Below are positions 1 to 64,000 of a stretch of DNA of 64,000 nt, one piece after another. Below the pieces are notes generated by a model, which saw nothing but the letters and a program-made list of their open reading frames with translations, did no database searches and had not been told where the DNA came from. Positions within the stretch are counted from its first letter, which is position 1. Each line of letters opens with the position of its first letter. The translations under genes were made by a program, and so were the position numbers. This stretch comes from Candidatus Kryptoniota bacterium. Lineage in GTDB: Bacteria; Bacteroidota; Ignavibacteria; Kryptoniales; JAKASW01. The stretch is taken from positions 20,007 through 84,006 of the forward strand of contig JBJKQU010000061.1 in NCBI GenBank assembly GCA_046705025.1, given 5' to 3'.

Positions 1-517
1 GAGAATCGTTCCAATCGGTATAGCCGTACTCTCCTGTCGGCAGGTCTTCCACATAAATGTCGTATTCGCCATTCCCGCCTCCTGCCGTACTGTCCGAAGC
101 CGGAGGGGGAAAGCCGAGGGAATCTACCTCGACGTAGTAAACATGATCGCAGATGAGGGCCACCGTGTCCGCGAAAGCAAATGTGCTGTTCGGGATCGGC
201 TGCCCAAGTTGATTGTAGAGAAACGGCTGGTTGCCTCCTGTAGTGTCAAAATGTATTCTAAATTTACCTGAAGGGCTGACTATGCTCGTATCGTTTGTCG
301 GTCGGAGCTGAAGTGCAGCCTTGACTCTCATGTCTGCGCCAGGAAGGCTGAAGTAATGCGCGATGATATGAAACCCGCACTTGTTGTAGTTCTTCACATT
401 GTAACTCTCGAACAGCTTGTTCACCTCGTCTCTCCGGCTGGAAGAAGCTGCCAGCGCAACAGACGAAAATGCCAGCAGAAGCAGGGATATCGTTTCAAAA
501 ATAATGTATCGATACAT
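1..517 (-). CDS. 5' part of a secreted protein with a signal peptide. It may be the N-terminal region of a secreted metallopeptidase. The gene continues past the window start.
   Basis: Absent from the ORF track because there is no stop inside the window. My manual minus-strand translation from the ATG at 517 reads MYRYIIFETISLLLLAFSSVALAASS...FRIHFDTTGG...GEYDIYVEDLPTGEYGYT. I checked all 172 codons down to position 2 and found no stop. The start overlaps the stop of the upstream FG-GAP gene by 23 nt. Confidence 0.55.
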   Translation of the reverse strand, partial: MYRYIIFETISLLLLAFSSVALAASSSRRDEVNKLFESYNVKNYNKCGFHIIAHYFSLPGADMRVKAALQLRPTNDTSIVSPSGKFRIHFDTTGGNQPFLYNQLGQPIPNSTFAFADTVALICDHVYYVEVDSLGFPPPASDSTAGGGNGEYDIYVEDLPTGEYGYTDWNDS

Positions 518-2630
518 ATGATTCGCGCTTATTCAGGAAGAATATGCTGTTCATTAGCGGCGAGACAGCAGTATCTTCAGGACGAACGCCGACACGCCAC
601 GACTTAACAAACTGGGAGCGATTGTCTTTCACAGTGTAAAGGACGACCGAGCTTTCCGCGTTATCGAAGAAACTGACATAATATGTTGAGTCGAGTGACG
701 TGACCCCGAGGGTGCTGAGGTTTGAATTGCCGAAGGCAAACTCGCTGATCGAGTCGAGACTAAGCTGTCCGCCGTTTGAGAATGAAATACCGAATATTCT
801 CAGCGTGTCGTTATTCTTCAGTGCAAACATTGGTGCGCCGGTTAGCTGACTTCTCAGGAATTCCGCATCAGAAGCCTGTATCGGCAAGCTGAGAGTTTTT
901 CCCCGCGGAAACCGGGAAGAAGCAAACATCAGACTGTCGAGCGATATTCTCCATAACCGTAGGAACGAAAGCTGCGGATTGACCGTCAGTGCGGAGGCGA
1001 CGTACTTTTGCCTTTCATCGACCGAGTAGTCCTGCTCGATGAACTCGTCCTTTCCCTTGACCGACTCGAAAAGAGCCACACCTACGGTACTATCAGGGTG
1101 CGTTATGTAAGCAGCGGCGACGACGGTAGAGTCACCCACAGTCGTGCCGGTGGCCACAAAGGGCAAGAAAGCGGTCTGAGCAGTAGACACTCCGACGCCC
1201 TTTCCTCCTTTCCCGACCGAGTATACGCTTATCATGTCGGCGTTGTCATATGTAAGTAGAAGGCGCGGGGACGCACCGGATGAAGAAATAGTCTGCGCCA
1301 GATTCGGTATTCCCTCGGATTGCCAGTCGACACCCGAGCGCGCATCCATGCTGGAGGCACCGTCGTAATACCTCGCGCTGATCCTTCCCGTGTGGTTCCC
1401 GACGATAAGGAAGTTGGAGGTATCATCGCCGCAGACGGAAAGAAACTCCGGATTCGAGCAGACCGGCACGAGAATGTCGGGGGTCTTATTGAAAAGAACC
1501 CGGCTCTTGAAAACCTTGATGTATTTTCTAGTAGGGCTTGACGCGACAAGATCCGCCATAGTGCGATGCGGAAAATAGAAGGGGACTATATGGTCATAAT
1601 CCGACCCGATGCCAAACGCACCGGCGTAGCGAAAGGCTCTCGCCGACTTGTAGTAGGAAAACATAGTAATTTCCTTAGTCACTCCACTGAAGGCGGCAAT
1701 GTCTTCAGTTCCGTCGCCGTCGAAATCGGCTATGGCGAATTGAGATATGGGCCCGACGGTCTTGAGCGTTTGGCGCAGGAAGAATCTGCCCGACCCGTCG
1801 CCCCCGTAGATGTCGATCCTGTCGAGACGCTTATATCCCAATACGATATCCGGGTAGCCGTTGCCGTTGAGGTCGGAGACGGCCAGCACCGAAGGCTCCG
1901 CACCGAGCTGGAAGGAGACTGGCTGCGTGAAGGAACCGTCACCCCTGCCGTAGAAAATCAGAAGCCTGTGATTTACCCAGTCGAGAGCTGCGATGTCGGG
2001 CACGAGGTCCCCATTGAAATCGGTCAAAACGAGGTCGCTGAACGGAATATTGCCGAGGAGACCTTTGACAGAGTGGGACTCCACGAATTTCCCACTGCCG
2101 ACATTGTCCGATATCGAGATTCCGAGAGAGAACCTCCCGAAGGTTATCATGTCCAGATTCCCGGACGCCTCAAGATCCGCAGTCCTGATCTGCGTACAGT
2201 ATGCATCGGTCCGGACTTCCTTTGAAATAACGGGTTGGCCATTCTTGCTGAAAGATATCAGCGCGACGAAATGGGACTTCATCAGCACGGCCAGTCTGGA
2301 CCATACATCCACGACGGCTTTTCGGCCTATTACGACCTCCTTGCCGGCAGAGATTGCGACGGCAGTATCGGGCAGGTTTACCACGTCCGTCAGAATGAGA
2401 TTCTCCAGGGAGTCGGGCTCAAAGAAGTAAATGGCCTTTTCGGACTTGGCGATTGCCGCTATGCCCATACGGCCGAAGAAATTGCCGGCTACCATTTCCC
2501 CAAGGGGTGCGATGGTCGCTTGCATCTCGACCGCTTTGAAGACAGGGTCATACGCCTGGGCCCGGCAGGCGTGAGACAGGCTCACCAAAAATATGACTTG
2601 AATTACCGACAGCTTATGCAATTGAATCAA
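495..2630 (-). CDS. FG-GAP/VCBS repeat-containing secreted protein
   Basis: 711-aa ORF with a hydrophobic signal-like N-terminus (LSVIQVIFLVSLSHACRAQA). It has several FG-GAP-type loops: FNGDLVPDIAALD, DLNGNGYPDIVLG and ADFDGDGTEDIAAF. Confidence 0.75.
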   Translation of the reverse strand: MIQLHKLSVIQVIFLVSLSHACRAQAYDPVFKAVEMQATIAPLGEMVAGNFFGRMGIAAIAKSEKAIYFFEPDSLENLILTDVVNLPDTAVAISAGKEVVIGRKAVVDVWSRLAVLMKSHFVALISFSKNGQPVISKEVRTDAYCTQIRTADLEASGNLDMITFGRFSLGISISDNVGSGKFVESHSVKGLLGNIPFSDLVLTDFNGDLVPDIAALDWVNHRLLIFYGRGDGSFTQPVSFQLGAEPSVLAVSDLNGNGYPDIVLGYKRLDRIDIYGGDGSGRFFLRQTLKTVGPISQFAIADFDGDGTEDIAAFSGVTKEITMFSYYKSARAFRYAGAFGIGSDYDHIVPFYFPHRTMADLVASSPTRKYIKVFKSRVLFNKTPDILVPVCSNPEFLSVCGDDTSNFLIVGNHTGRISARYYDGASSMDARSGVDWQSEGIPNLAQTISSSGASPRLLLTYDNADMISVYSVGKGGKGVGVSTAQTAFLPFVATGTTVGDSTVVAAAYITHPDSTVGVALFESVKGKDEFIEQDYSVDERQKYVASALTVNPQLSFLRLWRISLDSLMFASSRFPRGKTLSLPIQASDAEFLRSQLTGAPMFALKNNDTLRIFGISFSNGGQLSLDSISEFAFGNSNLSTLGVTSLDSTYYVSFFDNAESSVVLYTVKDNRSQFVKSWRVGVRPEDTAVSPLMNSIFFLNKRESYVSIHYF

Positions 2631-2671
2631 CCCTAGAATGAAAATGACCTCTACTCAATAAAGGGTCACTT

Positions 2672-3229
2672 CTATCCACCGGTTCCTTCCGACCAGAGCC
2701 TCCTGGTCTCCTCACGATGTTTCAGACGCTGCTCCCGCCTGAACAACGCCTGTTCGAAGCGTCTCACCTCGTCCTGGGATTCCGGAACAATCAACGCGGA
2801 TGCTACCGGCTTGCCCATCGCATCGATGCTTACAAAAGTGAGGTACGCAGAATTTGAATGTTTCTTCTCACGAGTCAGCGGATTTTCCGAAAACACTTTC
2901 ACGCCTACTTCCATGGAGGTATTGAAGACTCGATTCACACTCGCCCGTAAAGTCACAAGTTCCCCGAGCTTTATCGGGTGGAGAAAGCTGATCTGGTCGA
3001 CCGCAGCTGTCACGCAAACATGGTTTGAATGACGGGTCGCTGCCATGGCGGCAGATATGTCTATCCAGTGCATAAGTCTGCCGCCGAGGAGGTTGCCGAG
3101 CTGATTCGTGTCATTGGGCAGGACGAGCTCTACCATCTCGACGTGCGAGGCATTCACCGGCCTCCTATCCTTTTCTACTTTTCCGAGACTCAAGGCCACA
3201 CCTTTCTTATTTACAGTCTCCCGCGACAC
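2672..3229 (-). CDS. acyl-CoA thioesterase (hotdog fold, YciA/BFIT-like)
   Basis: 185-aa ORF. The region VLPNDTNQLGNLLGGRLMHWIDISAAMAA...SMEVGVKV is typical of acyl-CoA hydrolases. Confidence 0.85.
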   Translation of the reverse strand: MSRETVNKKGVALSLGKVEKDRRPVNASHVEMVELVLPNDTNQLGNLLGGRLMHWIDISAAMAATRHSNHVCVTAAVDQISFLHPIKLGELVTLRASVNRVFNTSMEVGVKVFSENPLTREKKHSNSAYLTFVSIDAMGKPVASALIVPESQDEVRRFEQALFRREQRLKHREETRRLWSEGTGG

Positions 3230-3235
3230 CGCTTC

Positions 3236-4018
3236 TCAGTTGACAGTCGTCCCCTCCTCACGATTAATGTTGAGCTTCTGCGCTAACTTGTTTGCCTCCG
3301 TCTTGACCGACGATTTCGGAAACGAGGCATAGAAATTCTGCAGCGCCTCCCGCGCTTCCTTCTCCTTGTGACGCTTGATGAGAACCTTGACCTTCCCTAT
3401 AGCAGCTTTATCGGCGACGCTTGAATCGTGATACTTCTCCAGTACTACGTTGTAGTACACGGTTGCCGCCCTGTAATAACCCATCTCCACGTATAACCCG
3501 GCAATCTCGTAATCTTTTTGGGCAAGCTTGTCTCGGAGTTTCGTTATTTCCGCCGCAGCCTTCTCAGCGAGCGGACTGTCCGGATAGTAATCGATGAAGC
3601 TCTGGAATGCGTTTATGGCTTTGGTAGAATTCGACTGGTCGAGCTGGACCCGGGGTGATTGCGCAGCATAACATTGGGCTATCTTGAAACGGGCATCCGG
3701 AGTGAGCTTTGAAGAAGGGTAGTTGTGATACAGGTTTCCAAACTCGAACGCAGCCGTAATGTATTCTTTCATGTCATAGTATGATTCGGCAAGATAGTAC
3801 TGGGCGCTGTCGGCATAGGCGCTCGCAGGATATTGCTTGACGACGATGTCGAACGTATTCTTGGCGTCTACATAGTCCTTCTTGTGCAGCAACTGCATTC
3901 CGTGATGAAACGTCTCCGCCGCACCCTGAATGACAAGCTCTTGGGTTGAAGAACATGACGCGAGTAAGATCGCGGAACCGGTTAGACCGGCGATTGCCAA
4001 AATAAGCCCTAATTTCAT
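3236..4018 (-). CDS. bamD: outer membrane protein assembly factor BamD (YfiO-like TPR lipoprotein)
   Basis: 260-aa ORF with a lipobox (LLASCSS). It shows repeated TPR-like YP-S/A motifs (QYPASAYADSAQYYLAESYY, YPSSKLTPDARFKIAQCY, YYPDSPLAEKA). Length and layout fit BamD. Confidence 0.75.
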   Translation of the reverse strand: MKLGLILAIAGLTGSAILLASCSSTQELVIQGAAETFHHGMQLLHKKDYVDAKNTFDIVVKQYPASAYADSAQYYLAESYYDMKEYITAAFEFGNLYHNYPSSKLTPDARFKIAQCYAAQSPRVQLDQSNSTKAINAFQSFIDYYPDSPLAEKAAAEITKLRDKLAQKDYEIAGLYVEMGYYRAATVYYNVVLEKYHDSSVADKAAIGKVKVLIKRHKEKEAREALQNFYASFPKSSVKTEANKLAQKLNINREEGTTVN

Positions 4019-4633
4019 TCAAGACCCTCTCAAAGTAAAAAATAGATAAACTACTACTGCTGCAGAAGCTACGAACAGAATCGGCTGCAGCATCGTATCC
4101 AGGAAACTCCCGGAAACGACCTTGCCGCGAAGGAAACTATACGATCCGGATTCCAGCGAGGAAATCTGACTTTCTTTCACGGTATCTGAAAAAACAAACG
4201 AGTAAGATCTCGCAAATCTCACCTGACCGCGGTCGGCGACTTCAACATCGTATGCCGACCTGATAGTGCGGATAACATCAGAAGATCCGAATATATGTGA
4301 CGTCACGGGAGCCGAATAAGACACACCGACGACCGGGACAGCGATCCTCAACAAAGGAATTAAAGGCGAGTCTGTTACAGCAACATGAAAGTTGCTTTTC
4401 AGCAATGCCTCAACCACTTTTTGCTGCACAAGTACATCGGCATCTCGCGAACCGAATTTCAGACAAACATATTTGACATCCTGGCTCGCGAGAACCGCTA
4501 TCGTATTCCTGGCCAGAGTGTCAGCCTGAGCACAAAAGACTTCGTAGTTGGTTGGCTGCTTTGGCTCCGAAGCACCGACCGCCAGTAAAAATAAGATGAC
4601 TGCATAAGAACCTAATGAAGTGGGATGCCCCAT
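4019..4633 (-). CDS. hypothetical exported or membrane-anchored protein
   Basis: 204-aa ORF packed without a gap between gdh and bamD. It has an N-terminal hydrophobic segment and a C-terminal TM segment (PILFVASAAVVVYLFFTL). I recognise no family. Confidence 0.5.
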   Translation of the reverse strand: MGHPTSLGSYAVILFLLAVGASEPKQPTNYEVFCAQADTLARNTIAVLASQDVKYVCLKFGSRDADVLVQQKVVEALLKSNFHVAVTDSPLIPLLRIAVPVVGVSYSAPVTSHIFGSSDVIRTIRSAYDVEVADRGQVRFARSYSFVFSDTVKESQISSLESGSYSFLRGKVVSGSFLDTMLQPILFVASAAVVVYLFFTLRGS

Positions 4634-5916
4634 TACGCATAGATTCCACGTACCTTGAGGGTCTTCGCAACCTTGTCAATAGCAAGAATATACGCACCCA
4701 GCCTCATGGAGACATTGTATTTCTCGGCTGACCGAAAGACGTTGGTAAACGCTTCGTGCATCATTCTCTCCAGCCGGTGATTCACCCTGTCGAGAGTCCA
4801 GAAAAAGCCCTGGCGGTCCTGTACCCATTCGAAGTAGCTGACCGTGACGCCGCCTGAATTCGCGAGTATGTCTGGAACAACGAGAATTCCGTTACTGTCG
4901 AGTATCGGATCGGCCTTCGCGGTTGTCGGGCCGTTTGCCCCTTCGACTATGATCTTCGCCTTTATCTTGGAAGCATTCCTGGCGGTGATCTGGTCTTCTT
5001 TTGCCGCTGGAACCAGAACGTCTACATCGAGCTCCAAAAGCTCTTCATTCGATATCGAATCGCCCACGGAACTATTTGCAAGTGTTCTGTGCTTTTGAAC
5101 CCACTCCATCGCCCTGTTAATGTCAATCCCGGCTTTGTTGTAATACCCTCCACTGACATCGCTGACAGCAACCACTTTCAACCCTTGCTCACTGAGAAGC
5201 TTGGCAGATACCGACCCTACGTTGCCGAATCCCTGGACTGCGCATGTAGCCTGCTTCGGATTCATTCCGCGCTTGGCCAGGGCCGCCAGGGTTGAAACCA
5301 TCACGCCGCGTCCCGTAGCCTCACGCCTGCCGAGAGATCCACCTATGATCAATGGTTTCCCTGTCACTACGGCGTTCTCTGTCCGGCGGGTGTGCATGCT
5401 GTAGGTGTCCATTATCCACGCCATGATTTGCTCGTTCGTGTTCATGTCGGGCGCCGGGATATCCTTGTCCGGGCCGAACACGTCGAGCATGTTAGCGGTG
5501 AAGCGGCGCGTTATCTTCTCAAGCTCGACTTCCGTTAGCCTTGTGGGATCGCACTTCACACCCCCTTTTGCACCTCCGAACGGAATGTTCGCGATGGAAC
5601 ATTTCCACGTCATCCACGCAGCAAGGGCTTTGATTTCATCAAGCGTGATGTCGGGCGCGTATCGGATCCCGCCCTTAGAGGGTCCGAGAGCATCGTTGTG
5701 AATGACTCGATAACCTTCAAAGACTTCGATCTCACCGTTGTCCATCTGAATCGGAATTGAAACCGTCACCTGCTTGACAGGGGTCTTCAAGTATTCATAA
5801 ACGCCGCGTTCGAGTTCCAGCATTTCCGCAGCAACGTCAAAGCGCTGCATCATCGACTCGAAGGGATTCTCCTTGTCTGCAATGGGAGCAGGCTCCTTAT
5901 AAACGACAGTGTCCAT
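4633..5916 (-). CDS. gdhA: NAD(P)-dependent glutamate dehydrogenase
   Basis: 427-aa ORF with Glu/Leu/Phe/Val dehydrogenase motifs: GPSKGGIRY, PFGGAKGG, and the Rossmann motif QGFGNVGS. Confidence 0.95.
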   Translation of the reverse strand: MDTVVYKEPAPIADKENPFESMMQRFDVAAEMLELERGVYEYLKTPVKQVTVSIPIQMDNGEIEVFEGYRVIHNDALGPSKGGIRYAPDITLDEIKALAAWMTWKCSIANIPFGGAKGGVKCDPTRLTEVELEKITRRFTANMLDVFGPDKDIPAPDMNTNEQIMAWIMDTYSMHTRRTENAVVTGKPLIIGGSLGRREATGRGVMVSTLAALAKRGMNPKQATCAVQGFGNVGSVSAKLLSEQGLKVVAVSDVSGGYYNKAGIDINRAMEWVQKHRTLANSSVGDSISNEELLELDVDVLVPAAKEDQITARNASKIKAKIIVEGANGPTTAKADPILDSNGILVVPDILANSGGVTVSYFEWVQDRQGFFWTLDRVNHRLERMMHEAFTNVFRSAEKYNVSMRLGAYILAIDKVAKTLKVRGIYA

Positions 5917-5930
5917 AGATCTCCTGAATT

Positions 5931-6770
5931 TTAGTAAAGGTTCTTACCCGTTGCCAGCGCTTCAAGCCTGGCGATCCGCTCCTCCGTCGGAGGATGCGTG
6001 CTGAAGAGTTTTGCAAACGACTGTTTGCTCAATGGGTTGACTATGAAGAGATGCGCCGTTGAGGGTCTCGCCTGCATCGGCACCCGCTGAACACCTGATT
6101 GGAGCTTCTGCAGCGCACTTGCGAGTGAAAGCGGTTTCATCGAAAGTTTTGCTCCGCCTTCGTCGGCTTTGTATTCGCGCGAACGCGATACTGCCATCTG
6201 GATCATAACGGCTGCGAGTGGAGCGAGTATAATGACCAGCAGCTCACCGATGAAACCTGAATCATCGTCGCCGCCTCTTCCGCCGCCAAAGAAAAGCATC
6301 GACCAGCTGAGCATCTCCGCAATATACGTTATCGCGGTAGCGAAAGTAGCTACGATCGAAGAAACAAGGATATCACGGTGAAGGACATGTGAGAGCTCGT
6401 GACCTATCACCGCTTCCAATTCATCATCACTCAACATGGGCAGTATACCTTCGGTCACGGCAACCGCAGCATGGTGCGGATTCCTGCCCGTGGCAAACGC
6501 ATTGGGCGTCTGACTCGGGACGATGTAGAGTCTCGGCATGGGGATATCGGCACGCGCTGCCAGGTTATGAACTATGGAATAAAGTTTCGGCGCGTCTGCC
6601 TCCGTGACTTTTTTGGCACGGTAGCTCATCAGAACCATTTTATCCGAGAACCAGTAGGCAAAGAAATTCATCGCAAGACTGAAAAGAAAAGCGTACGTGA
6701 GACCCGTCTTACCGCCGATCAAGTCACCAACAAGAAGAAACAGAACCAACATCAATGTCATAAAGAACAC
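5931..6770 (-). CDS. htpX: zinc metalloprotease HtpX homolog (M48)
   Basis: 279-aa ORF starting at GTG. It has the HELSHV zinc motif, NAFATG, SREYKADE and a C-terminal STHPP. See the finding on the upstream SD-ATG and the in-frame TAA. Confidence 0.9.
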   Translation of the reverse strand: MFFMTLMLVLFLLVGDLIGGKTGLTYAFLFSLAMNFFAYWFSDKMVLMSYRAKKVTEADAPKLYSIVHNLAARADIPMPRLYIVPSQTPNAFATGRNPHHAAVAVTEGILPMLSDDELEAVIGHELSHVLHRDILVSSIVATFATAITYIAEMLSWSMLFFGGGRGGDDDSGFIGELLVIILAPLAAVMIQMAVSRSREYKADEGGAKLSMKPLSLASALQKLQSGVQRVPMQARPSTAHLFIVNPLSKQSFAKLFSTHPPTEERIARLEALATGKNLY

Positions 6771-6933
6771 CGTTTACAGAGAATTCTTCATAGTTTCAAA
6801 TCCTCCTTTAGCGAACCAATTTATCAAGCCGGATTTGGAGTTGCAAGGCAATGCGCGACCTCCCATAACCTGCCCTGAGAAGGCCGATTATGGAAATCAC
6901 TTGAACCTTGGTAAGTGTCCTCAGACGCAGGCT

Positions 6934-7776
6934 TTAGTACCCCATAAGCTTCAGATGCGCCGCAACAAGCTCCGGATTCTCATCAAGAAAATGCCGTGCA
7001 AACAATCTGGCGCGATCAACCTCTTCGAAGTCGGTCTGACAGTAGATTGTGTCTTCGTCGAACAGTTTGGCCGATGCGATAACCTCGCCGTGAGGAGACA
7101 CGACTTCTGACCCGCCCCAAAAATTGACACCATCTTCAAAGCCGACACGACCTGCGAAAGCGAGAAACAAGCTCAAGAGCCTGGCGAAACTCCTGTGCTG
7201 CTCGGAGTTGGCAATATGCCCGGAATGCTCCGGTGAACCGCCCGATAATCGGGTCGGACTTGCAGCTGATGCGAGGATAAGCCTGACGCCCTGAAGAGCC
7301 AGAAGATATGGGAGCGAAATATGCCACAGATCCTCACAAATCAAGAGCCCAAGCTTGCCGAATTTTGTGTCAAAGGCCCGGACTTTCTTTCCCGGAAGAA
7401 AGTATCTCTGTTCCTCAAATATCCCGTATGTCGGCAAATAGACCTTGTAGTGAACGTGTTTTACGACACCGTCTTCAAAATACACGAGACTGTTTCTGAT
7501 GCCGCCGGCATCGTCTCTGAGCACTGCTCCCACCGCAACTGAGATCTTCTCGCTAAGGGACTTGAGAGGGCCGAAAAACTCGTCTCCTACTTTCAACGCC
7601 ACTTCCGAATTCAGATCGCGCACCGAGTATCCCGTTAAGCTCAGTTCGGGAAAAAGAATAAGACTCGCCCCATTGTCCGAGGCTGACTCGGCGACCTCAA
7701 GATGCTTGTTAAGATTCCACTTCAGGTCACCCAGCCGGGGCTTCGTTTGCGCGACCGCCAACGTAAATTTCTGCAA
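6934..7776 (-). CDS. carbon-nitrogen hydrolase (nitrilase superfamily) protein
   Basis: 280-aa ORF with the catalytic-triad context FPELSLTGY, KVYLP, and LICEDLWH (Cys). Confidence 0.8.
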   Translation of the reverse strand: MQKFTLAVAQTKPRLGDLKWNLNKHLEVAESASDNGASLILFPELSLTGYSVRDLNSEVALKVGDEFFGPLKSLSEKISVAVGAVLRDDAGGIRNSLVYFEDGVVKHVHYKVYLPTYGIFEEQRYFLPGKKVRAFDTKFGKLGLLICEDLWHISLPYLLALQGVRLILASAASPTRLSGGSPEHSGHIANSEQHRSFARLLSLFLAFAGRVGFEDGVNFWGGSEVVSPHGEVIASAKLFDEDTIYCQTDFEEVDRARLFARHFLDENPELVAAHLKLMGY

Positions 7777-7780
7777 TATC

Positions 7781-8230
7781 CTATTCCTCTATGATATCGT
7801 TAGGAAGCTCGTTAGGATTCGTTCCGGAAGGTGGCAGCTTCTCTTGAAGGATCTTGCCGATCTCTTCGAGAGATAGCCGCAATCCGTGATAGAAATTCCT
7901 CTTCGAGAAGTGGTCAGACAACTTGCCAGCCATGTTTATCCAAAACTCGTTCGGGAGGACCCTAATGATCCCCTTGTCGGCCAGAAGCTCAAATTGCCTC
8001 TCGCTCACCAGGATGAAGACGAGGATGCCGGTGCCCTCATCCGTTTTCTTCATCCCGAGCGAAACGAACTCACGCTCTGCAACCTGCCTGGCGGTGAGCC
8101 TTCGCTCGCTCCAGTGTTTTCTATGACGCACGACGACCCTGATCTCGGCAGATGTCTTCTTTTCGATTTCACCGATTTGCCCGCTGAGCTGTTGAAGCTC
8201 CTGTTTGCTCAAAATTCTGTGTTGTATCAT
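7781..8230 (-). CDS. TPM domain-containing protein (small, TLP18.3/Psb32-like)
   Basis: 149-aa ORF with the pattern TSAEIRVVV...GILVFILVSERQFELLADKGI, typical of TPM phosphatase-like domains. It lies near the LemA/TPM pair. Confidence 0.6.
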   Translation of the reverse strand: MIQHRILSKQELQQLSGQIGEIEKKTSAEIRVVVRHRKHWSERRLTARQVAEREFVSLGMKKTDEGTGILVFILVSERQFELLADKGIIRVLPNEFWINMAGKLSDHFSKRNFYHGLRLSLEEIGKILQEKLPPSGTNPNELPNDIIEE

Positions 8231-9246
8231 TAGTCTAGAGCTTTCCCTACTGCCGGCAGGATCTTTCTCAGCCTCTCCATGAGTTCTGCGAACTTTTCCG
8301 GCCGAAGTGATTGCCTGCCATCGGACAGTGCCTTCTCGGGGTGCGGGTGAACCTCGACCATAAGGCCATCAGCACCTGCTGCTATCGCTGCCAGGGCCAT
8401 CGGAGCAACGAGTTCCCAATTCCCCGTTCCGTGACTCGGGTCGACGACAATAGGCAGATGAGAGAGCCCTTTGACGAGCGGAACGGCGTTGAGATCGAGC
8501 GTATTTCTCGTATATGTTTCGAACGTTCTGATGCCTCTTTCACAAAGAACTATATTGTAGTTGCCCTGCGACGCGATATACTCCGCCGCCATCAACCATT
8601 CTTCAATTGTCGCCGCGAGGCCGCGTTTCAGGAGAACCGGCTTCTTGGTCCTCCCGACCGCTTCAAGGAGAGAAAAGTTGTGCATGTTCCTCGCGCCGAT
8701 TTGCAGAATATCAGAATAATCACTCACCAGCGAAACGGTTTCGGTATCTTTTACCTCCGTGACCACGCTCATGGCATACCTATCGGCGGCTTCGCGCAAG
8801 TACTTCAGTCCTTCCTCCTTCAGTCCCTGAAACGCATATGGTGAAGTCCTGGGTTTGTACGCGCCGCCGCGAAGTATCTGGGCGCCCTGAGACTTCACGA
8901 ATTCCGCCGTCTCCATGATTTGAGCCTTGCTCTCGATCGAGCATGGGCCGGCCATCACTGCCAGGCCCTTTCCGCCGATGTCTACGTTCTTCAGGTGGAT
9001 TACGGTGTCCTCCGGCTTGACATCGCGGCTCACGAGCTTATAAGGCTTGCTCACGGGGATGCATTCGACAACACCCGGAAGATTTGCAAACAGAGCCTGA
9101 TCGACAGCTCCTTTATTTCCGGTTATCCCGATCGCAATTCTGAGGGAGCCCGGTATCTCATGCGGCGTCCATCCCATCGAGTATATCTTTTGCTCGACTA
9201 CCTCGATTTGTTCGTCCGTCGCGTCCTTGTCCATTATGATGAGCAT
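8230..9246 (-). CDS. 3-deoxy-7-phosphoheptulonate (DAHP) synthase, type I-beta, with N-terminal regulatory domain
   Basis: 338-aa ORF. KDO8PS-like core motifs are present: [29 protein letters not shown]. The roughly 70-aa ferredoxin/ACT-like N-terminal extension resembles Thermotoga-type enzymes. Confidence 0.9.
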
Positions 9247-9265
9247 AACGACCTTCTATGAGTTT

Positions 9266-10072
9266 TTACCAACTGCCACCGGCGCCTCCGCCGCCGAACG
9301 AACCTCCGCCGCCGCTGAACCCGCCGAAGCCGCCGCCTCCTCCGCCGAATCCTCCACCACCGCCGAAGCCGCCGCCGCCGAATCCCCCGAAAGGAGGAAA
9401 GAACCACCAGCCGCTTCCGACTCCGCGTGAAGAAGCAGAATATCTGCGGTTCCCGAATAACATCGGAAAAATGAAGACTACCAGGAAGATGACGACGAAA
9501 GGTATTGCACTTCCACCGCCACCGCCCCCGCCCCGCTCCTTCTTCAGATTGGCGTGGAAAGTGCCCCCGATGAGCGCTTCAAGAGCAACGACACCCTTGC
9601 TGATGCCCGCGTAATAGTTGTTCTGCTTGAACTCCGGCAGGACAATCTCGTTTAATATGTAACTGGAATACGCATCGGTCACAACCCCTTCGAGGCCGTA
9701 CCCGACCTGAATCCTCGCTTTATGATCACCCACATCGATCGCAAAGAGTAACCCGTTATCCTTTCCCTTCTGCCCGATCTTGTTCTTCTCGGCCGCAGAT
9801 ATGGAATAATCAAAGAGGTCTCCCTGCGGAACAGACTTGACGATGAGCACGACAATCTGAGTCGACGTTGTGTCCTGATATGCTTTGAGCTGCGAATCAA
9901 GCGTGGCCATTTGATCTGCCGTAAGCACCCCGGCCTGGTCCGTAACGAACTGAGTCAGCTTTGGAACATTGCTTTCGAAATTGTTCATCGACTGCGCGAA
10001 GACTACACGAGAAGTGCCGACCGACACAATCGCAATTAACAGAAGCAGCTTGAATATATTGGAATGACGCAT
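9266..10072 (-). CDS. TPM domain-containing protein (YgcG-like) with TM segment and Gly-rich tail
   Basis: 268-aa ORF with a signal peptide, a TPM core (TSTQIVVLIV...GLLFAIDVGDHKARIQVGYGLEG), a TM segment and a GGGFGGGGG tail. It sits directly downstream of lemA. Confidence 0.8.
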   Translation of the reverse strand: MRHSNIFKLLLLIAIVSVGTSRVVFAQSMNNFESNVPKLTQFVTDQAGVLTADQMATLDSQLKAYQDTTSTQIVVLIVKSVPQGDLFDYSISAAEKNKIGQKGKDNGLLFAIDVGDHKARIQVGYGLEGVVTDAYSSYILNEIVLPEFKQNNYYAGISKGVVALEALIGGTFHANLKKERGGGGGGGSAIPFVVIFLVVFIFPMLFGNRRYSASSRGVGSGWWFFPPFGGFGGGGFGGGGGFGGGGGGFGGFSGGGGSFGGGGAGGSW

Positions 10073-10690
10073 TTAGAATTTCACCTTCGGAGCGACACTC
10101 GCTCCCTGCACGGCCTCAAAATAAGACTTCACGTGGAATCCTGAAAATGAAGCGATTATTGCGGAAGGCATTGTTTGAACCAGAGTGTTGTAACTCTGCA
10201 CGGCCTGGTTGAAGCGCATCCGCTCGACAGCAATCCTGTTCTCGGTGCCTTCAAGCTGTGATTGCAGGGCAAGAAAGTTCTGATTTGCCTTCAAATCCGG
10301 GTAATTCTCCGATACTGCTAACAATCGCGAGAGCGCGTTGCTCAGGCCATCCTGAACCTGCTGGAACCTGCGGAACGCCTGCGGGTTGTCCAGAACCTGA
10401 GGTGAAATGTTCAAAGTCACCTTTCCGACGCTGGAGCGTGCTTCCGTGACCTTCTCGAATACATCGGCCTCGTGCTTGGCATAACCTTTTACCGTGGCAA
10501 CGAGGTTGGGTATCAGATCATATCTACGTTGGTACTGGGTTTCCACTTCAGCCCAGGACTGCTGAACGTTTTGGTTAGACGATACTAACTTGTTGTACAC
10601 TCCGAATCCCCATCCGACCACACCGAGAGCGATCAAAATGATTGCACCCAATATGGATAAAGAAATTATCGCTCCTCGCGACATAACCAA
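10073..10690 (-). CDS. lemA: LemA family protein
   Basis: 205-aa ORF with an N-terminal TM segment and LemA signatures: QYQRRYDLIPNLV, ENYPDLKAN, EGTENRIAVERMRFN. Confidence 0.9.
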   Translation of the reverse strand: MVMSRGAIISLSILGAIILIALGVVGWGFGVYNKLVSSNQNVQQSWAEVETQYQRRYDLIPNLVATVKGYAKHEADVFEKVTEARSSVGKVTLNISPQVLDNPQAFRRFQQVQDGLSNALSRLLAVSENYPDLKANQNFLALQSQLEGTENRIAVERMRFNQAVQSYNTLVQTMPSAIIASFSGFHVKSYFEAVQGASVAPKVKF

Positions 10691-10851
10691 CTCCTTTTGT
10701 TCGTACTAATTTAGACAAGGGGGGCTTCAAACTCAAGGTTATTAGCGTCCGCCTTTGGGTCTCAAACTGTCGGTTGCATCTTCCCCGCATCCAGGGTACA
10801 AGATGCAGCGGCAATTATCCAATCCGACATCCATACAATATTCTACAATTC

Positions 10852-10891
10852 ATTCCAACATTCCGTAATTCCGATATTCCGCTATTCCCAC
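10852..10891. repeat. five tandem 8-bp ATTCCNNN repeats in the lemA/gcvPB divergent intergenic region
   Basis: ATTCC starts at 10852, 10860, 10868, 10876 and 10884, an exact 8-bp phase. Degenerate ATCC/ATTC-rich sequence continues upstream to about 10812. Confidence 0.85.
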
Positions 10892-10987
10892 GATGCGCTC
10901 CCCCGGACAGAGTACGAACGTCCCCATCTTCTCCCGTCTTGTTTAATCGCCCGTCAATTTCTAATTTGAAAAAAAAGAGAATACCTG

Positions 10988-12433
10988 ATGCCTGAGAAAC
11001 TCATTTTTGAACTGTCCCGCGAAGGCCGAAAAGGCTATACCCTCCCGCCTATTGATGTTCCTTCCGATTCGTTTTCCTCGTCTGTGCCTGACAAATACCT
11101 CAGGTCTGCCCCGGCGGATCTGCCTGAAGTCAGTGAGAACGAGGTAGTCCGTCACTTCGTCCGCCTGTCGACAATGAACTACCACATTGACAAAGGCTTT
11201 TACCCGCTCGGGTCGTGCACGATGAAATATAACCCCAAGGTAAACGAGAAGACTTCGGCGATGACGGGCAACGCAGATATACATCCGCTCGAGCCGCAGG
11301 AAGCCATCCAGGGAGCACTTGAGCTCATGTTCAATTTGGGAGAATTGCTCCGGGAGATTGCCGGTATGCCCGCAGTGTCGCTTCAGCCGGCAGCGGGAGC
11401 GCAAGGCGAGTTGACCGGGATAATGCTCATAAGGAAATACCACGAGGCGAAGGGCAAGGTGCGGAGCAAGATCCTGGTGCCCGACTCGGCACACGGCACC
11501 AATCCCGCCAGCGTTGCGATCAGCGGCTACAAAGCCGTGAGCATCAAGTCGAACCAGAAAGGCACGGTGGATATCGAAGATCTTAAGCAGCACCTTGATG
11601 ACGAAGTCGCCGGAATGATGCTGACAAATCCGAACACGCTCGGCATTTTCGAAAGCGACATAGTTGAGATCAGCAAACTGGTCCATGATGTCGGCGGACT
11701 TATGTATATGGACGGGGCCAATCTTAATGCGATCGTCGGCCTCGTGCGACCGGGGGATATGGGATTTGACGTCGTTCACATCAACCTGCACAAGACCTTT
11801 TCCACTCCGCACGGCGGAGGCGGGCCGGGATCCGGACCCGTGGCGGTTAGCGAGAAACTAAGGGATTTTCTGCCGGTACCCGTAATCGAAAAGGTTAAGG
11901 ACAAGTTTGTTCTCAATTTCAATAAGCCTCAGAGTATCGGCAAGATACATTCGTTCTTCGGCAATTTCGGTATGCACGTCCGGGCCTACACTTACATACT
12001 CTCGCACGGACCCGGCGGACTCAGAGGAAACAGCATGAACGCAGTAATCAATGCGAACTATCTCCTGAGCAAACTGCGCGGCTCGTTCCTGGTTCCCTAT
12101 GACGCGAGACCGATGCATGAGTTTGTTCTCTCCGGAGACAAGCAAAAGGAGCGCGGCGTAAAGACACTGGACATAGCAAAGCGCCTGCTGGATTACGGCT
12201 ACCACGCACCGACAATCTATTTCCCGTTGATCGTGCACGAGGCCCTCATGATTGAGCCGACCGAAACCGAGACCAAGGAGACTCTCGACGCCTTCGCGGA
12301 GGCTCTCCTCGCTATCGACGAAGAGACTAAGATGCTGCCCGATACCGTAAAGTCCGCCCCGACAACGACGCCGATTCACCGTCTTGACGATGCTTTCGCA
12401 GCGCGAAATGTCAACGTTTGTTTCAAGGAATGA
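10988..12433 (+). CDS. gcvPB: glycine dehydrogenase (aminomethyl-transferring) subunit 2
   Basis: 481-aa ORF. Its N-terminus ([16 protein letters not shown]), the PLP region ([16 protein letters not shown]) and its length are all typical of GcvPB. Confidence 0.95.
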
Positions 12434-12849
12434 TCGACTTCACCGTAGAAGAGGAGACTGCGCTTCGTGACATCCTGAAGGATGCAAAGACCATCGCTGT
12501 GGTCGGTGCCTCGACAGATCCTTACAGGGACAGCAACACGATAGCTCAATACCTCATCCAAAAAGGTTATGAGGTGATCCCCGTGAATCCTAAATATGAT
12601 GAAGTCCTCGATAGAAAATGCTACCCGACCGTCGAGAGCATCGGCAAACAAATCGATATAGTGGATGTCTTCCGCAGGAGCGAGTATCTGGAGGAGGTAG
12701 CGAAGGATGCCGTTTCCGCAAAGGCACGCATCTTATGGATGCAGCTGGGCGTCGAAAACGAGAATGCCGGCCGATATGCGGCAGAAAGCGGGATGCAGGT
12801 CGTGATGAACCGCTGCATAATGGTGGAACATAGGAGGCTGATCAGGTAG
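12418..12849 (+). CDS. CoA-binding domain protein (YccU/YneT-like)
   Basis: 143-aa ORF with the pattern [17 protein letters not shown]...[11 protein letters not shown]...DIVDVFR, typical of CoA_binding_2 proteins. Confidence 0.85.
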
Positions 12850-12939
12850 GTCCGGTCTCCGCCTCTTCCGCTCCTCCTTTCCAAGCTCCGCCTGGAAAGA
12901 GAAATCCGAGCCGCGCCTCAGAGCCCGCGCATTCCCTTC

Positions 12940-14205
12940 TTACGTCTTCTGCGGTTTCCTCTGTGCTGCCGGGAACAGGATGTTGTTGAGTATCAGCCTG
13001 TACCCGGGGGAATTCTTGTGAAGTGAAAGGTCGGTCGGTGGATCACCGACAAGATGCTCGTATGCCGCCGGATCGTGCCCGCCGAGAAAAGTCCATGTTC
13101 CCTTCCCGTAGTCGCCGTGAATATATTTGACTTCCTGCGTCCCTTCCTTCTGACCCATTATTATGACATCGGGCTTGATCAGGCTTTTCCTGAAAGAAGT
13201 CGTCTGCCCCATGAAGTTGTGAATCACGTTGACCTGATCCTGAGTGAGCATCGTCGGCACCGGATCATACTTTGCGGAGAACTTGAAAAGGGTAAAATAG
13301 TCGGTGGACGGGTCCCGGAACTGCACCATATCGTTCGGCGGATCGTTGATATTAGAGAAGCCGTAAACATACGGGTTTTCGATGATTTTGAAATTCTGGA
13401 ACGCCAGACAGTTCGCGTAATCGAGTTTCTCCTGTGCGTGCGGGTCCGGAGGATCGCCGTCGAATACCGCGTCGCATATGTCCACGTGCTGAGCAGCGAG
13501 CGCGATATCGAGCGTCTCGGTCGCGGAGCACATCGCAAATAAGAAGCCTCCCCGTCCTACATATTGCTTTATAGCTTCGGCGACAGCCTTCTTCTCGTCC
13601 GATACCTTCTTGAATCCCATCTTGTGTGCTTCCTTCTCATCCATCGCAACTTCCTGCTGGTACCAGGGGGCATTACGGAAAGTACCGTAGAACTTTCCGT
13701 ACTGCCCTGTGAAGTCCTCATGGTGAAGATGAAGCCAGTCATATTTGGAAAGCTTCCCCTCAAGCACTTGCGTGTCCCACACCTGGGTGAAGGGAATCTG
13801 GGCATAGTTCAGTGCCAGCGTGACCGCGTCGTCCCATGGCCGGTAGTTTGGTGGAATGTACACCGCAATCTTGGGCGCCTTTTCCAGCCGGACGACATCC
13901 ATGTTATTGTCCGCATTCTGAACGCTAGCGTAGATCTGTGCAGCCTGGGCAGCCGACAACTCGTCGAATGCCACGCCGCGTATCCTGCACTGGGTGGCAA
14001 GGACACTGTTATAGTCCATCATGAACGAACCTCCGCGATAGTTCAGCAGCCAATCGACGTCGATTCCATGTCCCAAAGCATAGTAAGCTACCCCGTATGC
14101 CTTCAGGTCGTTGGTCTGCTTGAGGTCCATATATATAAACAGTTTGCTCTGAGCGAACGCGGTCGATGCAAACAAAACCAATATCATTAGAACAAGCTTC
14201 TTCAT
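12940..14205 (-). CDS. secreted protein of unknown function with a possible class-I glutamine-amidotransferase-like nucleophile elbow
   Basis: 421-aa ORF with a signal peptide (MKKLVLMILVLFASTAFAQ). The motif GRGGFLFAMCSATE resembles a GATase1/DJ-1-type Cys elbow. The family assignment is uncertain. Confidence 0.45.
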   Translation of the reverse strand: MKKLVLMILVLFASTAFAQSKLFIYMDLKQTNDLKAYGVAYYALGHGIDVDWLLNYRGGSFMMDYNSVLATQCRIRGVAFDELSAAQAAQIYASVQNADNNMDVVRLEKAPKIAVYIPPNYRPWDDAVTLALNYAQIPFTQVWDTQVLEGKLSKYDWLHLHHEDFTGQYGKFYGTFRNAPWYQQEVAMDEKEAHKMGFKKVSDEKKAVAEAIKQYVGRGGFLFAMCSATETLDIALAAQHVDICDAVFDGDPPDPHAQEKLDYANCLAFQNFKIIENPYVYGFSNINDPPNDMVQFRDPSTDYFTLFKFSAKYDPVPTMLTQDQVNVIHNFMGQTTSFRKSLIKPDVIIMGQKEGTQEVKYIHGDYGKGTWTFLGGHDPAAYEHLVGDPPTDLSLHKNSPGYRLILNNILFPAAQRKPQKT

Positions 14206-14214
14206 CGTATCTCC

Positions 14215-16056
14215 TTATGAGCCATTGCCAAGCAGCTCTCTGATAATTTCGCGCACTCTGTCCTGTAAGATCGAGTTGGGAAAGCGCGCAAGGAAACTCT
14301 CGTACTCATCGACAGCCTTCGTCTTCTCATGCAGAGTCTCCTGGTAAATCCTGCAGATCCTGAACTGTGCTCTGTCCGCAAATATCCCCGTGCTGTCCGA
14401 GGCCAGTTCCGAATAGTATTTAAGCGACTTGTCGACCTCTCCCATTTTGCAGTAGGCTCCGGCAAGATCGAACCGCGCGTTGTCAGCAAGAGGGACGCCC
14501 GGAGAATCCTTGAGGATTTCTTCCCACTCTGCTGCAGCTTCCGGGACGCGGTTAGAAACGTTCATAGCGTCGGCAGCCGCGTAGCTCTTCAGTGCTGAAG
14601 GATTGCCCCTGTTGTCCGTTATCAGATTGGAAAGCTCTATTGCCTCGTTTGCCGCATCGGACATCGGATTTGAAGTGATGCGGTGGAGGTAGTACATCGA
14701 ACTGTCGTATAACCCCATATAATAAAGAGCACGGGCGGCCTGGTATTGGATCCGATCATAATAGCCGTCGTTTTTCTCGGTACTTGTAGTCAATGCCCGC
14801 TGTGCACTATTCAGGGCATCGTTAAACCTACCTTCCATAGTGTATAGCTCCGCACGGGTGAGGATTACCTCGTACCGATTTGCCGCAAGGACACCTTCGT
14901 ATTGTGAAAGCAGCCTCTCGGCGCTGCTAAAGTCGTGAAAGTAATTCATCTCGATTTCGACTGAACTGAGCACCGCTTCGCTCACATACGGAGATTTTGA
15001 ATACCTGTTTATGATGTCCTGGTAGGCAGCGAAAGAAGCGCTCAGGTCTTTAAGCGTATCATCCGTTGCGCACGGCCGCTCATCTTCCGTGTAAACCTGT
15101 TCGCCCAGAGCGCGAAGCGAACGTGCATATCCTGCCAGAGCCTGCGCTACGATGGCATCATTCTTCGACAGGTTCATTACTTCATGGTACGCGTCGGCCG
15201 CGGGATGGTACCCTCCGTTCGCATAAGCCTGGTCTGCAAACGCCAAAAGCTCTCCCCCTTTGGATCCGGAGCGCTCGTCCAGCCACTTGTACTCATCGTA
15301 GGCCGCGGGATAGTTCTTTTGCAGCATGTACAAGAAAGCAAGTATCTGCCTGTAATCTACATTCCCGGTATTCTTCCTTACCTCATTCTCCATTTGGCCA
15401 GTGAATTGCGCGATTGCCTGTTTGCTGGTGCCGAAAGAGCCGAGCTGATATTGTATATATGCCATCGCGGACGGCTTGTTCTCATACTTGAGCAACTTCA
15501 AAATCTCGCTGAGCGATTTTGAATAGCTCATATCCATGAAATACAGCTGCGCTATCTGTCTGATGAATGTCGCCTTCGAGTTTGTCAGGCTCTCGCCCTT
15601 TCTGTACACTTCGATGGCCCTGTCAAAGAGTCGGTCGTTCAGCATAACGTCGGCGACGGCCCGGTATACGTTCGGGTCCTTCGGATTCACAGCAATGGCC
15701 CTGTTCCATGCTATCGTTGCCGAATCGGATGAACCTCCTTTGTAAAACGCATCCCCGAGCTGGCAGAGAAGGACAACGTTGTTCGGTTCGCTTTTCAGCC
15801 TGTTTTCGATAAGCTGCTCTGCCTCCGGGTATTTTTTCAGGTACATGTAGACTCGCTTCAGGCCGTCGAAGTACACAAAGTTGTTGGGGGCGATCTTATG
15901 AAGCTGCTCGTAAAAGCCGAGAGCCTTTTCATACTCCCCCGCCTGTTCGAGTGCCTCAGCGATCCTGTATTTATTCAGCTCGTCGGCAGTTTGTGAAAAC
16001 GCCGGCCGCGCAAGGCATACAGCGACTATCATCAATCCGAGATAGTATCTCTTCAT
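14215..16056 (-). CDS. tetratricopeptide repeat protein (secreted)
   Basis: 613-aa ORF with a signal peptide and many TPR-like A..Y...G.Y..A units along its whole length. Confidence 0.8.
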   Translation of the reverse strand: MKRYYLGLMIVAVCLARPAFSQTADELNKYRIAEALEQAGEYEKALGFYEQLHKIAPNNFVYFDGLKRVYMYLKKYPEAEQLIENRLKSEPNNVVLLCQLGDAFYKGGSSDSATIAWNRAIAVNPKDPNVYRAVADVMLNDRLFDRAIEVYRKGESLTNSKATFIRQIAQLYFMDMSYSKSLSEILKLLKYENKPSAMAYIQYQLGSFGTSKQAIAQFTGQMENEVRKNTGNVDYRQILAFLYMLQKNYPAAYDEYKWLDERSGSKGGELLAFADQAYANGGYHPAADAYHEVMNLSKNDAIVAQALAGYARSLRALGEQVYTEDERPCATDDTLKDLSASFAAYQDIINRYSKSPYVSEAVLSSVEIEMNYFHDFSSAERLLSQYEGVLAANRYEVILTRAELYTMEGRFNDALNSAQRALTTSTEKNDGYYDRIQYQAARALYYMGLYDSSMYYLHRITSNPMSDAANEAIELSNLITDNRGNPSALKSYAAADAMNVSNRVPEAAAEWEEILKDSPGVPLADNARFDLAGAYCKMGEVDKSLKYYSELASDSTGIFADRAQFRICRIYQETLHEKTKAVDEYESFLARFPNSILQDRVREIIRELLGNGS

Positions 16057-16154
16057 GATTCGAAAATACTTTTGTGGTTGGTTATTAACAATGAATCAGA
16101 ATTTACCGGAAATCCCCGGAAGAGGATTGGAATATCTTTCCCCTTCCCGGCCGC

Positions 16155-17831
16155 TTACTTCAGGTCGTCTTCGTAAAACTCAGATTTGCCCTTTAATTCC
16201 TTGTTGACTTCCTGAGAGCGAAGCTGGACCCGCCTGATCTTTCCGGAAATCGTTTTCGGAAGGTCCTGCACGAATTCCATCTTCCTCACACGCTTGAATG
16301 CCGCGACTTTATCCTTCACAAATGTGAATATTTCCTTCGCGGTTTTCTGGGACGGTTCGAAGCCGGGAGCGAGAATCACGTATGCCTTCGGCACAAATCC
16401 GCGGATCGGATCAGGCGACGGAATCACCGCTGCTTCAGCGACCGCCGGCGATTCGATAAGTGCGCTCTCGATTTCGAACGGGCTTATACGATAGTCGGAA
16501 CTCTTGAACACATCATCCGCTCTACCGACAAACCAGAAATATCCTTCCTGATCGCGCGTCGCTACGTCTCCCGTTCTGTAATAGCCTCCCGACATGACCG
16601 TCCTGGTTTTCGCCACGTCGTCGGCGTAGTTTATCATCAATCCCATCGGCCGCGGATTCAGTTTAATTACAACTTCGCCTTCATCGGACTCCATGCCGTC
16701 ACCGTCCAGGAGTTCGATGCGGTATCCCGGCGCCGGGCGCCCCATCGCTCCAAGCTTCACGATGGAACCGGGCATGTTGCCGACCTGCAGTGTGGTCTCT
16801 GTCTGGCCGTATCCGTCTCTGATTGTAATTCCCCAGTCTGCCCTTACCTTCGTTATGACTTCCGGATTCAGGGGTTCCCCCGCACTCACCAACTCGCGCA
16901 GAGCCTCGGGTTTGGGCTTGATATCCTCAAGCACCAGCATCCTCCATACCGTAGGCGGGGCGCACAACGTGTTCACCCCGTACTTCCTGAGAATTGCAAG
17001 AAGCGCTTTGGGAACAAACCTGGAGTACTTATAAACGAAAATGCCGGCACCCGCATTCCAGGGGGCAAAGAACGAGCTCCAGGCGTGCTTCGCCCATCCC
17101 GGCGAGCTTATGTTGAGGTGCAGGTCGTCCTCCTTCAGGCCGACCCAATACATGGTGGAAAGATGCCCTATCGGGTATGAGCCGTTCGTATGAAGCACCA
17201 TTTTCGGCTGCGCTGTAGTACCGGAAGTGAAATAGAGAAAAAGCGAGTCGGTGATCTTCGTCTGCACTTCGGGCTTGTATGCTACCAAAGAGTTGTACGA
17301 GTCTTCGTATGATACCCAGCCTTCATGTTTTCCTCCCACGACCACCTTCACGAAGTTGCCTTCGACACCCTGGAATTTCTCAACGTTATCCTGCAGTGAA
17401 ACAACCAGCTTGACCCTTCCCCTTCTGACCCGGTCCTGTATATCATTCCTGGTAAGAAGCAACGACGAAGGTATTAGGACGGCACCGAGTTTCATAGCTG
17501 CGAGCATGACCTCCCACAGCTCCGGCTGGTTGTCGAGCATCAGGAGTACTCTGCTCCCGCGATTGATACCCAGTCGCCTGAAGAAATTTGCCACTCTGCT
17601 AGACCTCTCCGACAGCTCCGCAAACGAGTACTTCCACTCACTTCCTTTCTCATCAACGATCCAGAGTGCCGGCCGGTCGTTGCCCTCGGCATAATGGTCG
17701 AAGTAATCGATCGCCCAGTTGAAGTCTTCTATCTCCGGCCACTTGAATCCGTAATAGGCCGACTCATAATCGTCCCGCCTCGTTTGGAGGAAGTCGCGTG
17801 CTTTAAGAAACTTATCAAGCTCGGCTGTCAT
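16155..17831 (-). CDS. AMP-forming acyl-CoA synthetase (medium-chain/ACSM-like)
   Basis: 558-aa ORF with adenylate-forming motifs: YFTSGTTAQPK, DGYGQTETT, YYRTGD and PKTISGKIRR. Confidence 0.9.
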   Translation of the reverse strand: MTAELDKFLKARDFLQTRRDDYESAYYGFKWPEIEDFNWAIDYFDHYAEGNDRPALWIVDEKGSEWKYSFAELSERSSRVANFFRRLGINRGSRVLLMLDNQPELWEVMLAAMKLGAVLIPSSLLLTRNDIQDRVRRGRVKLVVSLQDNVEKFQGVEGNFVKVVVGGKHEGWVSYEDSYNSLVAYKPEVQTKITDSLFLYFTSGTTAQPKMVLHTNGSYPIGHLSTMYWVGLKEDDLHLNISSPGWAKHAWSSFFAPWNAGAGIFVYKYSRFVPKALLAILRKYGVNTLCAPPTVWRMLVLEDIKPKPEALRELVSAGEPLNPEVITKVRADWGITIRDGYGQTETTLQVGNMPGSIVKLGAMGRPAPGYRIELLDGDGMESDEGEVVIKLNPRPMGLMINYADDVAKTRTVMSGGYYRTGDVATRDQEGYFWFVGRADDVFKSSDYRISPFEIESALIESPAVAEAAVIPSPDPIRGFVPKAYVILAPGFEPSQKTAKEIFTFVKDKVAAFKRVRKMEFVQDLPKTISGKIRRVQLRSQEVNKELKGKSEFYEDDLK

Positions 17832-17894
17832 GGTAATCTCTCCTTGATTTGATGGGTAGGTGGATGTCTATCTCAAATGCCGGTTGGTTTGAGA

Positions 17895-18791
17895 TCATTT
17901 GCTCGGATTCAGCCTATACTTTTTCCAGTACCGAATAAGACCCGGAATGTTCATCCAGAACGGATCTGCGTTCTTATACTTTTCGATCATATCGTGGTCG
18001 AATCCGGAGTTTGTTAGACTGGATACGAGATAGGAGTCGAACTCCGCGATTATTGTCGCTTCATCCTTCCCTTCTCTCATCTTCTCTCCTACCCAGTCTG
18101 TCCATTCAAGTAACCGGGTTTTCAGCTCATCGAGATACGGGGAGACGTCCGTAGACTTCCCAAAGTGTGTCGGATATATCGCAGAAGGCTTCATCTTTCC
18201 AATCTTGTCGATAGAGCTTAACCAGAGCTCGACGTTTATGTCCGGCGCGGGGGTAGGCGGCAGGACTGGGCCCGTCCCGATCCTGACTCCGCCGACATCT
18301 CCGGTAAATGCGTTACCTTCCACGAAATACGTGTTGTGATGGGAAGCATGCCCCTGAGTGTCTACGGCTCTTACGGCAGTGTCTCCGACCGTCACTTCTT
18401 CACCGTCAGACGTCGAATGCAGTTTCTCGATTGGAATCGGTTTCATCGTACCCCATAATTCGTCCATGCGCTCCTTGTAAATCATGCTTGCCGAACTCAG
18501 AAGTTTGGCAGGATCCGCCAAATGTCTCGCGCCGTTAGGATGAACGTACACCGTGGCTCCCTTCTCGGCAAAGTGCCACGCAGCACCGGCGTGATCCAGG
18601 TGGACATGTGTGACGAAGACTTTTTTGATATCCGCTGCGTCGAAACCGAGTATCTTCAGGCCTTCGAGCAGGTTGGTGTAGACTGAATCCGGGCCGGACT
18701 CTATGAGGGCGAGCTCGCGGTCGGTCTCAATGAGATAAGAAGCTATTGTCTCGGGAGTGAAGAAATTCAAATCAATGGTATGAGCAATCAC
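17895..18791 (-). CDS. MBL-fold metallo-hydrolase
   Basis: 298-aa ORF with the THVHLDHAG metal-binding motif and downstream His/Asp ligands (TQGHASHH). Confidence 0.85.
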   Translation of the reverse strand: MIAHTIDLNFFTPETIASYLIETDRELALIESGPDSVYTNLLEGLKILGFDAADIKKVFVTHVHLDHAGAAWHFAEKGATVYVHPNGARHLADPAKLLSSASMIYKERMDELWGTMKPIPIEKLHSTSDGEEVTVGDTAVRAVDTQGHASHHNTYFVEGNAFTGDVGGVRIGTGPVLPPTPAPDINVELWLSSIDKIGKMKPSAIYPTHFGKSTDVSPYLDELKTRLLEWTDWVGEKMREGKDEATIIAEFDSYLVSSLTNSGFDHDMIEKYKNADPFWMNIPGLIRYWKKYRLNPSK

Positions 18792-18874
18792 GATTCCTTT
18801 TACCTTTCGGGCTGGTACGTTTTCTGTTATCGAGGAGGTCGTGCGAATTCAAACGCAGATGGAATTTAGAGCCA

Positions 18875-19423
18875 TTGTCCGGCGAAATCAAGCTCGGCAT
18901 GCGCCAGAGATTAGAAGCTCCCGATGCCTTTTCGGCGGAACTCAATCTATACCAATGCGATCTCCTCACCCAAACTGTTTTGTCCCCTAGCACATATTGC
19001 GTGACTTACGGCCAGTATCCATACAGGGAAATATTCAACGTCGCGCCGGAAGGCAGCCCGGAATATAATGGGATGGTAAAAGCGACAAAGCTTAGGTACG
19101 GGCTGAAGCCGTACATCAACTCGCTGCCGGGAATGACCTACTTTGACGACTACACGATCATGCGGGCACTCGTCATGGATTTCGGAAATCACAAAAAGGT
19201 TGAACACATTTCCGATGAGCATATGTTCGGGCCGTCAGTCCTTTTTGCGCCGGTTACAACGTACAAGGCTCGCGAGAAGAAAATCTACCTCCCGGCAGGG
19301 CCTGCATGGTGCGTACTCGGTGAAAAGAGCTTCCGAGCACGCGCACACCCTTGGTCAACTCGTAAATTGATAAAGGGGCCTGCCTTGCGTATATTACTGC
19401 ACAAAAAAGATGAGATGAATTAG
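18875..19423 (+). pseudogene. relic of a glycoside hydrolase family 31 gene, with only a C-terminal piece of the catalytic domain region retained
   Basis: 182-aa ORF. Residues from about 46 to 146 read GQYPYREIFNVAPE...LRYGLKPYINSL...IMRALVMDF...DEHMFGPSVLFAPVTTYKAREKKIYLPAG. This matches the conserved segment just after the GH31 catalytic barrel. GH31 enzymes are about 700-1000 aa, so most of the gene is missing. Confidence 0.6.
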
Positions 19424-19431
19424 CCACACAG

Positions 19432-21243
19432 ATGAGTCTTTCTCCCCAGTTTATAAGAAATTTCTGCATTATCGCGCATATAGATCACGGAAAATCCACC
19501 CTTGCAGACCGGCTCCTTGAACGAACAGGCACGATAACCGAAAGGCAGATGGTCGATCAAATCCTTGACGACATGCCGCTCGAGCGTGAGCGCGGAATCA
19601 CTATCAAGAGCCACGCGATTCAGATGAGGTATAAGAGGCCGGAAGGCACGGAATACACGCTCAACCTCATAGATACCCCCGGCCACGTCGATTTTTCCTA
19701 CGAAGTATCGCGTTCTCTCGCAGCTTGCGAGGGAGCGGTTCTTGTCGTCGACGCATCGCAGGGTGTCGAAGCACAGACAATCAGCAACGTCTATATGGCC
19801 GTCGACGCGGGACTTGAGGTTATCCCTGTCATAAACAAGATAGATTTGCCGAGCGCTATGGTCGACGACGTCAAGAAGCAGCTCACAGACCTGATCGGAT
19901 GTAAGGAAGACGAGATTCTCCTGGCGAGCGCCAAAGCGAAGATAGGCATCGATGAAGTACTGGAAGCGATTGTCAAGCGCATACCGCCTCCGACAGGCAA
20001 CGCAGATGCGCCGACCCGCGCGCTGATATTCGACGCAAAGTACGACTCTTACAGGGGCGTGGTTACTTACATCAGAATTGTAGACGGCACTCTCAGGACT
20101 AACGACAGCGTGTTATTTCACAAGACGGGAAAAGTCTTCCAGGTGGAGGAGATTGGGATTCTCGATATAGACCGCGTTCCAAAGCAGGAGCTGGAGGCAG
20201 GCAATGTCGGGTACATGATTGCCGGTGTGAAGGAGCTGACTGAGACCCGGGTCGGTGACACAGTGATGAACGCGAGCAATCCGGCCGCTCAACCGCTTCC
20301 CGGTTATCGCGAAGTGAAGCCGATGGTCTTCAGCGGCCTATACCCTGCACAAAGCGAGCATTTCGAGGAGTTGAGAGACGCGCTGGCGAAGTTCAAACTG
20401 AACGACGCCGCCCTGCTGTATGAGCCGGAGACATCGACCGCTCTCGGCTTCGGTTTCAGGTGCGGATTCCTAGGGCTCCTTCACATGGAGATTGTCCAGG
20501 AAAGACTCGAGCGCGAGTTCAATCAGACAATCATTACGACCGTCCCTAACGTCGAGTATAAGGTGGTGAAAACCAACGGCGATATCCTATTGGTCGACAA
20601 CCCTTCGGAGATGCCCTCCCCTGCCGAGATAGATCATATCGAAGAGCCATACGTGACCGCTCAGATAATCTGCCCCTCGGAGTTCATAGGAAACGTCATG
20701 AAACTGTGCATGGATCGCCGCGGGGTCTACAGAAATACGACTTACATCGACACTAAGCGAGTCGACATAAGATTCGAGCTCCCTCTCGCTGAAATCGTAT
20801 TTGATTTCTTCGACAAGTTGAAATCCCTTACGCGCGGATATGCCTCGTTCGACTACGAATACCTCGACAATCGAGAATCCAATCTCGTCAAGCTCGATAT
20901 CCTGCTGAACGGCGAAGTCGTGGACGCATTGTCTTCGGTTGTCCATCGCGACAAGGCCTACGACTGGGGACGGCGGCTCAGCTCTAAGCTCCGGAAACTC
21001 ATTCCGAAGCAGCTCTTCGAGGTCGTTATTCAGGCTGCGATCAGCAGCAAGGTCATTGCACGAGAAAGTATTTCACCGATAAGAAAGAACGTTCTTGCCA
21101 AATGCTACGGCGGCGACATAACCAGAAAACGCAAGCTCCTTGAAAAGCAAAAGGAAGGCAAGAAACGAATGAAGCAAATCGGCAGAGTAGAAGTCCCGCA
21201 GGAGGCCTTCCTTGCTGTGCTTTCATTGAATGATGAAGAATAA
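19432..21243 (+). CDS. lepA: translation elongation factor 4 (LepA)
   Basis: 603-aa ORF with GTPase motifs [19 protein letters not shown] and NKID, plus the LepA C-terminal domain ([16 protein letters not shown]). Confidence 0.97.
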
Positions 21244-22189
21244 TCTCAAGGATCATGGAGAAGAGAAATTGAAGCATACTGCAAGAGCCCGCACGGTGGG
21301 ACAAACAGCACAAAAGAAGAAGAGCGGCAAATCTCAGAAAAAGAGATTCAGAGATTCGATTGAAGGTTTGATCTTCGCGATCATCGCGGCCCTGCTCCTG
21401 AAAACGTTTGTGGTCGAGGCTTTTAGAATACCGACTGGCTCGATGGAGAATACGCTTCTGGTCGGCGACTTCCTTCTTGTAAATAAATTTATTTACGGCT
21501 CGAAGAGTCCCCAATATCTACCGTTCACGGATATTCGCATCCCTTATTTTCAGCTGCCGCCGTTGAGGTATCCTCACCGCGGCGACGTCGTGGTCTTCAA
21601 CTGGCCGGGCGACAGGGACGAGGTCAGACCACCGGAGCCCGTCGACTACATCAAGAGATGTATCGGCACTCCAGGCGACACGATTCAGGTTGTCAACCGG
21701 GTGGTCTATGTCAACAGCAAGCTCCAACCATTTCCTCCGGGAGTGAAGTTTGACACTTACACAATTCTCCCGAAAGGGTACCCAAACCCTCAGATCTTCC
21801 CTGAAGGATCTGACTTCAACGAAGATAACTACGGTCCGATTATTGTCCCCAAAAAGAGTGAGGTGATCCACCTCAGCGCGAAGAACTACCTGAAATGGAA
21901 GATATTCATCGAGCGCGAGGGGCATTCGTGCGACCTGCGTGGTTCAACTGTCTATGTGGACAACAAACCCACAACCGAATACACAGTCGAGCACAATTAC
22001 TATTTCATGATGGGCGACAACCGTGAAAACAGCCTCGACAGCAGATTCTGGGGATTCGTGCCGTTCCAAAATATCGTCGGCGAAGCAATGATTGTTTATT
22101 GGTCGTGGAATCCCGATATTCCGCTTTACGACATATTCCAGAAGATCGGCACCATCCGATGGGGCAGAATAGGGATGATAATACATTGA
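21230..22189 (+). CDS. lepB: signal peptidase I (copy 1)
   Basis: 319-aa ORF with the catalytic Ser box ([13 protein letters not shown]), the Lys box ([11 protein letters not shown]) and [17 protein letters not shown]. Confidence 0.9.
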
Positions 22190-22213
22190 CCGGAGGGCTT
22201 AAGCGATTGGACT

Positions 22214-23224
22214 GTGAACAAATGGGAGGAGAAAGAGATGGCTTCCCCAACAGGTAAGTCTATGAAGCGCAGCAAGCCCATCAGGACAACCCCCGCCGGA
22301 GACCGGCGCAGCGGAAATGCAGCTCGGCAAACCGGCAAGAAAGCTGCAAGCACAGCCGAAAGAGGAGGTGTGCTGCACAGGCTCACCTCTATGGGCGCGG
22401 GATTCATTGCACCTGTCACCTTTGCCCTGCTCCTGATTACCTTCGTCGTTCAGGGATACGGCGTCCCAACCGGCTCGATGGAGAATACAATAATGACAGG
22501 AGACTATCTCTTCGTCAACAAATTCATCTACGGAGCAAAGACACCGCAGAACATCCCGCTTACACATATCCATATTCCGTATTTTCGATTTCCGGGATTT
22601 GAGAGTCCGCACAGGGGTGATATCATAGTATTCGACTGGCCCGGAGAAAGGGACGAGGTTCACACGTCTGCCGACACGGATTACGTGAAGAGGTGCATCG
22701 GACTGCCGGGAGATACGATACTCATTGCAAACAGGGTCGTCTACGCTAACGGAAAGCCGATCCCTTTTCCACCGGGCGCGAAATTCGGCAACTTTACCCT
22801 TATTCCCAAAGGTTATCCTGACCCGAGCATCTTTCCCCAAGGGTCGGACTTCAACGCCGACAACTACGGACCGATAGTCGTTCCCAAAAGAGGTGAAAAG
22901 ATCCATCTCGATGAAAGCGATTTTATGAATTGGAAGATTTTCATCGAGCGTGAAGGACACACATGTGACCTCCGCGGCTCAAAAGTCTTCGTCGACGGCA
23001 AGCCCACAACCGGGTACAGAGTTGAGGGTAACTACTACTTCATGATGGGAGATAACCGGGAAAACAGCCTTGACAGCCGGTACTGGGGATTTGTCCCGTT
23101 CAAGAACATAGTCGGCAAAGCGATGATAGTCTATTGGAATTGGAATCAGGCGATTCCCCTATATGACCTTCCGGACAAACTGGCGTCTATAAAATGGAAC
23201 AGGATCGGAATAATACCCGGATAA
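22214..23224 (+). CDS. lepB: signal peptidase I (copy 2, tandem paralog)
   Basis: 336-aa ORF with the same S26 boxes ([41 protein letters not shown]). By eye it is roughly two-thirds identical to copy 1. Confidence 0.9.
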   Translation: MNKWEEKEMASPTGKSMKRSKPIRTTPAGDRRSGNAARQTGKKAASTAERGGVLHRLTSMGAGFIAPVTFALLLITFVVQGYGVPTGSMENTIMTGDYLFVNKFIYGAKTPQNIPLTHIHIPYFRFPGFESPHRGDIIVFDWPGERDEVHTSADTDYVKRCIGLPGDTILIANRVVYANGKPIPFPPGAKFGNFTLIPKGYPDPSIFPQGSDFNADNYGPIVVPKRGEKIHLDESDFMNWKIFIEREGHTCDLRGSKVFVDGKPTTGYRVEGNYYFMMGDNRENSLDSRYWGFVPFKNIVGKAMIVYWNWNQAIPLYDLPDKLASIKWNRIGIIPG

Positions 23225-24384
23225 AGAGGGCGGTCGAAAAGGTACCGTCCAAGCTCGGGGTGTATATCCATATCCCCTTCTGCGAGAAGAAATGTTTCTA
23301 TTGTGATTTCTACTCTATCGAGAACCACTCACAGCGCGAAGAGTTTATCGCTTCTCTCGTCAAGGAAATAACGCTCTATTCTAATTCCAGCCCTAAGGCG
23401 GCCGTGGATACGATATTCTTCGGCGGGGGAACCCCTTCTCTTCTCGCGCCGACCGAGCTCGATACAATTCTGAACGCGGCGGCACGCCACTTTTCTATAT
23501 CGACCGATTGCGAGTTCACGATCGAGTGTAACCCTGGCGCGGTTAACACGAAATACCTGACGGACTACCGAAGTCTCGGAGCTAACAGGTTGAGCTTCGG
23601 CGTTCAGTCGTTCTTCGATGACGAGCTGAAGTTCCTCTCGCGGATCCACAATTCCCGGGAAGCAATCACTGCCGTTGATGAAGCCCGGCGTGCAGGTTTT
23701 GAGAACATCAATATAGATTTGATGTATGCTCTCCCGAATCAGACGGTGGATAGACTCCTCGCAAACCTTGAAAGGGGTCTTTCATTGGACACGACGCATC
23801 TCTCTGCTTATGCTTTGATTGTGGAACCCGGTACCCCTTTGTTCTCGGCGGTATCGCGAGGAGAGCTCAGGCCCGCCGAGGAAACAACCGAAGCTGCCAT
23901 GTACGAAACCGTAATGAATTTCATGAACGAGCGGGGATACGACCACTACGAAATATCAAATTACTGCAGGCCGGGTCGCCGGTGCAGGCACAATTTGAAG
24001 TATTGGAACGGAGATGAATATGTGGGCTTCGGACCGAGCGCTCATTCTTATGTGGACAACACAAGATGGTGGAACGTGTCCTCCCTGAACGGATATCTCG
24101 CATCACTCGCAAGCAATGAGCTCCCGGTATCGGCAAAGGAGACGCTCACGCCATCGCAGAATCAGGACGAGTTCATCTTCCTGAATCTCCGTCAGGGGAG
24201 GCTCGACCTAAACTCTTTGCACGATAGATTTGGAATTGCTCTGGACGCCGGCTTCATCTCAGATCTTCAGAAGACAGGATACTGCAGCCTTTCCGGAAAC
24301 GAACTCAGGCTCACTGCCAGGGGCTTCGTCGTTTGCGACGAACTTGCCAAGGAGATTATCTCCTCGCATTCACTTTCAGTCTAG
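23194..24384 (+). CDS. hemW: radical SAM heme chaperone HemW (HemN-like, oxygen-independent coproporphyrinogen oxidase family)
   Basis: 396-aa ORF with the CxxxCxxC cluster in YIHIPFCEKKCFYCDF, followed by GGGTPS and a HemN_C-like tail. Confidence 0.85.
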   Translation: MEQDRNNTRIKRAVEKVPSKLGVYIHIPFCEKKCFYCDFYSIENHSQREEFIASLVKEITLYSNSSPKAAVDTIFFGGGTPSLLAPTELDTILNAAARHFSISTDCEFTIECNPGAVNTKYLTDYRSLGANRLSFGVQSFFDDELKFLSRIHNSREAITAVDEARRAGFENINIDLMYALPNQTVDRLLANLERGLSLDTTHLSAYALIVEPGTPLFSAVSRGELRPAEETTEAAMYETVMNFMNERGYDHYEISNYCRPGRRCRHNLKYWNGDEYVGFGPSAHSYVDNTRWWNVSSLNGYLASLASNELPVSAKETLTPSQNQDEFIFLNLRQGRLDLNSLHDRFGIALDAGFISDLQKTGYCSLSGNELRLTARGFVVCDELAKEIISSHSLSV

Positions 24385-24747
24385 ACTTCCTTTTGGGACC
24401 AGGACCTGGGTTTGCGTGCCTCTGCAAATCTCGCCTCTGGAGTTCACGCCTTTTATGCTGCAAATGAATCTTTTCCCATCGATCTTCAAAAGGACTGCCG
24501 AAATGCTCACCTTTTCACCAATTCTTGTGGGAGCGATATGGCTTAGACATATTTCGACGCCCGCCGCGTCTTCTTCCTCTTCCAGGTAGGGCTCCACCAG
24601 TTTTCTGGCGGCAAGCTCCGCATAGTATACCAGGTGGAAGGTGGAAAGTACTTTATGAATAGTTTTACCCTCGAAGGCGGCCGTCATGCTTTTGTCTACC
24701 ACAAAAGACACGGTTGATTGCGCACCGGCCCTCAGCCCTACTTTCAA
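24376..24747 (-). CDS. hotdog-fold thioesterase (FlK-like family)
   Basis: 123-aa ORF whose pattern VLSTFHLVYYAELAARKLV...GVEICLSHIAPTRIGEKV resembles fluoroacetyl-CoA-thioesterase-like hotdog proteins. It overlaps the 3' end of hemW convergently by 9 nt. Confidence 0.55.
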   Translation of the reverse strand: MKVGLRAGAQSTVSFVVDKSMTAAFEGKTIHKVLSTFHLVYYAELAARKLVEPYLEEEEDAAGVEICLSHIAPTRIGEKVSISAVLLKIDGKRFICSIKGVNSRGEICRGTQTQVLVPKGSLD

Positions 24748-25175
24748 CTCCGCTTTTCCCTGTCCCTTTGACTCAGAAAGAAGTCTTTCACAATCGAGAA
24801 ATCGTCGAGGAGACCCAGCGCCCTCTCAAATGAATCTTGTGACCTGACGAGGAATTCTCTATTGAAAACCTCCTTCTCATTGCCGGGAAGGTCGTCGGAT
24901 GCTTCCGCCAGCATGCTCAGGAATCTCTGCAGGGCATCCTGGGCCTCGTGGGAGATCTTGGCTTTGGAAGTCTCATCGGATACGCCGTCCTCCAATAGTC
25001 TCTTCAACTTCTGAAAGCTTTTGGCGACGAAGGCAAGGTCGCTGAACAGGGAAAGCTTGCCGCTTCTGCTGCAATGTTCATACAGCATTCCGAGAAATTT
25101 CCCGTAGCTGAGTTCTCTACCGACTGTCGTGGCAACTAAATCCACGAAAGCCTTACCGTCCGGCTGCAGGCTCAA
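24744..25175 (-). CDS. hypothetical helical protein
   Basis: 143-aa ORF that overlaps the pncB stop by 23 nt and the thioesterase start by 4 nt. I recognise no family. Confidence 0.5.
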   Translation of the reverse strand: MSLQPDGKAFVDLVATTVGRELSYGKFLGMLYEHCSRSGKLSLFSDLAFVAKSFQKLKRLLEDGVSDETSKAKISHEAQDALQRFLSMLAEASDDLPGNEKEVFNREFLVRSQDSFERALGLLDDFSIVKDFFLSQRDREKRS

Positions 25176-26328
25176 TCTCCAAATGAAGGTTTTTTATTTG
25201 TTTCAGGACATAGTTTCTAAGCTCGGAATCTTCCGGCTGTGTTATCAGCAGCCTTCCGTTGCTGAGTATGGGTCTGAGAAGCGGGGCAAACGATCTTTCG
25301 ACCTTCTGTGAAGCGAGTAGGACTTTGCGCCTGCCGGATCTTTTGTTAAGATACACCTGTTTTTCGCCTGAAAATTTTCCGCGCTTGGATACCGATTTCC
25401 CGTCTACCTCGATAATGTCCATTGCAAAATCGAGGACCGGTGCACTGCTTATGGATGTTCCGACTCCGTAAGCATCCACGACCTCATTCAGCTTTTGTAT
25501 CGAAAACTCGTCCACTCCCCCGCTCACAAATATCTGCACGTTTTTGAAACCGCGGATATCGAGCTCCCATCTGACCTCCCTGCATATTGCAGCAAAGTCG
25601 CCGCGTCTCGAGCCGGGCGTATCGAGCCTGACGGCATATAGTCTCTTTCCTAGCGCCTCGGCGACCCGGATTGATTCGAATTTTTCGTCATGAAAGGTGT
25701 CTATCAGCACTGTTCGCTGGATGAAGGGCTCCACAACTTCGTCAAACGCCTTAGCCGCCACGACTGTGTCCTCGAAGAGTAAAATCATAGAATGCGGCAT
25801 CGTACCGCTCGGTTTTATGCCTATGTCGTCCGCCCCGAGGAGAGTGGCAACGCCGTCGCATCCGCCGACATATGCGTTCCTATCGATCATGGGTGTTATC
25901 GCCGGATGCATTCGGCGGGCACCGAAGTGTACGACGGGCCGGGTCCCGGCGGCGACTCTGACGCGAGCTGCCTTCGTAGCGATACCGGATGCCTGACACA
26001 GAAAGCCGAGCAAAGCCGTTTCGTGTACGGCAAAATCCTGATAGAGTCCCTCGACCACAAGGACCGGTTCGTCAGGGTAGAATACGGTTCCCTCCGGCAT
26101 CGCCTTGGCTTTCACAGGCAAATTGCTGAGCAGAGCGACAGCTTCGTCCAGGCCTGCAAGGACCGCCCACGGATAATTGCGAGGGAAACGTTTAACTACA
26201 AATTCAGCCTTAACGGTCTTGTGAATGTCTTTCGCGTTCAGAACTCGAAGTGCGCGGGCGAAATATACGTCCGTCACTTTTCCTTCTAGGATTTCTTTAG
26301 CAGTGGCAATATGAAAAGGCTTATCCAT
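25153..26328 (-). CDS. pncB: nicotinate phosphoribosyltransferase
   Basis: 391-aa ORF. The motifs TMPHSMIL, VLIDTFHDE, AVRLDTPGSRRG and GVGTSI fit archaeal/Thermus-type NAPRTase. Confidence 0.8.
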   Translation of the reverse strand: MDKPFHIATAKEILEGKVTDVYFARALRVLNAKDIHKTVKAEFVVKRFPRNYPWAVLAGLDEAVALLSNLPVKAKAMPEGTVFYPDEPVLVVEGLYQDFAVHETALLGFLCQASGIATKAARVRVAAGTRPVVHFGARRMHPAITPMIDRNAYVGGCDGVATLLGADDIGIKPSGTMPHSMILLFEDTVVAAKAFDEVVEPFIQRTVLIDTFHDEKFESIRVAEALGKRLYAVRLDTPGSRRGDFAAICREVRWELDIRGFKNVQIFVSGGVDEFSIQKLNEVVDAYGVGTSISSAPVLDFAMDIIEVDGKSVSKRGKFSGEKQVYLNKRSGRRKVLLASQKVERSFAPLLRPILSNGRLLITQPEDSELRNYVLKQIKNLHLEIEPAAGR

Positions 26329-26337
26329 AAACTCCGA

Positions 26338-26820
26338 TTAGTTTTCGTGATCCAAATAGAAGATTTCTGAGTCGGCATCATAACCGAATAGTTCGGCATA
26401 TCTTCCCCAATCTACAAGGGTATCGAATAATCCTTCGGGTTCTTCGTTCGGGAAATGGATTGCGAGTATATCGAGAATCACCTCACGCTCTATTCGCTGA
26501 CCTTCCACGTGTTTCAATGCATCAAGTATGAAGTGAGTCGTGCCGAGTTTCTTCAGCTGATTTTTGAAAAATTTCTTTCTGGCTCTGATTTTTCCTTTCA
26601 ACATGGCGGTTCCGGCCTCGGTCATATTGATGTCGCCGCCGGGTGTCTCGACGAATCCGAGCATTTCCGCACCTTTTATTATTGAAAGGAACTCGCCGAA
26701 TTCGAGTCCGCTATCTCTTGCCAACTTGTAGATGTCGTCTTTTCCACCCTTGTCTTCCAGTATTTCAAGAAGTCCGACAATTTTACTGACTCCCGCTCTA
26801 GGCAGGGGTTCAACGTCCAT
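26338..26820 (-). CDS. AAA-associated (ABC NitT/TauT ATPase C-terminal-like) domain protein, stand-alone
   Basis: 160-aa ORF immediately downstream of the ABC ATPase. The pattern GLLEIL...GGKDDIYKLA...LGFVE...G....T..G resembles the C-terminal AAA-associated domain that is often fused to this ATPase family. Confidence 0.55.
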   Translation of the reverse strand: MDVEPLPRAGVSKIVGLLEILEDKGGKDDIYKLARDSGLEFGEFLSIIKGAEMLGFVETPGGDINMTEAGTAMLKGKIRARKKFFKNQLKKLGTTHFILDALKHVEGQRIEREVILDILAIHFPNEEPEGLFDTLVDWGRYAELFGYDADSEIFYLDHEN

Positions 26821-26833
26821 ATACTCCTCTTTT

Positions 26834-27586
26834 TTAAGTTATCATTGCGAACAGATTATCGCAGTACTGATTGAACTGATCGTCCATCTTGTTGCGCGGA
26901 TAGGGCAGGTCAATCTTGATATCGCCGACTATTTTTCCCGGGTGAGCGGACATAACCAATACCCTGCTTGCCATGGCGACGGCTTCTTCGATCAAATGAG
27001 TTACCATGAGAACAGTGTCCACCGGGAAGGTCTCTTCGGACCAGAGCTTAATCACCTCCTCGCGAAGGTTTGCGGCAGTAAGAGCGTCCAGAGCGGAGAA
27101 TGGTTCATCCATGCTGAGTATTTTCGGCTCTATGGCAAGCGCACGCGCGAGCCCGACACGCTGCTTCATTCCCCCGGACAGCTCGCGTGGGTATGCCTCT
27201 TCAAAACCCGCAAGGCCTACCTGTTCAATGTAAAATTCCGCCTTCTTCTTCCTGTCCGCTGCGGAAGTTCTACGGGCCTCGAGACCTAACTCGACGTTCT
27301 CCTGCACCGTCAGCCACGGTAAGAGCGCAAACGACTGAAACACCATCGCCGATTCCAGATTAACTCCCTGGAGGAGTCTGCTCCTGTAGAACACTTGACC
27401 GCCGGAGGGAGGTATAAGGCCGCTCATTATTCTAAGCAAGGTACTCTTCCCGCTACCCGACGGGCCTACAATCGCGACAAACTCACCGTCCATTATCTCG
27501 ATATTGATGTCCTCAAGAACCAGCAATGAAGAATGCTCACGAGGAAACTCTTTCATCACGTGGTCTACTTTTATCAGCGGCGCCAA
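26834..27586 (-). CDS. ABC transporter ATP-binding protein (NitT/TauT family)
   Basis: 250-aa ORF with Walker A (GPSGSGKST), the signature (LSGGMKQRV), Walker B (ILSMDEPFSALD) and an H-loop. Confidence 0.9.
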   Translation of the reverse strand: MAPLIKVDHVMKEFPREHSSLLVLEDINIEIMDGEFVAIVGPSGSGKSTLLRIMSGLIPPSGGQVFYRSRLLQGVNLESAMVFQSFALLPWLTVQENVELGLEARRTSAADRKKKAEFYIEQVGLAGFEEAYPRELSGGMKQRVGLARALAIEPKILSMDEPFSALDALTAANLREEVIKLWSEETFPVDTVLMVTHLIEEAVAMASRVLVMSAHPGKIVGDIKIDLPYPRNKMDDQFNQYCDNLFAMIT

Positions 27587-29323
27587 CTAATACTCGATTT
27601 TGAACTTTTCTGCAGCGATTTTATACAGTTTACGCCAAAACAGGCGATTTATCAACACGATGAACACGACAAGGCTGACCACACAGAGCACCATCATCGA
27701 CTGACTGCCAAGCTGATAGGTCGCCTTGTCCAGCAAAGCTCCGATCCCAAGGACAGAATACACCGTCCCGCCGAAGACCACGTACTCCGAAACGATGAGT
27801 GCATTCCATCCCCCACCCCAGCCCGTTATGCTGCCGGTTATGAGTGACGGCATCATCGCCGGGAGTAAAATCTTGAACCAATATTGGTATCTCTTCATAC
27901 CGAAAGCAGTAGCTACCTCTTTCAGATCACCGGGAACATTGCGGACGCCCGCCACGAGGTTGAAAATGATGTACCACTGCATCCCTGTCAATATCAGAGC
28001 GATTGCCGCCAGATTCATTCCTCCAAACGACTTGATAAAAAAGAGGAGGACCACAGGGAAAATTGCGGTGGCCGGGATAGACGCCGCAATTTCAATTACG
28101 GGCATCAGTATGCGGGAGGCCCGTTCGTTTTCGCCGATCCAGACGGAAACGGGGATGGTCCATAAAAGCGAAATCACGAAAGCAACAAGGAGCCTCAGGG
28201 TGGAGAAGAGAATCGCGAGAGGAATACTAATGGCGTCGCTCGGAAGAGGACTCCTAAACAGAGAATACATCCCTACCGAAAACTCAACCGCGAGGTAAAC
28301 AGCGACCGCGACCAGCACAATCTTGAAAGCCTTCCCGGCAAATCCTTTGACACGCACAAGAGCCTCGCGATTGTACCAACCGCGAATTTTGAATGAGATC
28401 CGCCCGACGTTTCGCCGGACAATGCTCGAGTAGACATTACGCAGCCTGTCGGGGATTTCGAGGTGGAATAGTCTGCCTCCGGTATTTCTCCACGCTGAGA
28501 AGATCGCCGGCTGGTTTGCACTGACTGTGGAGACGACAAATTCGTATCTGAATTTCTCTGCCCAGATAGTCAGCGGGCGCCACACGACCAGATGAAGAGC
28601 TGTAATCAAACCCGTCAACGTTACCAGGCCGAGGACAAGATCGGAAACAGATCCCGCCTCTGCAGCGTGAAACAAGTAGCTGCCGATTCCTGCCAGTGAA
28701 TAGTTGGCCTGCCCGACGGCAATGATTTCGCAGGCGGTAAGTATATACCAGCCGCCGGCCCATGACATTATGCTGTTGTAGACAAGCTTTGGAATTGTGG
28801 ATGGAAAATAAAACTTACGGTACCTCAGCCATCCTTTAATATTGAGAGAGTCCAGTGCATCGATCGCTTCGCTCGGCAGAGTGACCATCGTCTCATAGAC
28901 GCCGAAGGCCATGTTCCACGCCTGACTGGTGAAGATCAGAAACACGCTGGCAAGCTCAACTCCAAAATGGCTTTGATGGAACAGGCTTACGAAGAAGTAA
29001 ATTGCCGCGGGAAAGAACCCGAGCACAGGTACGCTTTGCAGGATATCGAGAATGGGAATCAGAATTTTCTCGTATTTCTTGTTGGTGCCTGCAAAGTGCC
29101 CGAAAACGAGGGAAAAAGCCAGCGCCAGTACGTAAGCCGCCAGCATTCGGAGGAAAGAATAGAATGCAAGAAGAGGGAGATGGAAATAGGGGCCCTTCTC
29201 GACTTTCGCAACATGAATTCTTGGCCCGACCCCGAATTTCCACACAAGGATAAAAACGAGGATAAGAAAAATCGCGAGTACAAGGAAGTACTTTTGTTTT
29301 TCCTTCCCCTTCTCACTCACCAC
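27587..29323 (-). CDS. ABC transporter permease, duplicated (two fused BPD-type permease domains)
   Basis: 578-aa polytopic ORF adjacent with zero gap to the ATPase gene. It is twice the size of a usual NitT/TauT permease. Confidence 0.8.
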   Translation of the reverse strand: MVSEKGKEKQKYFLVLAIFLILVFILVWKFGVGPRIHVAKVEKGPYFHLPLLAFYSFLRMLAAYVLALAFSLVFGHFAGTNKKYEKILIPILDILQSVPVLGFFPAAIYFFVSLFHQSHFGVELASVFLIFTSQAWNMAFGVYETMVTLPSEAIDALDSLNIKGWLRYRKFYFPSTIPKLVYNSIMSWAGGWYILTACEIIAVGQANYSLAGIGSYLFHAAEAGSVSDLVLGLVTLTGLITALHLVVWRPLTIWAEKFRYEFVVSTVSANQPAIFSAWRNTGGRLFHLEIPDRLRNVYSSIVRRNVGRISFKIRGWYNREALVRVKGFAGKAFKIVLVAVAVYLAVEFSVGMYSLFRSPLPSDAISIPLAILFSTLRLLVAFVISLLWTIPVSVWIGENERASRILMPVIEIAASIPATAIFPVVLLFFIKSFGGMNLAAIALILTGMQWYIIFNLVAGVRNVPGDLKEVATAFGMKRYQYWFKILLPAMMPSLITGSITGWGGGWNALIVSEYVVFGGTVYSVLGIGALLDKATYQLGSQSMMVLCVVSLVVFIVLINRLFWRKLYKIAAEKFKIEY

Positions 29324-30608
29324 AGAATTCCCTCACCTTGGCCGCAACAGCCGCAGAAGCCCCCAGGTGCCTGTCCACGAAACTCTTGGCAATACTTCCA
29401 GCGTTCTTCCTGACTACGCTATTCTCGACCATCCTGGACAGGACCCGGTATGCGCCCGCAGAATCCTTGACGAAGAAGAGTGCCCCCGTCTGCATGAGTT
29501 GGAGAGCCTCATCCGACCGCTCGATCCGGGGGCCGGTTATCACAGGGATTCCGTAAACAGCCGGCTCGAGGACATTGTGGACGCCGGCTCCGAACCCGCC
29601 GCCTACGTACGCCAGATCACCGAGTACGTATAGCTGTGCCAATATCCCCACACGGTCGACGATTAAAAACGAAAAGTCATTATCTCCCGCCCCGATCTCC
29701 GACATGACTTTCGCCGCAGGAAATTGTGATTTCAGCCGGTTCACTTCCTCAGTGGTCGGCTCATGAGGCACAACCAAAACGGTAAGCGAAGAAAACCTCT
29801 TCGACAACCTGTTTAATCCCGGAGCGAGGACCTCTGTATCCTGATGCCACGTGCTTCCAAGCACGACGACGACCTTCTTGGATTTGTCAAGAACGAACGG
29901 GACATTCTTCTCGATATTATTGGAAGCGCGACGGCTGAACACCCTGTCGAATCGCGTGTCGCCGACGACGGTTGTAATCTCAGTGCCGAGAAAAAAGTCG
30001 AACATCTTTTTATGTTCCGACGTCGTGGCAAGAATCAGGTCCGACAGGCCGTACAGTTTCTTGAAAAAACTCTTCAAGAAATCAGCCCTTTGAAACAGCT
30101 TGACAGGGAACGTGGCATCTGCCAAAATGAGTTTTGCCCCGAATTCCTTGGCCGCGATAAGGTGATTCAGCCACAGGTCGTACCTCATGACAACGACTAC
30201 ATCGGGCTTGACTAGCCGCACAAATTTCCGCGCATTCTTGGGGCAGTCGAAAGGTATATAGGTAACCACGTCGGCATTGGGGTATTTGCGCGAATATTCG
30301 TATCCGGAGGGAGAAAAGAATGACACTATGATCCGGTAGCCGGCCTGTTTAAGAATCTCTATAATCGGCTTCGCCTGTTCAAACTCTCCGAATGAAGATG
30401 CATGGAACCAGATTCTCTTTCCGTCCGGCACTTTTGCCAGTTTATTCCGGAGTTCGATGAAGAGATTCTTCCGGCCTCTGAGGCCACGCCGCGCCTTCAT
30501 GTTGAACACCGATACGGCCCCGAAAACTCCGCACATCAATGGTACAAACACATGCGAGTAAAGAAAGCGAGTCGTACTGGAGACTTCTACTACCTTTTGC
30601 TTAGCCAC
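29313..30608 (-). CDS. waaA: 3-deoxy-D-manno-octulosonic acid (Kdo) transferase
   Basis: 431-aa ORF. The motifs IWFHASSFGEFEQAKPII, VPHEP and GGGFGAGVHNVLEPA are typical of KdtA/WaaA. Confidence 0.9.
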   Translation of the reverse strand: MAKQKVVEVSSTTRFLYSHVFVPLMCGVFGAVSVFNMKARRGLRGRKNLFIELRNKLAKVPDGKRIWFHASSFGEFEQAKPIIEILKQAGYRIIVSFFSPSGYEYSRKYPNADVVTYIPFDCPKNARKFVRLVKPDVVVVMRYDLWLNHLIAAKEFGAKLILADATFPVKLFQRADFLKSFFKKLYGLSDLILATTSEHKKMFDFFLGTEITTVVGDTRFDRVFSRRASNNIEKNVPFVLDKSKKVVVVLGSTWHQDTEVLAPGLNRLSKRFSSLTVLVVPHEPTTEEVNRLKSQFPAAKVMSEIGAGDNDFSFLIVDRVGILAQLYVLGDLAYVGGGFGAGVHNVLEPAVYGIPVITGPRIERSDEALQLMQTGALFFVKDSAGAYRVLSRMVENSVVRKNAGSIAKSFVDRHLGASAAVAAKVREFCGE

Positions 30609-31837
30609 GTTTCCGGATCCTGTTTGTTCGTGTTCACCCAGACTTCAAAATGCAAAATGGATCCACCCAGAGACTCTCCGACGGTCCCTATCGGCTCTCC
30701 GGCCGTCACCCGGTCACCTTCTTTGACGAAGATGTCCGACAGGTGAGAGTACACCGTTCGAAGCCCGTTATGATTGTTGATGATAATAAGATTCCCATAC
30801 GACGGCAGCCAGAATATCCTGGCGACCTGTCCGTTTGCTACACTCCTCACCTGGCTGTTCTCGGGCACGGCGATGTCGATGCCGTAGTTAAGTGTGACGG
30901 TCTTCAGCACCGGATTCTCATGTTCGCCGTAGGTGGCTACCACCTTGCCGCTGCTCACGGGCCATGGGAGGTGCCCCTTCAACGCGGCTACAGTTTTTGG
31001 CACGAATGGCGACGCGGTCGCCGCGTTTTCTCCTGCAGTGCCCCTTGCCGGCTTTCTGCGAGCTTCGGCAGCTATCAGGCCCTGTATCAGCCTCTCGAGA
31101 TCTACAGCGGCGCTCCGTGACCTTCTGAGCTGCTCGGCGTACACCTTCTTATCCTTACGCAGCCTTCGTATCAACGTCCTGTGCTCCACGATTCTCGAAG
31201 CCAGCACCCTCTCATCCGATCTCCTTCGCCCGAGGTAGTCTTGCTGTTGCGCGAGCTGCCGGCGGAGTTCCTCTTTCAGGCCGACCAGCTTCTCCTTCTC
31301 AGAACTTATTGAACTCAGGTCGAGCCGTGTCTGATCGGAAAACTTCCTCAGGTATTCGTACCTTACCAGCATCTCATTGACGGAAGACGCCGTCAGTATT
31401 AATTCAAGGTCGTGCATCCTCCCCTGCCGGTAGAAGCCCCTGGCGAATTCGGCATACTCCGTCTTCAATTTGTCCAGCCTCGAAGTCGCTTCACTTATTT
31501 TGCTTTCCACTTCATCAATGCGGCGGGAGTTCTCATCCATCCGATTCGAGATCTCTTTTATACCTTGTCGTGTCTTCAGGTTTTGCCTCTCGAGCCGATC
31601 GAGAGCCCCGAAAGAAACCGATTCCTTTCTGCTGCTCTCGGCGATCTTCTTCTCGTAGAGCTTTATGTTTCCGCGAAGTGTCCTCAGCTCCTGCTTCTTC
31701 GTATTCAGCTTGTGTTTGTCCTGCCCGTACGACTCCGGCGAGAGAACCACGGCAACGCACAAAACCGATAGCAGAGATACGCTAATAAAGAATAACCTTC
31801 TTCGCATCAGCGGGAATATTGAAATCGACCGTCTCAT
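30590..31837 (-). CDS. M23 family peptidase with long coiled-coil (EnvC-like murein hydrolase activator)
   Basis: 415-aa ORF with a signal/TM segment and about 230 aa of coiled coil. The C-terminal LytM domain carries GIDIAVP, YSHL and HFEVW. Confidence 0.85.
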   Translation of the reverse strand: MRRSISIFPLMRRRLFFISVSLLSVLCVAVVLSPESYGQDKHKLNTKKQELRTLRGNIKLYEKKIAESSRKESVSFGALDRLERQNLKTRQGIKEISNRMDENSRRIDEVESKISEATSRLDKLKTEYAEFARGFYRQGRMHDLELILTASSVNEMLVRYEYLRKFSDQTRLDLSSISSEKEKLVGLKEELRRQLAQQQDYLGRRRSDERVLASRIVEHRTLIRRLRKDKKVYAEQLRRSRSAAVDLERLIQGLIAAEARRKPARGTAGENAATASPFVPKTVAALKGHLPWPVSSGKVVATYGEHENPVLKTVTLNYGIDIAVPENSQVRSVANGQVARIFWLPSYGNLIIINNHNGLRTVYSHLSDIFVKEGDRVTAGEPIGTVGESLGGSILHFEVWVNTNKQDPETWLSKR

Positions 31838-32543
31838 CTTGATTCAGTGTGATATCCTCATAAAACAGCCGGGCAGACACACCGCGCCTCAAATCTTCAA
31901 AAAATACCCTTCTTGGAAAATAGCTGTTGTCGACGCTGGTGAAATCCGAATACCCGATCTTCAGCACAGTCTCTCCGTTGATCACCTTTTCATAATCCCT
32001 GGTGCGCATGTATTTGCCGTCGACAGTGTATTCCTCGACGGTATCCTCATCGACATAAGTGAAGCTGACGACGTTCCCGTTTGCCCGTGAGAAATGGCGG
32101 GCCGCATCGAGGCGGCTGAGCGGCGTCATCAGGTCGAGCAGCAGATCGGTGAAGGAATCACCGTTCGTCGCGACCATCAGCAGGTTTCTGAGATTCGCCT
32201 GTGTCGGCTTTGCGACGTAGACCTCATTATGCATGCTGTTGTAGACGAGAAGAGTATCTGCAGTCAGTTTCACCTGCATGACCTTTATGCCGAATGGACC
32301 GTAGAGGCTTACGTCGGCTGAAGAGGGTCTCTTGATCGAAAGATCGAACCTCGCGCTGTAGGCGCCCTGTCTAGTTTGGAAATTACCGTACCCGCTCGAT
32401 GAGAAATATTTCAACGAGCGGGACTGACTCTCGATATTCTCGGCCACCTGAGTCGCCGAAATACCATTCATATTCACGTACGAAGTAGTCGCACATCCTG
32501 CCAGTAGGAGAGCAGCTGCGAACAGAAGCAGGAGACGGTTCAA
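31782..32543 (-). CDS. DUF4292-like (LolB-fold) lipoprotein
   Basis: 253-aa ORF with a lipobox (LLLAGCATT). The conserved TPR - lipoprotein - M23 gene order is known from Bacteroidota-like genomes. The assignment is from memory only. Confidence 0.5.
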   Translation of the reverse strand: MNRLLLLFAAALLLAGCATTSYVNMNGISATQVAENIESQSRSLKYFSSSGYGNFQTRQGAYSARFDLSIKRPSSADVSLYGPFGIKVMQVKLTADTLLVYNSMHNEVYVAKPTQANLRNLLMVATNGDSFTDLLLDLMTPLSRLDAARHFSRANGNVVSFTYVDEDTVEEYTVDGKYMRTRDYEKVINGETVLKIGYSDFTSVDNSYFPRRVFFEDLRRGVSARLFYEDITLNQDETVDFNIPADAKKVILY

Positions 32544-34321
32544 ATCTTCGCTTTCTCAATCTTTTCTTTTAGCGATTGGTTTTTGGGGTCAACCTCAAGA
32601 GCCCTCTTCCAATGGTGAACAGCCTCCTTCTCATTACCCAGTTTCTGGTAGATGTCGCCCAGGTGTTCTTCCAGCGTAGCCGGCGATCCGTCCGACGGTT
32701 TTCTCACCGACAGTGCCTTCTTTACATACTCTTCCGCTTTTTCATATTCGGTCAACTTGTAGTAGATCCACCCCATTGTGTCGAGAAAGGCGCTGTTGTT
32801 TGGATCCAGCTTGATGGCAAGTTGGGCCATTTTCAGCGCCTTTTGCAGGTCGAGCCCTCTTTCAGAGAGGCTGTATGCGTAATTGTTCAGAATGATTGAA
32901 TTCTTCGAATCCACCTTAAGTGCCGTCTCGTAAATCCTATCTGCGTCGTTGTATCTGTTGAGTGCTTCGTAGACCGTAGCAAGTGTACCGAGTGCGTTCA
33001 CGTCGGTAGGCCTAAGCGATACTGCCTTTTCAAGCGGTTTTACCGCGTCCTTATTATCTCCCGACATATTCAACGCAAGGCCATAAAACAAGTTTATCCT
33101 GAAATTGTCAGGGAAAATCTGTACGGCTCTTGACATCGCTCTTGCCATCTTGTCGTATTCGTTATTCTGATAGTAAAAAGCTGCGATTGCGTCCCAGGCA
33201 TTCTGATTGGTTGAATCCATATCTACAGACTTTTCGAGATACTTCTCAGCAACAGAATCCTGGTTAGCGTACGAGGCACCGAGGCCGGCCATGAGGTATG
33301 ACCTTGGATCGTGGGGATATAATGCAAGTAATCTGTGAAAAATCTGTTCAGCGAACGGAACCAGCACCGAATCACGCTGCATCTCGTCGAGGTAGAACTG
33401 ACCGATAGCGAACTTGGCGTCGGCCCTGCTTGAATCGGAAGTGAAGATGGTACCAAGCAGGCTGTCGGCGTGATTGAAATCCTTCATGCGTAAGTATGCA
33501 GTGGCAGCTAGAGCCTTCAGTTGGAAATCCTTCTTGTCTTCCTGCATGAGTCTCTGGAGAACCTCAACGGCATCTGTATTCTGTCCCGTCTGGAGGTAAA
33601 GGCGCGCAAGCATCTCTTTCAGCTTTGCGTTGCCCGGATCAACCCGTATCATCTCCTTGATCATGCTGATCGACTTCTGGAACTCCTCGGTGGAATTATA
33701 GAGTTGGACCAGCTGCATCATCGTGGGAAGATCAGGTCCGGTGAGATCCAGGACTCTTTCGTACAGCTTCACTGCTTTTTGAGGGTCGTCTTTCTGATAT
33801 AACTGTGCAAGAATCAGCATATCGCCGACCTGAGTGCTGTCGATGGAGACAATCTTTGCGAACTGAACGCGGGCACTGTCCAGGTTGAAAACCGAGAGAT
33901 AGGCCTGTGCCAGTGTCCTCCGGTAGTTCACGTCAGTCGGTGAAAGATCGACCGCCTGCCTGGCTTCACTGATGGCCATATCAGATTTACCAATCTTGAC
34001 GTAGTCCTGGGCCATAGCATCCAGTATCGCCGGTGAACGGTAATACCTGAGGGCATCCTGATAATCGAGTATCGCATTGGCATAGTTGCCGAGTACATCG
34101 CTCAGATTTCCATCTATGAAGTGACCCATCGCCGCCCGATAGTCAGCCCCGTGTACGACCAGATCCGGCCGCATCTCTGTTTCGGCAGCCGGCTTCACCG
34201 CCTGTTTAGTCGTGGAGCATCCGGATATTGCAAGCGCCGATAAAGCGATGGCTATGAAAGCAAACCTATACACAACTTCTCCTCTTCGGCTAAATTTAAG
34301 TTTGGATGGGATTCCAAACAA
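32540..34321 (-). CDS. tetratricopeptide repeat lipoprotein
   Basis: 593-aa ORF with a lipobox-like ISGCSTT and TPR units throughout. Confidence 0.8.
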   Translation of the reverse strand: MFGIPSKLKFSRRGEVVYRFAFIAIALSALAISGCSTTKQAVKPAAETEMRPDLVVHGADYRAAMGHFIDGNLSDVLGNYANAILDYQDALRYYRSPAILDAMAQDYVKIGKSDMAISEARQAVDLSPTDVNYRRTLAQAYLSVFNLDSARVQFAKIVSIDSTQVGDMLILAQLYQKDDPQKAVKLYERVLDLTGPDLPTMMQLVQLYNSTEEFQKSISMIKEMIRVDPGNAKLKEMLARLYLQTGQNTDAVEVLQRLMQEDKKDFQLKALAATAYLRMKDFNHADSLLGTIFTSDSSRADAKFAIGQFYLDEMQRDSVLVPFAEQIFHRLLALYPHDPRSYLMAGLGASYANQDSVAEKYLEKSVDMDSTNQNAWDAIAAFYYQNNEYDKMARAMSRAVQIFPDNFRINLFYGLALNMSGDNKDAVKPLEKAVSLRPTDVNALGTLATVYEALNRYNDADRIYETALKVDSKNSIILNNYAYSLSERGLDLQKALKMAQLAIKLDPNNSAFLDTMGWIYYKLTEYEKAEEYVKKALSVRKPSDGSPATLEEHLGDIYQKLGNEKEAVHHWKRALEVDPKNQSLKEKIEKAKI

Positions 34322-34325
34322 GAAA

Positions 34326-34352
34326 GGAAAAAAGACACGAAGTGAAATGTCT
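34326..34352 (-). terminator. weak candidate intrinsic terminator after atpC
   Basis: The minus strand reads AGACA-tttcacttcg-TGTCT followed by TTTTTT. The stem is only 5 bp. Confidence 0.3.
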
Positions 34353-34361
34353 GTCGCGGAG

Positions 34362-34771
34362 CTAGAGAGTCCCTGCTATTTTCAATCGATTGATGGCCCT
34401 TGCCAGAGCGGCGCGAGCCCTGTCGATATCGGTTCCGGGTTCCTTCTTCTGTAGTCTCTCTTCGGCGCGCGCCTTTGCAGCCTGGGCTCTCTTGGTATCG
34501 ATCTCTTCCTTCTTCTCAGCAGTATCGGCCAGAAAGATCACGTTGTTCTTGTTCACCTCGACGAAACCGCCGCTCGCGGCAAATACAGTCTCCTCCCCGG
34601 ATTGATCGACGAACTTGGCTAGCCCGACCGCGACAGCCGACAATAGCGGTGCGTGATTGCGGAGGACTTCAAAAGCGCCAACCACTCCCGGTGCGGAAAA
34701 CGACTCAACCGAACCGGAAAAGATACCTTTCTGCGGAGTAACTATCTCGAGATTGAAAAGGTTGTCAGCCA

Positions 34772-34772
<1 letters not shown>
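34362..34772 (-). CDS. atpC: F0F1 ATP synthase subunit epsilon
   Basis: 136-aa ORF directly after atpD. The N-terminus LEIVTPQKGIFSG...V..PG..G.F.VL..HAP is typical. Confidence 0.9.
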
Positions 34773-36205
<1,433 letters not shown>

Positions 36206-36376
36206 TTAATATAGAAGCCAGACCGTACATATTCAATTGCAAAATTCTCCCTGTTACCGCCGTGTTGCCGACGCACCCGGACCGGCCTCATAACGTGAAA
36301 ATCTTTTCATTTCATTTTAATTGCCGATTCATACGCCGGCTGCAATATTGTACGCAGAAAAAAGGAGAACTGAAAA

Positions 36377-37918
36377 ATGGCTGAGTTAATAAAAAGAAAA
36401 CTAGTTTATGGAATCGGGGCTCTGGGGCTAATTAGCGCTCTGTTCATACTCACAATGGGGTTAACGTACGGAAAAATAGGCGGGACTCACAAGTATGTGA
36501 AACTCGGTTCGGAGAAGCCGCCCATAACAAAAATGGCCCCGTCGGTTCAGGAATTGAGCAACGCCTTTATTTCAGTGGCGAAGGCTGTTACTCCTGCGGT
36601 GGTTCAAATTAGAGTCACGTCCACCCCGCAGGCGGTAAACGTGCCGAACGGCGGGCAATCTCAAAACGGGAACATTTTCAAGTTCTTTTTCGGACCGAAC
36701 TTCCCATTTCATAATTTCAACATGCCTAATCCTAAACCGCAACCTGAGGAGGCTCTAGGCTCGGGGATAATAGTAAGCCCTGAGGGTTACATAATCACGA
36801 ACAATCACGTCGTGCAGGGTGCGGACCACGACGGAATCAAAGTCACGCTGTTGAACAGAAAGTCCTATCACGCAAAGCTGATCGGGCGGGACCCAACTAC
36901 CGACATAGCCGTGATTAAAATTGACGGTCACGACCTGCCGTATGTCTCACTAGGGAATTCCGACAGTGCACATGTCGGAGAATGGGTCGTTGCAATCGGC
37001 AATCCGTTCGGACTGGACTATACAGTCACTCAGGGAATCATTAGTGCGCTCGGCAGAAACATCGGCATAATACGCAGCAAGTACGGCATCGAGGATTTCA
37101 TCCAGACTGATGCCGTGATTAATCCCGGAAACAGCGGCGGCCCGCTGGTGAATCTGCGCGGACAGGTTGTCGGAATAAACACCGCAATTGCAACCAACAC
37201 GGGTTCGTACGAAGGATACGGATTTGCCATCCCGATTAATATCGCGAAAGAGGTCGCAGAGGATATTATTGAACACGGCAAGGTAATAAGACCTTACATC
37301 GGTGTCGAGATACAGGATGTCGACCAGACGATGGCCAAGGCTCTCGGAATGCACAGCGCGCATGGCGCCATAGTACAATCAGTTGAGAGCAGTTCACCCG
37401 CCGAGAAAGCCGGAATTAAGGCAGGAGACGTAATACTGAAGTTCGACGGCGCAGAAGTCGAACGCGCCAACCAGCTGCAGGCTCTCGTCGCATCGAAACA
37501 ACCCGGCGATAAGGTCAATGTAGAGGTCCTTCACAACGGCAAGAAAGAGGAAAGGACGGTAGTGTTGAAAGCAAGAAGCGGAGGGCAATTCGCGGTCAAT
37601 AACGCTTCCTCAACTTCTTCATCGGCTGATCTGAGTTCTCTCGGGCTGTCGGTGCAGAATGCCAGCAAGGATACTCTGACGAAATACGGCAAAAAGTACG
37701 GTGTCCTGGTTGCCAATGTCGCGCCCGGCAGCGAGGCGGATAATCGCGGCATACAGAGCGGGGATCTGATTACCAGCGTAGACAACCAACCGGTAAAGAA
37801 CACGAGCGAACTCCAGAAAATAGTGAAAGCTCACAAACCCGGCGACGCACTCTTGTTCAGGGTCACGACCCCTTCGAAGGTAAGCGCGTTCCTGGCACTC
37901 GAAATTCCAAAGAAGTAG
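36377..37918 (+). CDS. degP: Do/DegP/HtrA family serine endoprotease with two PDZ domains
   Basis: 513-aa ORF with the catalytic triad context TNNHVV, DIAVIKI and GNSGGPLVN, followed by two PDZ-like segments. Confidence 0.92.
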   Translation: MAELIKRKLVYGIGALGLISALFILTMGLTYGKIGGTHKYVKLGSEKPPITKMAPSVQELSNAFISVAKAVTPAVVQIRVTSTPQAVNVPNGGQSQNGNIFKFFFGPNFPFHNFNMPNPKPQPEEALGSGIIVSPEGYIITNNHVVQGADHDGIKVTLLNRKSYHAKLIGRDPTTDIAVIKIDGHDLPYVSLGNSDSAHVGEWVVAIGNPFGLDYTVTQGIISALGRNIGIIRSKYGIEDFIQTDAVINPGNSGGPLVNLRGQVVGINTAIATNTGSYEGYGFAIPINIAKEVAEDIIEHGKVIRPYIGVEIQDVDQTMAKALGMHSAHGAIVQSVESSSPAEKAGIKAGDVILKFDGAEVERANQLQALVASKQPGDKVNVEVLHNGKKEERTVVLKARSGGQFAVNNASSTSSSADLSSLGLSVQNASKDTLTKYGKKYGVLVANVAPGSEADNRGIQSGDLITSVDNQPVKNTSELQKIVKAHKPGDALLFRVTTPSKVSAFLALEIPKK

Positions 37919-37944
37919 ATTTTGCTCCACTCCCCCAATAAGAT

Positions 37945-37982
37945 GAAGGCGGTCAGCCCAACGGCGGCCGCCTTCTCTTTTT
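37945..37982 (+). terminator. rho-independent terminator after degP, possibly bidirectional with the convergent DUF971 gene
   Basis: GAAGGCGG (37945-37952) pairs with CCGCCTTC (37968-37975) and is followed by TCTTTTT. Confidence 0.75.
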
Positions 37983-38056
37983 CACCACTGCGAAACTCGA
38001 AGCCCTCTCATCAACAGTCCCCTTCCGCCAACGGCCAGTCTCAATTAAGCCTTTCC

Positions 38057-38395
38057 TCATCCCTCTTCTGTGGATGCGGAAGCGACTTTACCGTATTCGT
38101 CACAAATCTTCCTGAGGTAATCGAATGCATACAGCCCGGTGTTGTGCCCGTCCACCCATGTCAACGCTATCGCATAGTTGCCCACTATCTCCGCAGACTT
38201 CAGATTGTATTTGCCCGGCGTGAGCACGGGCAGCGGAGACGGCTTGTAATCATGCCAGAGCACAGATTCTCCTGCACATGATGCGCACGGACACCTGTCG
38301 CGAAGATACTTCATGGTGAGTGTGAACGCACTGCCGTCGTCCCACTTTATAAAAATCTCGTTATCGTTCAGCTTCTTGAATTCTGCCGGGTACAT
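38057..38395 (-). CDS. DUF971 domain protein (gamma-butyrobetaine hydroxylase-like N-terminal domain)
   Basis: 112-aa ORF with the pattern IKWDDG....L....LR..CPCA.C...........I...GNYA....W.DGH.TG.Y. Confidence 0.65.
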   Translation of the reverse strand: MYPAEFKKLNDNEIFIKWDDGSAFTLTMKYLRDRCPCASCAGESVLWHDYKPSPLPVLTPGKYNLKSAEIVGNYAIALTWVDGHNTGLYAFDYLRKICDEYGKVASASTEEG

Positions 38396-38455
38396 TCTCA
38401 GCTCCCTGATATATGGATGAGCTGCCCGCCTGCTCGGGCAGGCAGCTCGGGTGTC

Positions 38456-38992
38456 TTACTTTTTCCAGTTTTTCCTGTGAAGCATCGCCAGTTCTTCCAT
38501 CACTTGCTTCGCATGAATCTTCGGGTCCACGTTTTCATAGATCTTCACAATCCTTCCCCGGGGATTGATGATGAAGGTGGTCCTGTTTGCCATCTTCCAT
38601 TTCGCATTATAGTCTCCGTATTCACTTACCACTTTGTGATGGGGATCGGCAAGCAAAAGGAAGTCCAGACCATACTTCTTGATGAAAGCGTCGTGGGACT
38701 TTACAGTCTGAACGCTGACGCCGATCACCTTTGCACCGTCCTTCGTGATGGTTGAAATGTGATCTCTGAAATTGCACGCTTCCGTCGTGCAGCCGGGGGT
38801 CTCATCCTTCGGGTAGAAGTACAAGACGACATACCTGCCTCTATATTCCTTCAAGGAATGCATGTGGCCGTCGCTTCCCTTCAGGGTGAAGTTCGGGGCC
38901 ATCTCTCCGACCTTGAGGGTGATCTTGGCGCTGGCACTGACCGTAATGCCCAGCAATATCGCCAACAAGGGCGCTATGGATCTTCTGAACAT
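38456..38992 (-). CDS. bcp: peroxiredoxin (Bcp/thiol peroxidase type) with signal peptide
   Basis: 178-aa ORF with the signal [22 protein letters not shown] and the peroxidatic Cys motif [14 protein letters not shown]. Confidence 0.85.
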
Positions 38993-39005
38993 TTCTTCCT
39001 CCTCT

Positions 39006-39752
39006 TTATTTGAAAAACAGATGACATAGTTTTTGGTTTAAATCGAACCCGAAAAAGTCATCTCCGTTGAAGTCGAAATCGGCTTTGCTCTCGTACCCAA
39101 GCCAATTCCAGTTTTCGACGACTTTCGCTCGTTCGTCCGGCCGAAGCTCGTTGAACTCAATAACACAGTTGGAGAACTCTGGGTGCCCGTCATATTTGTC
39201 GGGATTCACGACGGCGAAGACTCTCCTGGTGGATTTGAGCTCGTCCAGCAATTCAGGGGATACGCCTGCAACGGCTGCTTCCACATCGCCGTTAGTCAGT
39301 CTTACCAGGTGAGTTTTTACGAAGCTTCCCTCGTCAAAGACGTCAAGAAAAGCCGTGGGAGCTATACGCGAGACTTTCAGAAGGAAATCAAGAACGAGAA
39401 AGGCGTTGAACTCGTTATCGGCAACTCTCGTGAAACCGCTGGCAATCATGCCGTCCTCGTAGCCGCCGCGTTTCACTATGATCAGCCCTTTCGCTTCCAG
39501 CTCGTTTATCATCTCCACCTCGGAATAGCCCGCCTTCCTGAGCTCCGAGAATTTTCTCCGTATCTCTGCAACATTTCTCCCTGCTGAATCGTAATTGGGA
39601 AACACGAAAAACCGCCTGAGGTCGATCTTCCCTCCCGTCCAGAAGAATTCCGAGTTGTACCAGTTCTGAAGTGAGCGTATCTCGTCCCATTCTTCGTCGG
39701 AAATGAAATTGTCACCGTCGTCGGGTATTCGATAGAATATTTTTCGTGCCAT
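39006..39752 (-). CDS. hypothetical protein (no recognised family)
   Basis: 248-aa ORF starting 1 nt after the ribE stop. It is acidic and aromatic-rich, with no TM segment or signal. Confidence 0.55.
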
Positions 39753-39753
39753 G

Positions 39754-40344
39754 TTATTTCTTCAATAAGCTTTCTACATATTTTGCGATCATGTCTGTCT
39801 CGATATTCACTTCGCTCCCGACACGGAGGAATTTGAATGCAGTATTGTCGAAAGTGTGAGGTATTATCGCGACGCGAAAACCGTCGGTCAGCTTTTCCGC
39901 AACGGTCAGGCTCACTCCGTTTATCGCGATGCTCCCGACAGGGACAACATACCTCATCAAGCTTCGAGGTATCCTGAACCTGAACATCCTGCTTAAAGGC
40001 AATTTCTCAATCGAAACCACTTTGCCGGTCGCATCCACATGTCCCTGGACGATATGGCCGCCGAGTCTGCTGTTCAGGCTCGCCGCCCTCTCCAGATTCA
40101 CGGAGTCGCCCGGCTTGCAGCTGCCAAGAGTGGTCTTTTTTATCGTCTCTTCCACTGCCTCAACTGCAATTCTGCCTTTGTTCCTCTCAACAATAGTCAG
40201 ACAAACTCCGTTCACCGCCAGACTGTCTCCAATCTTCAAATCACCCAGGACAGATCTGCATTTTATGCGAAATTCCCTCGCTCCCTTGCCGGAACCTCTT
40301 ATTTCTTCTATAGTTCCCATTTCTTCAATGATTCCCGTAAACAC
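39754..40344 (-). CDS. ribE: riboflavin synthase (alpha chain)
   Basis: 196-aa ORF with the MFTGIIEE start and duplicated lumazine-binding repeats (GDSLAVNGVCLT and GSIAINGVSLT). Confidence 0.9.
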   Translation of the reverse strand: MFTGIIEEMGTIEEIRGSGKGAREFRIKCRSVLGDLKIGDSLAVNGVCLTIVERNKGRIAVEAVEETIKKTTLGSCKPGDSVNLERAASLNSRLGGHIVQGHVDATGKVVSIEKLPLSRMFRFRIPRSLMRYVVPVGSIAINGVSLTVAEKLTDGFRVAIIPHTFDNTAFKFLRVGSEVNIETDMIAKYVESLLKK

Positions 40345-40394
40345 TATTCACCCTCCTGAATACTTATGATGGACATCTTGCGCACACATGGACT

Positions 40395-41489
40395 TCACTT
40401 GAAATATCCTGTTATCATTAAATCGCATCCGACCTGCCGGATCTCCATGCGATCGACTTCGACGGCATCAGTCAGACGATTCAGTTGAATTCCATCTGAA
40501 AAGGTTTTCCCGCTCCCCATTATCTTAGGAGCGACAAACACATGAAGCTTGTCTGCCATCCCCGGTCTTATGAACTGAGAAAACACATCGGCCCCTCCCT
40601 CGACCATAACGGAGGCTATTCCAAGTTCAGCGATGCGCTTGAGTACCACGCGTGTTGAAAGTCTGCCGCTCGAGTCGCCCCTCAACGGAATCAGCTCCAC
40701 TCCCTTTGCCGTCAGCCCATTGATTTTCGCCTGTACCTTTGCGGTCTTCTTCAATGAAGAAGCGTAAAACACTATTGTCCTGCCGCCTCCGAAGACCCTG
40801 GAATCCGGCGGCGAAGAGAGAACTCCGTCGAGGACTATCCTGACCGGCGACCTGCCTTCAACGAGGCGCACGGTCAGTTCGGGGTTGTCTTCGCGGACAG
40901 TCCCTGCTCCCACGAGAACGGCGTCGTAGCAGGCTCGAAGTTCGTGTACCAGCTTGAGCGAGTCCTGAGATGTTATATATTTCGATCTGCCGTTTCGTAA
41001 GGCTATTTTCCCGTCGAGCGACTGGGCTATCTTCAGGACAACAAGCGGCAGCTTTTTCGTTATCGATTTCTCAAACGCCTCGTTGAGCCTTCGGGCTTCC
41101 CGCTCGAGCAAACCGACTTCTACCTCAATTCCGGCCTCGCGAAGTTTCTTCAGTCCATTCCCGTTGACTATCGGGTTGGGATCGAGCATACCGACATGTA
41201 CTATTTTGACGCGTCTCTTGATGAGGAGGTCGGCGCAGGGCGGGGTTTTACCGAAGAAGCTGCAGGGCTCCAGGTTCACGAAAACTTCCGCTCCCTCGAC
41301 GTCTTCGGTTGCCGAGTTGACGGCATTAACTTCCGCGTGAGCTTGCCCGAATTTCTGGTGATACCCTTCGCCGATTATTCTTCCGTCCTTCACGATGACG
41401 CATCCGACCATCGGATTAGGGCTGACGCTGCCTCTCCCTTTCTCAGCAAGCCTGATGCATCTAAGCATCAGCTCTTCATTCGTAAACAT
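40395..41489 (-). CDS. ribD: bifunctional diaminohydroxyphosphoribosylaminopyrimidine deaminase / 5-amino-6-(5-phosphoribosylamino)uracil reductase
   Basis: 364-aa ORF with deaminase zinc motifs (HAEV and PCSFFGKTPPC) and a RibD_C reductase domain. Confidence 0.92.
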   Translation of the reverse strand: MFTNEELMLRCIRLAEKGRGSVSPNPMVGCVIVKDGRIIGEGYHQKFGQAHAEVNAVNSATEDVEGAEVFVNLEPCSFFGKTPPCADLLIKRRVKIVHVGMLDPNPIVNGNGLKKLREAGIEVEVGLLEREARRLNEAFEKSITKKLPLVVLKIAQSLDGKIALRNGRSKYITSQDSLKLVHELRACYDAVLVGAGTVREDNPELTVRLVEGRSPVRIVLDGVLSSPPDSRVFGGGRTIVFYASSLKKTAKVQAKINGLTAKGVELIPLRGDSSGRLSTRVVLKRIAELGIASVMVEGGADVFSQFIRPGMADKLHVFVAPKIMGSGKTFSDGIQLNRLTDAVEVDRMEIRQVGCDLMITGYFK

Positions 41490-41495
41490 AGGCAG

Positions 41496-42266
41496 CTACT
41501 TCATAGTGAGCGTGATTTTCTGACCGATCCGGGTTTTCAGAGATCTGGAAGCATTTCCGAGATTGATTGCGAGTTCGAGAAGGCCGCTGCTCCCTCTCAC
41601 TCCGACTACCGACTTGCTTTGCGAAGCGGCGTAGGACAGATAGAACCTGGAGACTATTCTCGATCCCACTTTCACGCTTGATCCCTTCTCCAACAGCGAA
41701 TCGCTCCAAAGGAAATTCGTAAGGACGTTGCCGAATCTGTCCTGATAAACAACCATTCCCTCGTTCCTGCCCGGGCTGACGGTTTTGTAAAACCGTTCAA
41801 CGTCCGGATAGACAAACCTCTCTCCGAATTCACTCAGCCGCGTCCCTCGGGACAAGTAGGCCCCTACGGGGGCGAATATGTCTCTGCCGTGAAAAGTGCT
41901 GCTGACATTCTTAAGAAAGAACCTTGGGTTCGTTACGTAATAATATTCCTTTTCATTCGCTTCGGCTGCGACATAATCGAGCAGGCCGTTATCCGGAGCG
42001 ACAAAAGTCTGGCCGTCGATCTTTCCGCAGATGATCTTCCGGTCGGTGCCGACCCCGGGATCGACTACATTGACAAAGACAGCATCCTCCTGAAAGAAGT
42101 TCCGTGATGCCCAAAGGACAAAAGCCGCCTGCTGGACGCTCTGTCTCTCGATTTCGTGCGTCAGGTCGACGATATGGACAACGGGGTTTATCGAAGCGAT
42201 CACTCCTTTCATTACCCCGACGAAATAGTCTTTGTTACCGAAATCAGTGAGGAGGACGATCAGAGA
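41496..42266 (-). CDS. SAM hydrolase / SAM-dependent halogenase family protein (DUF62)
   Basis: The start MSLIVLLTDFGNKDYFVGVMKGVI is the typical DUF62 N-terminus. I therefore trimmed the 24-codon extension in the ORF track. The start abuts the stop of the upstream gene. Confidence 0.75.
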   Translation of the reverse strand, partial: SLIVLLTDFGNKDYFVGVMKGVIASINPVVHIVDLTHEIERQSVQQAAFVLWASRNFFQEDAVFVNVVDPGVGTDRKIICGKIDGQTFVAPDNGLLDYVAAEANEKEYYYVTNPRFFLKNVSSTFHGRDIFAPVGAYLSRGTRLSEFGERFVYPDVERFYKTVSPGRNEGMVVYQDRFGNVLTNFLWSDSLLEKGSSVKVGSRIVSRFYLSYAASQSKSVVGVRGSSGLLELAINLGNASRSLKTRIGQKITLTMK

Positions 42267-42268
42267 CA

Positions 42269-43270
42269 TTACAGCTTCACGGCGCTTTCTCGCTTCGCAG
42301 AAGCATAGGACGCATCGACCAGGTTCATGACATTGCACATCTGGCCAATTGTGGGGACATCCGTCTTGACTCCGGTCAGCGACCGGACAAAGTTTGCAAG
42401 CTCTGTTTCGTAACTTCGCTTGAATACGTTCTCGAATCTGGAGTTCTGCACCGGTGTCAGGCTGACGAGCTCATCCTTCACTCTATGGTGCAGGAGCAGC
42501 GGGCTGAGCGTCGCAGTTCCTTCGGTACCGTAGACTTCAAACTTGAAACTCTCATCGGGCTGCTGGAGTCCCCAACTCGCATCTATCCTTATCATTGCGC
42601 CCGCTTTCGTCCGCAGCGTGACAAGGGCAGTATCTTCGATGTCTTTGAACCTGCGGCTGAAGAACGCAGCGTTGACGCCGGTTATCTTCGGGAAGTCGAG
42701 AAGCCACAGCGACAGATCGATAAGCACTATCCCGAGATCCAGCATCACGCCCCGTCTCGACATTGATCTCGAGTCCATGCGGAGCTTGGTGCTCGGATCT
42801 TTCTTGTGCCAGGCCGCACTGATATAAAAAACGTCGCCCAGCTGTTTGTCTATCATGTAACTCTTCAGCATCATGAAGTCGGTTCTGAACCTGTTGTTCA
42901 TAGCCGCCAGGACAATCTTGTCCTTCTCGGCAGCGACTTCGGCTAGCGTTTCGCATTCGCTGCTGTTAACAGTAGGTGGTTTTTCAACCAAGACATTCTT
43001 ACCTGCGTTCAAAGCATCCAGGGCAATTTGAAAATGACTTTCGCTCGACGTGCAAATGTCGACCGCGTCGATATCCGGGTCCGCAAGAAGCTCTTCGGGA
43101 GTCGAATACAGCTTTTGTATGTTGTGCTGCCGCCCCAGAATATTGAGTCGCTGGCCGTCCAGCTCCGACAAAGCGACCACTTTCACGCCGGCTATCTTCT
43201 TCAAGAGCGGAAGGTGAACTATCTGCGCTATCGCGCCCCCGCCGATAACACCCAGTCTGATTTCTTCCAT
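42269..43270 (-). CDS. Gfo/Idh/MocA family oxidoreductase
   Basis: 333-aa ORF with the N-terminal Rossmann segment IRLGVIGGGAIAQIVHLP and the EKP motif (VLVEKPP). Confidence 0.85.
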   Translation of the reverse strand: MEEIRLGVIGGGAIAQIVHLPLLKKIAGVKVVALSELDGQRLNILGRQHNIQKLYSTPEELLADPDIDAVDICTSSESHFQIALDALNAGKNVLVEKPPTVNSSECETLAEVAAEKDKIVLAAMNNRFRTDFMMLKSYMIDKQLGDVFYISAAWHKKDPSTKLRMDSRSMSRRGVMLDLGIVLIDLSLWLLDFPKITGVNAAFFSRRFKDIEDTALVTLRTKAGAMIRIDASWGLQQPDESFKFEVYGTEGTATLSPLLLHHRVKDELVSLTPVQNSRFENVFKRSYETELANFVRSLTGVKTDVPTIGQMCNVMNLVDASYASAKRESAVKL

Positions 43271-43273
43271 CGA

Positions 43274-45202
43274 TTATCTGTTTACAAGTACGGTTTGTTT
43301 GGACGAAGTCCCCTCGACGTTGAGGAAATGCAACACTCTGTTTGAGATCCCGGCCGGATCGAGCTCCAGTAGTTCATACAACTGTTGAGGCGCCCCGTGT
43401 TCGACAAAAGAATCCGGCAGCCCCAGTTTGAGAACACGGCGCGGTTTTCCGATCTCCTGGAGGGTTTCGAGCAAGGCACTTCCGAACCCGCCCACTGTCG
43501 TGTTGTCTTCAACCGTCACGATCTTATCAAATTTCTCGGCTACCTCATCGAGCAATTCGGCGTCGATCGGCTTCACGAACCTCATGTTGACAACTCTGGC
43601 GTGAATCCCCTCCTTCTCGAGGATTCCGGCTGCTTTCAACGAATGCTGGACCATAACGCCGACCGCAAGAATCGCGACGTCGTCTCCGTCACGCACGACT
43701 TCCCCCTTCCCTATCGGGATTTCGGACATGTCCTTGCCGGGCATATCGATCGAACTAGAGCGTGAGTACCTCATAGCTATCGGACCAGCCTTGTAGTTAA
43801 CGGCAGTCAGGAGCATGTTACGCAGCTCATTTTCATCCTTCGGTGCCATTATCACCATGCCGGGTACAAGGCGAAGGTATGTCAAGTCAAAGGCACCGTG
43901 GTGGGTGGGACCGTCGGCTCCGACGAGCCCTGCGCGGTCAAGGACGAAGACGACGTGCAGATGCTGGAGGGCCACATCATGGATGATCTGGTCGAAGGCT
44001 CTCTGAAGAAATGTCGAGTACACGGCTGCAACGGGGACGTATCCCTGAGTTGCCATCCCGGCGCAAAATGTTACAGCGTGCTGTTCCGCAATTCCTACAT
44101 CGAAAAATCTGTCCGGGAATTCCTTCTGAAGAATATTCAGTCCCGTTCCATCCGGCATCGCAGCGGTGACGCCGACGACTTTCTCGTTCTTCCTCGCGAT
44201 CTCGACGAGCGCCTCGCCGAACACTTTAGTTAATGCAGGAGGGCCGTTCTTCTTGACCTGCGTTCCCGTCACTTTGTCGAACGCGACGACTCCATGAAGT
44301 TTCTGACGGTCCTCCTCGGCGGGCAAATATCCCTTCCCCTTTTCTGTGGTAACGTGGACGAGCAAGGGGCCTTTGAGATCCTTCAACTCCTTGAACGTTT
44401 TTACGAGCTGCGGCAGGTTGTGTCCGTTGAACGGGCCGAAATATCTGAACCCTAAGGCCTCGAACAGCATCCCGGGCGTAAACACAGCCTTCATGCCTGT
44501 CTCGATACGCCCCGCAACCCGCCTTATGCGATCACCGACCAGGTCCAGCTTTCCGGTCAAATCCCACACATCCGACTTCAACTTGTTGTAGGCGCCGGTC
44601 ACCGTGAAGCTGGTGAAATAGTTGGAGACTGCCCAGACATTCGGCGCAATGGACATTCTATTGTCGTTAAGAACAACAATCAAATTCTTCTTCAACATGC
44701 CGGCGTTGTTCATGGCTTCATAAGCCATCCCGCCGGTCATCGCACCGTCTCCGACAACAGCAACGACCTTGAAATTCTCTTTAGAAAAGTCGCGCGCTGT
44801 GGCAATCCCGAGGGCGGCTGAGACTGAGGTGCTCGCGTGCCCGGCTCCGAACACGTCGTATGGACTCTCCGTTCGTTTCAGGAAGCCGCTTATCCCGTGG
44901 TACTGCCGTATGGTTTGAAATACATCGCGCCTGCCTGTAATAATCTTATGGATGTACCCCTGATGGCCGACATCCCAGACGATCTGATCCTGAGGCGTGT
45001 TGAAAACATAATGGAGGGCAAGTGTCAACTCGACCGAGCCAAGGCTCGCTCCCAGATGACCTCCGATTTGCGATATCGTGTCTATCAGGAATTCGCGCAG
45101 CTCCTCAGCGACAATTTTCAGTTCACTAATGGTCAGCTTCCTAAGATCCTCAGGAGAATCTATAGAATAAAGGTACTTATAATCCATTTGCTCTCCGCTC
45201 AC
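43274..45202 (-). CDS. dxs: 1-deoxy-D-xylulose-5-phosphate synthase
   Basis: 642-aa ORF with GGHLGASLG, WDVGHQ.Y.HK, the ThDP motif GDGAMTGGMAYEA, and IAEQHAVTF. Confidence 0.97.
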   Translation of the reverse strand: MSGEQMDYKYLYSIDSPEDLRKLTISELKIVAEELREFLIDTISQIGGHLGASLGSVELTLALHYVFNTPQDQIVWDVGHQGYIHKIITGRRDVFQTIRQYHGISGFLKRTESPYDVFGAGHASTSVSAALGIATARDFSKENFKVVAVVGDGAMTGGMAYEAMNNAGMLKKNLIVVLNDNRMSIAPNVWAVSNYFTSFTVTGAYNKLKSDVWDLTGKLDLVGDRIRRVAGRIETGMKAVFTPGMLFEALGFRYFGPFNGHNLPQLVKTFKELKDLKGPLLVHVTTEKGKGYLPAEEDRQKLHGVVAFDKVTGTQVKKNGPPALTKVFGEALVEIARKNEKVVGVTAAMPDGTGLNILQKEFPDRFFDVGIAEQHAVTFCAGMATQGYVPVAAVYSTFLQRAFDQIIHDVALQHLHVVFVLDRAGLVGADGPTHHGAFDLTYLRLVPGMVIMAPKDENELRNMLLTAVNYKAGPIAMRYSRSSSIDMPGKDMSEIPIGKGEVVRDGDDVAILAVGVMVQHSLKAAGILEKEGIHARVVNMRFVKPIDAELLDEVAEKFDKIVTVEDNTTVGGFGSALLETLQEIGKPRRVLKLGLPDSFVEHGAPQQLYELLELDPAGISNRVLHFLNVEGTSSKQTVLVNR

Positions 45203-45441
45203 ATTTCTAGATCGTCTTCCTCAACGGCGCCTCCGGCGACTTTCTGGATCTTCTTCAGTTTCAATTTAGCCTCGTTCAATTGCACCATGCAAGACTTGGC
45301 AAGGCTCATTCCCTCTTCGTAAAGCTTGATCGATTCCTCAAGCGGCGCGTTCCCCATTTCTAAAGTCTCGACAATTTCTTCCAGCCGTTTCAGAGACTCC
45401 TCGAACGTAGGATTTTCTTTTGTCTTAGTGTTCTTGCTCAT
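45199..45441 (-). CDS. xseB: exodeoxyribonuclease VII small subunit
   Basis: Taking the start at MSKNTKTKENPTFEESLKRLEEIVETLE gives 80 aa. This is the typical XseB helix-hairpin, and the gene follows xseA. Confidence 0.8.
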   Translation of the reverse strand: MSKNTKTKENPTFEESLKRLEEIVETLEMGNAPLEESIKLYEEGMSLAKSCMVQLNEAKLKLKKIQKVAGGAVEEDDLEM

Positions 45442-46693
45442 GTTTACCGGTGATTTTTGTTTCCAGTATACCGTCAGACAAATGGACCGAAGCAGCCTGA
45501 CCGATCTCAACTTTTTTTACGGATGCCACGACACCTTGTGATGATTCCACAAAAGCGTAACCGCGCCGCAGGATGCCGTTGGGGCTCAATGCATTCAGAT
45601 GAGCGTAGATCGAGTTCATCTTCTGCTCGTTCGTCGTCACGTAGTGCTCCTCCCAAATCTGCATTCTCCTGAAAAGGTCGTCGACGTACTGAGATTTCTG
45701 CTCGACAAGAGACGCGGGCTGCCGGAGAGCGTAGTGGTGCCTCATCGTGTCAAGACTGAGATTCAGCCGATCTATGCTCCGCTCGATCGCTCTCGTCATC
45801 TTATCCATAGATGTCTGCAGCTCGGCAAATATCTCTGTCTTTTCCGGCACGACCAGTTCCCCGGCTGCACTAGGGGTCGCCGCCCGCACGTCGGCGACAA
45901 AATCCGATATTGTGAAGTCTACCTGATGGCCGACGGCACTGATGACCGGGATCGTGCTGTCAAATATCGCCCGGGCTACGATCTCCTCGTTGAATGCCCA
46001 CAAGTCCTCGAGGCTTCCGCCGCCTCTGCCGACAATCAGGACGTCCACATTGGGCTTGCGGTTGAAGTCGTAGATGGCCCCCGCTATCTCTTCGGCAGCA
46101 CCCTCGCCCTGCACCTTGACAGGATAAATGACCATGTCCACCGTCGGGAATCTTCTATTCACTACGCTGATTATGTCACGGACAGCCGCTCCCTCGAGTG
46201 AAGTAACGACACCGATTCTTCTCGGGAATTCCGGCAGCGGCTTCTTCCGCTCCTCGTCGAAAAGACCTTCCGCCTCGAGTTTCTTCTTCAGCTCTTCGAA
46301 CGCAAGCTGAAGCGCACCTTGACCCGCAGGCATAATATCGACGGCGTACAACTGAAAATCGCCGCGAGGCTCATATAGTGAAATTCTCCCTCTGACCAGG
46401 ACCTTCATTCCGTCGCCGACCGGAAATTTCAAACGCGCCGCATCGGAGCGCCACATAACTACGCGAACCTGGGCCTCGTCATCCTTCAGAGTGAAATACA
46501 AATGTCCCGACGGCATGTGCCTCTTGAAATTGGAAACTTCCCCCTCTACGACTACAGCCGGAAAACTTCGCTCGAGAATTTCCTTCGCCAGCCTTGTAAG
46601 CTCTTTTACTTTCAGGATCTTTTCCTGATAGGTCACTCTCGCCTGGCGATTGAAAATACTCAAATCTTCTTCCTGCACTCTATACCTCCTCAC
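45425..46693 (-). CDS. xseA: exodeoxyribonuclease VII large subunit
   Basis: 422-aa ORF with an OB-fold N-terminus (VVVEGEVSNFKRHMPSGHLYFTLKD) and the catalytic region (IVGRGGGSLEDLWAFNEE). Confidence 0.92.
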   Translation of the reverse strand: MRRYRVQEEDLSIFNRQARVTYQEKILKVKELTRLAKEILERSFPAVVVEGEVSNFKRHMPSGHLYFTLKDDEAQVRVVMWRSDAARLKFPVGDGMKVLVRGRISLYEPRGDFQLYAVDIMPAGQGALQLAFEELKKKLEAEGLFDEERKKPLPEFPRRIGVVTSLEGAAVRDIISVVNRRFPTVDMVIYPVKVQGEGAAEEIAGAIYDFNRKPNVDVLIVGRGGGSLEDLWAFNEEIVARAIFDSTIPVISAVGHQVDFTISDFVADVRAATPSAAGELVVPEKTEIFAELQTSMDKMTRAIERSIDRLNLSLDTMRHHYALRQPASLVEQKSQYVDDLFRRMQIWEEHYVTTNEQKMNSIYAHLNALSPNGILRRGYAFVESSQGVVASVKKVEIGQAASVHLSDGILETKITGKHEQEH

Positions 46694-46874
46694 GGCTCAA
46701 CAGACGAAAAATGCGAATCAGCACCGAAGGATCACGAACGATCCGGACAACATTAATGGCGCCGCCTCCACTTTCGGTAATTATAAACATTCGGCGCCTC
46801 AAGTGAAAGGCACGTCCGTTGCGGCCAGCGCAATCCCGGCAACAAATTGAATTTGAAGTTCCGGTAAGGTTATA

Positions 46875-47864
46875 TTGCTTCGGATGTTAGACAAACCTAT
46901 GAGAATTGTCATTGCCAGGACGGATAGAATCGGTGACGTTGTCCTTTCGCTACCGGTATTTGCGTCGCTCAAGAAATCATTTCCCGATAGTCAGCTGGTT
47001 GCCCTCGTGAGGGATTATACTGCAGACGTGATTTCTTCTTTTCATGCGGTTGACCGCGTTGTCACCTATGACCCCGAGGAACCCTTGAGAACGACCCGCC
47101 GGAAGTTGAGGGAAATAAACGCCGACGCCATCCTTCTGCTCTTCCCACGGTTCAGGATTGCCCTCGCCGCCCTTCTGGCCGGTGTTCCTGTAAGGGTCGG
47201 CACCGCGTACCGCTGGTACTCTTTCCTGTTCAATGAGAAGGTTCACGAGCACCGAAAAGACTCGGTCAAGAGCGAGGCAGAATACAACCTGGCACTCGCG
47301 GAAAAGCTGGGATGTAAAAAGCGGATTTTCGACACCAGGATCGACGTAAGGCCGGAAGCGCTGGAAAGTGCAAAGGAGTTCCTTGCCGGGAACCATGTGC
47401 AAAGGTTTGTCGCAATACATCCGGGAAGCGGCGGCTCGGCTTACGAATGGGGTCAAGAGAATTTCCGCGAGTTGACTCGTGCCGTGACGGATAACTTCAG
47501 CTTAAACGTTTTGATTACCGGGACGTCTTCAGAACATGAGCTTTGTGAAAGAATATCCAAAGGAATTCCGAAATCGCTCAATACTGCGGGACAACTCTCA
47601 CTCCTCGAGTTCATTGCCCTGGTTTCTCAGGCCGAACTTTTCCTTTCAAATTCGACAGGCCCGCTTCACCTCGCCGCCTCCGTCGGAACTCCCGTTATCG
47701 GCATCTATCCGAACAACAAGCCGATGACTCCCGCCCGATGGGCTCCGTTGACAGACAGGAAATTGATCCTCACGCCTAAGGATGGTTCAGACGATCTGTC
47801 GGTTATTCGAGTCGAGGAGGTTGTTGAATCAGTAAACAAGCTGCTTCCGGTCAAGGCATCGTGA
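46875..47864 (+). CDS. glycosyltransferase family 9 (LPS heptosyltransferase-like)
   Basis: 329-aa ORF with RIVIARTDRIGDVVLSLP, IHPGSGGSA and NSTGPLHLAA. The true start may be the internal MRIVI at 46899. Confidence 0.85.
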   Translation: MLRMLDKPMRIVIARTDRIGDVVLSLPVFASLKKSFPDSQLVALVRDYTADVISSFHAVDRVVTYDPEEPLRTTRRKLREINADAILLLFPRFRIALAALLAGVPVRVGTAYRWYSFLFNEKVHEHRKDSVKSEAEYNLALAEKLGCKKRIFDTRIDVRPEALESAKEFLAGNHVQRFVAIHPGSGGSAYEWGQENFRELTRAVTDNFSLNVLITGTSSEHELCERISKGIPKSLNTAGQLSLLEFIALVSQAELFLSNSTGPLHLAASVGTPVIGIYPNNKPMTPARWAPLTDRKLILTPKDGSDDLSVIRVEEVVESVNKLLPVKAS

Positions 47865-48754
47865 GAGACAGAAAGTTGACACTCGCTTTGGTGGCTGCCC
47901 TTCTGCTTTGGGTTTCATGCGTCGGCTTCTTCTCTCATCCTGCGGTGCCAGGAATGTCCGGAATTTTCCATCCACCGGCGAAGCAGGACAACCGAACACG
48001 CTCCCAGGCGCCTCCTGCACAAAGCGAGCTCGATAGTTCCCTGTTTCGTGTCGTGCACAACGATGCATTCACTGTCGGTGAGAAGCTCAACTATGATATT
48101 GTGTATGGGCCGGTAGTAGCCGGAACCGCGACCATTTCGATCCCGTCGTACGTTTACTACGCAGGCCGGAAGTGTTTTAAGGTTGAGTTTTCAATGAGAT
48201 CGACGAAGTTCTTCGATTTCTTCTTCAAGGTGAGAGACAATTACCTGTCATACATGGACGTGCAGGGACTCTTCCCGTGGAAATTTGAGCAGCATGTGCG
48301 AGAGGGGGGATACAAAAAAGACTTTACGGCATGGTTCAACCAGATCAATCATACGGCAGAGACCAGTAACGGCGGCCCGTATAAGATTAAGCCTTACACA
48401 CAAGACGCGGTCAGCACATTCTTCTACGCCCGGACGTTAAACTACGATACACTGAAGATCGGTCAGGAAGTCCGTTTTTCGAATTTCTATATCGACAAGG
48501 TTTATCCTCTCAACGTTAAATACCTGGGACAGCAGGATATCAAAACCAAAGCGGGCAAATTTCATTGCCAGATTATCGAACCCGTTATTGTAAAGGGCGG
48601 GTTGTTCAAGAATACCGGCCGCATAGTAATCTGGATAAGCGACGACTCACTGAAAATTCCGATAAAAGTAGAGACCGAAGTCCTTATCGGCTCCGTGGTC
48701 GCCGAACTCGTGAGTTATAACGGCCTCGCAGGAACACCGACGTCAAAATATTAG
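47861..48754 (+). CDS. DUF3108-like secreted protein
   Basis: 297-aa ORF with a TM/signal segment. The pattern GEKLNYDIVYGPVVAGTATISI...KVRDNYLSYMD resembles DUF3108. The assignment is from memory. Confidence 0.5.
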   Translation: MRDRKLTLALVAALLLWVSCVGFFSHPAVPGMSGIFHPPAKQDNRTRSQAPPAQSELDSSLFRVVHNDAFTVGEKLNYDIVYGPVVAGTATISIPSYVYYAGRKCFKVEFSMRSTKFFDFFFKVRDNYLSYMDVQGLFPWKFEQHVREGGYKKDFTAWFNQINHTAETSNGGPYKIKPYTQDAVSTFFYARTLNYDTLKIGQEVRFSNFYIDKVYPLNVKYLGQQDIKTKAGKFHCQIIEPVIVKGGLFKNTGRIVIWISDDSLKIPIKVETEVLIGSVVAELVSYNGLAGTPTSKY

Positions 48755-48762
48755 GAGAGAAG

Positions 48763-49671
48763 TTGTCAGAAGACGACACCATTATTGATGAACCGACGGG
48801 CAATGGGCTGAAGTTCAATCCGATAGGGTTTGCACTCATCTCGCTGCTCTTGATTTTCTTTCTCTACCAGCTTGTCGGCGGCGGGCTCACCGTATTCCTG
48901 TTCGGCAATGTTCCCACAACGGATCAGGCCCTGATCTTCAGACTTGCAACGATGGTCGCCGAGGTCATTTTCATCCTGGTCCCGACTTTCTTCCTGACGA
49001 AGCTTCAGACCCGGGATTGGAAATCGTTTTTGCGATTCCGGAAGACCGACTGGTATTATCTTGTGCTGGCCGTGGTCGGAGTAATAGCGCTCGAACAATT
49101 GCTGGAAGTCTACCTCTATTTCCAGGGTATGATTCCGGTTCCGGCTCCCTTCGACAAGATCATAAACCAGTTCCAGCAGACAGTCGAGCACACATATAAA
49201 GTCCTGATAGGAGCACACAACTTCGGCGAGTTCATGTTCGTGCTGCTGGTAGTGGGAGTTACTCCGGCCATCTGCGAAGAGACCCTGTTCCGGGGATTGA
49301 TTCAGAGCAATCTGGAGGTCCCGATGTCAAAGAAAAAGGCAATCATCTGGACAGGGATAATCTTCGGAGCATATCATCTGGATCCCTTCACGTTCGTGGC
49401 GCTCTGTGCGCTCGGTATTTATTTCGGATACCTTGTTTCAACGACGGGAAGCATTTTGATCCCCATGGCAGCGCACTTCACAAACAATTTCATTTCGGCG
49501 TTCGTGTACTATGAGTCGGGGAAAGACAGCATTATCGCGCCCAGTGGAACCCAGGAGCTTGACGCAGGTCACCTCATATTGTTGTCGACGTTGCTTGCGA
49601 TTATATTTACGGTTACCGTCTATTTGACAAGAAAACATCATCAAGAAACACAGGAGGCACTTGAGCAGTGA
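48763..49671 (+). CDS. CPBP family intramembrane glutamic endopeptidase (CAAX protease/Abi)
   Basis: 302-aa polytopic ORF with a TTG start after AGGAGAG. Motifs are EETLFRG, FGAYH and HFTNN. Confidence 0.85.
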   Translation: MSEDDTIIDEPTGNGLKFNPIGFALISLLLIFFLYQLVGGGLTVFLFGNVPTTDQALIFRLATMVAEVIFILVPTFFLTKLQTRDWKSFLRFRKTDWYYLVLAVVGVIALEQLLEVYLYFQGMIPVPAPFDKIINQFQQTVEHTYKVLIGAHNFGEFMFVLLVVGVTPAICEETLFRGLIQSNLEVPMSKKKAIIWTGIIFGAYHLDPFTFVALCALGIYFGYLVSTTGSILIPMAAHFTNNFISAFVYYESGKDSIIAPSGTQELDAGHLILLSTLLAIIFTVTVYLTRKHHQETQEALEQ

Positions 49672-50216
49672 TTTGTTCAAATTGCGGGTTTACTAGCGCG
49701 AATGATTTCTCGCGTTGTCCGCATTGCGGGTCGGAGGTTGTACCATCCGGGCGGTGCGGCAACTGCGGGGAACTGATTGATGCCGAGGCATATCTATATT
49801 GCAGCAAATGCGGGGCAATAAACGAAGAAAAGGCATCGGATGAAGGGATTGTTTGCGACACTCACCTGGAGAACCGCGCTATAGGGTTCTGCGTAGTTTG
49901 CGGCAAAGCAGTATGCGATGAGTGCGCGGAAAACCTTGGCAACAGAATTTTGTGCGACGATCCGGCGCACCGGCAGTACCTGACCAAGTGGAAGGTTCTA
50001 CGCACCTTCGACTTCGAGTACGAGGCCGCCATGCTTTATGCCAATCTTGAGCAGCAAGGGATAGAGACCCAGGTATTCACCAAACTGAATCCCGATTCTG
50101 CCGAGGCACCGGTGCGGCCGACGATCGTCGAGATCTTGGTTCGCGACGAGAAACTCGCGGAGGCAAAAGATATTTTGAAATCGCTCGGACTTTGGGACGA
50201 GGAGAACGAATTCTGA
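49668..50216 (+). CDS. zinc-ribbon / B-box-like protein with C-terminal DUF2007-like domain
   Basis: 182-aa ORF with three CxxC pairs at the N-terminus and CDTH...C..CGKAVCDEC. The C-terminal alpha/beta module (YEAAMLYANLEQQGIE) resembles DUF2007. Confidence 0.5.
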   Translation: MICSNCGFTSANDFSRCPHCGSEVVPSGRCGNCGELIDAEAYLYCSKCGAINEEKASDEGIVCDTHLENRAIGFCVVCGKAVCDECAENLGNRILCDDPAHRQYLTKWKVLRTFDFEYEAAMLYANLEQQGIETQVFTKLNPDSAEAPVRPTIVEILVRDEKLAEAKDILKSLGLWDEENEF

Positions 50217-51052
50217 TGTCCAATCTGGCCGCCCGTGTCCTGGTAGCCGTAATCGCGATACCGTTGATCGTCGCCGCTTGCTACTTCGGAGGTCCATTTT
50301 TCTTCGTCTTCACGACTGCAATAATCATCCTCGCGGCCAACGAATTCTACTATCTCGCGAGAAAGAAGAACATTGAGCCTGCTGCCGTCGTCGGGATAGT
50401 ATCGGCGGCAATATTGAATGCAGTCGTATACTCTGCGGGAATGGATGCGGCCTTCGAGTTCCTCATTCTGATAGTCGCATTCGTGCTGCTGTGGGAACTC
50501 GCCAGGCGCCGGACCGAAAAGGTGACGGGCACCTTCGAAAACACCGGGACCACGCTCGCCGGCATTGTTTACATCGGGCTGTTCGGCTCGATGCTGACCG
50601 CAATACGCGAAAGAGTCGGACTTCAGAGCGTCCTCCCGAACGATCGGGATGCCGGACTGTTCATCATAGCGATACTCGCTTCGATATGGATTTGTGATTC
50701 TGCGGCATACTTCGTCGGCAGGGCAACCGGGAGACATAAGATGAGCAAGTTCGTGAGTCCCAACAAAACCTGGGAGGGCGGAATTGCCGGATTTATTTTC
50801 GCGGTTGCGACTGCCGTAGCAGCGAAGTACGCGGCCATACCTGATCTGAGCTTGAGAACGGCCGTCTTCATGGGAGTCATTGTCGGCGTGTTCGGGCAAT
50901 CCGGGGATTTCGTCGAGTCGATGTTCAAGAGAGACGCCGGCCTCAAAGACTCCTCCAATCTGATACCGGGTCACGGTGGTGTTTTCGACAGGTTTGACAG
51001 CCTGCTGTTCTCGGCCCCCCTGATTTACCTGATGCTGAAGCACCTCAGGTAG
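50216..51052 (+). CDS. cdsA: phosphatidate cytidylyltransferase
   Basis: The start is in a TGATG overlap with the upstream stop. The protein is polytopic and carries the C-terminal signature SMFKRDAGLKDSSNLIPGHGGVFDRFDS. Confidence 0.88.
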   Translation: MSNLAARVLVAVIAIPLIVAACYFGGPFFFVFTTAIIILAANEFYYLARKKNIEPAAVVGIVSAAILNAVVYSAGMDAAFEFLILIVAFVLLWELARRRTEKVTGTFENTGTTLAGIVYIGLFGSMLTAIRERVGLQSVLPNDRDAGLFIIAILASIWICDSAAYFVGRATGRHKMSKFVSPNKTWEGGIAGFIFAVATAVAAKYAAIPDLSLRTAVFMGVIVGVFGQSGDFVESMFKRDAGLKDSSNLIPGHGGVFDRFDSLLFSAPLIYLMLKHLR

Positions 51053-51090
51053 TAGTCGGCTAAAGACGGGAGCTTAACCTCTACCGGGAT

Positions 51091-53556
51091 TCACAATGTC
51101 GTCACGGGATCCACATCCGGGAAGAACCGAACTGAAGCCCCGTAGTCCCGCTTCAAGTCCAGATCGATCTCGTCCAGCACGGCTTCGAGACGTTCCCCGG
51201 CTTTGTCGAGCTGCTTGCTCATCTTTATTATTATCTGAAATCGGAATTTCCCGAGGAGTCTCCCAATTACCGCCGGCGCCGGACCAAGCACTGCTATGAC
51301 CGGCAGACTCTTCCTGATTCTCCTGGCTGCCTTCTCGGCAGCTTCGTTGGTCTTGTTCAGGTCCCCCCCGCGAAACTCGAGCACTACCATTCGTGAAAAA
51401 GGAGGATAGTTCAGCTCCCGCCGGACTTTGACCTCCGAATCATAAAAGGACCGGTAGTCATGGCTCGCTACAAACTTCAGAATATCCTCATCACTGTTCG
51501 TCACCTGGATGATTACCTCTCCTTCCTTCTCACGCCTCCCCGCCCTTCCTGAAACCTGAGTAAGAAGCTGAAAGGTTCTTTCATTGGACCTGAAATCGGG
51601 CATCAGCATGGTTGAATCTGCCGAGATTACTCCGACCAATGTTACCCTCGGAAAGTCCAGACCTTTTGCAACGAGCTGTGTGCCGACTAGCATATCGGCC
51701 TCCCCGCTGCCGAATTGAGTAAGGATTCTGTCGTGCGCACCGCGTGAGGAAGTAGTGTCAAGGTCCATCCTCAGGATCCTGGCTTCCGGGAAGTAGCCGC
51801 CCATTTCCTCTTCCACCTTTTGTGTGCCGATTCCCCCGTAGAACAGCTTCTCGCTGCCGCACTTCGGGCAGCGGACCGGAGGTTCCTTGACGAAGCCGCA
51901 GTAATGACACCGCAGGTGCTTCCGCCGCTTGTGAAAAGTCAGCGCGACATCGCAGTTCGGACACATTTCCGTCGCGCCACAGTCTGTGCATTGAAGATAC
52001 GTGGAGAATCCTCTCCTGTTGCGCAATATGATTATGCCTTCCTTCTTCGAGAGCCTGTCGTCTATCTTCGATTTAAGTTCATCGCTGAAGCTTCCGAACA
52101 CGAGCTTTTCCTTCCGCTTCTTTCTCATATCGATTATCTCGATTTTCGGCATTTTGGCATCGTCGATCCGGTTCGGAAGATTCAGGAGGGTGTACTTCCC
52201 GGTGGCGGCGTTGTAGTACGACTCGACCGACGGCGTGGCGCTGCCGAGTATCACCACAGCATTGCTGATCGAACACCGCATCACGGCCACGTCGCGCGCG
52301 TTGTATCGCGGGACTGAGTCGCTCTGCTTGTAGCTCGCCTCGTGCTCCTCATCGACCACAACCAGACCGAGGTTCCTTACGGGCGCGAACACGGCGCTCC
52401 GTGCACCGATAACCACCGGTGCTTCTCCCCTGTTGATCTTCCGCCACGCATCATACCTCTCGCCGAGAGACATACGGCTGTGCATCACAGCAACCGCCTG
52501 TCCGAAACGGCGCCTGAACCTGTCTACGATCTGTGGCGTCAAGGAGATCTCCGGCACAAGGACTATCGCGTTCTTACCCTGCTTCAGTGCAAGGTCGATT
52601 GATTCGATGTAGACCTGCGTCTTTCCGCTTCCCGTTACTCCGTGCAAGAGAAAAGTTGAATATGTGTTTGCCGAAAGGGACGCCTCGATTTTACCGACCG
52701 CTTCCTTTTGGAGCCGAGTCAGATCGAATTTCATGTCCTCTTCATGGTAACTGAACTCAGCTTCACGGTACGCCTCCTTGCCGAAAAGCTCCACGACGCC
52801 TTTTTCGACAAGTGCCTGAAGCGAACTCATGCTCGCCTTCGTCTGAGCGAGGAGCTGCACAACACTTACTCCTCCTTCATAAACCCTCTGCAGCTCGGAT
52901 AGCTTCAACAGCAGCTCCGCCTGCTTCGTAGCGCGCTTATCCAGCTCGTTCAGAACGAATGATATCTTTCCAGACTTCTCGAATTCCTTTCTGAACTGAA
53001 CGTAACTATCATACTTCACCGATGTTCGCGGGTCGGAAAGTCTCTCCTCGAGTTCTACTAACCCCGATTCGAGCAGCTTGCCGAGGTGATACCTGATCCC
53101 GCTCGTACCGAATTTCCTTCCGAGCTGCTTGACCGTCATCATTCCACCCGACGCCAGCGCATCGATAATCATCCGCCGCTTATCGTTTTTCTCCTCCCGA
53201 TTGGAGCCGACTAGCCTCACTACTTTTGAGCTTTCGACAGAAGTTCCGGCCGGTCCGGCGGCTTTAAGTGCTTCACCCCATGAGCTCAGGTAATAATCCG
53301 AAATCCAACGGGTTAGCTTCATCATCGTAGAGGAATAGATAGGCCCATTGTCGATAACGTCGCGCACTGGCTTGACGTCTCTGACGTCCGTTTTTCCGGA
53401 GAGCTCCACCGCTACCCCGGTCATGAAACGTTTCCTGAAAGGGGCAACTACTCTTGCCCCGGCAGTCACGGAATCAACGAGTTCTTCCGGGATTTCGTAT
53501 GTGAACTGTCTGTGTACCGGAATTGGGAACGCGACTTCGCAGTATTTCTTACTCAC
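51091..53556 (-). CDS. priA: primosomal replication restart protein N' (PriA helicase)
   Basis: 821-aa ORF with Walker A (GVTGSGKT), DEEH and a Cys-rich zinc region (CTDCGATEMCPNCDVALTFH...CHYCG...CPKCGS). Confidence 0.95.
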   Translation of the reverse strand: MSKKYCEVAFPIPVHRQFTYEIPEELVDSVTAGARVVAPFRKRFMTGVAVELSGKTDVRDVKPVRDVIDNGPIYSSTMMKLTRWISDYYLSSWGEALKAAGPAGTSVESSKVVRLVGSNREEKNDKRRMIIDALASGGMMTVKQLGRKFGTSGIRYHLGKLLESGLVELEERLSDPRTSVKYDSYVQFRKEFEKSGKISFVLNELDKRATKQAELLLKLSELQRVYEGGVSVVQLLAQTKASMSSLQALVEKGVVELFGKEAYREAEFSYHEEDMKFDLTRLQKEAVGKIEASLSANTYSTFLLHGVTGSGKTQVYIESIDLALKQGKNAIVLVPEISLTPQIVDRFRRRFGQAVAVMHSRMSLGERYDAWRKINRGEAPVVIGARSAVFAPVRNLGLVVVDEEHEASYKQSDSVPRYNARDVAVMRCSISNAVVILGSATPSVESYYNAATGKYTLLNLPNRIDDAKMPKIEIIDMRKKRKEKLVFGSFSDELKSKIDDRLSKKEGIIILRNRRGFSTYLQCTDCGATEMCPNCDVALTFHKRRKHLRCHYCGFVKEPPVRCPKCGSEKLFYGGIGTQKVEEEMGGYFPEARILRMDLDTTSSRGAHDRILTQFGSGEADMLVGTQLVAKGLDFPRVTLVGVISADSTMLMPDFRSNERTFQLLTQVSGRAGRREKEGEVIIQVTNSDEDILKFVASHDYRSFYDSEVKVRRELNYPPFSRMVVLEFRGGDLNKTNEAAEKAARRIRKSLPVIAVLGPAPAVIGRLLGKFRFQIIIKMSKQLDKAGERLEAVLDEIDLDLKRDYGASVRFFPDVDPVTTL

Positions 53557-54809
53557 TCGCGGTTCAGCTCCGAGTTGAGACGCTGCATGACTTCAATGAG
53601 AGGAAGCGATCTCGATTCGGCAATCCTCCTGCACTCCTCGAATTCAGCCATGATTCTCTTGTTCCCGTTGACGTGACTCTCCTTCACATTGACTTCCCCG
53701 AAACTCGTCTTCACCTTCTTGAGCTCTCGATGTACTTTCATCCTTCGGACATGTTGTACTCGAAGGCCGAGCGTTGTGGTCTGGGAAAATATCTCCAGGG
53801 CGATTGTATTAAGCCGAGTCTCTGAAGTAAGGACGGAAAGGAGGAAGCCGGGCCTCCCCTTTTTCATCAGAAGCGGCATCACAAAAGCGTCCGTGGCTCC
53901 CGCGGCAAGTAATCTCTCAATCACATGCGGCACAAGCTGCGGGTTAATGTCGTCCATGTTCGTCTCGACAAGCACCACGTGGTCCTCCTCCAGGTCGGAC
54001 GTGATATCGCCGATTACGACCCTCAGCAGATTCGGCAGGCGCCCCAGTTCTCTTGATCCTGCGCCGTACCCTATTTTCGCGATCTTGACGGGCCTGTCGT
54101 TCAGGAGTCCTTTCGAGAGTGCAGCCACAATAGCGGCCCCGGTCGGAGTCGTCAATTCGTATGGAATATCGTTGAAGACGGCCGGGTAGCCTTTCAGTAT
54201 CTCGAGCGCCGCCGGTCCAGGCACAGGCAAGACGCCGTGCTGCGCCTCGAAGTAACCGTTGGATCCGAGCCGTATAGGTGAGGTGAATATCGCTTCGACG
54301 CCGCTCAGTCGAAGGCAAACAGAAGTGCCTACTATATCCACAATCGAATCGACGGCACCAACCTCATGAAAGTGTATCTTCTCGACTGTCGTGTTGTGAA
54401 TCTTTGCTTCCGCTTCGCCGATCCGTCTGAATATTTCGAGCGAGTTGCGCTTGACCGATTCCGACACGTCAGAATTTTCTATCAGATGTCTTATTTCCAG
54501 ATAGCTCCTGCCGTGCTCATGGTCATGATGATGCTCGCGATTATGGGCATCATGTTCGTGGTGGGAATGATTGTGAACGGTGCTGCCGAGATCTTCGACC
54601 TTCTCCGTCTCGCCGGACGCCACAACATCTACCTTTGTCGCGGTTATTCCGTTTCTGCTCACCTTGCTCAGTTTAAGCTCGACGTTCCCGAGCTTCAGCT
54701 TTGCGAGCTCATCCGAGAGTTCCTTCGGGTCGACTCCGGAATCTACAAAAGCGCCCAGCACCATGTCTCCCGCAATGCCCGCAAAAGTATCGAAGTACGC
54801 TATTTTCAT
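53553..54809 (-). CDS. larC: nickel insertion protein LarC (nickel-pincer cofactor biosynthesis)
   Basis: 418-aa ORF with the N-terminus MKIAYFDTFAGIAGDM, a His-rich tract (HNHSHHEHDAHNREHHHDHEH) and HFHEVGAVDSIVDIVG. Confidence 0.88.
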   Translation of the reverse strand: MKIAYFDTFAGIAGDMVLGAFVDSGVDPKELSDELAKLKLGNVELKLSKVSRNGITATKVDVVASGETEKVEDLGSTVHNHSHHEHDAHNREHHHDHEHGRSYLEIRHLIENSDVSESVKRNSLEIFRRIGEAEAKIHNTTVEKIHFHEVGAVDSIVDIVGTSVCLRLSGVEAIFTSPIRLGSNGYFEAQHGVLPVPGPAALEILKGYPAVFNDIPYELTTPTGAAIVAALSKGLLNDRPVKIAKIGYGAGSRELGRLPNLLRVVIGDITSDLEEDHVVLVETNMDDINPQLVPHVIERLLAAGATDAFVMPLLMKKGRPGFLLSVLTSETRLNTIALEIFSQTTTLGLRVQHVRRMKVHRELKKVKTSFGEVNVKESHVNGNKRIMAEFEECRRIAESRSLPLIEVMQRLNSELNRE

Positions 54810-55037
54810 TCAAACTCCTTGGTCGACTTAATTTAATTTTGGGCTGCCTCCGTTTCAACTTCACCGACATTGAAGCGAACCTGATTTGGCGTCCCTGTTC
54901 AAAAGCGGGCTATGAGAACAAAAGGGGCCATCGGGAGGAGCCAGCATAGCACATGCGCTCGTTAGTTATGAGCCAATGCTTCGATTGGCGCCGCTGCCGG
55001 ATAAGGACGGCGGTGTCGAGCGCGGGTGGATCAGGGG

Positions 55038-55976
55038 TTACTTGTGTAAGTCGGAGTAGGAGGGGAAACCGCCGAGCGCTCCTGCGGAAGTCACCGCATC
55101 GATAATGGCATCAGATACCGCATCGACCGCGAGCGATGCAACGACATCGAGATGAGCCTTTTCTGCTCCTAATGAAACAGCAAAGACCGTATCCCCGTCA
55201 AAGCTCGTGTGAACGGGCATAATCCTCTTCGCAAGTGCATCGTGGCTGCGCTGCGCTACCCTGTTAAGTTCGACCTTCGTCATGTCGGCATTCGTGACTA
55301 CGACGGCCAGCGTTGTGTTGGCTCCCGGCAGGGCGCGCCTTGGAATTCTTTCCGATTCGCGCGGCGTGTCTGCAACGAATTTTCCATGAGCCATTGCCCC
55401 TGCCAGAACGCGGCCCGACATGTCAAGGACATCTCCAACGGCATTTGTGACTGCCAGAGCCACCACTTTGACTCCTTCACTTTCGGCATTCCCGAATCCC
55501 TGTCCGGACTTCATCGCGTTTTCGATACCCGACCATTTCCCGACCGTCGCACCGGTTCCAGCGCCGTGCGACCCCTTGACAAATTCCCCTTTCATTGCGG
55601 CAAGGCAGGCTCTATATCCCATCTCGTCATCCGGAAATCGATCTGCGCTTCCGATGTTCAGGTCGAAGATAACAGCCGCGGGAACAATGGGCACGGCTTT
55701 CCACGGCGTTTTGTATCCCATCCCGCGTTCAGACAAGAATCTCATGACCCCAGTCGCGGCAGCCAGGCCGTAAGCGCTACCTCCTGTCAGGAGAATGGCA
55801 TCAACCCGATCCATATTTTTGTCTGGAGCGAGAAGCGCCAGTTCGCGAGTTCCGGGTGAAGCCCCGCGAACTTCCGCGCTTGCGCGGGCGCCGCCATCGA
55901 AGACAATTGCCGTGCAGCCGGTCATGGCTTCCATATCTTCTACCGAACCTATATGCAGCCTGTCAAAACCAAACAT
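55038..55976 (-). CDS. P1 family peptidase (DmpA/S58-like)
   Basis: 312-aa ORF. The motifs GCTAIVF, LLTGGSAYGL and NTTLAVVVTNA are typical of Ntn-type DmpA-like peptidases. Confidence 0.75.
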   Translation of the reverse strand: MFGFDRLHIGSVEDMEAMTGCTAIVFDGGARASAEVRGASPGTRELALLAPDKNMDRVDAILLTGGSAYGLAAATGVMRFLSERGMGYKTPWKAVPIVPAAVIFDLNIGSADRFPDDEMGYRACLAAMKGEFVKGSHGAGTGATVGKWSGIENAMKSGQGFGNAESEGVKVVALAVTNAVGDVLDMSGRVLAGAMAHGKFVADTPRESERIPRRALPGANTTLAVVVTNADMTKVELNRVAQRSHDALAKRIMPVHTSFDGDTVFAVSLGAEKAHLDVVASLAVDAVSDAIIDAVTSAGALGGFPSYSDLHK

Positions 55977-55988
55977 TTCAGCCTTGCC

Positions 55989-56987
55989 TCAGTATTCGTC
56001 CCTGCCGGGCCTTCTCATCAGATCGCCTACAGCAGCTTGCGGATCTTTTCCATCAAAGAGCACTTTGTGTACCTGCTCCATAATTGGCATCTCGACCTCA
56101 TGGTTCAGGGCAAGCTGACGGGCGGCCCTTGCTGTGGGAACACCTTCCGCAACCATTTTGATTTCGCTCAAAACTTCTTCCAGTTTCCTCCCGGCAGCGA
56201 CTTGTTCCCCTACAAATCTGTTCCTGCTGTATCTGCTCATACAAGTGACGATAAGATCGCCCATTCCCGAGAGCCCGGAAAAGGTTTTGTGATGCGCACC
56301 TAGTGCCTCACCGAGTCGCGTTATCTCTACCATCCCGCGCGTCATTAGAGCCGCTTTTGTGTTGTCACCATAACCTGCCCCGTCGCTCATCCCCGCGGCA
56401 AGAGCAATCACATTCTTCAATGCCCCGCACAATTCGACTCCCTTAACGTCACGGTTAAGATAAACTCTGAAATACGGGTTCATGAAAATCGACTGGACCG
56501 CTTCGGCGCTCTTCCGGTGTCGTGAAGCAGCAACGATTGCTGTCGGCATCCTCCGGCTGACTTCTTCCGCGTGGCTGGGTCCGGAAAGAACGACATAGTT
56601 CTCAGGAGGGCATTTCTTCAGAGTACAGCTCACGACGTCCGACATTGTTGAAAGCGTCTCGGCCTCAATTCCCTTCGCAGTATTCACGAAGATTTTCTTG
56701 TGAAAATCCATTCCTTCAATCTGCTTCAGTTGACCGCGAAGATACTGAGATGGAATGGAGGCAACGACAATATCGGCGTGTTCTGTTGCGGACTGAATAT
56801 CGGACGTTATACGAATTTCAGGAGGGATAGTGACGCCGTGCAGATATGTACGGTTCTCTCTGAGCATCGAAAGCTCATCGGCATATTCCTGCTTATAAGC
56901 CCAGAGAGTTACATCTTTTTTGTTGTCATGAAGGAGAATAGAGAGGGCCGTGCCCCAGCCGCCCGCTCCGAGAACTGCAACCTTCAT
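55989..56987 (-). CDS. gpsA: NAD(P)H-dependent glycerol-3-phosphate dehydrogenase
   Basis: 332-aa ORF with MKVAVLGAGGWGTAL, KGIE, LKNVIALAAGM, and GDLIVTC.S..SRN. Confidence 0.93.
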   Translation of the reverse strand: MKVAVLGAGGWGTALSILLHDNKKDVTLWAYKQEYADELSMLRENRTYLHGVTIPPEIRITSDIQSATEHADIVVASIPSQYLRGQLKQIEGMDFHKKIFVNTAKGIEAETLSTMSDVVSCTLKKCPPENYVVLSGPSHAEEVSRRMPTAIVAASRHRKSAEAVQSIFMNPYFRVYLNRDVKGVELCGALKNVIALAAGMSDGAGYGDNTKAALMTRGMVEITRLGEALGAHHKTFSGLSGMGDLIVTCMSRYSRNRFVGEQVAAGRKLEEVLSEIKMVAEGVPTARAARQLALNHEVEMPIMEQVHKVLFDGKDPQAAVGDLMRRPGRDEY

Positions 56988-57679
56988 TTGACCGAATTGT
57001 GATGGATCTTCGAACTATGGAAAAACCTCAGCTTCTCCATTCGATGTTCTCTCCCCTGAACAAGGCGCACTATGTTTGCGCGGTGGTTGTATATCAGAAA
57101 CGCGGAAATAAAAATGCTGAAGAAAATCATCGAATGGTAATACTTCATGCCGACATCAAAAACGTTCGCACGTACGAACATCACCACCGGAAAGGCTATC
57201 GCGGCGCTGACCGATCCGAGCGAAACATAGCGCGAACTGACAACGACTATCGCGAAGACTCCTGCCGCGATCGCCACGTCGACCGGCGCTATTCCAAGGA
57301 GCATCCCCGCCGCGGTTGCGATCCCCTTGCCTCCCTTGAAGCCGGCAAATACGGTCCACGTGTGACCCAGTATCGCGCTCATCCCGGCAATGATCTGAAC
57401 TACCGTGAAATCCGAAAATGGAGTCGCGTTCTCCAAAGGAAAGTGTCCGTAAAATAATCGCGAAATCACGACCGCCGCAAGAAATCCTTTTAGAGCATCT
57501 ATAATAATGACGGCTACTCCAGGCCCCCACCCGAGCACCCGTATTACATTTGTCCCTCCGGCATTGCCGCTGCCGTAGTCTCGTATGTCAATGCCCTTAA
57601 GGGCTTTCGTAACAATAATGCTCGTCGGTATCGAACCGACCATATAACTAATGAGCACCACTACAATAAGAGAAACCAT
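56984..57679 (-). CDS. plsY: glycerol-3-phosphate acyltransferase PlsY
   Basis: 231-aa polytopic ORF with YGSGNAGGTNV and FKGGKG. It overlaps the gpsA start by 4 nt. Confidence 0.9.
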   Translation of the reverse strand: MVSLIVVVLISYMVGSIPTSIIVTKALKGIDIRDYGSGNAGGTNVIRVLGWGPGVAVIIIDALKGFLAAVVISRLFYGHFPLENATPFSDFTVVQIIAGMSAILGHTWTVFAGFKGGKGIATAAGMLLGIAPVDVAIAAGVFAIVVVSSRYVSLGSVSAAIAFPVVMFVRANVFDVGMKYYHSMIFFSIFISAFLIYNHRANIVRLVQGREHRMEKLRFFHSSKIHHNSVK

Positions 57680-57816
57680 TCGACCTCCTTCAAAGCGTTA
57701 CAAGTTAGACCGCTGTGCATTTAGATGCAATGGCGGAAAAGCCGGGAATCCTCACCAACGCCACCTATAGACTCGGGATGCAAGTTGAAGTCATTCGGAA
57801 CAATCTGATACGTATC

Positions 57817-58497
57817 TCACCAAACAAAAGGCAGCAGCCTCCATCTCACTGCTTTCATGTAAGCCTCATATCCGGTTAGTCCCCTTCTCAATACCTGCTC
57901 CTCATTCTTTATCCTTATCACCAGCAAAAGAGGAAGGAAAAGCATCGGTATCAGCGCGTAAAACGATCCGAGAACCAACGGAGAGAACAGGAACAGAATC
58001 GAAGCAGAGAGGTAGAGCGGATGCCTCACGACGGAATAAAGGCCGGTGTTTATCAACACCTGCTTCTCCTGGATCTCAACTGTCCGCGCGGCATATCTGT
58101 TTTGTATCAACACCACGACAAACATCAGGTAGCCTGCAAGGACAGCCGCGACAGAGACCACAACCAGCCATGTCGGTACGTAAGACCAGCTGAATCTGTA
58201 ATCAAGTCCCGGCAATACGAACGCCATGAAGAACGGCACCAGTGAGAGCTTCTGGTAGGTCCGCTGGACAGGTTCCCTTTCTTTTGTCTTCAATCTCTTC
58301 TCGAGAAGCTCCGGCGCCTTCACTGCCAGATATACCAGAAAAGCGAGCATCGGGATGAACAGTGACGCCAGGTAGACCCATGCATTCCAGTACGAGAGTG
58401 TGCCGGCCGGAACGAACAAGAACAAGCCGACAAGGAAAACGGCGAGCAAATATCTGACAACAGTCCTGCTTATCAGGTACGTTTTACCGGTACGCAT
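57817..58497 (-). CDS. isoprenylcysteine carboxyl methyltransferase (ICMT/PEMT) family membrane protein
   Basis: 226-aa polytopic ORF with the C-terminal motif GLYSVVRHPLY...NEEQVL...GYEAY. Confidence 0.7.
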   Translation of the reverse strand: MRTGKTYLISRTVVRYLLAVFLVGLFLFVPAGTLSYWNAWVYLASLFIPMLAFLVYLAVKAPELLEKRLKTKEREPVQRTYQKLSLVPFFMAFVLPGLDYRFSWSYVPTWLVVVSVAAVLAGYLMFVVVLIQNRYAARTVEIQEKQVLINTGLYSVVRHPLYLSASILFLFSPLVLGSFYALIPMLFLPLLLVIRIKNEEQVLRRGLTGYEAYMKAVRWRLLPFVW

Positions 58498-58603
58498 CAG
58501 TTTTCGCCCTCCACAACTGCTTTGAAGATGGATAACGCGCAGAAGCCCGCTGCCTCAGCCCGTCAACAGTGTGCTACGTGTCCTGATGAGCGATAATCGC
58601 CCT

Positions 58604-59302
58604 TTACGCGCTTGCCAGCTGGAAGAATTTCCTGGCGAGAAGGATGTCCCACAGCACCAACGGTACGAGCGAGCCGATCGCAAAGTACATCCCGACTACT
58701 GCCACAGTCGGGGGCACGAGAGACATGATGCCGAGAACAATACCTATCCAGGCCGTCACCTTCCCGAAAATGGTGCTCCGAAGCATGACTATGCCTATAA
58801 GCAGAAAAGCGATCCCCTCAGCGACATAGCCGACATTGAAGGCGGTCCCCTGCCAGGTAACGAGCATTGCCTGTCCAGCGGCCAGAAGAATCGCCCTCTC
58901 CCCTTCCGTCACCGCAGCTGCATACCGGTCGCTCAGCGACATCATCTCGAATGCGACTGTCGAGCTGAAATAAGTTATCATTCCCGTCAATCCAAGCGCC
59001 AGGCTGACCGTCATCAGTGACAAATCAACTCGTCTGAGCACGACGTAGAGACCAATCAGAATGATCCCTACGAATACCTGGTCGACAATCAACAGGAGGT
59101 CCATGTCAAGTAAACCTACAAGCTTGCTGGTCTGAAAGAGCCCGAACCAGCCCACGGTAGTACCCGGCAAGGGCCAAATCGTGAAGACGGCTAGTTGCAC
59201 GACCATGAACGCAACCATAACGAGCGCAACTGAGCCCGCAATACGGAACAGGTTCCGCCAGCCTCCACTCTCGACCTCAGATAATTCGGTTATTGCCTCC
59301 AT
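58604..59302 (-). CDS. polytopic membrane protein (possibly DUF4386-like)
   Basis: I chose the ATG at 59302 because AAGGAG lies 6-11 nt upstream. The protein has 6-7 hydrophobic helices. The family call is weak. Confidence 0.4.
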   Translation of the reverse strand: MEAITELSEVESGGWRNLFRIAGSVALVMVAFMVVQLAVFTIWPLPGTTVGWFGLFQTSKLVGLLDMDLLLIVDQVFVGIILIGLYVVLRRVDLSLMTVSLALGLTGMITYFSSTVAFEMMSLSDRYAAAVTEGERAILLAAGQAMLVTWQGTAFNVGYVAEGIAFLLIGIVMLRSTIFGKVTAWIGIVLGIMSLVPPTVAVVGMYFAIGSLVPLVLWDILLARKFFQLASA

Positions 59303-59556
59303 AGTGACTCTCCTTCTCAATACGTTTGAACGGTTTGATTAGTGAGCCCTCATAATGGATATGCCACCAGTACTCGCATGCCAAAGAATATATAGCCAAA
59401 CAATGTGAAGCGCAAAACCCGCCCGGATTGGAAATGTGCCTTCCTCCAGGCCTTACCTGGCTGGCCGGTTCCTTAACACTCACTTGGTTGGTGGATTCTT
59501 AGTGCAGCCAAAGGTGTTGCTTTGAATGGCCTTCCCACCTATTATCTACTGAAAAA

Positions 59557-59889
59557 ATGCTGACCGTCGCCATAGTGCTTTTTACGTTTGCCGTTCTGAT
59601 AGGGGTAACCTTGCTTACCACTTTTTTCCTCGACGGAAAGACGCCTCGCCGCATCGCCCGCACTCACGGAGTGATTGCAGTGGCCGCGCTCACTCTACTG
59701 GTCGTTTCTGTCGCGGTGAGCGGGGCGGCAGCACCCGTAGCCGGTATGGTGGTCATGATTCTCGCGGCTTTGGGCGGAGCCACCCTTTTCAGAATGGGAC
59801 AGAAGAACATGGCATTTCCCAGGTGGCTTCCTGTCTTGCACGGCTTCGTCGCGGCCATTGGCTTTCTCATGCTGCTCATATATCTCTGA
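59557..59889 (+). CDS. small membrane protein (4 predicted TM helices), unknown function
   Basis: 110-aa ORF that is almost entirely hydrophobic. I recognise no family. Confidence 0.45.
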   Translation: MLTVAIVLFTFAVLIGVTLLTTFFLDGKTPRRIARTHGVIAVAALTLLVVSVAVSGAAAPVAGMVVMILAALGGATLFRMGQKNMAFPRWLPVLHGFVAAIGFLMLLIYL

Positions 59890-59907
59890 AGCATCCGGTG
59901 GCATCTT

Positions 59908-60315
59908 TCATTTGCTGTTCGGAAGGCCGCGGCTTTCTTCAGCATCTAAAGCCGTTTCCCATCCATCGTAGTCTCCACCGAATTTGCGGGCCAACAGCTC
60001 GAAAGTTATCCTGAACGAAGTCAGTTCACCAACTCGTGGAACAATGTCCTTTGTGGCCAGACAAAGCCAGCTTGTACTAGAAACGGCTTTCGTGCATTCT
60101 ACTGAAAAACCCAGTCCTTTCAGCTCGCCTCTTGCTTCCAGGGCGGAGCTCCTGGACGGTAAATACAGATAGAAACTGATCGCTCTCGGTCTGGTCAGAT
60201 CAGCGCTGCTCTTACTCAACAAGTCCAGAACAGCTTGATCGGGATTCTTCACACGGAGATCTTTCTTCGGCTTATCCGAAAGTCTCCTGCTATGACTCGG
60301 TTTGCTATTTCGCAT
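59908..60315 (-). CDS. RraB-like (regulator of ribonuclease activity B family) protein
   Basis: The ATG at 60315 is preceded by AAGGAGGG. The C-terminal FGGDYDGWET and the block PRAISFYLYLPS...A......L...GF resemble RraB/DUF1260. The ORF-track N-terminal extension is trimmed. Confidence 0.5.
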   Translation of the reverse strand: MRNSKPSHSRRLSDKPKKDLRVKNPDQAVLDLLSKSSADLTRPRAISFYLYLPSRSSALEARGELKGLGFSVECTKAVSSTSWLCLATKDIVPRVGELTSFRITFELLARKFGGDYDGWETALDAEESRGLPNSK

Positions 60316-60373
60316 GCCCTTTTCCCTCCTTAGCCCCGTACCCGCTCCACGCCGGGGTTCTACCGCCGGAGCC

Positions 60374-60931
60374 TTATTTTGCGGATTCGTAGTAGAATAA
60401 CACATTTCCCGATTTGAAACATTCGGCTCTCAAGAACTTCAGCTCCAGCTTCCTGCCTATTCCCGCAAACGGTTGTCTTGCAGTGCCTAACACGACAGGA
60501 CACACCATCATCCGGCACTCATCGATCAGGCCCTGAGAGATCAGACTGCCGGCCAGAATGCAGTTTCCGAACATCCCTATCTCCTTTCCCTATTGCCGCT
60601 TAACCTTTAGCACCTCCTCATCGGCATTCCCTTTAACGAGCCGGGTCTAGTTCCATTCCACCTTGTCCAGAGTCCTTGAGAAGACGATTTTCGCAACCGA
60701 GTTCATCAAACCGGCGACTACCGGGTCGTTTTTGATCGCTTCCGGCGTCGGCCAGTAACCTGCCATCAGCTCGTAAGTTGCCCTTCTGAACAACAAGGTG
60801 CCGGTTTCATTCAACTGTCCGATTGCACATTCGTTGAACTCGTCGTCGACGTTATGCCAGATGATATCGTGGTCGGGTCCTTCGAAGAAGCCATCGACCG
60901 TTATCATGTCGAACAGGAAAACCTTCCGCAT
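60374..60931 (-). pseudogene. RibD_C/dihydrofolate-reductase-family gene interrupted by two in-frame TAG codons (tandem paralog of 60936-61493)
   Basis: ORFs 60647..61000 and 60374..60574 are in the same frame. The continuous reading is ...KVEWN*TRLVKGNADEEVLKVKRQ*GKEIGMFGNCILAGS..., with TAG at 60649-60647 and 60592-60590. It spans 185 codons and is collinear without indels with the 185-aa neighbour. Confidence 0.7.
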
Positions 60932-60935
60932 TCTT

Positions 60936-61493
60936 CTACTCTCTTTCCTTCTCGTAATGAAGTGCCACCATGCCCGACTTGAATGTTCTCGTCTCAACAA
61001 GTGTCAGGTTAATTCTGTCGGTCAAACCTTCAAACAGCCGTCTTCCTTTTCCGACGACGACGGGGTGCACCACCAGCCAATACTCGTCGATCAATCCGGC
61101 TTTCATCAGCTGACGGATAACGCTTATCCCGCCGATTGACAGATCTTTGCCGTCTTGTTGTTTCAACTTTCTGACGGCCTCAACGATGTCGTCGCGGATC
61201 AGAGTGGTGTTGTTCCAGTCGGCGCTCCCGAGTGTTCTAGAGAATACCATTTTTGGTATGGCGTTGAACTTAACTGCAAATTCGCGCACGCTCTTTGTTG
61301 TAGAAGGATCATTTGAAATTTTGGGCCAGGCGTGCGCCATCAGCTCGTACGTCACCCGCCCGAAGAGTGCGATGCCGGTGTTGTCGAGCAGCCCGCTGAA
61401 GAACTCGTGATGCTCATCGTCTGGGGCGACGGCGACCGTGTGGTCGGCGAAGCCGTCGAGAGATACATTTATTGCTAAGACTAGTTTTCTCAT
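60936..61493 (-). CDS. dihydrofolate reductase family protein (RibD C-terminal domain, YwjB-like)
   Basis: 185-aa ORF with MRKLVLAINVSLDGF, LFGRVTYELM, VFSRTL and GLIDEYWLVVHPVVVGKGRRLF. Confidence 0.85.
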   Translation of the reverse strand: MRKLVLAINVSLDGFADHTVAVAPDDEHHEFFSGLLDNTGIALFGRVTYELMAHAWPKISNDPSTTKSVREFAVKFNAIPKMVFSRTLGSADWNNTTLIRDDIVEAVRKLKQQDGKDLSIGGISVIRQLMKAGLIDEYWLVVHPVVVGKGRRLFEGLTDRINLTLVETRTFKSGMVALHYEKERE

Positions 61494-61511
61494 TTGTCGA
61501 TCCTTTCTGGA

Positions 61512-61943
61512 TCACTTTTGTTTCGGATACGTGTAGTTGATCATCCACCTGGTTCCATACTTATCGGTAAACATGCCGAAGTAGGCTCCCCAGAACTCAT
61601 CATGGATAGGCGTCTCAATTTTACCGTCAACGGAAAGTTTGTCGTACAATCTTTTCGCTTCGTCCTTGCTGTCGGCTTCAATCGAGATATTATAATTATT
61701 GCCGAACGTTAATTGTTGTCCCATGGATTCGAGCGCGTCGGTACCCATAAGCACGTTTCCCTTTCCAATCGGCAAAGCGACGTGCATGATTTTCTCTTTT
61801 TCCTTTGCTGGTACTCTGTCCGCGACAGGAGTCTCACCGAATCGCTGTATCGCGGTGAACTCCCCGCCGAAAACGGACTTGTAACAGTTGAACGCTTCCT
61901 CGGTGGTGCCGGGAAGATTTATGTACGGATTCATTGTGGCCAT
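61512..61943 (-). CDS. VOC (glyoxalase/PhnB-like) family protein
   Basis: 143-aa ORF with the pattern NPYINL.G...EAF.FYKSVFGGEF...MH..L.....LMG.D...........F.I....D..E....Y..L, typical of PhnB-like VOC proteins. Confidence 0.85.
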   Translation of the reverse strand: MATMNPYINLPGTTEEAFNCYKSVFGGEFTAIQRFGETPVADRVPAKEKEKIMHVALPIGKGNVLMGTDALESMGQQLTFGNNYNISIEADSKDEAKRLYDKLSVDGKIETPIHDEFWGAYFGMFTDKYGTRWMINYTYPKQK

Positions 61944-61979
61944 CTTTCTAATACCTCCTATTTTAACTAATCATGCCTT

Positions 61980-62220
61980 TTCGAAATACTAAATTCGAAA
62001 TCCTAAACTCTAAATGCCGCCTTGTCCGAAGGACGCCTTCGGCGCGGTATCCCGACACATAAATATTTTTGACGGGACAAATCCCAAATTCAAAACTCAA
62101 AACGTAAAAACGAAGCCGGCTGCATTTAGAATTTGTGGCGCTCAACTTCCAATAGTACGTATATGCGCCATGGCACAGGGCGCTCATTTAGAATTTAGAG
62201 TTTAGTGCTTAGAATTTTCT
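61980..62220. repeat. intergenic inverted-heptamer repeat element, copy A (left CTAAA-heptamer arm, copy-specific insert with GC hairpin, A-rich spacer, GC palindromic core, right TTTAG-heptamer arm)
   Basis: The left arm is TTCGAAA TACTAAA TTCGAAA TCCTAAA CTCTAAA (61980-62014). The right arm is TTTAGAA TTTAGAG TTTAGTG CTTAGAA (62187-62214). Segment 62129-62220 aligns gap-free to 63379-63470 with about 80/92 identities by my manual count. Confidence 0.8.
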
Positions 62221-62240
62221 CCCTGGTCTCTAGGCCCATT

Positions 62241-62735
62241 TCATTTGCCATCAAACGCCTTTTCCAGCGCGGCGATATCGAACTTCTTCATCTTCAGAAA
62301 AGCTTCAGTCACTCGCTCGACCTTCTTCGGGTCTTTGTCTTTCTGCATTTTTCTCAGGATCGTTGGGACTATCTGCCATGAAATCCCGTACTTGTCCTTG
62401 AGCCATCCGCACTGTTCGGCTTTCGGATCGGCGGACAGTTTCCCCCAGTAGTAATCGATCTCCTCCTGTGTTTCACACGCCACGGCGAAGGAAATAGATT
62501 CGTTGAACTTGAAGAATGGCCCTGCGCTCATGAACGTAAATTCCTGGCCGAGAAGCTCGACGGTAACGATCTCTACGGTTCCAGATGGCGTGTTGGGAAG
62601 AGTTCTCGATTCTTTGATCTTCGATCCTTTTTCGCCAGAGGTGGATCCACCTCCGGCGGAGAACACGGAAATGTAGAACTTCGCCGCTTCAGCAGCTTCT
62701 TTGTCGAACCACAGGAACGGTGTTATCGATTTCAT
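62241..62735 (-). CDS. VOC family protein (PhnB / 3-demethylubiquinone-9 3-methyltransferase-domain type)
   Basis: The start at MKSITPFLWFDKEAAEAAKFYISVF is the typical N-terminus, with AAGGAGG upstream. The protein is 164 aa with C-terminal CGWLKDKYGISWQIVP. The ORF-track 24-codon extension is repeat-derived and trimmed. Confidence 0.85.
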   Translation of the reverse strand: MKSITPFLWFDKEAAEAAKFYISVFSAGGGSTSGEKGSKIKESRTLPNTPSGTVEIVTVELLGQEFTFMSAGPFFKFNESISFAVACETQEEIDYYWGKLSADPKAEQCGWLKDKYGISWQIVPTILRKMQKDKDPKKVERVTEAFLKMKKFDIAALEKAFDGK

Positions 62736-62773
62736 AGCAACCTCCTTTATCATCAATCCGAGAAACTGTTTCC

Positions 62774-62820
62774 TTTGAAACTCCAACCGCGAAATCCTAA
62801 ACTCCAAACGAATTCAAAAC
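62774..62820. repeat. degenerate partial copy (left-arm heptamers only) of the repeat element, copy C
   Basis: TTTGAAA CTCCAAC CGCGAAA TCCTAAA CTCCAAA followed by an A-rich AATTCAAAAC. It shares CGAAATCCTAAACTC with copies A and B. Confidence 0.5.
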
Positions 62821-62839
62821 GTCGGGGTACCTGCGATTC

Positions 62840-63250
62840 TCAACCTCTTTTTGATTTTGAACGTCGCTGCTCGCTTTCATCAATCATCGCGCTCAGATCC
62901 GCAGCCGGCCTGATCTCCCAGCTTCCTCCTCCTCTACCTAGGGCAAGGGAAGGATGATTCGACATCAACTGAATCGCATGGTTCAGGTCGTCGGCCCCTA
63001 ATATCATGATCCCGCCGATTTGCTCTTTTGTCTCCGCAAACGGGCCGTCGATCACGGAGACTCTTCCGTTCTGGATCCGCAAAGTAGCCGCATTCGTTCC
63101 CGGTTGAAGGGCCTCGCCGCCGGCATAGTGGCCGGTTCTTTTCAACGCCTCGTCGTACGTAAAACATTTATCCACGAAATTGTTCCGTTCGATCTCGGAG
63201 AAGTTCGCGAATATGTCTTCGTTCATGTATCCAAGACAAATGTATTTCAT
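62840..63250 (-). CDS. YciI family protein
   Basis: The start at MKYICLGYM has AGGAGA upstream. The protein is 136 aa with the DGPFAETKEQIGG core. The ORF-track extension is trimmed. Confidence 0.85.
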   Translation of the reverse strand: MKYICLGYMNEDIFANFSEIERNNFVDKCFTYDEALKRTGHYAGGEALQPGTNAATLRIQNGRVSVIDGPFAETKEQIGGIMILGADDLNHAIQLMSNHPSLALGRGGGSWEIRPAADLSAMIDESEQRRSKSKRG

Positions 63251-63280
63251 TTCAGTCTCCTGTTGTGTTCCACTCAACGT

Positions 63281-63470
63281 GTGAAACTCTAAATCCGAAA
63301 TCCTAAACTCTAAACAATATCAAAAATCAAAACCAAAAACTTCAAAACTGCTTTCGAGATTTTCAGAATTTGTATTTTGAATTTGTGGCGCTCTACTGTT
63401 AAAACTGTGTATATGCGCCATGGCGCACAGCGCTCATTTAGAATTTAGGGTTTAGTGCTTAGAATTTTCT
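63281..63470. repeat. intergenic inverted-heptamer repeat element, copy B
   Basis: The left arm is CTCTAAA TCCGAAA TCCTAAA CTCTAAA (63287-63314), followed by a 7-nt phased A-run spacer. The core contains the perfect palindrome GCGCCATGGCGC (63415-63426). The right arm is TTTAGAA TTTAGGG TTTAGTG CTTAGAA (63437-63464). Confidence 0.8.
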
Positions 63471-63918
63471 TCCGGTGTTTCTCAATCGCTTCTTGTACCA
63501 CCTTACTCTCTCCTGCTTCTCGGACCTCAGGAGGCATCTCGGACCAATCGAATATTTGCCGAACTTCGATCGTGGCGCCGGAATCGACTGTCACAGCCGG
63601 ACAACGCTTCGCCCATTCGACGGCTTCTTCCTTCGACTTCACATCGATCAGCCAGTAACCGCCGACCACTTCTTTCGCTTCGACGAACGGGCCATCCGTT
63701 ACAGTCGTCTTCCCGTTCTTGAATGTGACCCTTGCCCCCATCGTCAGCGGATGAAGCCCGTCCAACGAAACGAGTATTCCGGCTTTGGCCATTTCCTCGT
63801 TCTACTTCATCATCTCGGCGACGGCCTCCTTCGGCGGCGCGAAATTCTCATCCGCTTTCTGCTTCGACGACGAATTCGGCTGATACTCCGGCGGAATCAT
63901 AAATATCATGTATTTCAT
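63445..63918 (-). pseudogene. YciI family gene with a single in-frame TAG at codon 39 (or a read-through/recoded gene). A 115-aa ORF restarts 3 codons later.
   Basis: My manual translation starts from the ATG at 63918, with AGGAGG 8 nt upstream. It reads MKYMIFMIPPEYQPNSSSKQKADENFAPPKEAVAEMMK*NEEMAKAGILVSLDG..., and the TAG lies at 63804-63802. It continues in frame into ORF 63445..63792 with DGPFVEAKEVVGGYWLIDVKSKEEAVEWAKRCP. Confidence 0.65.
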
Positions 63919-64000
63919 TTCAAACCTCCTCTTGTTTTCTAAGTAGTCGTTTGACAACCGGCGAAATTGACAACGTCGCAGAAAAACATTCCTGACCCGG

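Follow-up and report, generated by a model that had tools for sequence, protein, structure and literature searches.

Does a gene whose frame runs to its native stop codon through two in-frame TAG codons still give a full-length protein, or has it been inactivated? This question is raised by a DHFR-like gene on the minus strand of the window (the whole stretch of 64,000 nucleotides that was analysed). The original prediction considered three answers: a very recent inactivation of a redundant copy, an assembly or strain polymorphism, and conditional TAG read-through. With high confidence, we interpret the locus as a true nonsense pseudogene whose intact form would encode a putative NADPH-dependent reductase (DHFR-like; RibD_C, YyaP-type). 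It lies in a cluster of small chromosomal genes of a Kryptoniota-like bacterium. The codons of the orthologs, the stop codon usage of the window, the loss of invariant residues and a decay that starts at the stops together lead to the conclusion that this is an ordinary nonsense pseudogene of an already known family and that TAG recoding is unsupported. The features are listed in Table 1.

Table 1 Features of the interrupted RibD_C gene and its surroundings (positions in the window)
Feature	Position	Strand	Remarks
RraB-like gene	59908..60315	minus	Pfam PF06877; downstream; own AAGGAGG site
Interrupted RibD_C (DHFR-like) gene	60374..60931	minus	185 codons and TAA, two in-frame TAGs; very probably a pseudogene
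5′ two-thirds, codons 1-113	60593..60931	minus	normally constrained family member save G49R and TAG95
Codon 49 AGA (Arg)	60785..60787	minus	in place of the GRxT-loop Gly that is invariant in the family; between strand 43-49 and helix 50-57
TAG at codon 95	60647..60649	minus	replaces a nearly invariant Asn (N in 113/114 proteins)
TAG at codon 114	60590..60592	minus	loop between helix 103-112 and strand 117-121 (homolog model)
Decayed 3′ third, codons 115-185 and TAA	60374..60589	minus	changed conserved columns, rate excess
AAGGAG (60586-60581), 6 nt, ATG (60574-60572)	60572..60586	minus	heads a 66-codon ORF
S123N	60563-60565	minus	within the decayed 3′ third
N144C	60500-60502	minus	within the decayed 3′ third
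G151A	60479-60481	minus	within the decayed 3′ third
Intact tandem RibD_C paralog	60936..61493	minus	185 codons; Pfam 71.4 bits
VOC/glyoxalase-family gene	61512..61943	minus	Pfam PF00903; upstream, in the same conserved small-gene cluster

The interrupted gene, its family and its tandem neighbour

Translation of the minus strand from 60931 to 60374 gave a frame of 185 codons that is interrupted by TAG at 60649-60647 (codon 95) and by TAG at 60592-60590 (codon 114), as had been predicted; there are no other in-frame stops, and the peptides quoted in the original prediction were found in this translation. In Pfam, the PF01872 RibD_C profile matched the interrupted gene with 48.8 bits (the cut-off is 24.1) and covered residues 3-177. 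The full RibD_C fold is not encoded because the frame is broken at codons 95 and 114. The identity to the best of 1784 homologs was 63-66%, and no relative with more than 66% identity was found in 5.8 billion proteins, in the GTDB species representatives (the source genome is not among them) or in JGI metagenomes. The intact neighbour is nearly as isolated, with a best identity of 72-73%. NCBIfam has no family for either RibD_C paralog, and a literature search on 8JSV and YyaP yielded nothing of use. Among solved structures, the DHFR-like enzymes 8JSV, 2GD9 (YyaP), SacH and T. maritima DHFR are the closest in fold. The gene shares its length and motif order with the PF01872 proteins B. subtilis YyaP (2GD9; E=2e-25) and Leptospira DHFR-like protein (8JSV), and the model of a homolog matches these two folds with TM-scores of 0.76-0.81. 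However, the frame is interrupted here, and the GRxT glycine, S123 and G151 are replaced.

The original prediction described the gene as perfectly collinear with its tandem neighbour. The neighbour indeed has 185 codons, and the two in-frame TAGs align with the N of WNNTT and the D of KQQDGKD in the neighbour, as was stated. The neighbour ends with a TAG of its own, 4 nt ahead of the pseudogene ATG. However, the two genes share only 43% identity, and their alignment (A1) contains five indel positions, which contradicts the collinearity. Because of these differences, the equal length of the two paralogs is a coincidence. The further statement that indels are absent holds against 114 members of the gene's own subfamily, with which it aligns collinearly and without gaps, but not against the neighbour.

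Syntenic relatives were located with the neighbour gene as an anchor, independently of the interrupted gene. The set consists of L163-L166 (GCA_027322025.1, GCA_027455045.1 and others), L167-L169, L170, L004 and the outgroup L008 (Ignavibacteriaceae). In all of these loci, L163-L170, L004 and L008, the tandem pair is present and its downstream member is intact (183-213 aa). Since the two genes are 43% identical and the pair is conserved in related lineages, they are old paralogs; the tandem pair is thus a long-standing, conserved arrangement of two different genes, and by this comparison a recent duplication is ruled out. The term redundant copy is therefore misleading: an intact pair is present in every syntenic relative found. 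The downstream copies of the relatives contain WNNT or WSNT, and every one of them retains the second Asn, which is codon 95. They further contain QLPGKD or RLPGKD (KQNGKD in L008), FGRxTY, and FGSS (LGSG in L008). The nearest syntenic relatives retain Pro at codon 114, FGRxTY, FGSS and NPV.

The window is chromosomal: LepA, ATP synthase beta subunit, PriA, Dxs, XseA, GpsA and PlsY are encoded in it. Its LepA has 83-92% identity to proteins from MAGs that in part bear the name Candidatus Kryptonia or Kryptoniota. With the standard code, long ORFs cover 93% of the window; the interrupted gene forms the biggest ORF-free gap and is the sole broken gene. It belongs to a minus-strand run of small genes (YCII, YCII, 3-dmu-9_3-mt, VOC, RibD_C, interrupted RibD_C and RraB-like), and no terminator-like site was found between the members of the run on this strand. 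The cluster at 59908-63792, with YCII, 3-dmu-9_3-mt, VOC/glyoxalase and two distinct tandem RibD_C paralogs, recurs in shuffled order in L004, L008, L163-L170, L086 and L121, which belong to Kryptoniota-like, Ignavibacteria and other lineages. The VOC/glyoxalase gene is 82.5% identical to the copy in the syntenic locus L004. Elsewhere in the window, the minus-strand ORFs at 12940-14205 (421 aa) and 50036-51043 (335 aa) gave no Pfam match at E<=1e-5.

Invariant residues and uneven decay

The TAGs had been described as the only lesions, with the family motifs conserved on both sides of them. Both statements are contradicted by the substitutions G49R, S123N, N144C and G151A. Residue 49 is G in 114/114 homologs, in the paralog and in PDB entries 2GD9 and 8JSV; S123 and G151 are each present in 114/114 homologs and N144 is present in 108/114. 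Moreover, the quoted motif TLLFRRATYELM itself holds the G-to-R change, and the quoted VCPVVLG holds the N-to-C change. In the model of a homolog (65% identity; pLDDT 94.1), G49 sits where strand 43-49 passes into helix 50-57, and G122-S123 sits where strand 117-121 passes into helix 124-132. In DHFR structures, strand-helix junction loops bind dinucleotide phosphates. By analogy, the GRxT and G-S loops of the RibD_C subfamily may have a phosphate-binding role. The GRxT(Y/F) glycine and the G-S loop after strand 117-121 are both altered in the interrupted gene (R49 and N123).

When columns conserved at >=98%, >=95% and >=90% were counted, the interrupted gene was changed at 5/53, 8/63 and 11/80 of them, respectively. 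The means for the 114 homologs are 0.4, 0.8 and 1.8 columns, and the interrupted gene exceeds every one of these homologs; the most isolated of them are changed at 2-7 columns, fewer than the interrupted gene. As a control, the neighbour was compared with its own 113 homologs and departed at 0/29, 1/43 and 1/60 columns at the same three thresholds.

The changes are not spread evenly. Of the columns conserved at >=90%, 2/47 are changed in codons 1-94, 0/6 in codons 96-113 and 8/26 in codons 115-185 (Fisher p=0.012 for codons 115-185 versus codons 1-94). Identity to the family consensus is 0.77 for codons 1-113 (family mean 0.79) but 0.55 for codons 115-185 (mean 0.76), and this gap is the largest of 115 sequences (z=3.1). 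Even in comparisons with the nearest syntenic relatives, synonymous sites have reached saturation (pS 0.70-0.91). Therefore, we used amino-acid relative-rate tests and conserved-column counts instead of dN/dS; the dN/dS estimate against the paralog, which the original prediction had proposed, is hopeless at 43% identity. Because a ranking of homologs by similarity to the query inflates the N-terminal identities (up to 78%), it should be mentioned that the relatives in the relative-rate tests were chosen through the neighbour gene, with L008 as the outgroup, and that the asymmetry persists with these relatives. Tests of the whole gene, before it was split at the stops, were marginal (p=0.03-0.66). 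In codons 1-113, changes unique to the window numbered 11-15 versus 14-17 unique to the relative, whereas in codons 115-185 they numbered 14-17 versus 2-6 (p=0.0007-0.12). Similarly, dN of the 5′ part was 0.19-0.21 versus 0.19-0.20 between relatives, and that of the 3′ part was 0.29-0.41 versus 0.18-0.20. The rate excess of codons 115-185 is thus 2-8x, and the change-over is at the stops. Relaxed constraint is seen in codons 115-185 and is absent from codons 1-113, where 2/53 conserved columns are changed.

Two other sources of the C-terminal part were considered and rejected. Gene conversion by the adjacent paralog is contradicted by the window-specific residues, which differ from those of that paralog. 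In the case of import from another lineage, the best identity of codons 115-185 to any compared sequence is 58%, the best matches are the syntenic relatives, and universally conserved residues are missing.

Since only the 3′ third shows a rate excess, the 5′ two-thirds were under purifying selection for most of the time during which the 3′ third drifted. Thus, the two halves lost constraint at different times. Most likely, the gene was first hit at or near codon 114, and G49R and TAG95 followed recently. The part after codon 114 would have lost constraint first, probably upon TAG114, and the 5′ part only recently, through G49R and TAG95. The proposal of a very recent inactivation of a redundant copy therefore stands as to inactivation, but not as to redundancy nor, for the 3′ third, as to age: this third has lost 8/26 conserved columns and evolves with the excess described above.

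Translation from 60931 would end at TAG95 and give a product of 94 residues. In the homolog model, strands 96-99, 117-121, 138-144, 164-171 and 177-183 lie behind this stop, so that the product would be without five of the ten beta-strands (the last four included) and without the second phosphate-binding loop. Judging from this model, it is probably unable to fold, and no reductase would be made. If any read-through product were formed, it would carry Arg at the invariant glycine of GRxT and would have neither S123 nor G151.

The locus resembles other bacterial nonsense pseudogenes in its full-length homology to intact orthologs, premature stops, loss of invariant residues, elevated rate and retained operon position. 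It differs from them in that there are two stops without a frameshift, and in that the decay is found only behind the stops while the 5′ two-thirds look constrained. Codons 1-113 show no rate excess, unlike a gene that is dead throughout, and this speaks against a plain death of the gene. The original prediction also argued that a decaying pseudogene usually shows indels. Ratios of indel to substitution mutations in bacteria are 0.10-0.36 (Sung et al. 2016, PMC4978911, Table 1). For the 3′ excess dN of 0.1-0.2, one to several indels are expected in 213 nt, but there are none in the 558 nt of the gene. The gene contains only four homopolymer runs of >=4 nt, which lowers the expectation. The argument thus has some quantitative force, and the absence of indels is mildly surprising; it is not decisive.

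A split-gene reading and the independent sequence

The sharp contrast between the 5′ and 3′ parts and the newly arisen ribosome-binding site with its ATG may point to a truncated or split form that existed for a time. As compared with all syntenic relatives, an AAGGAG-N6-ATG element arose 18 nt past TAG114 through the changes AAA to AAG, GAT to GAG and ATC to ATG, which in part hit the conserved residues D117 (to E) and I120 (to M), conserved at 91-94%. The ORF that starts here (60374-60574; 66 codons) runs without a stop or an indel to the native TAA, and the genuine genes of the window share this type of Shine-Dalgarno sequence. Gene fission may have left this element behind, or chance may have produced it.

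According to this reading, the gene was remodelled: after TAG114, the truncated N-terminal half (1-113) would have been long-lived and selected, or the gene would have persisted as a split gene (1-113 and a re-initiated 120-185), and TAG95 and G49R would have come late. The constraint on codons 1-113, the acceleration of codons 115-185 with its change-over at the stops, the canonical start site made by three nucleotide changes and the open 66-codon ORF are all consistent with such a history. However, S123, G151 and N144 are lost from the C-terminal part, so the ancestral role was not kept there. The C-terminal substitutions have a mean BLOSUM62 score of -0.08 versus -0.63 expected for random missense changes, and with n=13 they are not significantly more conservative. 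Among the window genes, the coding score of codons 1-113 is at the 76th percentile, but that of the C-terminal part is at the 13th (low-normal). In addition, the N-terminal fragment now ends at residue 94 and carries G49R, half a DHFR fold is not known to have a function of its own, and the ribosome-binding site was spotted post hoc. Because of the invariant losses, the unclear conservativeness and the post hoc site, we regard a selected truncated or split stage as unlikely. If true, the DHFR fold would have been split naturally within a surface loop. In engineered split DHFR, which is used for protein-fragment complementation, murine DHFR is cut near residue 105 and the fragments need fused partners. 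By analogy, TAG114 combined with a new start at codon 120 (ribosome-binding site and ATG) would divide the fold at a similar point, within a surface loop; the difference is that the C-terminal fragment here has lost invariant residues.

A second alternative is that the TAGs come from an error of the assembly or its consensus, or from a strain in the minority, and that most cells have an intact gene. The 94-aa, 117-aa, 66-aa and 46-aa fragments had exact matches in the source contig only, so that the 94-aa and 66-aa fragments are recorded solely from the source NCBI contig, and an independent Logan contig from the same population breaks at window position 60759, 110 nt before TAG95. The presence of the TAGs in a single assembly also counts against the pseudogene reading. 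The codons of the relatives bear on both readings. In the syntenic relatives, codon 95 is AAT or AAC, from which TAG requires at least two nucleotide changes, and codon 114 is CCC or CCG in the nearest of them, again at least two changes from TAG (AAT in L008). This distance is a further point against the pseudogene reading, and it is also difficult to explain by an artefact, which would have to make at least four substitutions. Moreover, about ten further conserved residues are changed alongside the TAGs, a pattern that errors do not make, and no other gene of the window is broken. The independent Logan contig agrees with the window in the first 57 codons, G49R included; codon 49 of the relatives is GGG or GGA. 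Because there are missense changes at invariant residues, a polymorphism or an assembly error is insufficient as an account, and we consider it very unlikely.

The Logan contigs are from SRR31309758. L001 corresponds to window 60759-62046, with 1 mismatch in 1288 nt, and ends at codon 57 of the pseudogene; L002 corresponds to window 13796-17056 and also has one mismatch. The G/C difference in L001, at 61525, replaces a Pro by Arg close to the C-terminal end of the VOC protein. The break of L001 could reflect low coverage or a strain-level branch.

TAG as a stop codon in the window and in homologs

The 61 non-overlapping long ORFs of the window end with TGA (25), TAA (24) and TAG (12), and those with TAG include the intact neighbour and genes at tight operon junctions. 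Thus, TAG is a normal terminator in the source genome and is not depleted. When TAG was read as sense, no more long ORFs were added or extended than when TAA was read as sense. Scans for tRNAs and with Rfam gave no match in the 64-kb window. Among single substitutions in the interrupted gene, 3.0-4.3% create a stop, and TAG accounts for 42-45% of these; two TAGs are therefore unremarkable by chance (prior about 0.2). One further stop is expected per ~27 neutral substitutions.

We compared 136 near-full-length homologous loci. Codon 95 is AAT in 89 and AAC in 43 of them (132/136). At codon 114, P, Q and S are found in 76, 16 and 12 of the 114 homologs, respectively. TAG is present at codon 95 or 114 in 0/136 loci, a result that goes against read-through in the ortholog comparison proposed by the original prediction, and 135/136 loci have no in-frame stop at all. 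The exception, L127, has a stop elsewhere in the gene. The sequence behind the stops is no longer maintained, which speaks against a full-length protein with a function.

Conditional TAG read-through or recoding by a suppressor tRNA or pyrrolysine, which would give a full-length functional protein, is hardly credible: although both stops are TAG, the frame is open to the native stop without indels and the tRNA search covered only 64 kb of the genome, TAG ends 12/61 ORFs, tRNA and Rfam matches are absent from the window, no homolog has TAG at either site, of which one is an invariant Asn, exactly the decayed region would be translated, G49R has removed an invariant loop glycine, and random substitution in this gene produces TAG more often than any other stop.

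In the pyrrolysine genes mtmB, mtbB and mttB (methylamine methyltransferases), orthologs share the TAG, and there is a pyl cassette. The locus resembles these genes in its in-frame TAG and otherwise open frame; it differs in that no ortholog has the TAG, TAG ends a fifth of the genes, and the sequence behind the stops has decayed. The case is a useful negative: a pair of in-frame TAGs without indels mimics recoding, yet this is an ordinary pseudogene. In itself it matters little, and only the uneven decay is of mild interest.

Several observations were made in the homologs. L127 (Ga0326726_10154824, ~632-1186) belongs to the same subfamily and has its single in-frame stop in VF*RSL, at the position of the conserved Ser85; its upstream tandem paralog also looks degenerate. 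L127 is an independent pseudogene or contains a sequencing error. In P0057, columns 115-142 of alignment A1 hold an internal tandem duplication of 28 residues, in which TTLVKDGFAAEVMKLKQQPGKDLIIFGS occurs twice. The matches in L016 and L103, one of which is a Methanoperedens MAG, are far longer than the gene, and this suggests insertions. The syntenic homolog in L004 (4189-4830; MAG MFD01299.bin.2.3) has 213 aa, with a tail of ~27 residues past the usual end of the family, and is ~1.6 kb apart from its tandem partner, which suggests a stop loss and an insertion. Finally, this RibD_C subfamily (loci L003-L162; 47-66% identity to the query) is found in Nitrospirota, Chloroflexota, Bacteroidota, Ignavibacteriota, Acidobacteriota, Spirochaetota, CPR and Methanoperedens archaea, and this very wide spread is probably horizontal.

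Follow-up and report, generated by a model that had tools for sequence, protein, structure and literature searches.

Heptamer-armed hairpins in the spacers of a Kryptoniota stress operon and their probable kinship with 23S rRNA intervening sequences

The YciI/VOC/RibD_C operon is a stress operon, normally compact and headed by an ECF sigma gene in relatives. In the 64-kb stretch of DNA from Candidatus Kryptoniota bacterium that was analysed here over its whole length (the window), spacers of this operon contain arrays of 7-nt repeats in inverted orientation. Are these arrays regulatory DNA of the operon, a mobile repeat, or an element of another kind? A preliminary description had viewed them as an unrecognised, dispersed family of intergenic elements, in which inverted heptamer arms surround a GC-rich core and which resembles MITEs or REP/BIME repeats.

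Heptamer elements in the operon spacers

We found three copies in the window (A, 61980-62219; B, 63280-63469; and C, which is partial, 62774-62822), and no further such sequences elsewhere in the 64 kb. The two near-complete copies and one partial copy described earlier were thus recovered. The repeat search detected a family of three 44-nt repeats (at 61982, 62776 and 63282), inverted arm pairs of 18-33 nt, and a 103-nt direct repeat (62121-62223 and 63371-63473) that was 85% identical and had the offset of 1250 previously claimed for the core and right arm. TRF reported a period of 7 at 61980-62015 and 62186-62217. The motif TTTAGNNTTTAGNNTTTAG, with at most two mismatches, had 10 matches compared with 0.08 expected, all of which were located within 61982-63462. 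An nhmmer arm profile built from 63 foreign family members matched the window only at 63279-63388, 62774-62820 and 61981-62014, with copy B reaching 68.4 bits (E 2e-19). The 13-nt perfect inverted match reported for copy A could be read off the sequence (62003-62015 and 62193-62205). The features are listed below; the plus strand of copy A is the strand that bears the 19-mer of the family (see next section), and it is antisense to the host genes, all of which are on the minus strand.

61980-62219, plus strand: copy A, complete composite element (repeat, motif and profile searches; arms pair in the RNA fold of the spacer)
61980-62014, plus strand: copy A outer A-arm, five heptamers TTCGAAA TACTAAA TTCGAAA TCCTAAA CTCTAAA (TRF, profile)
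62015-62077, plus strand: copy A "module 2", 63-nt GC-rich insert at a CTAAA/CAAA junction (sequence comparison)
62078-62135, plus strand: copy A inner A-rich heptamers (62078-62112), loop (62113-62123) and short inner T-rich arm (62124-62135) (repeats, fold)
62136-62186, plus strand: copy A 51-nt GC core, nested at an ATTTG/TTTAG junction (repeat and motif searches)
62187-62219, plus strand: copy A outer T-arm, TTTAGAA TTTAGAG TTTAGTG CTTAGAA TTTTC (repeats, TRF, motif)
62774-62822, plus strand: copy C, A-arm only, TTTGAAA CTCCAAC CGCGAAA TCCTAAA CTCCAAA CGAATTC AAAACGT (repeats, profile)
63280-63469, plus strand: copy B, complete element plus core (repeats, fold, profile)
63280-63349, plus strand: copy B outer A-arm (63280-63314) and inner A-rich heptamers (63315-63349), colinear with the family consensus
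63350-63385, plus strand: copy B loop (63350-63358) and inner T-rich arm (63359-63385) (sequence, fold)
63386-63436, plus strand: copy B 51-nt GC core (repeat and motif searches)
63437-63469, plus strand: copy B outer T-arm, overlapping the 3' end of YciI-1
61512-61943, minus strand: VOC-1 (Glyoxalase/3-dmu-9_3-mt), host gene downstream of A, start 36 nt from the arm
62241-62735, minus strand: VOC-2 (3-dmu-9_3-mt/PhnB-like), host gene between C and A (domain assignment)
62840-63250, minus strand: YciI-2 (YCII), host gene between B and C (domain assignment)
63445-63918, minus strand: YciI-1 (YCII), host gene upstream of B, in-frame TAG at 63802-63804

As noted earlier, copy A lies between two VOC genes and copy B between two YCII genes. 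The window copies follow the stop codon of the upstream gene and precede the ribosome-binding site of the downstream one, and the right arm of copy B supplies the last seven codons and the stop (63445-63447) of YciI-1. TAG recoding was considered for three in-frame TAGs and rejected: of 144 long open frames, 30 end in TAG, and different residues are replaced.

Comparison with orthologous loci revealed both empty and filled sites. At the YciI-2/YciI-3 junction, one relative (L128) is empty, with genes that overlap by ATGA, another (L216) carries an element without the core, and a third (L060), which has an extra YciI-3 gene according to protein comparison, carries the element plus core. Copy C is probably the remnant of a deletion that also took the YciI-3 gene present in relatives. 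Eight relatives (L208-L215) had compact operons without the heptamer element, and profile matches were absent from all 80 loci of VOC-2 homologues, so a plain conserved promoter region is not what these spacers contain. Among the loci compared, the element was found at the YciI-VOC-RibD_C operon only in the window, in L001 (the same organism), in L060 and in L216. Judged from these comparisons, the window copies are insertions into the spacers of a normally compact operon, antisense to its genes.

A dispersed family and its link to four-helix-bundle cassettes

A 19-mer common to A, B and C (CGAAATCCTAAACTCYAAA, contained in the outer A-arm of copy A at 61980-62014) was present at no fewer than 119 genome loci, against roughly 9 chance matches by our own estimate. 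Among the matches listed, these loci belonged to approximately 98 MAGs or assemblies (by accession prefix) and more than 15 phyla; a search by 19-mer favours conserved arms, however, and inflates the apparent identity across phyla. Assembly labels included CPR/Patescibacteria, Omnitrophota, Planctomycetota, Desulfobacterota, WOR-3, Nitrospirota, Dehalococcoidia, Bacteroidetes, Elusimicrobia and others, being MAG bin labels that may include mis-binned contigs. Contigs of tailed phages also carried the 19-mer. In 95 of 126 instances, a T-arm followed within 260 nt, and nearly all loci proved to be A/T-rich hairpins of 120-170 nt that fill intercistronic spacers. A profile search detected about 140 elements in 829 kb of 19-mer loci, with up to 3-4 per 8 kb, and none in 308 kb of control loci. 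The stop codon of the upstream gene lay at the left border (median distance 0 nt), and the next gene began about 20 nt past the right border. Orientation relative to flanking genes was biased 41:10 across the family, the window copies having the minority, antisense orientation. Neighbouring genes elsewhere were unrelated to each other (for example, carB, atpG, rplB and a phage major head gene). The proposal of a dispersed family of intergenic elements with inverted heptamers is borne out by these copies in other genomes and MAGs.

Whether the family had been described before could be answered in part from databases. Rfam 15 gave no match at gathering score in the whole window or in five canonical loci, and a permissive search of 61900-63520 returned only noise at E<=5. 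Neither PLSDB plasmids nor INPHARED phages had a blastn match. Full-text literature searches with arm sequences retrieved bisulfite-PCR primers only, and the papers retrieved on IVS proteins and heptameric repeats, which deal with the Coxiella IVS, with rRNA insertions in CPR and with a diversity-generating retroelement, contain no description of extragenic copies. The extragenic population of this element is large and apparently undescribed. On the other hand, the family is not unrecognised in every respect: it has no Rfam entry, but its full-length form is a cassette with the gene for a known protein, and one member occupies a classical site in rRNA.

In four loci inspected at the DNA level (L017, L056, L217 and L218), the same arms bracket an ORF of the PF05635/TIGR02436 four-helix-bundle family, whose product is the Avd-like 23S rRNA intervening-sequence (IVS) protein; the remaining link comes from protein N-termini. 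The full-length unit is about 480 nt long, with an A-rich arm of about 65 nt of NNYNAAA heptamers and a complementary T-rich arm. The A-rich arm often starts with ATG and is read in frame, three heptamers corresponding to seven codons. Homologues of the cassette protein numbered at least 7989. The best 120 of these were 78-100% identical, most over the full length, and most of their alignments included the arm-encoded N-terminus MLNPKLE(I/T)LNSKQ... Three other loci (L079, L087 and L104) retained only 5' and 3' remnants of the ORF and represent deletion intermediates. In addition, helix 45, the classical position of IVSs, was occupied by an ORF-less hairpin in a 23S rRNA gene of Saccharibacteria (L047).

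The window copies themselves have no ORF or ORF remnant, the 64-kb window has no PF05635 gene, and the copies are located in mRNA spacers rather than in helix 9, 25 or 45 of 23S rRNA. In the predicted folds of A, B, L216 and L218, the inverted repeats at the ends paired to form a long stem. Since PF05635 cassettes share the same arms and deletion intermediates exist, A, B and C are probably ORF-less, partly decayed copies of a heptamer-armed, IVS-type hairpin cassette. The cassette and the helix-45 member place the family with bacterial IVSs and not with transposase-driven MITEs or RAYT-driven REP/BIME repeats. The gene would have been lost by internal deletion of the full-length unit, leaving hairpins of 120-170 nt, and in the lineage of the window such copies would have entered YciI-VOC-RibD_C spacers while carrying one or two nested GC-rich modules.

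The discovery of bacterial rRNA IVSs and of their S23p/four-helix-bundle ORFs dates back to about 1990. We know of no accepted origin, mobility mechanism or protein function for them. The IVSs with an S23p ORF in Leptospira, Coxiella burnetii, Brucella and Xanthomonas (PMC4990558) resemble the family in having an inverted-repeat stem with the PF05635 ORF in its loop, ORF-less and decaying versions, and a sporadic, horizontally transferred distribution. The Coxiella IVS is described as selfish; RNase III cuts its stem, and tandem heptamers (GACAGAT, three times) precede its ORF (PMC4990558). Tandem heptamers likewise adjoin the ORF start in the family. In CPR rRNA genes, both 23S_rRNA_IVP ORFs and short ORF-less insertions have been described (PMC11270868). 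However, almost all of the ~140 members are located between protein-coding genes and not in rRNA, their ~60-nt CTAAA/TTTAG heptamer arms are unrelated in sequence to the Coxiella repeats, and the arm is in many cases read as an extension of the protein's N-terminus. The window copies differ further from IVSs in being antisense to transcription and in having nested GC modules.

Hairpin z scores were -4.70 for B, -2.05 for A and -4.83 for L216, and the RNA fold of a full-length cassette (L218) had the arms paired around the ORF. Stems were AU-rich with regular mismatches. In a polycistronic mRNA, the arms would form a stem of about 55 bp, made of 5-bp helices with 2-nt mismatches or wobbles between them, and such a long RNA hairpin is the likely effect of the element as far as folding models indicate. 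By its stem length, the hairpin is probably a substrate of RNase III, which would cut it as it does the IVS stems in rRNA; in Salmonella, Leptospira and Coxiella, these stems are excised without religation (PMC4990558). Cleavage would break the coupling of the cistrons and bring the host no benefit, which would make the element selfish or neutral. A fold preference for the sense strand was rejected, as the two strands scored -33.7 and -36.1 kcal/mol with the antisense strand slightly better. Selection could therefore act on DNA instead of RNA.

Nested GC-rich modules

The preliminary description had included a core of roughly 50 bp as a defining part of the element. The core is real and is exactly 51 nt long in both copies (62136-62186 in A and 63386-63436 in B), but the canonical element has none. 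In copy A, it has the layout TGGCGCTC-N18-TATGCGCCATGGCACA-GG-GCGCTCA; the core of copy B contains a perfect 14-bp palindrome (TGCGCCATGGCGCA), and the core motif has only these two occurrences in the window. A related cluster (L211/L212) also has a core-like module, in the 334-nt spacer that precedes RibD_C, where it stands alone without the heptamer element. On this comparison of sequences, the GC core does not belong to the family; it is a separate, lineage-specific module of 51 nt, nested where outer and inner arms meet. Similarly, copy A is real as an element, but positions 62015-62077, previously counted as part of it, are a second GC-rich insert of 63 nt. This module 2 can form a hairpin (CCGAAGG-ACG-CCTTCGG, plus TCCCG..CGGGA) and is homologous to a segment of L060 (~720-790). 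By eye, Bacteroidetes-type -33/-7 motifs were noticed in the core and in module 2, inconsistently between copies.

For the core only, a functional role is conceivable although rather unlikely: instead of being a second selfish repeat, it could be an operator of the stress-gene cluster which the heptamer element picked up and carried along as it spread. Every known copy (two in the window, one in L060 and one in L211/L212) occurs in the same kind of gene cluster, the flanks and central palindrome are invariant (TTGTGGCGCTC, ATGCGCCATGGC) around a 16-18-nt spacer that varies, and, as one would expect of a palindromic site, the orientation is not the same in all genomes. However, there are just four independent copies, three of which occupy the identical internal junction of the heptamer element, a position that fits composite propagation or targeted nesting. 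Unrelated small GC hairpins also occur in the arms of other family members (L006, L023, L033 and L079), and a metagenome scan for the core-plus-arm junction had no matches.

Alternative readings and related systems

Could the heptamer arrays, together with the core, serve as operator or promoter arrays of the YciI/VOC/RibD_C operon, for example for a ribbon-helix-helix-type repressor with 7-bp heptads? The copies are directly upstream of three ribosome-binding sites, the core has conserved GGCGC repeats besides its 14-bp palindrome, and the solitary module of L211/L212 precedes RibD_C. Yet the heptamer element is missing from the VOC-2 homologue loci and from all syntenic relatives checked except L216, the same sequence occurs by unrelated genes in the ~98 other genomes and within a 23S rRNA gene, and a scan of the elements for sigma-70 promoters and terminators gave no specific signal. 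Such local regulation is very unlikely, and for the arms we consider the operator/promoter reading already excluded. An RNA version of this idea, in which a HutP-like or similar protein that reads UAG-N4 would bind the arm and control downstream translation, appears extremely improbable. It draws on the host-mRNA strand, where the arm before each ribosome-binding site reads UUUAGAG UUUAGGA UUUCGNA UUUAG.., i.e., (UAG-N4)n, which we take to be comparable to HutP target repeats, and on the family-wide orientation bias. Against it, the element is found in both orientations, in rRNA and in phages, its arms pair with each other, and no such protein is linked to it. Small same-strand genes (VOC, YciI and RibD_C) split by imperfect palindromes might also recall an integron-type cassette array with attC sites, an idea that is scarcely credible here. 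By inspection, the arms lack RYYYAAC/GTTRRRY boxes, no integrase was noticed, elsewhere the element adjoins housekeeping genes, and the same genes form a compact syntenic operon without palindromes in relatives, by which the integron reading is effectively refuted.

Classical DNA elements share several features with the window copies. Like MITEs, the copies are short, ORF-less, multicopy, bounded by inverted repeats, derived by internal deletion and polymorphic in presence; like REP/BIME/REPIN sequences, the family consists of intercistronic palindromes that form mRNA hairpins and can be nested or clustered. The arms could accordingly be terminal inverted repeats used by a transposase or RAYT encoded elsewhere, which would cut or copy them into new sites, and several copies per genome in unrelated contexts, filled and empty sites, ORF-less derivatives of a longer unit, and a 9-bp direct repeat (AAGTGAAAT) flanking the L060 copy agree with this. 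We nonetheless regard it as improbable. The longer unit codes for the four-helix-bundle protein only, and neither transposase nor RAYT adjoined any copy examined, in line with the earlier remark that no transposase is attached. Target-site duplications, whose presence had been left to be checked, were not seen by eye at A, B or C, and across 105 elements the longest shared flank word was 4.52 nt, versus 4.39 nt in mismatched controls, the L060 repeat being the single case. Finally, each arm is an array of heptamers, ~60 nt long and imperfectly paired, not a short terminal inverted repeat or a GTAG-headed REP; the unit length also differs from that of REPs, and REPs are species-specific whereas the arms are common to several phyla. 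The earlier comparison with MITEs and REP/BIME repeats therefore holds for the ORF-less, internally deleted derivatives, but not for the parent.

CPR and related lineages, in which the element is abundant, are rich in diversity-generating retroelements (DGRs). Heterocystous cyanobacteria also have intergenic tandem 7-nt repeats, the STRR repeats, which are sometimes arranged in inverted arrays; these differ in sequence and are not known to be connected with a gene cassette or with insertions in rRNA. Avd of DGRs (PF05635-like; PMC10053308) and the product of the cassette gene are members of one four-helix-bundle family, but no reverse transcriptase and no template/variable repeat pair adjoined the cassettes examined or occurred in the window. 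A more speculative, and in our view doubtful, extension is that the heptamer-armed cassette is an autonomous selfish element of an undescribed kind: its Avd-like protein, a pentamer, would bind the roughly five heptamers of its own array, either as RNA or as single-stranded DNA, and bring in host machinery in trans, for example a reverse transcriptase, by which the hairpin would be copied into transcribed spacers, such as operon junctions, rRNA helices and phage late operons. The window copies would then be non-autonomous passengers, and the GC core a second parasite at the arm junction. If true, this would explain where bacterial IVSs come from and why uncultured phyla have thousands of nearly identical "four helix bundle" genes.

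With the window copies read as ORF-less IVS-type derivatives, this locus leads to an extragenic population of hundreds of hairpins and thousands of near-identical cassettes that spans CPR, Omnitrophota, Planctomycetota, Desulfobacterota and phages. Its filled and empty sites, deletion intermediates and rRNA-inserted copy make the movement of IVSs testable by comparative genomics and reporter assays; the same applies to the role of Avd-like proteins outside DGRs and to whether the hairpins are sites where RNase III processes operon transcripts. In genome annotation, the family accounts for one class of long, A/T-rich spacers between cistrons, and for the unusual N-termini, rich in Lys, Asn and Gln, of MAG proteins labelled "four helix bundle proteins".

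Heptamer-armed elements in the window and in other genomes

The region 61980-63470, which a preliminary description had presented as unrecognised intergenic elements with heptamer arms around a GC core, contained the repeats as described. Positions 62121-62223 and 63371-63473 form a 103-nt direct repeat (85% identity, offset constant at 1250 nt), a repeat search of the window gave a 44-nt left-arm family of three copies (starts 61982, 62776 and 63282), and left and right arms are inverted matches over 18-33 nt. Period-7 tandem arrays were found at 61980-62015 and 62186-62217. When the window was scanned for TTTAGNNTTTAGNNTTTAG with ≤2 mismatches, all 10 occurrences (0.08 expected) fell within 61980-63470; the core motif occurred just twice. 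Two composite hairpins, A (61980-62219) and B (63280-63469), and a lone A-rich heptamer array (A-arm), C (62774-62822), were the only matches of a heptamer-element profile in the window.

A 19-mer common to A, B and C, CGAAATCCTAAACTCYAAA, was scanned against prokaryotic genomes, one per species, and matched at least 119 loci, with ~9 chance matches by our own estimate. Among the matches listed, counting by accession prefix gave ~98 assemblies, whose labels included many CPR/Patescibacteria lineages, Omnitrophota, Planctomycetota, Desulfobacterota, WOR-3, Nitrospirota, Dehalococcoidia, Bacteroidetes, Ignavibacteriales, Elusimicrobia, Lentisphaerota, Cloacimonadota and one Methanophagales bin. 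In family members, an outer A-arm (..TAAAYYCTAAATCCGAAATCCTAAACTCTAAA-CAAA) is followed by the A-rich heptamers of the inner arm, a short loop, the T-rich heptamers of the inner arm and TTTG-TTTAGGATTTAGAGTTTAGTGTTTAGAGTTT; this complementary T-arm lies ≤260 nt after the 19-mer in 95 of 126 instances. A profile trained on 63 canonical copies detected ~140 elements in 829 kb of 19-mer loci, as many as 3-4 per 8 kb, whereas 308 kb of control loci gave no match. Copy B is colinear with the family consensus throughout, the 51-nt core being the sole exception. The Rfam search proposed in the preliminary description matched no described RNA family (whole window, 61900-63520 and five canonical loci), plasmid and phage collections from cultured organisms gave no match to the element, and we found no published description of extragenic copies or of these heptamer arms.

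Family elements fill intercistronic spacers. The left border lies a median of 0 nt from the upstream stop codon; 43 of the 69 cases fall within -10 to +16 nt, the stop being mostly TAA. The downstream start codon follows the right border by a median of 20 nt. In 41 cases the 19-mer is on the strand of both flanking genes, and in 10 on the strand opposite to both, the minority class to which A, B and C belong; flanks are convergent in 6 cases and divergent in 2. Target-site duplications, also suggested as a check, gave no signal in 105 elements. Six of seven IMG/VR matches came from one tailed-phage group (L121-L123, L125-L127) with portal (phrog_64) and major head (phrog_212) proteins, in which a short heptamer hairpin lies directly upstream of the major head gene (e.g., L122:3960-4077). 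The element of one of these phages, L125, is identical to a copy in a Dehalococcoidales MAG (L048). Phages are thus a possible vehicle of the element.

Cassettes of a four-helix-bundle gene and an rRNA intervening sequence

In two loci (L017 and L056), heptamer arms of the same type frame an ORF of 125-134 codons that encodes a PF05635 23S_rRNA_IVP/TIGR02436 four-helix-bundle protein (E 1e-13 to 5e-21). PF05635 is a Pfam family resembling the DGR accessory protein Avd (PMC10053308), and the closest solved structure, 2rld, is an uncharacterised protein. Three further loci (L079, L087 and L104) carry just the first (CCGTATGAYTTA) and last (..IFGSIVEKSK*) codons of the ORF between the arms and are therefore internal-deletion intermediates. 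When proteins were searched with the ORF of L056, at least 7989 relatives emerged; of these, the 120 best are 78-100% identical, most of them across the full length, which includes the N-terminus MLNPKLE(I/T)LNSKQ(A/T)QMSKTQNSKPYDL, an in-frame reading of the A-arm. Two further cassettes, fetched by exact protein (L217, L218/219), are complete: the T-arm starts directly past the stop codon, and pairing of the arms encloses the ORF. That A, B and C are ORF-less members of a heptamer-armed PF05635 cassette family is firmly supported. Gene callers present the A-arm as the N-terminus of a 'four helix bundle protein' (MLNPKLEILNSKQ.., in L056, L217, L218 and P0138-P0257), a predicted extension; an internal ATG gives the 119-aa form.

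Another member lies in a Saccharibacteria 23S rRNA gene (L047, 1251 bits), where an ORF-less element is inserted at ..CCGAAGCTGCGGATGCCGTGCATAGCACGG|..|CCGCGCTGTGCGCGGCGTGGTAGGAGAGC, that is, in helix 45, the classical site of intervening sequences (IVSs). That the family includes a 23S rRNA IVS is firmly supported. IVSs have been described as selfish elements, stem-loops that RNase III excises, and those of Coxiella, Leptospira, Brucella and Xanthomonas encode the PF05635 ORF family (PMC4990558). In Coxiella, tandem heptameric repeats precede the IVS ORF (PMC4990558), as in the present cassettes. The rRNA genes of CPR are reported to contain both 23S_rRNA_IVP ORFs and short insertions that lack an ORF (PMC11270868). 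The same Saccharibacteria gene also contains two group I introns (L047:1989-2495).

Folds predicted for the host mRNA strand reach -58 kcal/mol (z -4.7) for B and -78 kcal/mol for A, with no preference for the sense strand in RNA folding. If transcribed, the arms would be expected to form a ~55-bp stem, which, by analogy with rRNA IVSs, RNase III would probably cut; the effect on the host would be neutral or mildly disruptive.

Insertions into a YciI/VOC/RibD_C operon

Genes around A, B and C, all on the minus strand
63918 to 63445, minus: YciI-1, first in gene order, upstream of B
63250 to 62840, minus: YciI-2, between B and C
62735 to 62241, minus: VOC-2, between C and A
61943 to 61512, minus: VOC-1, after A
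61493 to 60936, minus: RibD_C, after VOC-1
60374-60931, minus: second RibD_C, broken, in-frame TAGs at 60647-60649 and 60590-60592

The borders of A, B and C lie 29-38 nt before the next start codon and leave the ribosome-binding site intact. At its other end, the outer arm of B encodes the C-terminus (..KILSTKP*) and stop codon of YciI-1, where the orthologue has ..EKQKQTA*. In relatives whose VOC-1 proteins are 81-86% identical, these genes form a compact operon. That of L208 has an ECF sigma gene at its head, its genes lie 12-63 nt apart or overlap by 4 nt, and it contains no heptamer element. Neither was it found in any of 80 metagenomic loci with a VOC-2 homologue. A plain conserved promoter, which the preliminary description had named as the reading that such orthologous loci could reveal, is thus ruled out. 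An empty site, also to be sought there, was found at one junction: YciI-2 and YciI-3 overlap by ATGA in L128, and the same junction holds a canonical hairpin without core in L216 and a core-bearing element in L060. Lineage-specific insertion of A, B and C into the operon is firmly supported. Comparison of window 62736-62839 with L060:659-983, L128 and L216 showed that YciI-3, which in these relatives separates YciI-2 from VOC-2, is missing from the window. Copy C can be aligned with the L060 arm upstream of VOC-2 and, on this alignment, was probably left behind by a deletion between two elements.

As for the GC core, its presence in A and B stood, but it is not part of the canonical family. 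The core (62136-62186 and 63386-63436) lies exactly at ATTTG|TTTAG, the junction of inner and outer arm, and module 2 of A, a 63-nt GC-rich insert (62015-62077), lies at the mirror junction CTAAA|CAAA; its homologue in L060 occupies the same type of junction. In the core alignment, TTGTGGCGCTC and ATGCGCCATGGC are invariant, a 16-18-nt spacer varies, and GCGC comes afterwards. A core-like copy without heptamer arms was detected in a 334-nt spacer upstream of RibD_C, beside a GC palindrome (L211/L212). This copy and the nested position indicate a separate module, and the core as an add-on to the heptamer element is firmly supported. The core may be a small REP-like repeat that nests where the arms meet, or else a YciI/VOC/RibD_C cluster operator that travels with the element; core-bearing elements occur at three sites in two genomes (A, B and L060), and other family members have unrelated small GC hairpins within their arms. 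A GC-rich palindrome with the form CCTGCCTGCC..GCAGGCAGG, found repeatedly in or beside elements of unrelated lineages (L211:1715-1745, L023, L033, L079 and P0224), may be a second widespread mini-repeat.

YciI-1 has an in-frame TAG at 63802-63804, where the orthologue (L208:3149-3598, MMKYNEEL) has Tyr; the frame is intact on either side, which makes this either a pseudogene or a sequencing error. With the two in the otherwise continuous second RibD_C, there are three TAGs within 3.5 kb, which suggests operon decay. Recoding of TAG is unlikely, since 30 of 144 long open frames elsewhere end with it as an ordinary stop and the residues that it replaces are not the same.

Before YciI-1, 63930-63975 (minus strand; GTTGTCAATTTCGCCGGTTGTCAAACGAC, with two TGTCAA boxes and CGAC) may be an ECF-type promoter; the sigma gene heading the operon in L208 has Sigma70_r2/r4_2 and DUF6596 domains. 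Elsewhere in the window, (CCG)n, 15-nt and 6-nt tandem repeats at 9306-9385 and 9513-9536 are probably a Pro/Gly-rich coding stretch.

Follow-up and report, generated by a model that had tools for sequence, protein, structure and literature searches.

Heptad-built hairpin elements in the spacers of a YCII gene array belong to a dispersed family with PF05635-bearing members and copies in 23S rRNA

The window, by which we mean the whole 64-kb stretch of DNA that was analyzed, ends on its right side in an array of small genes that all lie on the minus strand (Table 1). The gene order over 60936..63250 (minus) is also found in loci L121 and L122, and the motif GACGTTGTC.ATTT..C.GGT.GTC...CGACTAyTTA has been kept upstream of the first YCII gene in the window (63940-63990), in L121 (200-260) and in L124 (13700-13735); in L124 the CGACTACTTA part of the motif occurs a second time, before another gene. 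It probably serves the array as promoter or operator. Taken together, the synteny with L121 and L122 and the conserved upstream motif suggest a single promoter, and on that reading the repeated elements described below are intercistronic. Two genes of the array are damaged. A second RibD_C-like gene (60374-60931, minus strand) seems to be disrupted, with ORFs at 60647-61000 and 60374-60574 and two stops in the translation of 60377-60931. The first YCII gene contains an in-frame TAG at 63802-63804 (minus strand; ..AEMMK-stop-NEEMAKAG..), which is absent from the initial annotation of this DNA and at which the orthologues have Tyr (MMKYNEE). The public annotation of this gene is apparently just a 106-residue C-terminal fragment (P0098). 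Either the gene is a pseudogene or the consensus of the metagenome-assembled genome (MAG) is wrong at this codon.

Table 1. Genes and element copies at the right end of the window
Feature	Position	Strand	Remarks
YCII-family gene (first), 157 codons	63445..63918	-	PF03795, 66 bits; 3' end enters copy B
Copy B, full, quasi-palindrome of about 190 bp	63283-63471	-	ahead of the next YCII gene
Copy B, outer 5' arm (gene sense), CTAAG/CTAAA heptads	63437..63471	-	shared with copy A (repeat family D1)
Copy B, GC-rich core nested in the 5' arm, GAGCGC..TGCGCCATGGCGCA..N19..GAGCGCCAC	63385..63436	-	inverted repeat I15
Copy B, inner A/U-rich hairpin, CAAAAyy heptads pairing with rrTTTTG	63316..63384	-	RNA fold
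Copy B, 3' arm, whose end is 32 nt ahead of the ATG of the second YCII gene	63283..63315	-	profile match
YCII gene (second)	62840-63250	-	co-directional array
Partial copy C, 3' arm only (GTTTGGAGTTTAGGATTTCGCGGTTGGAGTTTC)	62777..62859	-	upstream of the 3-dmu-9_3-mt gene; repeat D2
3-dmu-9_3-mt gene	62241-62735	-	co-directional array
Copy A, full	61983..62221	-	between the 3-dmu-9_3-mt and glyoxalase genes
Glyoxalase/VOC gene	61512-61943	-	co-directional array
RibD_C gene	60936-61493	-	co-directional array

Three copies of an element of about 190-240 bp are packed into 1.5 kb of the window; elsewhere up to 5 copies occur in 14 kb. Read in the sense of the genes, the full copies start with a 5' arm, GAAAATTCTAAGCACTAAAC(C/T)CTAAATTCTAAAT, which is followed by a GC core, an A/U-rich hairpin and a 3' arm, GTTTAGAGTTTAGGATTTCG(G/A)ATTTAG.., and the ribosome-binding site and ATG of the next gene come 30-40 nt past the 3' arm. 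The inverted repeats I1, I3 and I6 of the window are the terminal inverted repeats, which are predicted to fold into a long stem. The folding energy is -60 kcal/mol (z = -4.7) for the sense RNA of copy B and -77.9 kcal/mol (z = -3.2) for copy A. The outer 5' arm of copy B matches the family consensus AAAyyCTAAGCACTAAAyyCTAAA and its 3' arm holds the exact 20-mer GTTTAGAGTTTAGGATTTCG (63315-63296, minus strand). By the architecture of the family, the inner hairpin of copy B takes the position that is occupied in full-length members by an ORF of the PF05635 family. Copy A consists of a 5' arm (62187-62221), a GC core (62135-62186), extra GC hairpins (62027-62075) and a 3' arm (61983-62015), and the TGA of the gene upstream of it (62243-62241) lies about 20 nt ahead of the element.

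The GC core contains a 14-nt palindrome, TGCGCCATGGCGCA (63414-63427 in copy B), around which two GAGCGCC repeats stand about 40 nt apart, an arrangement also seen at L124 12860-12915. Written as TCTAAATGAGCGCC..GCCATGGCGCAT..GAGCGCCACAAA, the motif is limited in its known occurrence to window copies A and B, L126 and, from a different genome, L123-L125. Across the two genomes the boxes are identical and the spacer is equal in length and variable in sequence. A nested mini-element and a protein-binding site are both conceivable readings of the core, which may have a local function of its own.

Copy C, reduced to a 3' arm, is probably a remnant left by a deletion. At the equivalent place, L124 (12845-13700) has a further YCII gene (13030-13422), which the window lacks, with an element on either side of it. 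Copy C looks like the leftover of a recombination between two elements, a hint that the elements mediate loss and gain of genes in such arrays.

The first YCII gene, which encodes a YciI protein, reads into copy B. Its stop lies inside the repeat, as the initial annotation had claimed: the ORF ends in ...EKHRKKILSTKP, followed by the TAA at 63447-63445 within CCCTAAA. The block that copies A and B have in common (62121-62223 and 63371-63473, 85% identity) holds the last nine or so codons of the gene and its stop, and the last eight or so (KKILSTKP) together with the TAA are encoded by the outer 5' arm of copy B. Alignment with orthologues, the check proposed at the time, revealed that a tail of the KKILSTKP type is not the usual C-terminus: 109 of 118 alignable orthologues end 0-5 residues past the ...EKHR column, and the window protein runs 8 past it. 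The orthologue in L124 has a TGA directly after EKHR and no 5' arm behind it. Two other orthologues, P0007 (..KHKKETLSSKY) and P0017 (..KHSRKTLNTEL), have tails of the same kind as the window protein, and in the DNA of P0007 (L121) the ORF ends inside an element at the same junction as in the window. Since these two proteins bear such tails, P0007 with the DNA of the element, the fusion of YciI to the element is old or recurrent. In a further orthologue with a tail of this kind, P0009 (L120; ..KHRRKTLNSKQIRNPNVQNLKNGFEVSGFEF...), the ORF is read in frame through a whole element for 37 residues. The original proposal that the element had inserted into, or replaced, the native 3' end of the gene is therefore correct with regard to the tail, which is derived from the element, and overstated with regard to the conserved C-terminus, which is intact and has about 7 residues appended. 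Copy B lies at, or immediately before, the native YciI stop, and translation continues for about 7 codons into the arm and halts at the first in-frame TAA.

The window copies are members of a large family. A profile of the family built with nhmmer from 47 elements recognized copy B (E = 2.4e-15), copy A (1.1e-7) and partial copy C (1.3e-6) and no other site in the window. The same profile yielded 296 matches in 684 kb of loci collected by the 20-mer, versus 0 in 835 kb of unrelated genomes. The latter control comprised 119 genome loci from a scan with the 16-mer GTATATGCGCCATGGC, which gave only chance matches in genome contigs. The exact 20-mer GTTTAGAGTTTAGGATTTCG of the 3' arm recurs in at least 120 stretches of JGI metagenome sequence, and at 87 of 112 20-mer sites an inverted partner arm lies upstream at a distance of 50-156 nt (median 98 nt). 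The 20-mer matches in L128 and L137 are not elements but chance matches to eukaryote-type, telomere-like TTTAGGG arrays, which do not belong in a count of the family. The family consensus, AAAyTCTAAAy.CTAAryTCTAAATCCTAAACAAAtyCaAAAtyCaAAA..loop..TTTtGaaTTTtGgaTTTGTTTAGAGTTTAGGATTTCGgaTTTAGgaTTT, is alike on both strands; it is a quasi-palindrome composed of CTAAAyy/CAAAAyy units in the first half and rrTTTAG/rrTTTTG units in the second. Carrier contigs range from 32 to 69% GC, and the MAGs to which they were linked by exact or at least 90% identical neighbor proteins bear the labels Candidatus Howlettbacteria, Planctomycetota and Dehalococcoidia. The window itself groups with a MAG labeled Candidatus Kryptoniota and is probably from this lineage. 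In the loci examined, copies that lack an ORF are far more numerous than those that have one.

This distribution agrees with the early view of the repeat as an element of the mobile kind: the family is dispersed and, judged by its spread, probably mobile. At the A/T-rich boundaries no target-site duplication was recognizable and no clean empty site was found; nor did a comparison of L123 with L124 at the 3-dmu/glyoxalase junction provide one, as the flanking genes differ as well. A blastn search of plasmids with copy B gave no match, and a search of viral contigs gave no core match. A looser arm pattern was found in 24 IMG/VR contigs (L247-L270), including a giant-virus MAG, in which the family profile had 32 matches and which may be true viral carriers or misclassified contigs; no PF05635 ORF was seen in these arm-bearing contigs. 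In Rfam there was no gathering-level match for the window, and in 61900-64000 just a chance match to a lncRNA (E = 0.43).

Across L127-L246, the strand with the exact 20-mer runs antisense to its co-directional neighbor genes in 35 cases and sense in 10, and the window copies have the minority orientation. A strand-specific RNA function is not supported, as the two strands fold about equally well (mean energies -39.2 versus -37.4 kcal/mol). RNAalifold of the family identified only 12 pairs, all of them invariant, since the search pattern had dictated the 3' arm. In many family members small GC-rich hairpins (e.g., CCTGCCnnnnGGCAGG, TCCCGC..GCGGGA and CCCCGTTAAG..CTTAACGGGG) interrupt the A/T-rich arms at differing places, in L139, L146, L148, L164, L222, L226 and L283 and at 62027-62075 of the window. 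They look like a second layer of nested mini-elements.

In six loci (L166, L214, L167, L133, L199 and L212) the arms enclose an ORF of about 115-135 codons. The three of these ORFs that were scored against Pfam (L166, L133 and L167) match PF05635 with 44-60 bits (cut-off 33.8), and L271, L277, L279 and L283 are further ORF-bearing members. PF05635 is the family of the 23S rRNA intervening-sequence (IVS) protein (S23p, "four helix bundle protein", Avd-like); it is no known transposase. In L142 only the C-terminal half of the ORF is left, which means that at least some short copies are internal-deletion derivatives. The association was also found from the side of the protein. Four of four PF05635 homologues that had been picked by a protein search, without use of the DNA motif, have the same CTAAA/TTTAG arms on both sides; one of them is labeled Methanophagales archaeon and another Ignavibacteria. 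Their inner heptads encode the N-terminus MTKIQNSKQY, and each is a lone gene between unrelated genes. No PF05635-like ORF was found in the 64-kb window itself. Plasmids of Nostoc and Chlorohelix carry more distant PF05635 genes, on either side of which other heptamers (AAGTAAA; ATGAAKK) form inverted arrays, and a copy in Bernardetia has direct heptamer arrays rather than inverted ones. On the Nostoc plasmid NZ_CP040299.1 (27283-27639; L287), the PF05635 gene with its inverted AAGTAAA arrays lies between cas2 and cas1. The heptamer arrays around the cyanobacterial genes may be related to the classical STRR or TAACTGA repeats.

Members of the family also reside inside 23S rRNA genes, namely those of L246 and L218 (LSU_rRNA_bacteria, 809 and 1015 bits, respectively). 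One element of L246 lies in the hairpin at LSU model positions 1206-1221, directly past CCGAAgccgcGG; this hairpin is presumably helix 45, the classical IVS site. In both genes (L246 11470-14053; L218 1-3656) there are several elements, with insertions of about 1.3 kb over the aligned part, and in L246 a tRNA call (13026-13097) falls inside the LSU match. The window copies, by contrast, sit between protein-coding genes and not in 23S rRNA.

How the elements relate to the ends of genes was determined for 244 element boundaries, of which 115 face the tail of a gene, 86 the head of a gene and 43 neither. At 30 of the 115 gene-tail junctions (26%) the stop codon lies inside the element, mostly in the first CTAA, and more than half of the stops at these junctions are no more than 30 nt from the element boundary. 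Other copies are thus related to ORF ends, as had been anticipated from the YciI gene. Donation of a stop codon by the element is real, but it looks incidental.

The arms were initially viewed in a different light, as a module made to end translation in any frame, that is, a selected six-frame translational insulator that would terminate ribosomes entering from either side. The observations from which this idea arose are accurate. Each of the segments 62187-62214 and 63437-63464 consists of four phased heptamers, TTTAGAA TTTAGrG TTTAGTG CTTAGAA, which place TAG in plus frames 0, 1 and 2 and TAA in minus frames 0, 1 and 2, so both full window copies shut all six frames within 28 nt. In the left arms (61985-62015 and 63283-63315) just two of three frames are closed on each strand, likewise as described. 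Three or more phased TTAG or CTAA heptamers occur in the 64-kb window solely at the arms of copies A and B. However, six-frame closure is arithmetic and no independent coincidence, because the unit that bears the TAA or TAG repeats with a period of 7, and since the element is a quasi-palindrome of 7-nt units, either strand opens with TAA heptads that rotate through the frames. The same arithmetic was noted by MacGregor for TAACTGA repeats (PMC4679880).

Of 252 family arms, only 26% close the three entering frames within 28 nt and only 24% all six, the commonest state being closure of two of three frames (55%). Within 42 nt the three entering frames are closed in 36% of the arms versus 16% of shuffled arms, and over the whole 140 nt in 90%, values that would favor an insulator, as does the quarter of gene-tail junctions that draw their stop from the element. 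The T of CTAAA that forms the stop is nevertheless often swapped in the family arms (T 656 times versus G, C or A 373 times), and in individual copies heptads with CGAAA or CCAAA face TTTCG or TTTGG on the opposite arm. To judge from these sequences, pairing rather than the stop codon may be what the arms retain. Also arguing against an insulator are the ORF of P0009, which is translated in frame through an entire element, the presence of the same arms inside 23S rRNA, where translation is irrelevant, and the stop-free heptads of distant family members, such as AAGTAAA and ATGAAGG. With family statistics, rRNA copies and stop-free relatives all against it, a designed insulator is very unlikely, and stop-rich heptad arrays should not be annotated as evidence of one.

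The arrangement of genes around the elements bears on a second alternative, in which the element is not selfish but an intercistronic RNA structure selected by the host, such as a REP/ERIC-like stabilizer, a processing site or a bidirectional terminator, that tunes the YCII operon. Flanking genes are co-directional in 45 cases, convergent in 5 and divergent in 2, and the elements typically fill the co-directional spacers almost exactly, as in the rplW-rplB spacer of L223. The window and L121, whose proteins are no more than about 80% identical, have both kept an element at one and the same junction, the window copies fold strongly, and their confinement to one gene array would suit a locus-specific role. 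Yet the presence of the element differs from junction to junction among syntenic arrays, members of the same family are known from unrelated operons, from rRNA and from several phyla, and its ORF-bearing relatives look like insertions between unrelated genes. Furthermore, an intrinsic terminator, with a GC stem and a U-tract on the strand of the genes, was not found on the minus strand in 61800-64000. Recruitment by the host is thus an unlikely explanation of the window copies, though less so than the insulator.

Two narrower functions were weighed against the same data. The heptad arms might act on the translation of the downstream gene, for which the distance of 27-41 nt between the 3' arms and the start codons in the window, L121 and L124, the presence of GGA motifs and a published analogue (PMC4679880) could be cited. 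The arrays are, however, base-pairing inverted pairs that also face gene tails and lie in rRNA, and the arm sequence is conserved across phyla that would hardly have one regulator in common, which makes such a role highly improbable. Least probable of all, to a degree that we would hardly count it among the candidates, are integron-type attC sites that mark cassettes in an array of small genes. The co-directional arrays of small YCII, glyoxalase, DinB, SnoaL and DUF1801 genes and a DUF433 pair have that appearance, and the imperfect palindromes begin at ORF 3' ends and terminate in ..AAAC / GTTT... Their ends are nonetheless CTAAAC/GTTTAG and not RYYYAAC/GTTRRRY, in L124 an element occupies just 2-3 of about 30 junctions, several genes overlap by 4 nt, and the same element is present in ribosomal-protein operons and 23S rRNA. 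Integron, promoter and terminator readings of the element were all rejected.

In the most plausible model, the right arm forms the outer arm of a hairpin element that lacks an ORF, and the family of this element has full-length members with PF05635 genes and includes IVSs of 23S rRNA; three copies (B, partial C and A) occupy spacers of the operon, and copy B provides the tail and stop of YciI. We consider this account, including the tolerance by RNase III that it presumes, to be likely. Weighing against it are the conserved GC core of the window copies, their confinement to one gene array, the orientation bias of the 20-mer, a cargo protein that is no known transposase and the failure to find a target-site duplication or a clean empty site. 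In analogy to the IVSs of rRNA, the transcribed arms would pair into a stem of about 30 bp that is cut by the RNase III of the host, and such cutting would account for the tolerance of the element within helices of rRNA and in the spacers between cistrons. Insertions would last only where they leave coding sequences alone or touch no more than their margin. An ORF that lost its own stop by such an insertion would close within a few codons because the TAA heptads rotate through the frames, and the donation of stop codons would be a side effect of where insertions survive.

A more general model can be offered tentatively, as one possibility that we would not yet favor. IVS elements, with or without PF05635 cargo, may constitute a single cross-domain family of mobile hairpins that colonizes any transcribed spacer, be it an rRNA helix or intercistronic mRNA, and survives through excision by RNase III. 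The heptads might then be the recognition sites of a pentameric, Avd-like four-helix-bundle protein that mediates the spread, the ORF-less copies would be MITE-like satellites, and the STRR and TAACTGA repeats would perhaps be related remnants.

IVSs with S23p ORFs in 23S rRNA have long been known. In the searchable literature we found no description of the same IVS family dispersed between protein-coding genes, of heptad-array arms conserved across contigs labeled as several phyla and an archaeal MAG, or of the numerous ORF-less copies of the family, and the string TTTAGAGTTTAGG did not occur there. The origin, mobility and function of the 23S rRNA IVSs and of the abundant S23p/PF05635/Avd-like proteins have been questions since the early 1990s. 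The window displays an IVS-type family outside of rRNA, between ordinary genes, and the family extends over several bacterial phyla and at least one archaeal lineage. With its conserved arms, its pairs with and without cargo and its sites in rRNA and in mRNA, it forms a concrete and abundant data set, and it accounts for C-terminal tails encoded by elements, both short ones and long ones that arise by read-through, as in P0009.

Several known systems resemble the family in part. The PF05635 cargo is homologous to the Avd proteins of diversity-generating retroelements (DGRs) (PMC10053308), which suggests a nucleic-acid-handling role of the cargo protein; unlike in DGRs, no reverse transcriptase and no template or variable repeats were seen beside the elements examined. 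MacGregor (2015; PMC4679880) described intergenic direct repeats of the heptamer TAACTGA in Beggiatoaceae, Cyanobacteria and Bacteroidetes that are distributed patchily across phyla, are present in ribosomal-protein operons too and have no known mechanism of mobility; 13 sets of them run over the stop codon of the gene upstream. As in the present arms, their 7-nt units generate stops in three frames, and they are intergenic (PMC4679880). Unlike the present arms, they are direct, located on one side of a gene and built of another heptamer, and neither an inverted partner nor a link to PF05635 was reported for them.

MITE-like palindromes (ERIC, Correia/NEMIS, REP/BIME) are small, non-coding and structured and often abut or overlap ORF ends in transcribed spacers. 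The window element shares with them its shortness, its lack of coding capacity, its terminal inverted repeats, its several copies and its kinship to ORF-bearing copies, one of which (L142) has an internal deletion. It differs from them in that the cargo is no known transposase, no target-site duplication was found and the whole element is built of heptads. Short ORF-less IVS hairpins in the 23S rRNA of enterobacteria and Campylobacter measure about 100-150 nt and are tolerated thanks to their removal by RNase III; to our knowledge they occur only within rRNA. The window element is likewise a hairpin without an ORF.

The closest resemblance is to the S23p-bearing IVSs of 23S rRNA in Coxiella burnetii and Leptospira (PMC4990558), which have a long stem of terminal repeats, heptamers next to the ORF start and a PF05635 cargo that forms a four-helix bundle. 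In Coxiella the stem is a 28-bp inverted repeat, tandem heptamers precede the start of S23p and the IVS is located in helix 45; it is excised by RNase III and was described as selfish and horizontally transferred (PMC4990558). The present arm family is found in 23S rRNA genes as well, once in what is presumably the helix-45 hairpin. In contrast to the S23p-bearing IVSs, the window copies are devoid of an ORF and separate protein-coding cistrons, and the arms of the family are long CTAAAyy arrays, with an exact 20-mer common to contigs labeled as several bacterial phyla. In an archaeal MAG, too, a PF05635 gene is bordered by arms that the family profile recognizes.

Follow-up and report, generated by a model that had tools for sequence, protein, structure and literature searches.

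The window analysed here, that is, the whole 64-kb stretch of DNA, carries a cluster of small genes that all lie on the same strand, in the order YciI, YciI, PhnB-like (3-dmu-9_3-mt), glyoxalase, RibD_C and RibD_C, followed by an RraB-like gene. The first gene of the cluster is disrupted. It occupies 63445..63918 on the minus strand and comprises 157 codons of a YciI/DGPF-family frame, recognized from its translation and by Pfam YCII, which is broken at codon 39 by an in-frame TAG (63802..63804, minus strand). The frame reads MKYMIFMIPPEYQ...AVAEMMK-TAG-NEEMAKAG...TDGPFVEAKEVVGGYW... on the minus strand; it opens with an ATG at 63918-63916, preceded at a 6-nt spacer by a Shine-Dalgarno-like AGGAGG (63925..63930, minus strand), and after the TAG it runs without a further stop until a TAA at 63447-63445. 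A preliminary description of this DNA had reported the AGGAGG and the ATG at 63918 that open a YciI N-terminus, the TAG at 63804-63802 in the context EMMK-TAG-NEEMAKAG, and a frame that stays open through the DGPF core. All three hold: AGGAGG is read directly at 63930-63925, the codon scan returns the TAG in that context, and TDGPFVEAKEVVGGYW is retained upstream of the terminal TAA.

Once the stop is masked, a Pfam search of the product returns YCII (PF03795) with E = 3.2e-18 and 66.4 bits (cut-off 24), and the match, which aligns protein residues 12-125 with profile positions 9-94 of 95, crosses the TAG. The YciI core, with the DGPF motif, GGY/W and the family-invariant positions, is kept, as judged from the presence of TDGPFVEAKEVVGGYW and from a single non-stop deviation in 60 columns conserved at 95% or more, and the nearest solved structure by sequence is PA1349 (1s7i; E = 2.3e-11). 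On the strength of these sequence matches, the disrupted gene can be assigned to the YCII-related/DGPF family (PF03795). Nearly the whole YciI gene is also covered by an antisense ORF of 155 codons (63475-63942, plus strand), for which sense-strand codon bias is the most likely origin.

The same gene order is found on the Bacteroidetes chromosome OY969815 (L007), where the six genes are without stops, and partial versions of the cluster are present in the relatives L001, L003, L004 and L005. In L007 the glyoxalase ortholog (L007:11572-11999) is returned by tblastn as two overlapping pieces, covering query residues 1-62 and 48-143; this split looks like a frameshift and is possibly a long-read assembly error in OY969815. 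Homologs of the YciI product with 58% identity also occur on contigs labelled Candidatus Methanoperedens and Micrarchaeia (both archaea) and Nitrospiria (L011, L048 and L009), a distribution that suggests either extensive horizontal transfer of the subfamily or contaminated bins.

A second gene of the cluster is also broken, a RibD_C ('dihydrofolate reductase family') paralog at 60374..60931 on the minus strand (Pfam RibD_C, E = 1e-12), which holds two in-frame TAGs. The preliminary description had pointed out that each disrupted gene has an intact paralog nearby. Such paralogs are present: an intact second YciI-family gene lies at 62840..63250 (minus strand; Pfam YCII, E = 2.6e-16), and an intact RibD_C paralog, which ends in a genuine TAG, at 60936..61493 (minus strand; Pfam RibD_C, E = 1.2e-19, profile positions 1-196 of 197). 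However, they are only 25% and 43% identical to the disrupted YciI and the disrupted RibD_C gene, respectively, and each has its own ortholog in the relatives, those of the second YciI gene being 72-79% identical in L001, L003 and L007. The intact copies are ancient paralogs and not recent back-up copies.

The intergenic gaps of the island are filled by a MITE-like repeat, with copies at 61983-62223 and 63282-63473 and a partial copy at 62776-62819. Its parts are a 103-nt direct repeat at 85% identity and inverted ends of about 25 nt built of CTAAA-type motifs; the repeat also contains a GC-rich palindrome, TGCGCCATGGCGCA, and a 32-nt end block that recurs almost unchanged at 62186-62217 and 63436-63467. 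The motif GAAATCCTAAACTCTAAA occurs five times, all in 61983-63454, where 0.04 occurrences are expected; in the nearest relative, the corresponding island has it once (L001:12964-12981). Corresponding gaps measure 71, about 155 and 35 nt in L007 and 194, 101 and 297 nt here, and the shorter gaps of L007 suggest that the repeat may have been inserted in the present island. The end of one repeat copy covers the last 29 nt or so of the YciI gene (63445-63473), where the tail KKILSTKP and the stop are encoded. Since similar tails terminate homologs (KQTLNTKL in P0243, KETLSSKY in P0007 and RKTLNTEL in P0017), the repeat end may supply the C-terminus and the stop codon in several relatives.

To identify the residue replaced by the TAG, homologs were searched with the YciI product. 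The search returned 6,593 sequences; among the best 120, the top identity is 88-89%, all but three are full length, and none has a stop at the position of codon 39. Of 21 aligned full-length homologs, 20 carry Tyr opposite the TAG and one carries Phe, within the context MMK-Y-NEE(M/L)AKAG, and in an alignment of 117 homologs this Tyr column is among the 60 that are conserved at 95% or more. At the DNA level, codon 39 of the relatives is TAC in seven, TAT in two and TTC in three, with no stop at any locus at which this codon was read. The TAC and TAT codons of the relatives place the TAG one third-position transversion away from the ancestral Tyr codon. These results agree with the earlier claims that family members usually have Tyr at this point and that the TAG is one substitution from TAC or TAT; the alignment against PF03795, proposed there as a check, gives a match that spans the stop, and the homolog alignments place the conserved Tyr at it.

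Whether TAG is read as a stop in this organism can be judged from its use as a terminator. Of the 57 ORFs in the window that do not overlap and have at least 140 codons, 24 end in TAA, 22 in TGA and 11 (19%) in TAG; cdsA, which stands outside this count, is also TAG-terminated, and at least 12 complete genes of the window end in TAG. The position of these stops fits genuine gene ends. The TAG at 27589 separates a permease that ends at profile position 180 of 184 from an ABC ATPase that starts at profile position 1, and the TAG at 41498 follows a complete SAM_HAT_C domain (84/84) and precedes RibD. TAG likewise coincides with the Pfam profile end in cdsA (262/264), in the gene with the CoA-binding domain (116/116) and in degP, and it closes the intact RibD_C paralog at profile position 196 of 197. 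The five genes that the preliminary description had named as TAG-ended are all so terminated, four of them at Pfam profile ends. TAG is thus a normal terminator, and within the limits of the window a reassignment of the code is excluded, in line with what had been concluded earlier; a genome-wide reassignment of TAG is contradicted by the 11 of 57 long genes, and by cdsA, that this codon ends at complete profile ends.

Pyrrolysine-encoding genes (mtmB, mtbB and mttB, with pylTSBCD) resemble the YciI gene in that an in-frame TAG lies inside a conserved ORF. In the methylamine methyltransferase genes that use pyrrolysine, the TAG is conserved among orthologs and belongs to specific enzyme families. 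The YciI orthologs, in contrast, have a Tyr or Phe codon, the family is an unrelated one, TAG is a frequent terminator, and the window contains neither pyl genes nor any tRNA gene.

The two other internal TAGs of the island are both in the disrupted RibD_C gene, at 60649-60647 and 60592-60590. When coding potential was scored to the left and right of each stop in the six frames, no other disrupted gene was found in the window, and the high-scoring junctions that were checked part two complete, unrelated genes. The window is about 90% coding with every gap accounted for, and the sample consists of three stops in two genes. Given the codon usage of the 57 window genes, 49-52% of the one-step nonsense mutations yield TAG; this share is close to one half because AAG, GAG, CAG, TCG and TTG exceed their A-ending partners. 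With transition/transversion ratios from 1 to 4, three of three stops would be TAG with a probability of 0.11-0.14, or about 1 in 8. The all-TAG pattern is unremarkable and not significant: the earlier observation that every internal stop here is a TAG stands, while the notion of a pattern beyond chance does not.

Nevertheless, a fully kept reading frame past the YciI stop, together with three internal stops that are all TAG, is also what would be seen if the codon were decoded and full-length YciI made, be it by an amber-suppressor tRNA, by pyrrolysine or by context-dependent or conditional readthrough. The residues that the three TAGs stand for speak against this, since they are the Tyr of YciI and, in the RibD_C gene, a near-invariant Asn and a variable Pro/Ser/Gln/Glu position, so that no single suppressor amino acid restores all three. 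For this Asn, the L007 ortholog uses AAC, which is two substitutions from TAG. Furthermore, TAG terminates at least 12 genes of the same window at full profile ends, it stands at codon 39 in no homolog examined, and its threefold occurrence is within the reach of chance; readthrough would also not explain the decay of the RibD_C gene. As for dedicated signals, Rfam gives no match in 57500-64000 at E up to 1, and the 121 nt that begin with the YciI TAG fold no better than shuffled sequences (z = -0.72). Systems of amber suppression (supE/supF-type tRNAs) and TAG-recoded phages share with the island the exclusive use of TAG as internal stop; however, the present cluster is chromosomal, syntenic with relatives and not phage-like, its TAGs replace three types of residue, no suppressor tRNA lies in the window, and an all-TAG outcome is expected about once in eight by chance. 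Taking these points together, we regard decoding of the YciI TAG as very unlikely, and the hint of local or conditional suppression given in the preliminary description is not borne out, with some 50% TAG expected, different residues replaced, a decaying RibD_C gene, no homolog that conserves the TAG and no readthrough signal found. A literature search on YciI/DGPF proteins yielded nothing that bears on this question. A methylation or error motif shared by the three sites was considered and rejected, as their contexts, AAG-TAG-AAC, AAC-TAG-ACC and CAA-TAG-GGA, have nothing in common beyond the TAG.

What termination would cost the protein can be estimated from an AlphaFold2 model (mean pLDDT 76) of a homolog with 87% identity. 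In it, helix alpha-1 spans residues 30-45 with residue 39 midway along it, and helix alpha-2 and five strands follow downstream. According to this model, a stop at codon 39 would leave 38 residues, made up of strand beta-1 and half of helix alpha-1, and over three quarters of the YCII domain would remain unmade.

Downstream of the stop, a residual ORF of 115 codons (63445..63792, minus strand) begins with an ATG four codons past the TAG, and the public annotation gives the C-terminal part of the YciI gene as a 106-aa protein, P0098, with a TTG start at 63765. The gene could thus be functional in a short form, with termination at the TAG and re-initiation at the ATG at 63792 to give a 115-residue C-terminal protein; this ATG is 9 nt past the TAG and has GAGGAA before it, and P0098 represents a related reading of the same ORF. 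However, the GAGG is separated from the ATG by only 2 nt, and so short a Shine-Dalgarno spacing would be poor for initiation. In addition, a product of 115 or 106 residues is predicted to miss two parts of the alpha+beta fold, strand beta-1 and almost the entire helix alpha-1, while the best 120 homologs, save the three noted above, retain the full length. We consider a functional short form highly improbable.

To compare how far the two broken genes have decayed, we took for each family the columns in which at least 95% of all other members agree and counted the deviations from them. In the YciI gene, 2 of 60 conserved columns deviate, namely the TAG itself and a conservative M5I change, against a mean of 1.0 in the other members. 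For the RibD_C paralog the count is 8 of 65, higher than in any other of the 121 sequences (mean of the others 0.79, maximum 5); seven of the eight are amino-acid substitutions, among them G49R, G151A and L154P. Its mean identity to the family is 0.617, compared with a median of 0.697, and over its 185 codons there is no indel or frameshift. The number of deviations and the lowered family identity show that the RibD_C paralog is an older pseudogene.

The YciI gene gives a dN/dS of 0.073 with the nearest relative, L001, and the intact orthologs range from 0.03 to 0.11 (the comparison leaves out the L007 PhnB rows, whose coordinates were out of frame); as dS is at least 1 and saturated against every relative, the YciI value describes the overall divergence and not the period after the mutation. 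In a three-way comparison with L001 and L003, the non-synonymous divergence splits into about 0.03 on the YciI lineage and 0.05 and 0.08 on the others, so that the share of the disrupted gene is not raised. Neither the conserved columns nor dN/dS give any sign of relaxed selection in the YciI gene besides the TAG. A gene without decay beyond its stop means that the stop is either very recent or not real.

Under the second of these possibilities, the gene is intact in the organism, with Tyr at codon 39, and the TAG arose as an error of sequencing, assembly or consensus calling or was taken by the assembler from a minority strain. An otherwise flawless gene, with one non-stop deviation in 60 conserved columns and the low dN/dS given above, is also what a base-call or consensus error would leave, and the source is a metagenome-assembled genome, represented by an NCBI contig of 88,053 bp, whose nearest relatives are all MAGs. 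A share of the internal-stop 'pseudogenes' in assemblies are known to be assembly errors (Cooley and Wright 2024, PMC11017572): near-identical genomes differ on average in 8.2% of them, and the share is higher at low coverage. With such spurious pseudogenes the YciI gene has in common that one base difference is all that disrupts it, and that the assembly is a draft derived from a metagenome. It differs from them in that the surrounding 64 kb are without further signs of poor assembly, the rest of the window being clean, with broken frames only in YciI and RibD_C, and in that a real pseudogene lies in the neighbourhood. The clearly real RibD_C pseudogene indicates that gene loss in the island is genuine; together with the clean window, it argues moderately against an artefact. 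Random substitution errors seldom give rise to a stop. Scans of genome and metagenome contigs yielded only relatives at 88% identity or less and no same-species sequence for the YciI allele, the nearest relatives overall having 88-89% protein identity, and exact-product look-ups with the 115-aa ORF, P0098 and the neighbouring glyoxalase returned no match. On balance, we consider an artefact or minority allele unlikely, while taking it as a serious alternative.

The reading that we favour, and hold to be probably correct, is that the YciI TAG is a genuine and evolutionarily very recent nonsense mutation, read by the standard code, that inactivates the gene. The relatives have a sense Tyr codon where this genome has a working stop, as in a nonsense pseudogene, and the ordinary nonsense decay that the preliminary description had left as one of its options is supported by the conserved Tyr, the one-step mutational path and the role of TAG as a normal terminator. 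Two parts of this reading are inferred, namely the presence of the base in the living organism and the loss of function of the truncated product. In this scenario, a single third-position change from TAC (or TAT) to TAG at Tyr39, in a bacterium with the standard code, would end translation after 38 residues, with the loss of most of the YCII domain, and YciI would be a fresh pseudogene or a loss-of-function allele caught in the assembly. The gene sits in a dispensable accessory cluster of small stress/detoxification-type genes, in which the RibD_C paralog with its two TAGs has been decaying for longer. Compared with ordinary nonsense pseudogenes, nothing essential differs: a single step from the ancestral codon has put an in-frame stop in place of a conserved residue, the stop is one that the genome normally uses, and the gene is a dispensable accessory one. 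The YciI gene is unusual in being so 'fresh', with no other decay.

A more far-reaching idea is that TAG termination is leaky in this lineage; an amber-suppressor tRNA encoded on the chromosome and a weakened RF1 are conceivable causes. We find this idea barely credible; if it were true, accessory genes broken by TAG, such as YciI, would give some full-length protein and persist undecayed, and an intact frame with an all-TAG pattern would be the signature of tolerated amber codons.

The YciI case matters little beyond annotation. The YciI locus should be annotated as a disrupted gene with an internal stop, and not as a protein of 106 or 115 residues, and the RibD_C neighbour at 60374..60931 as a pseudogene. 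In a genome that prefers G-ending codons, about half of the nonsense mutations are TAG, and a short run of TAG-only stops is no evidence of recoding.
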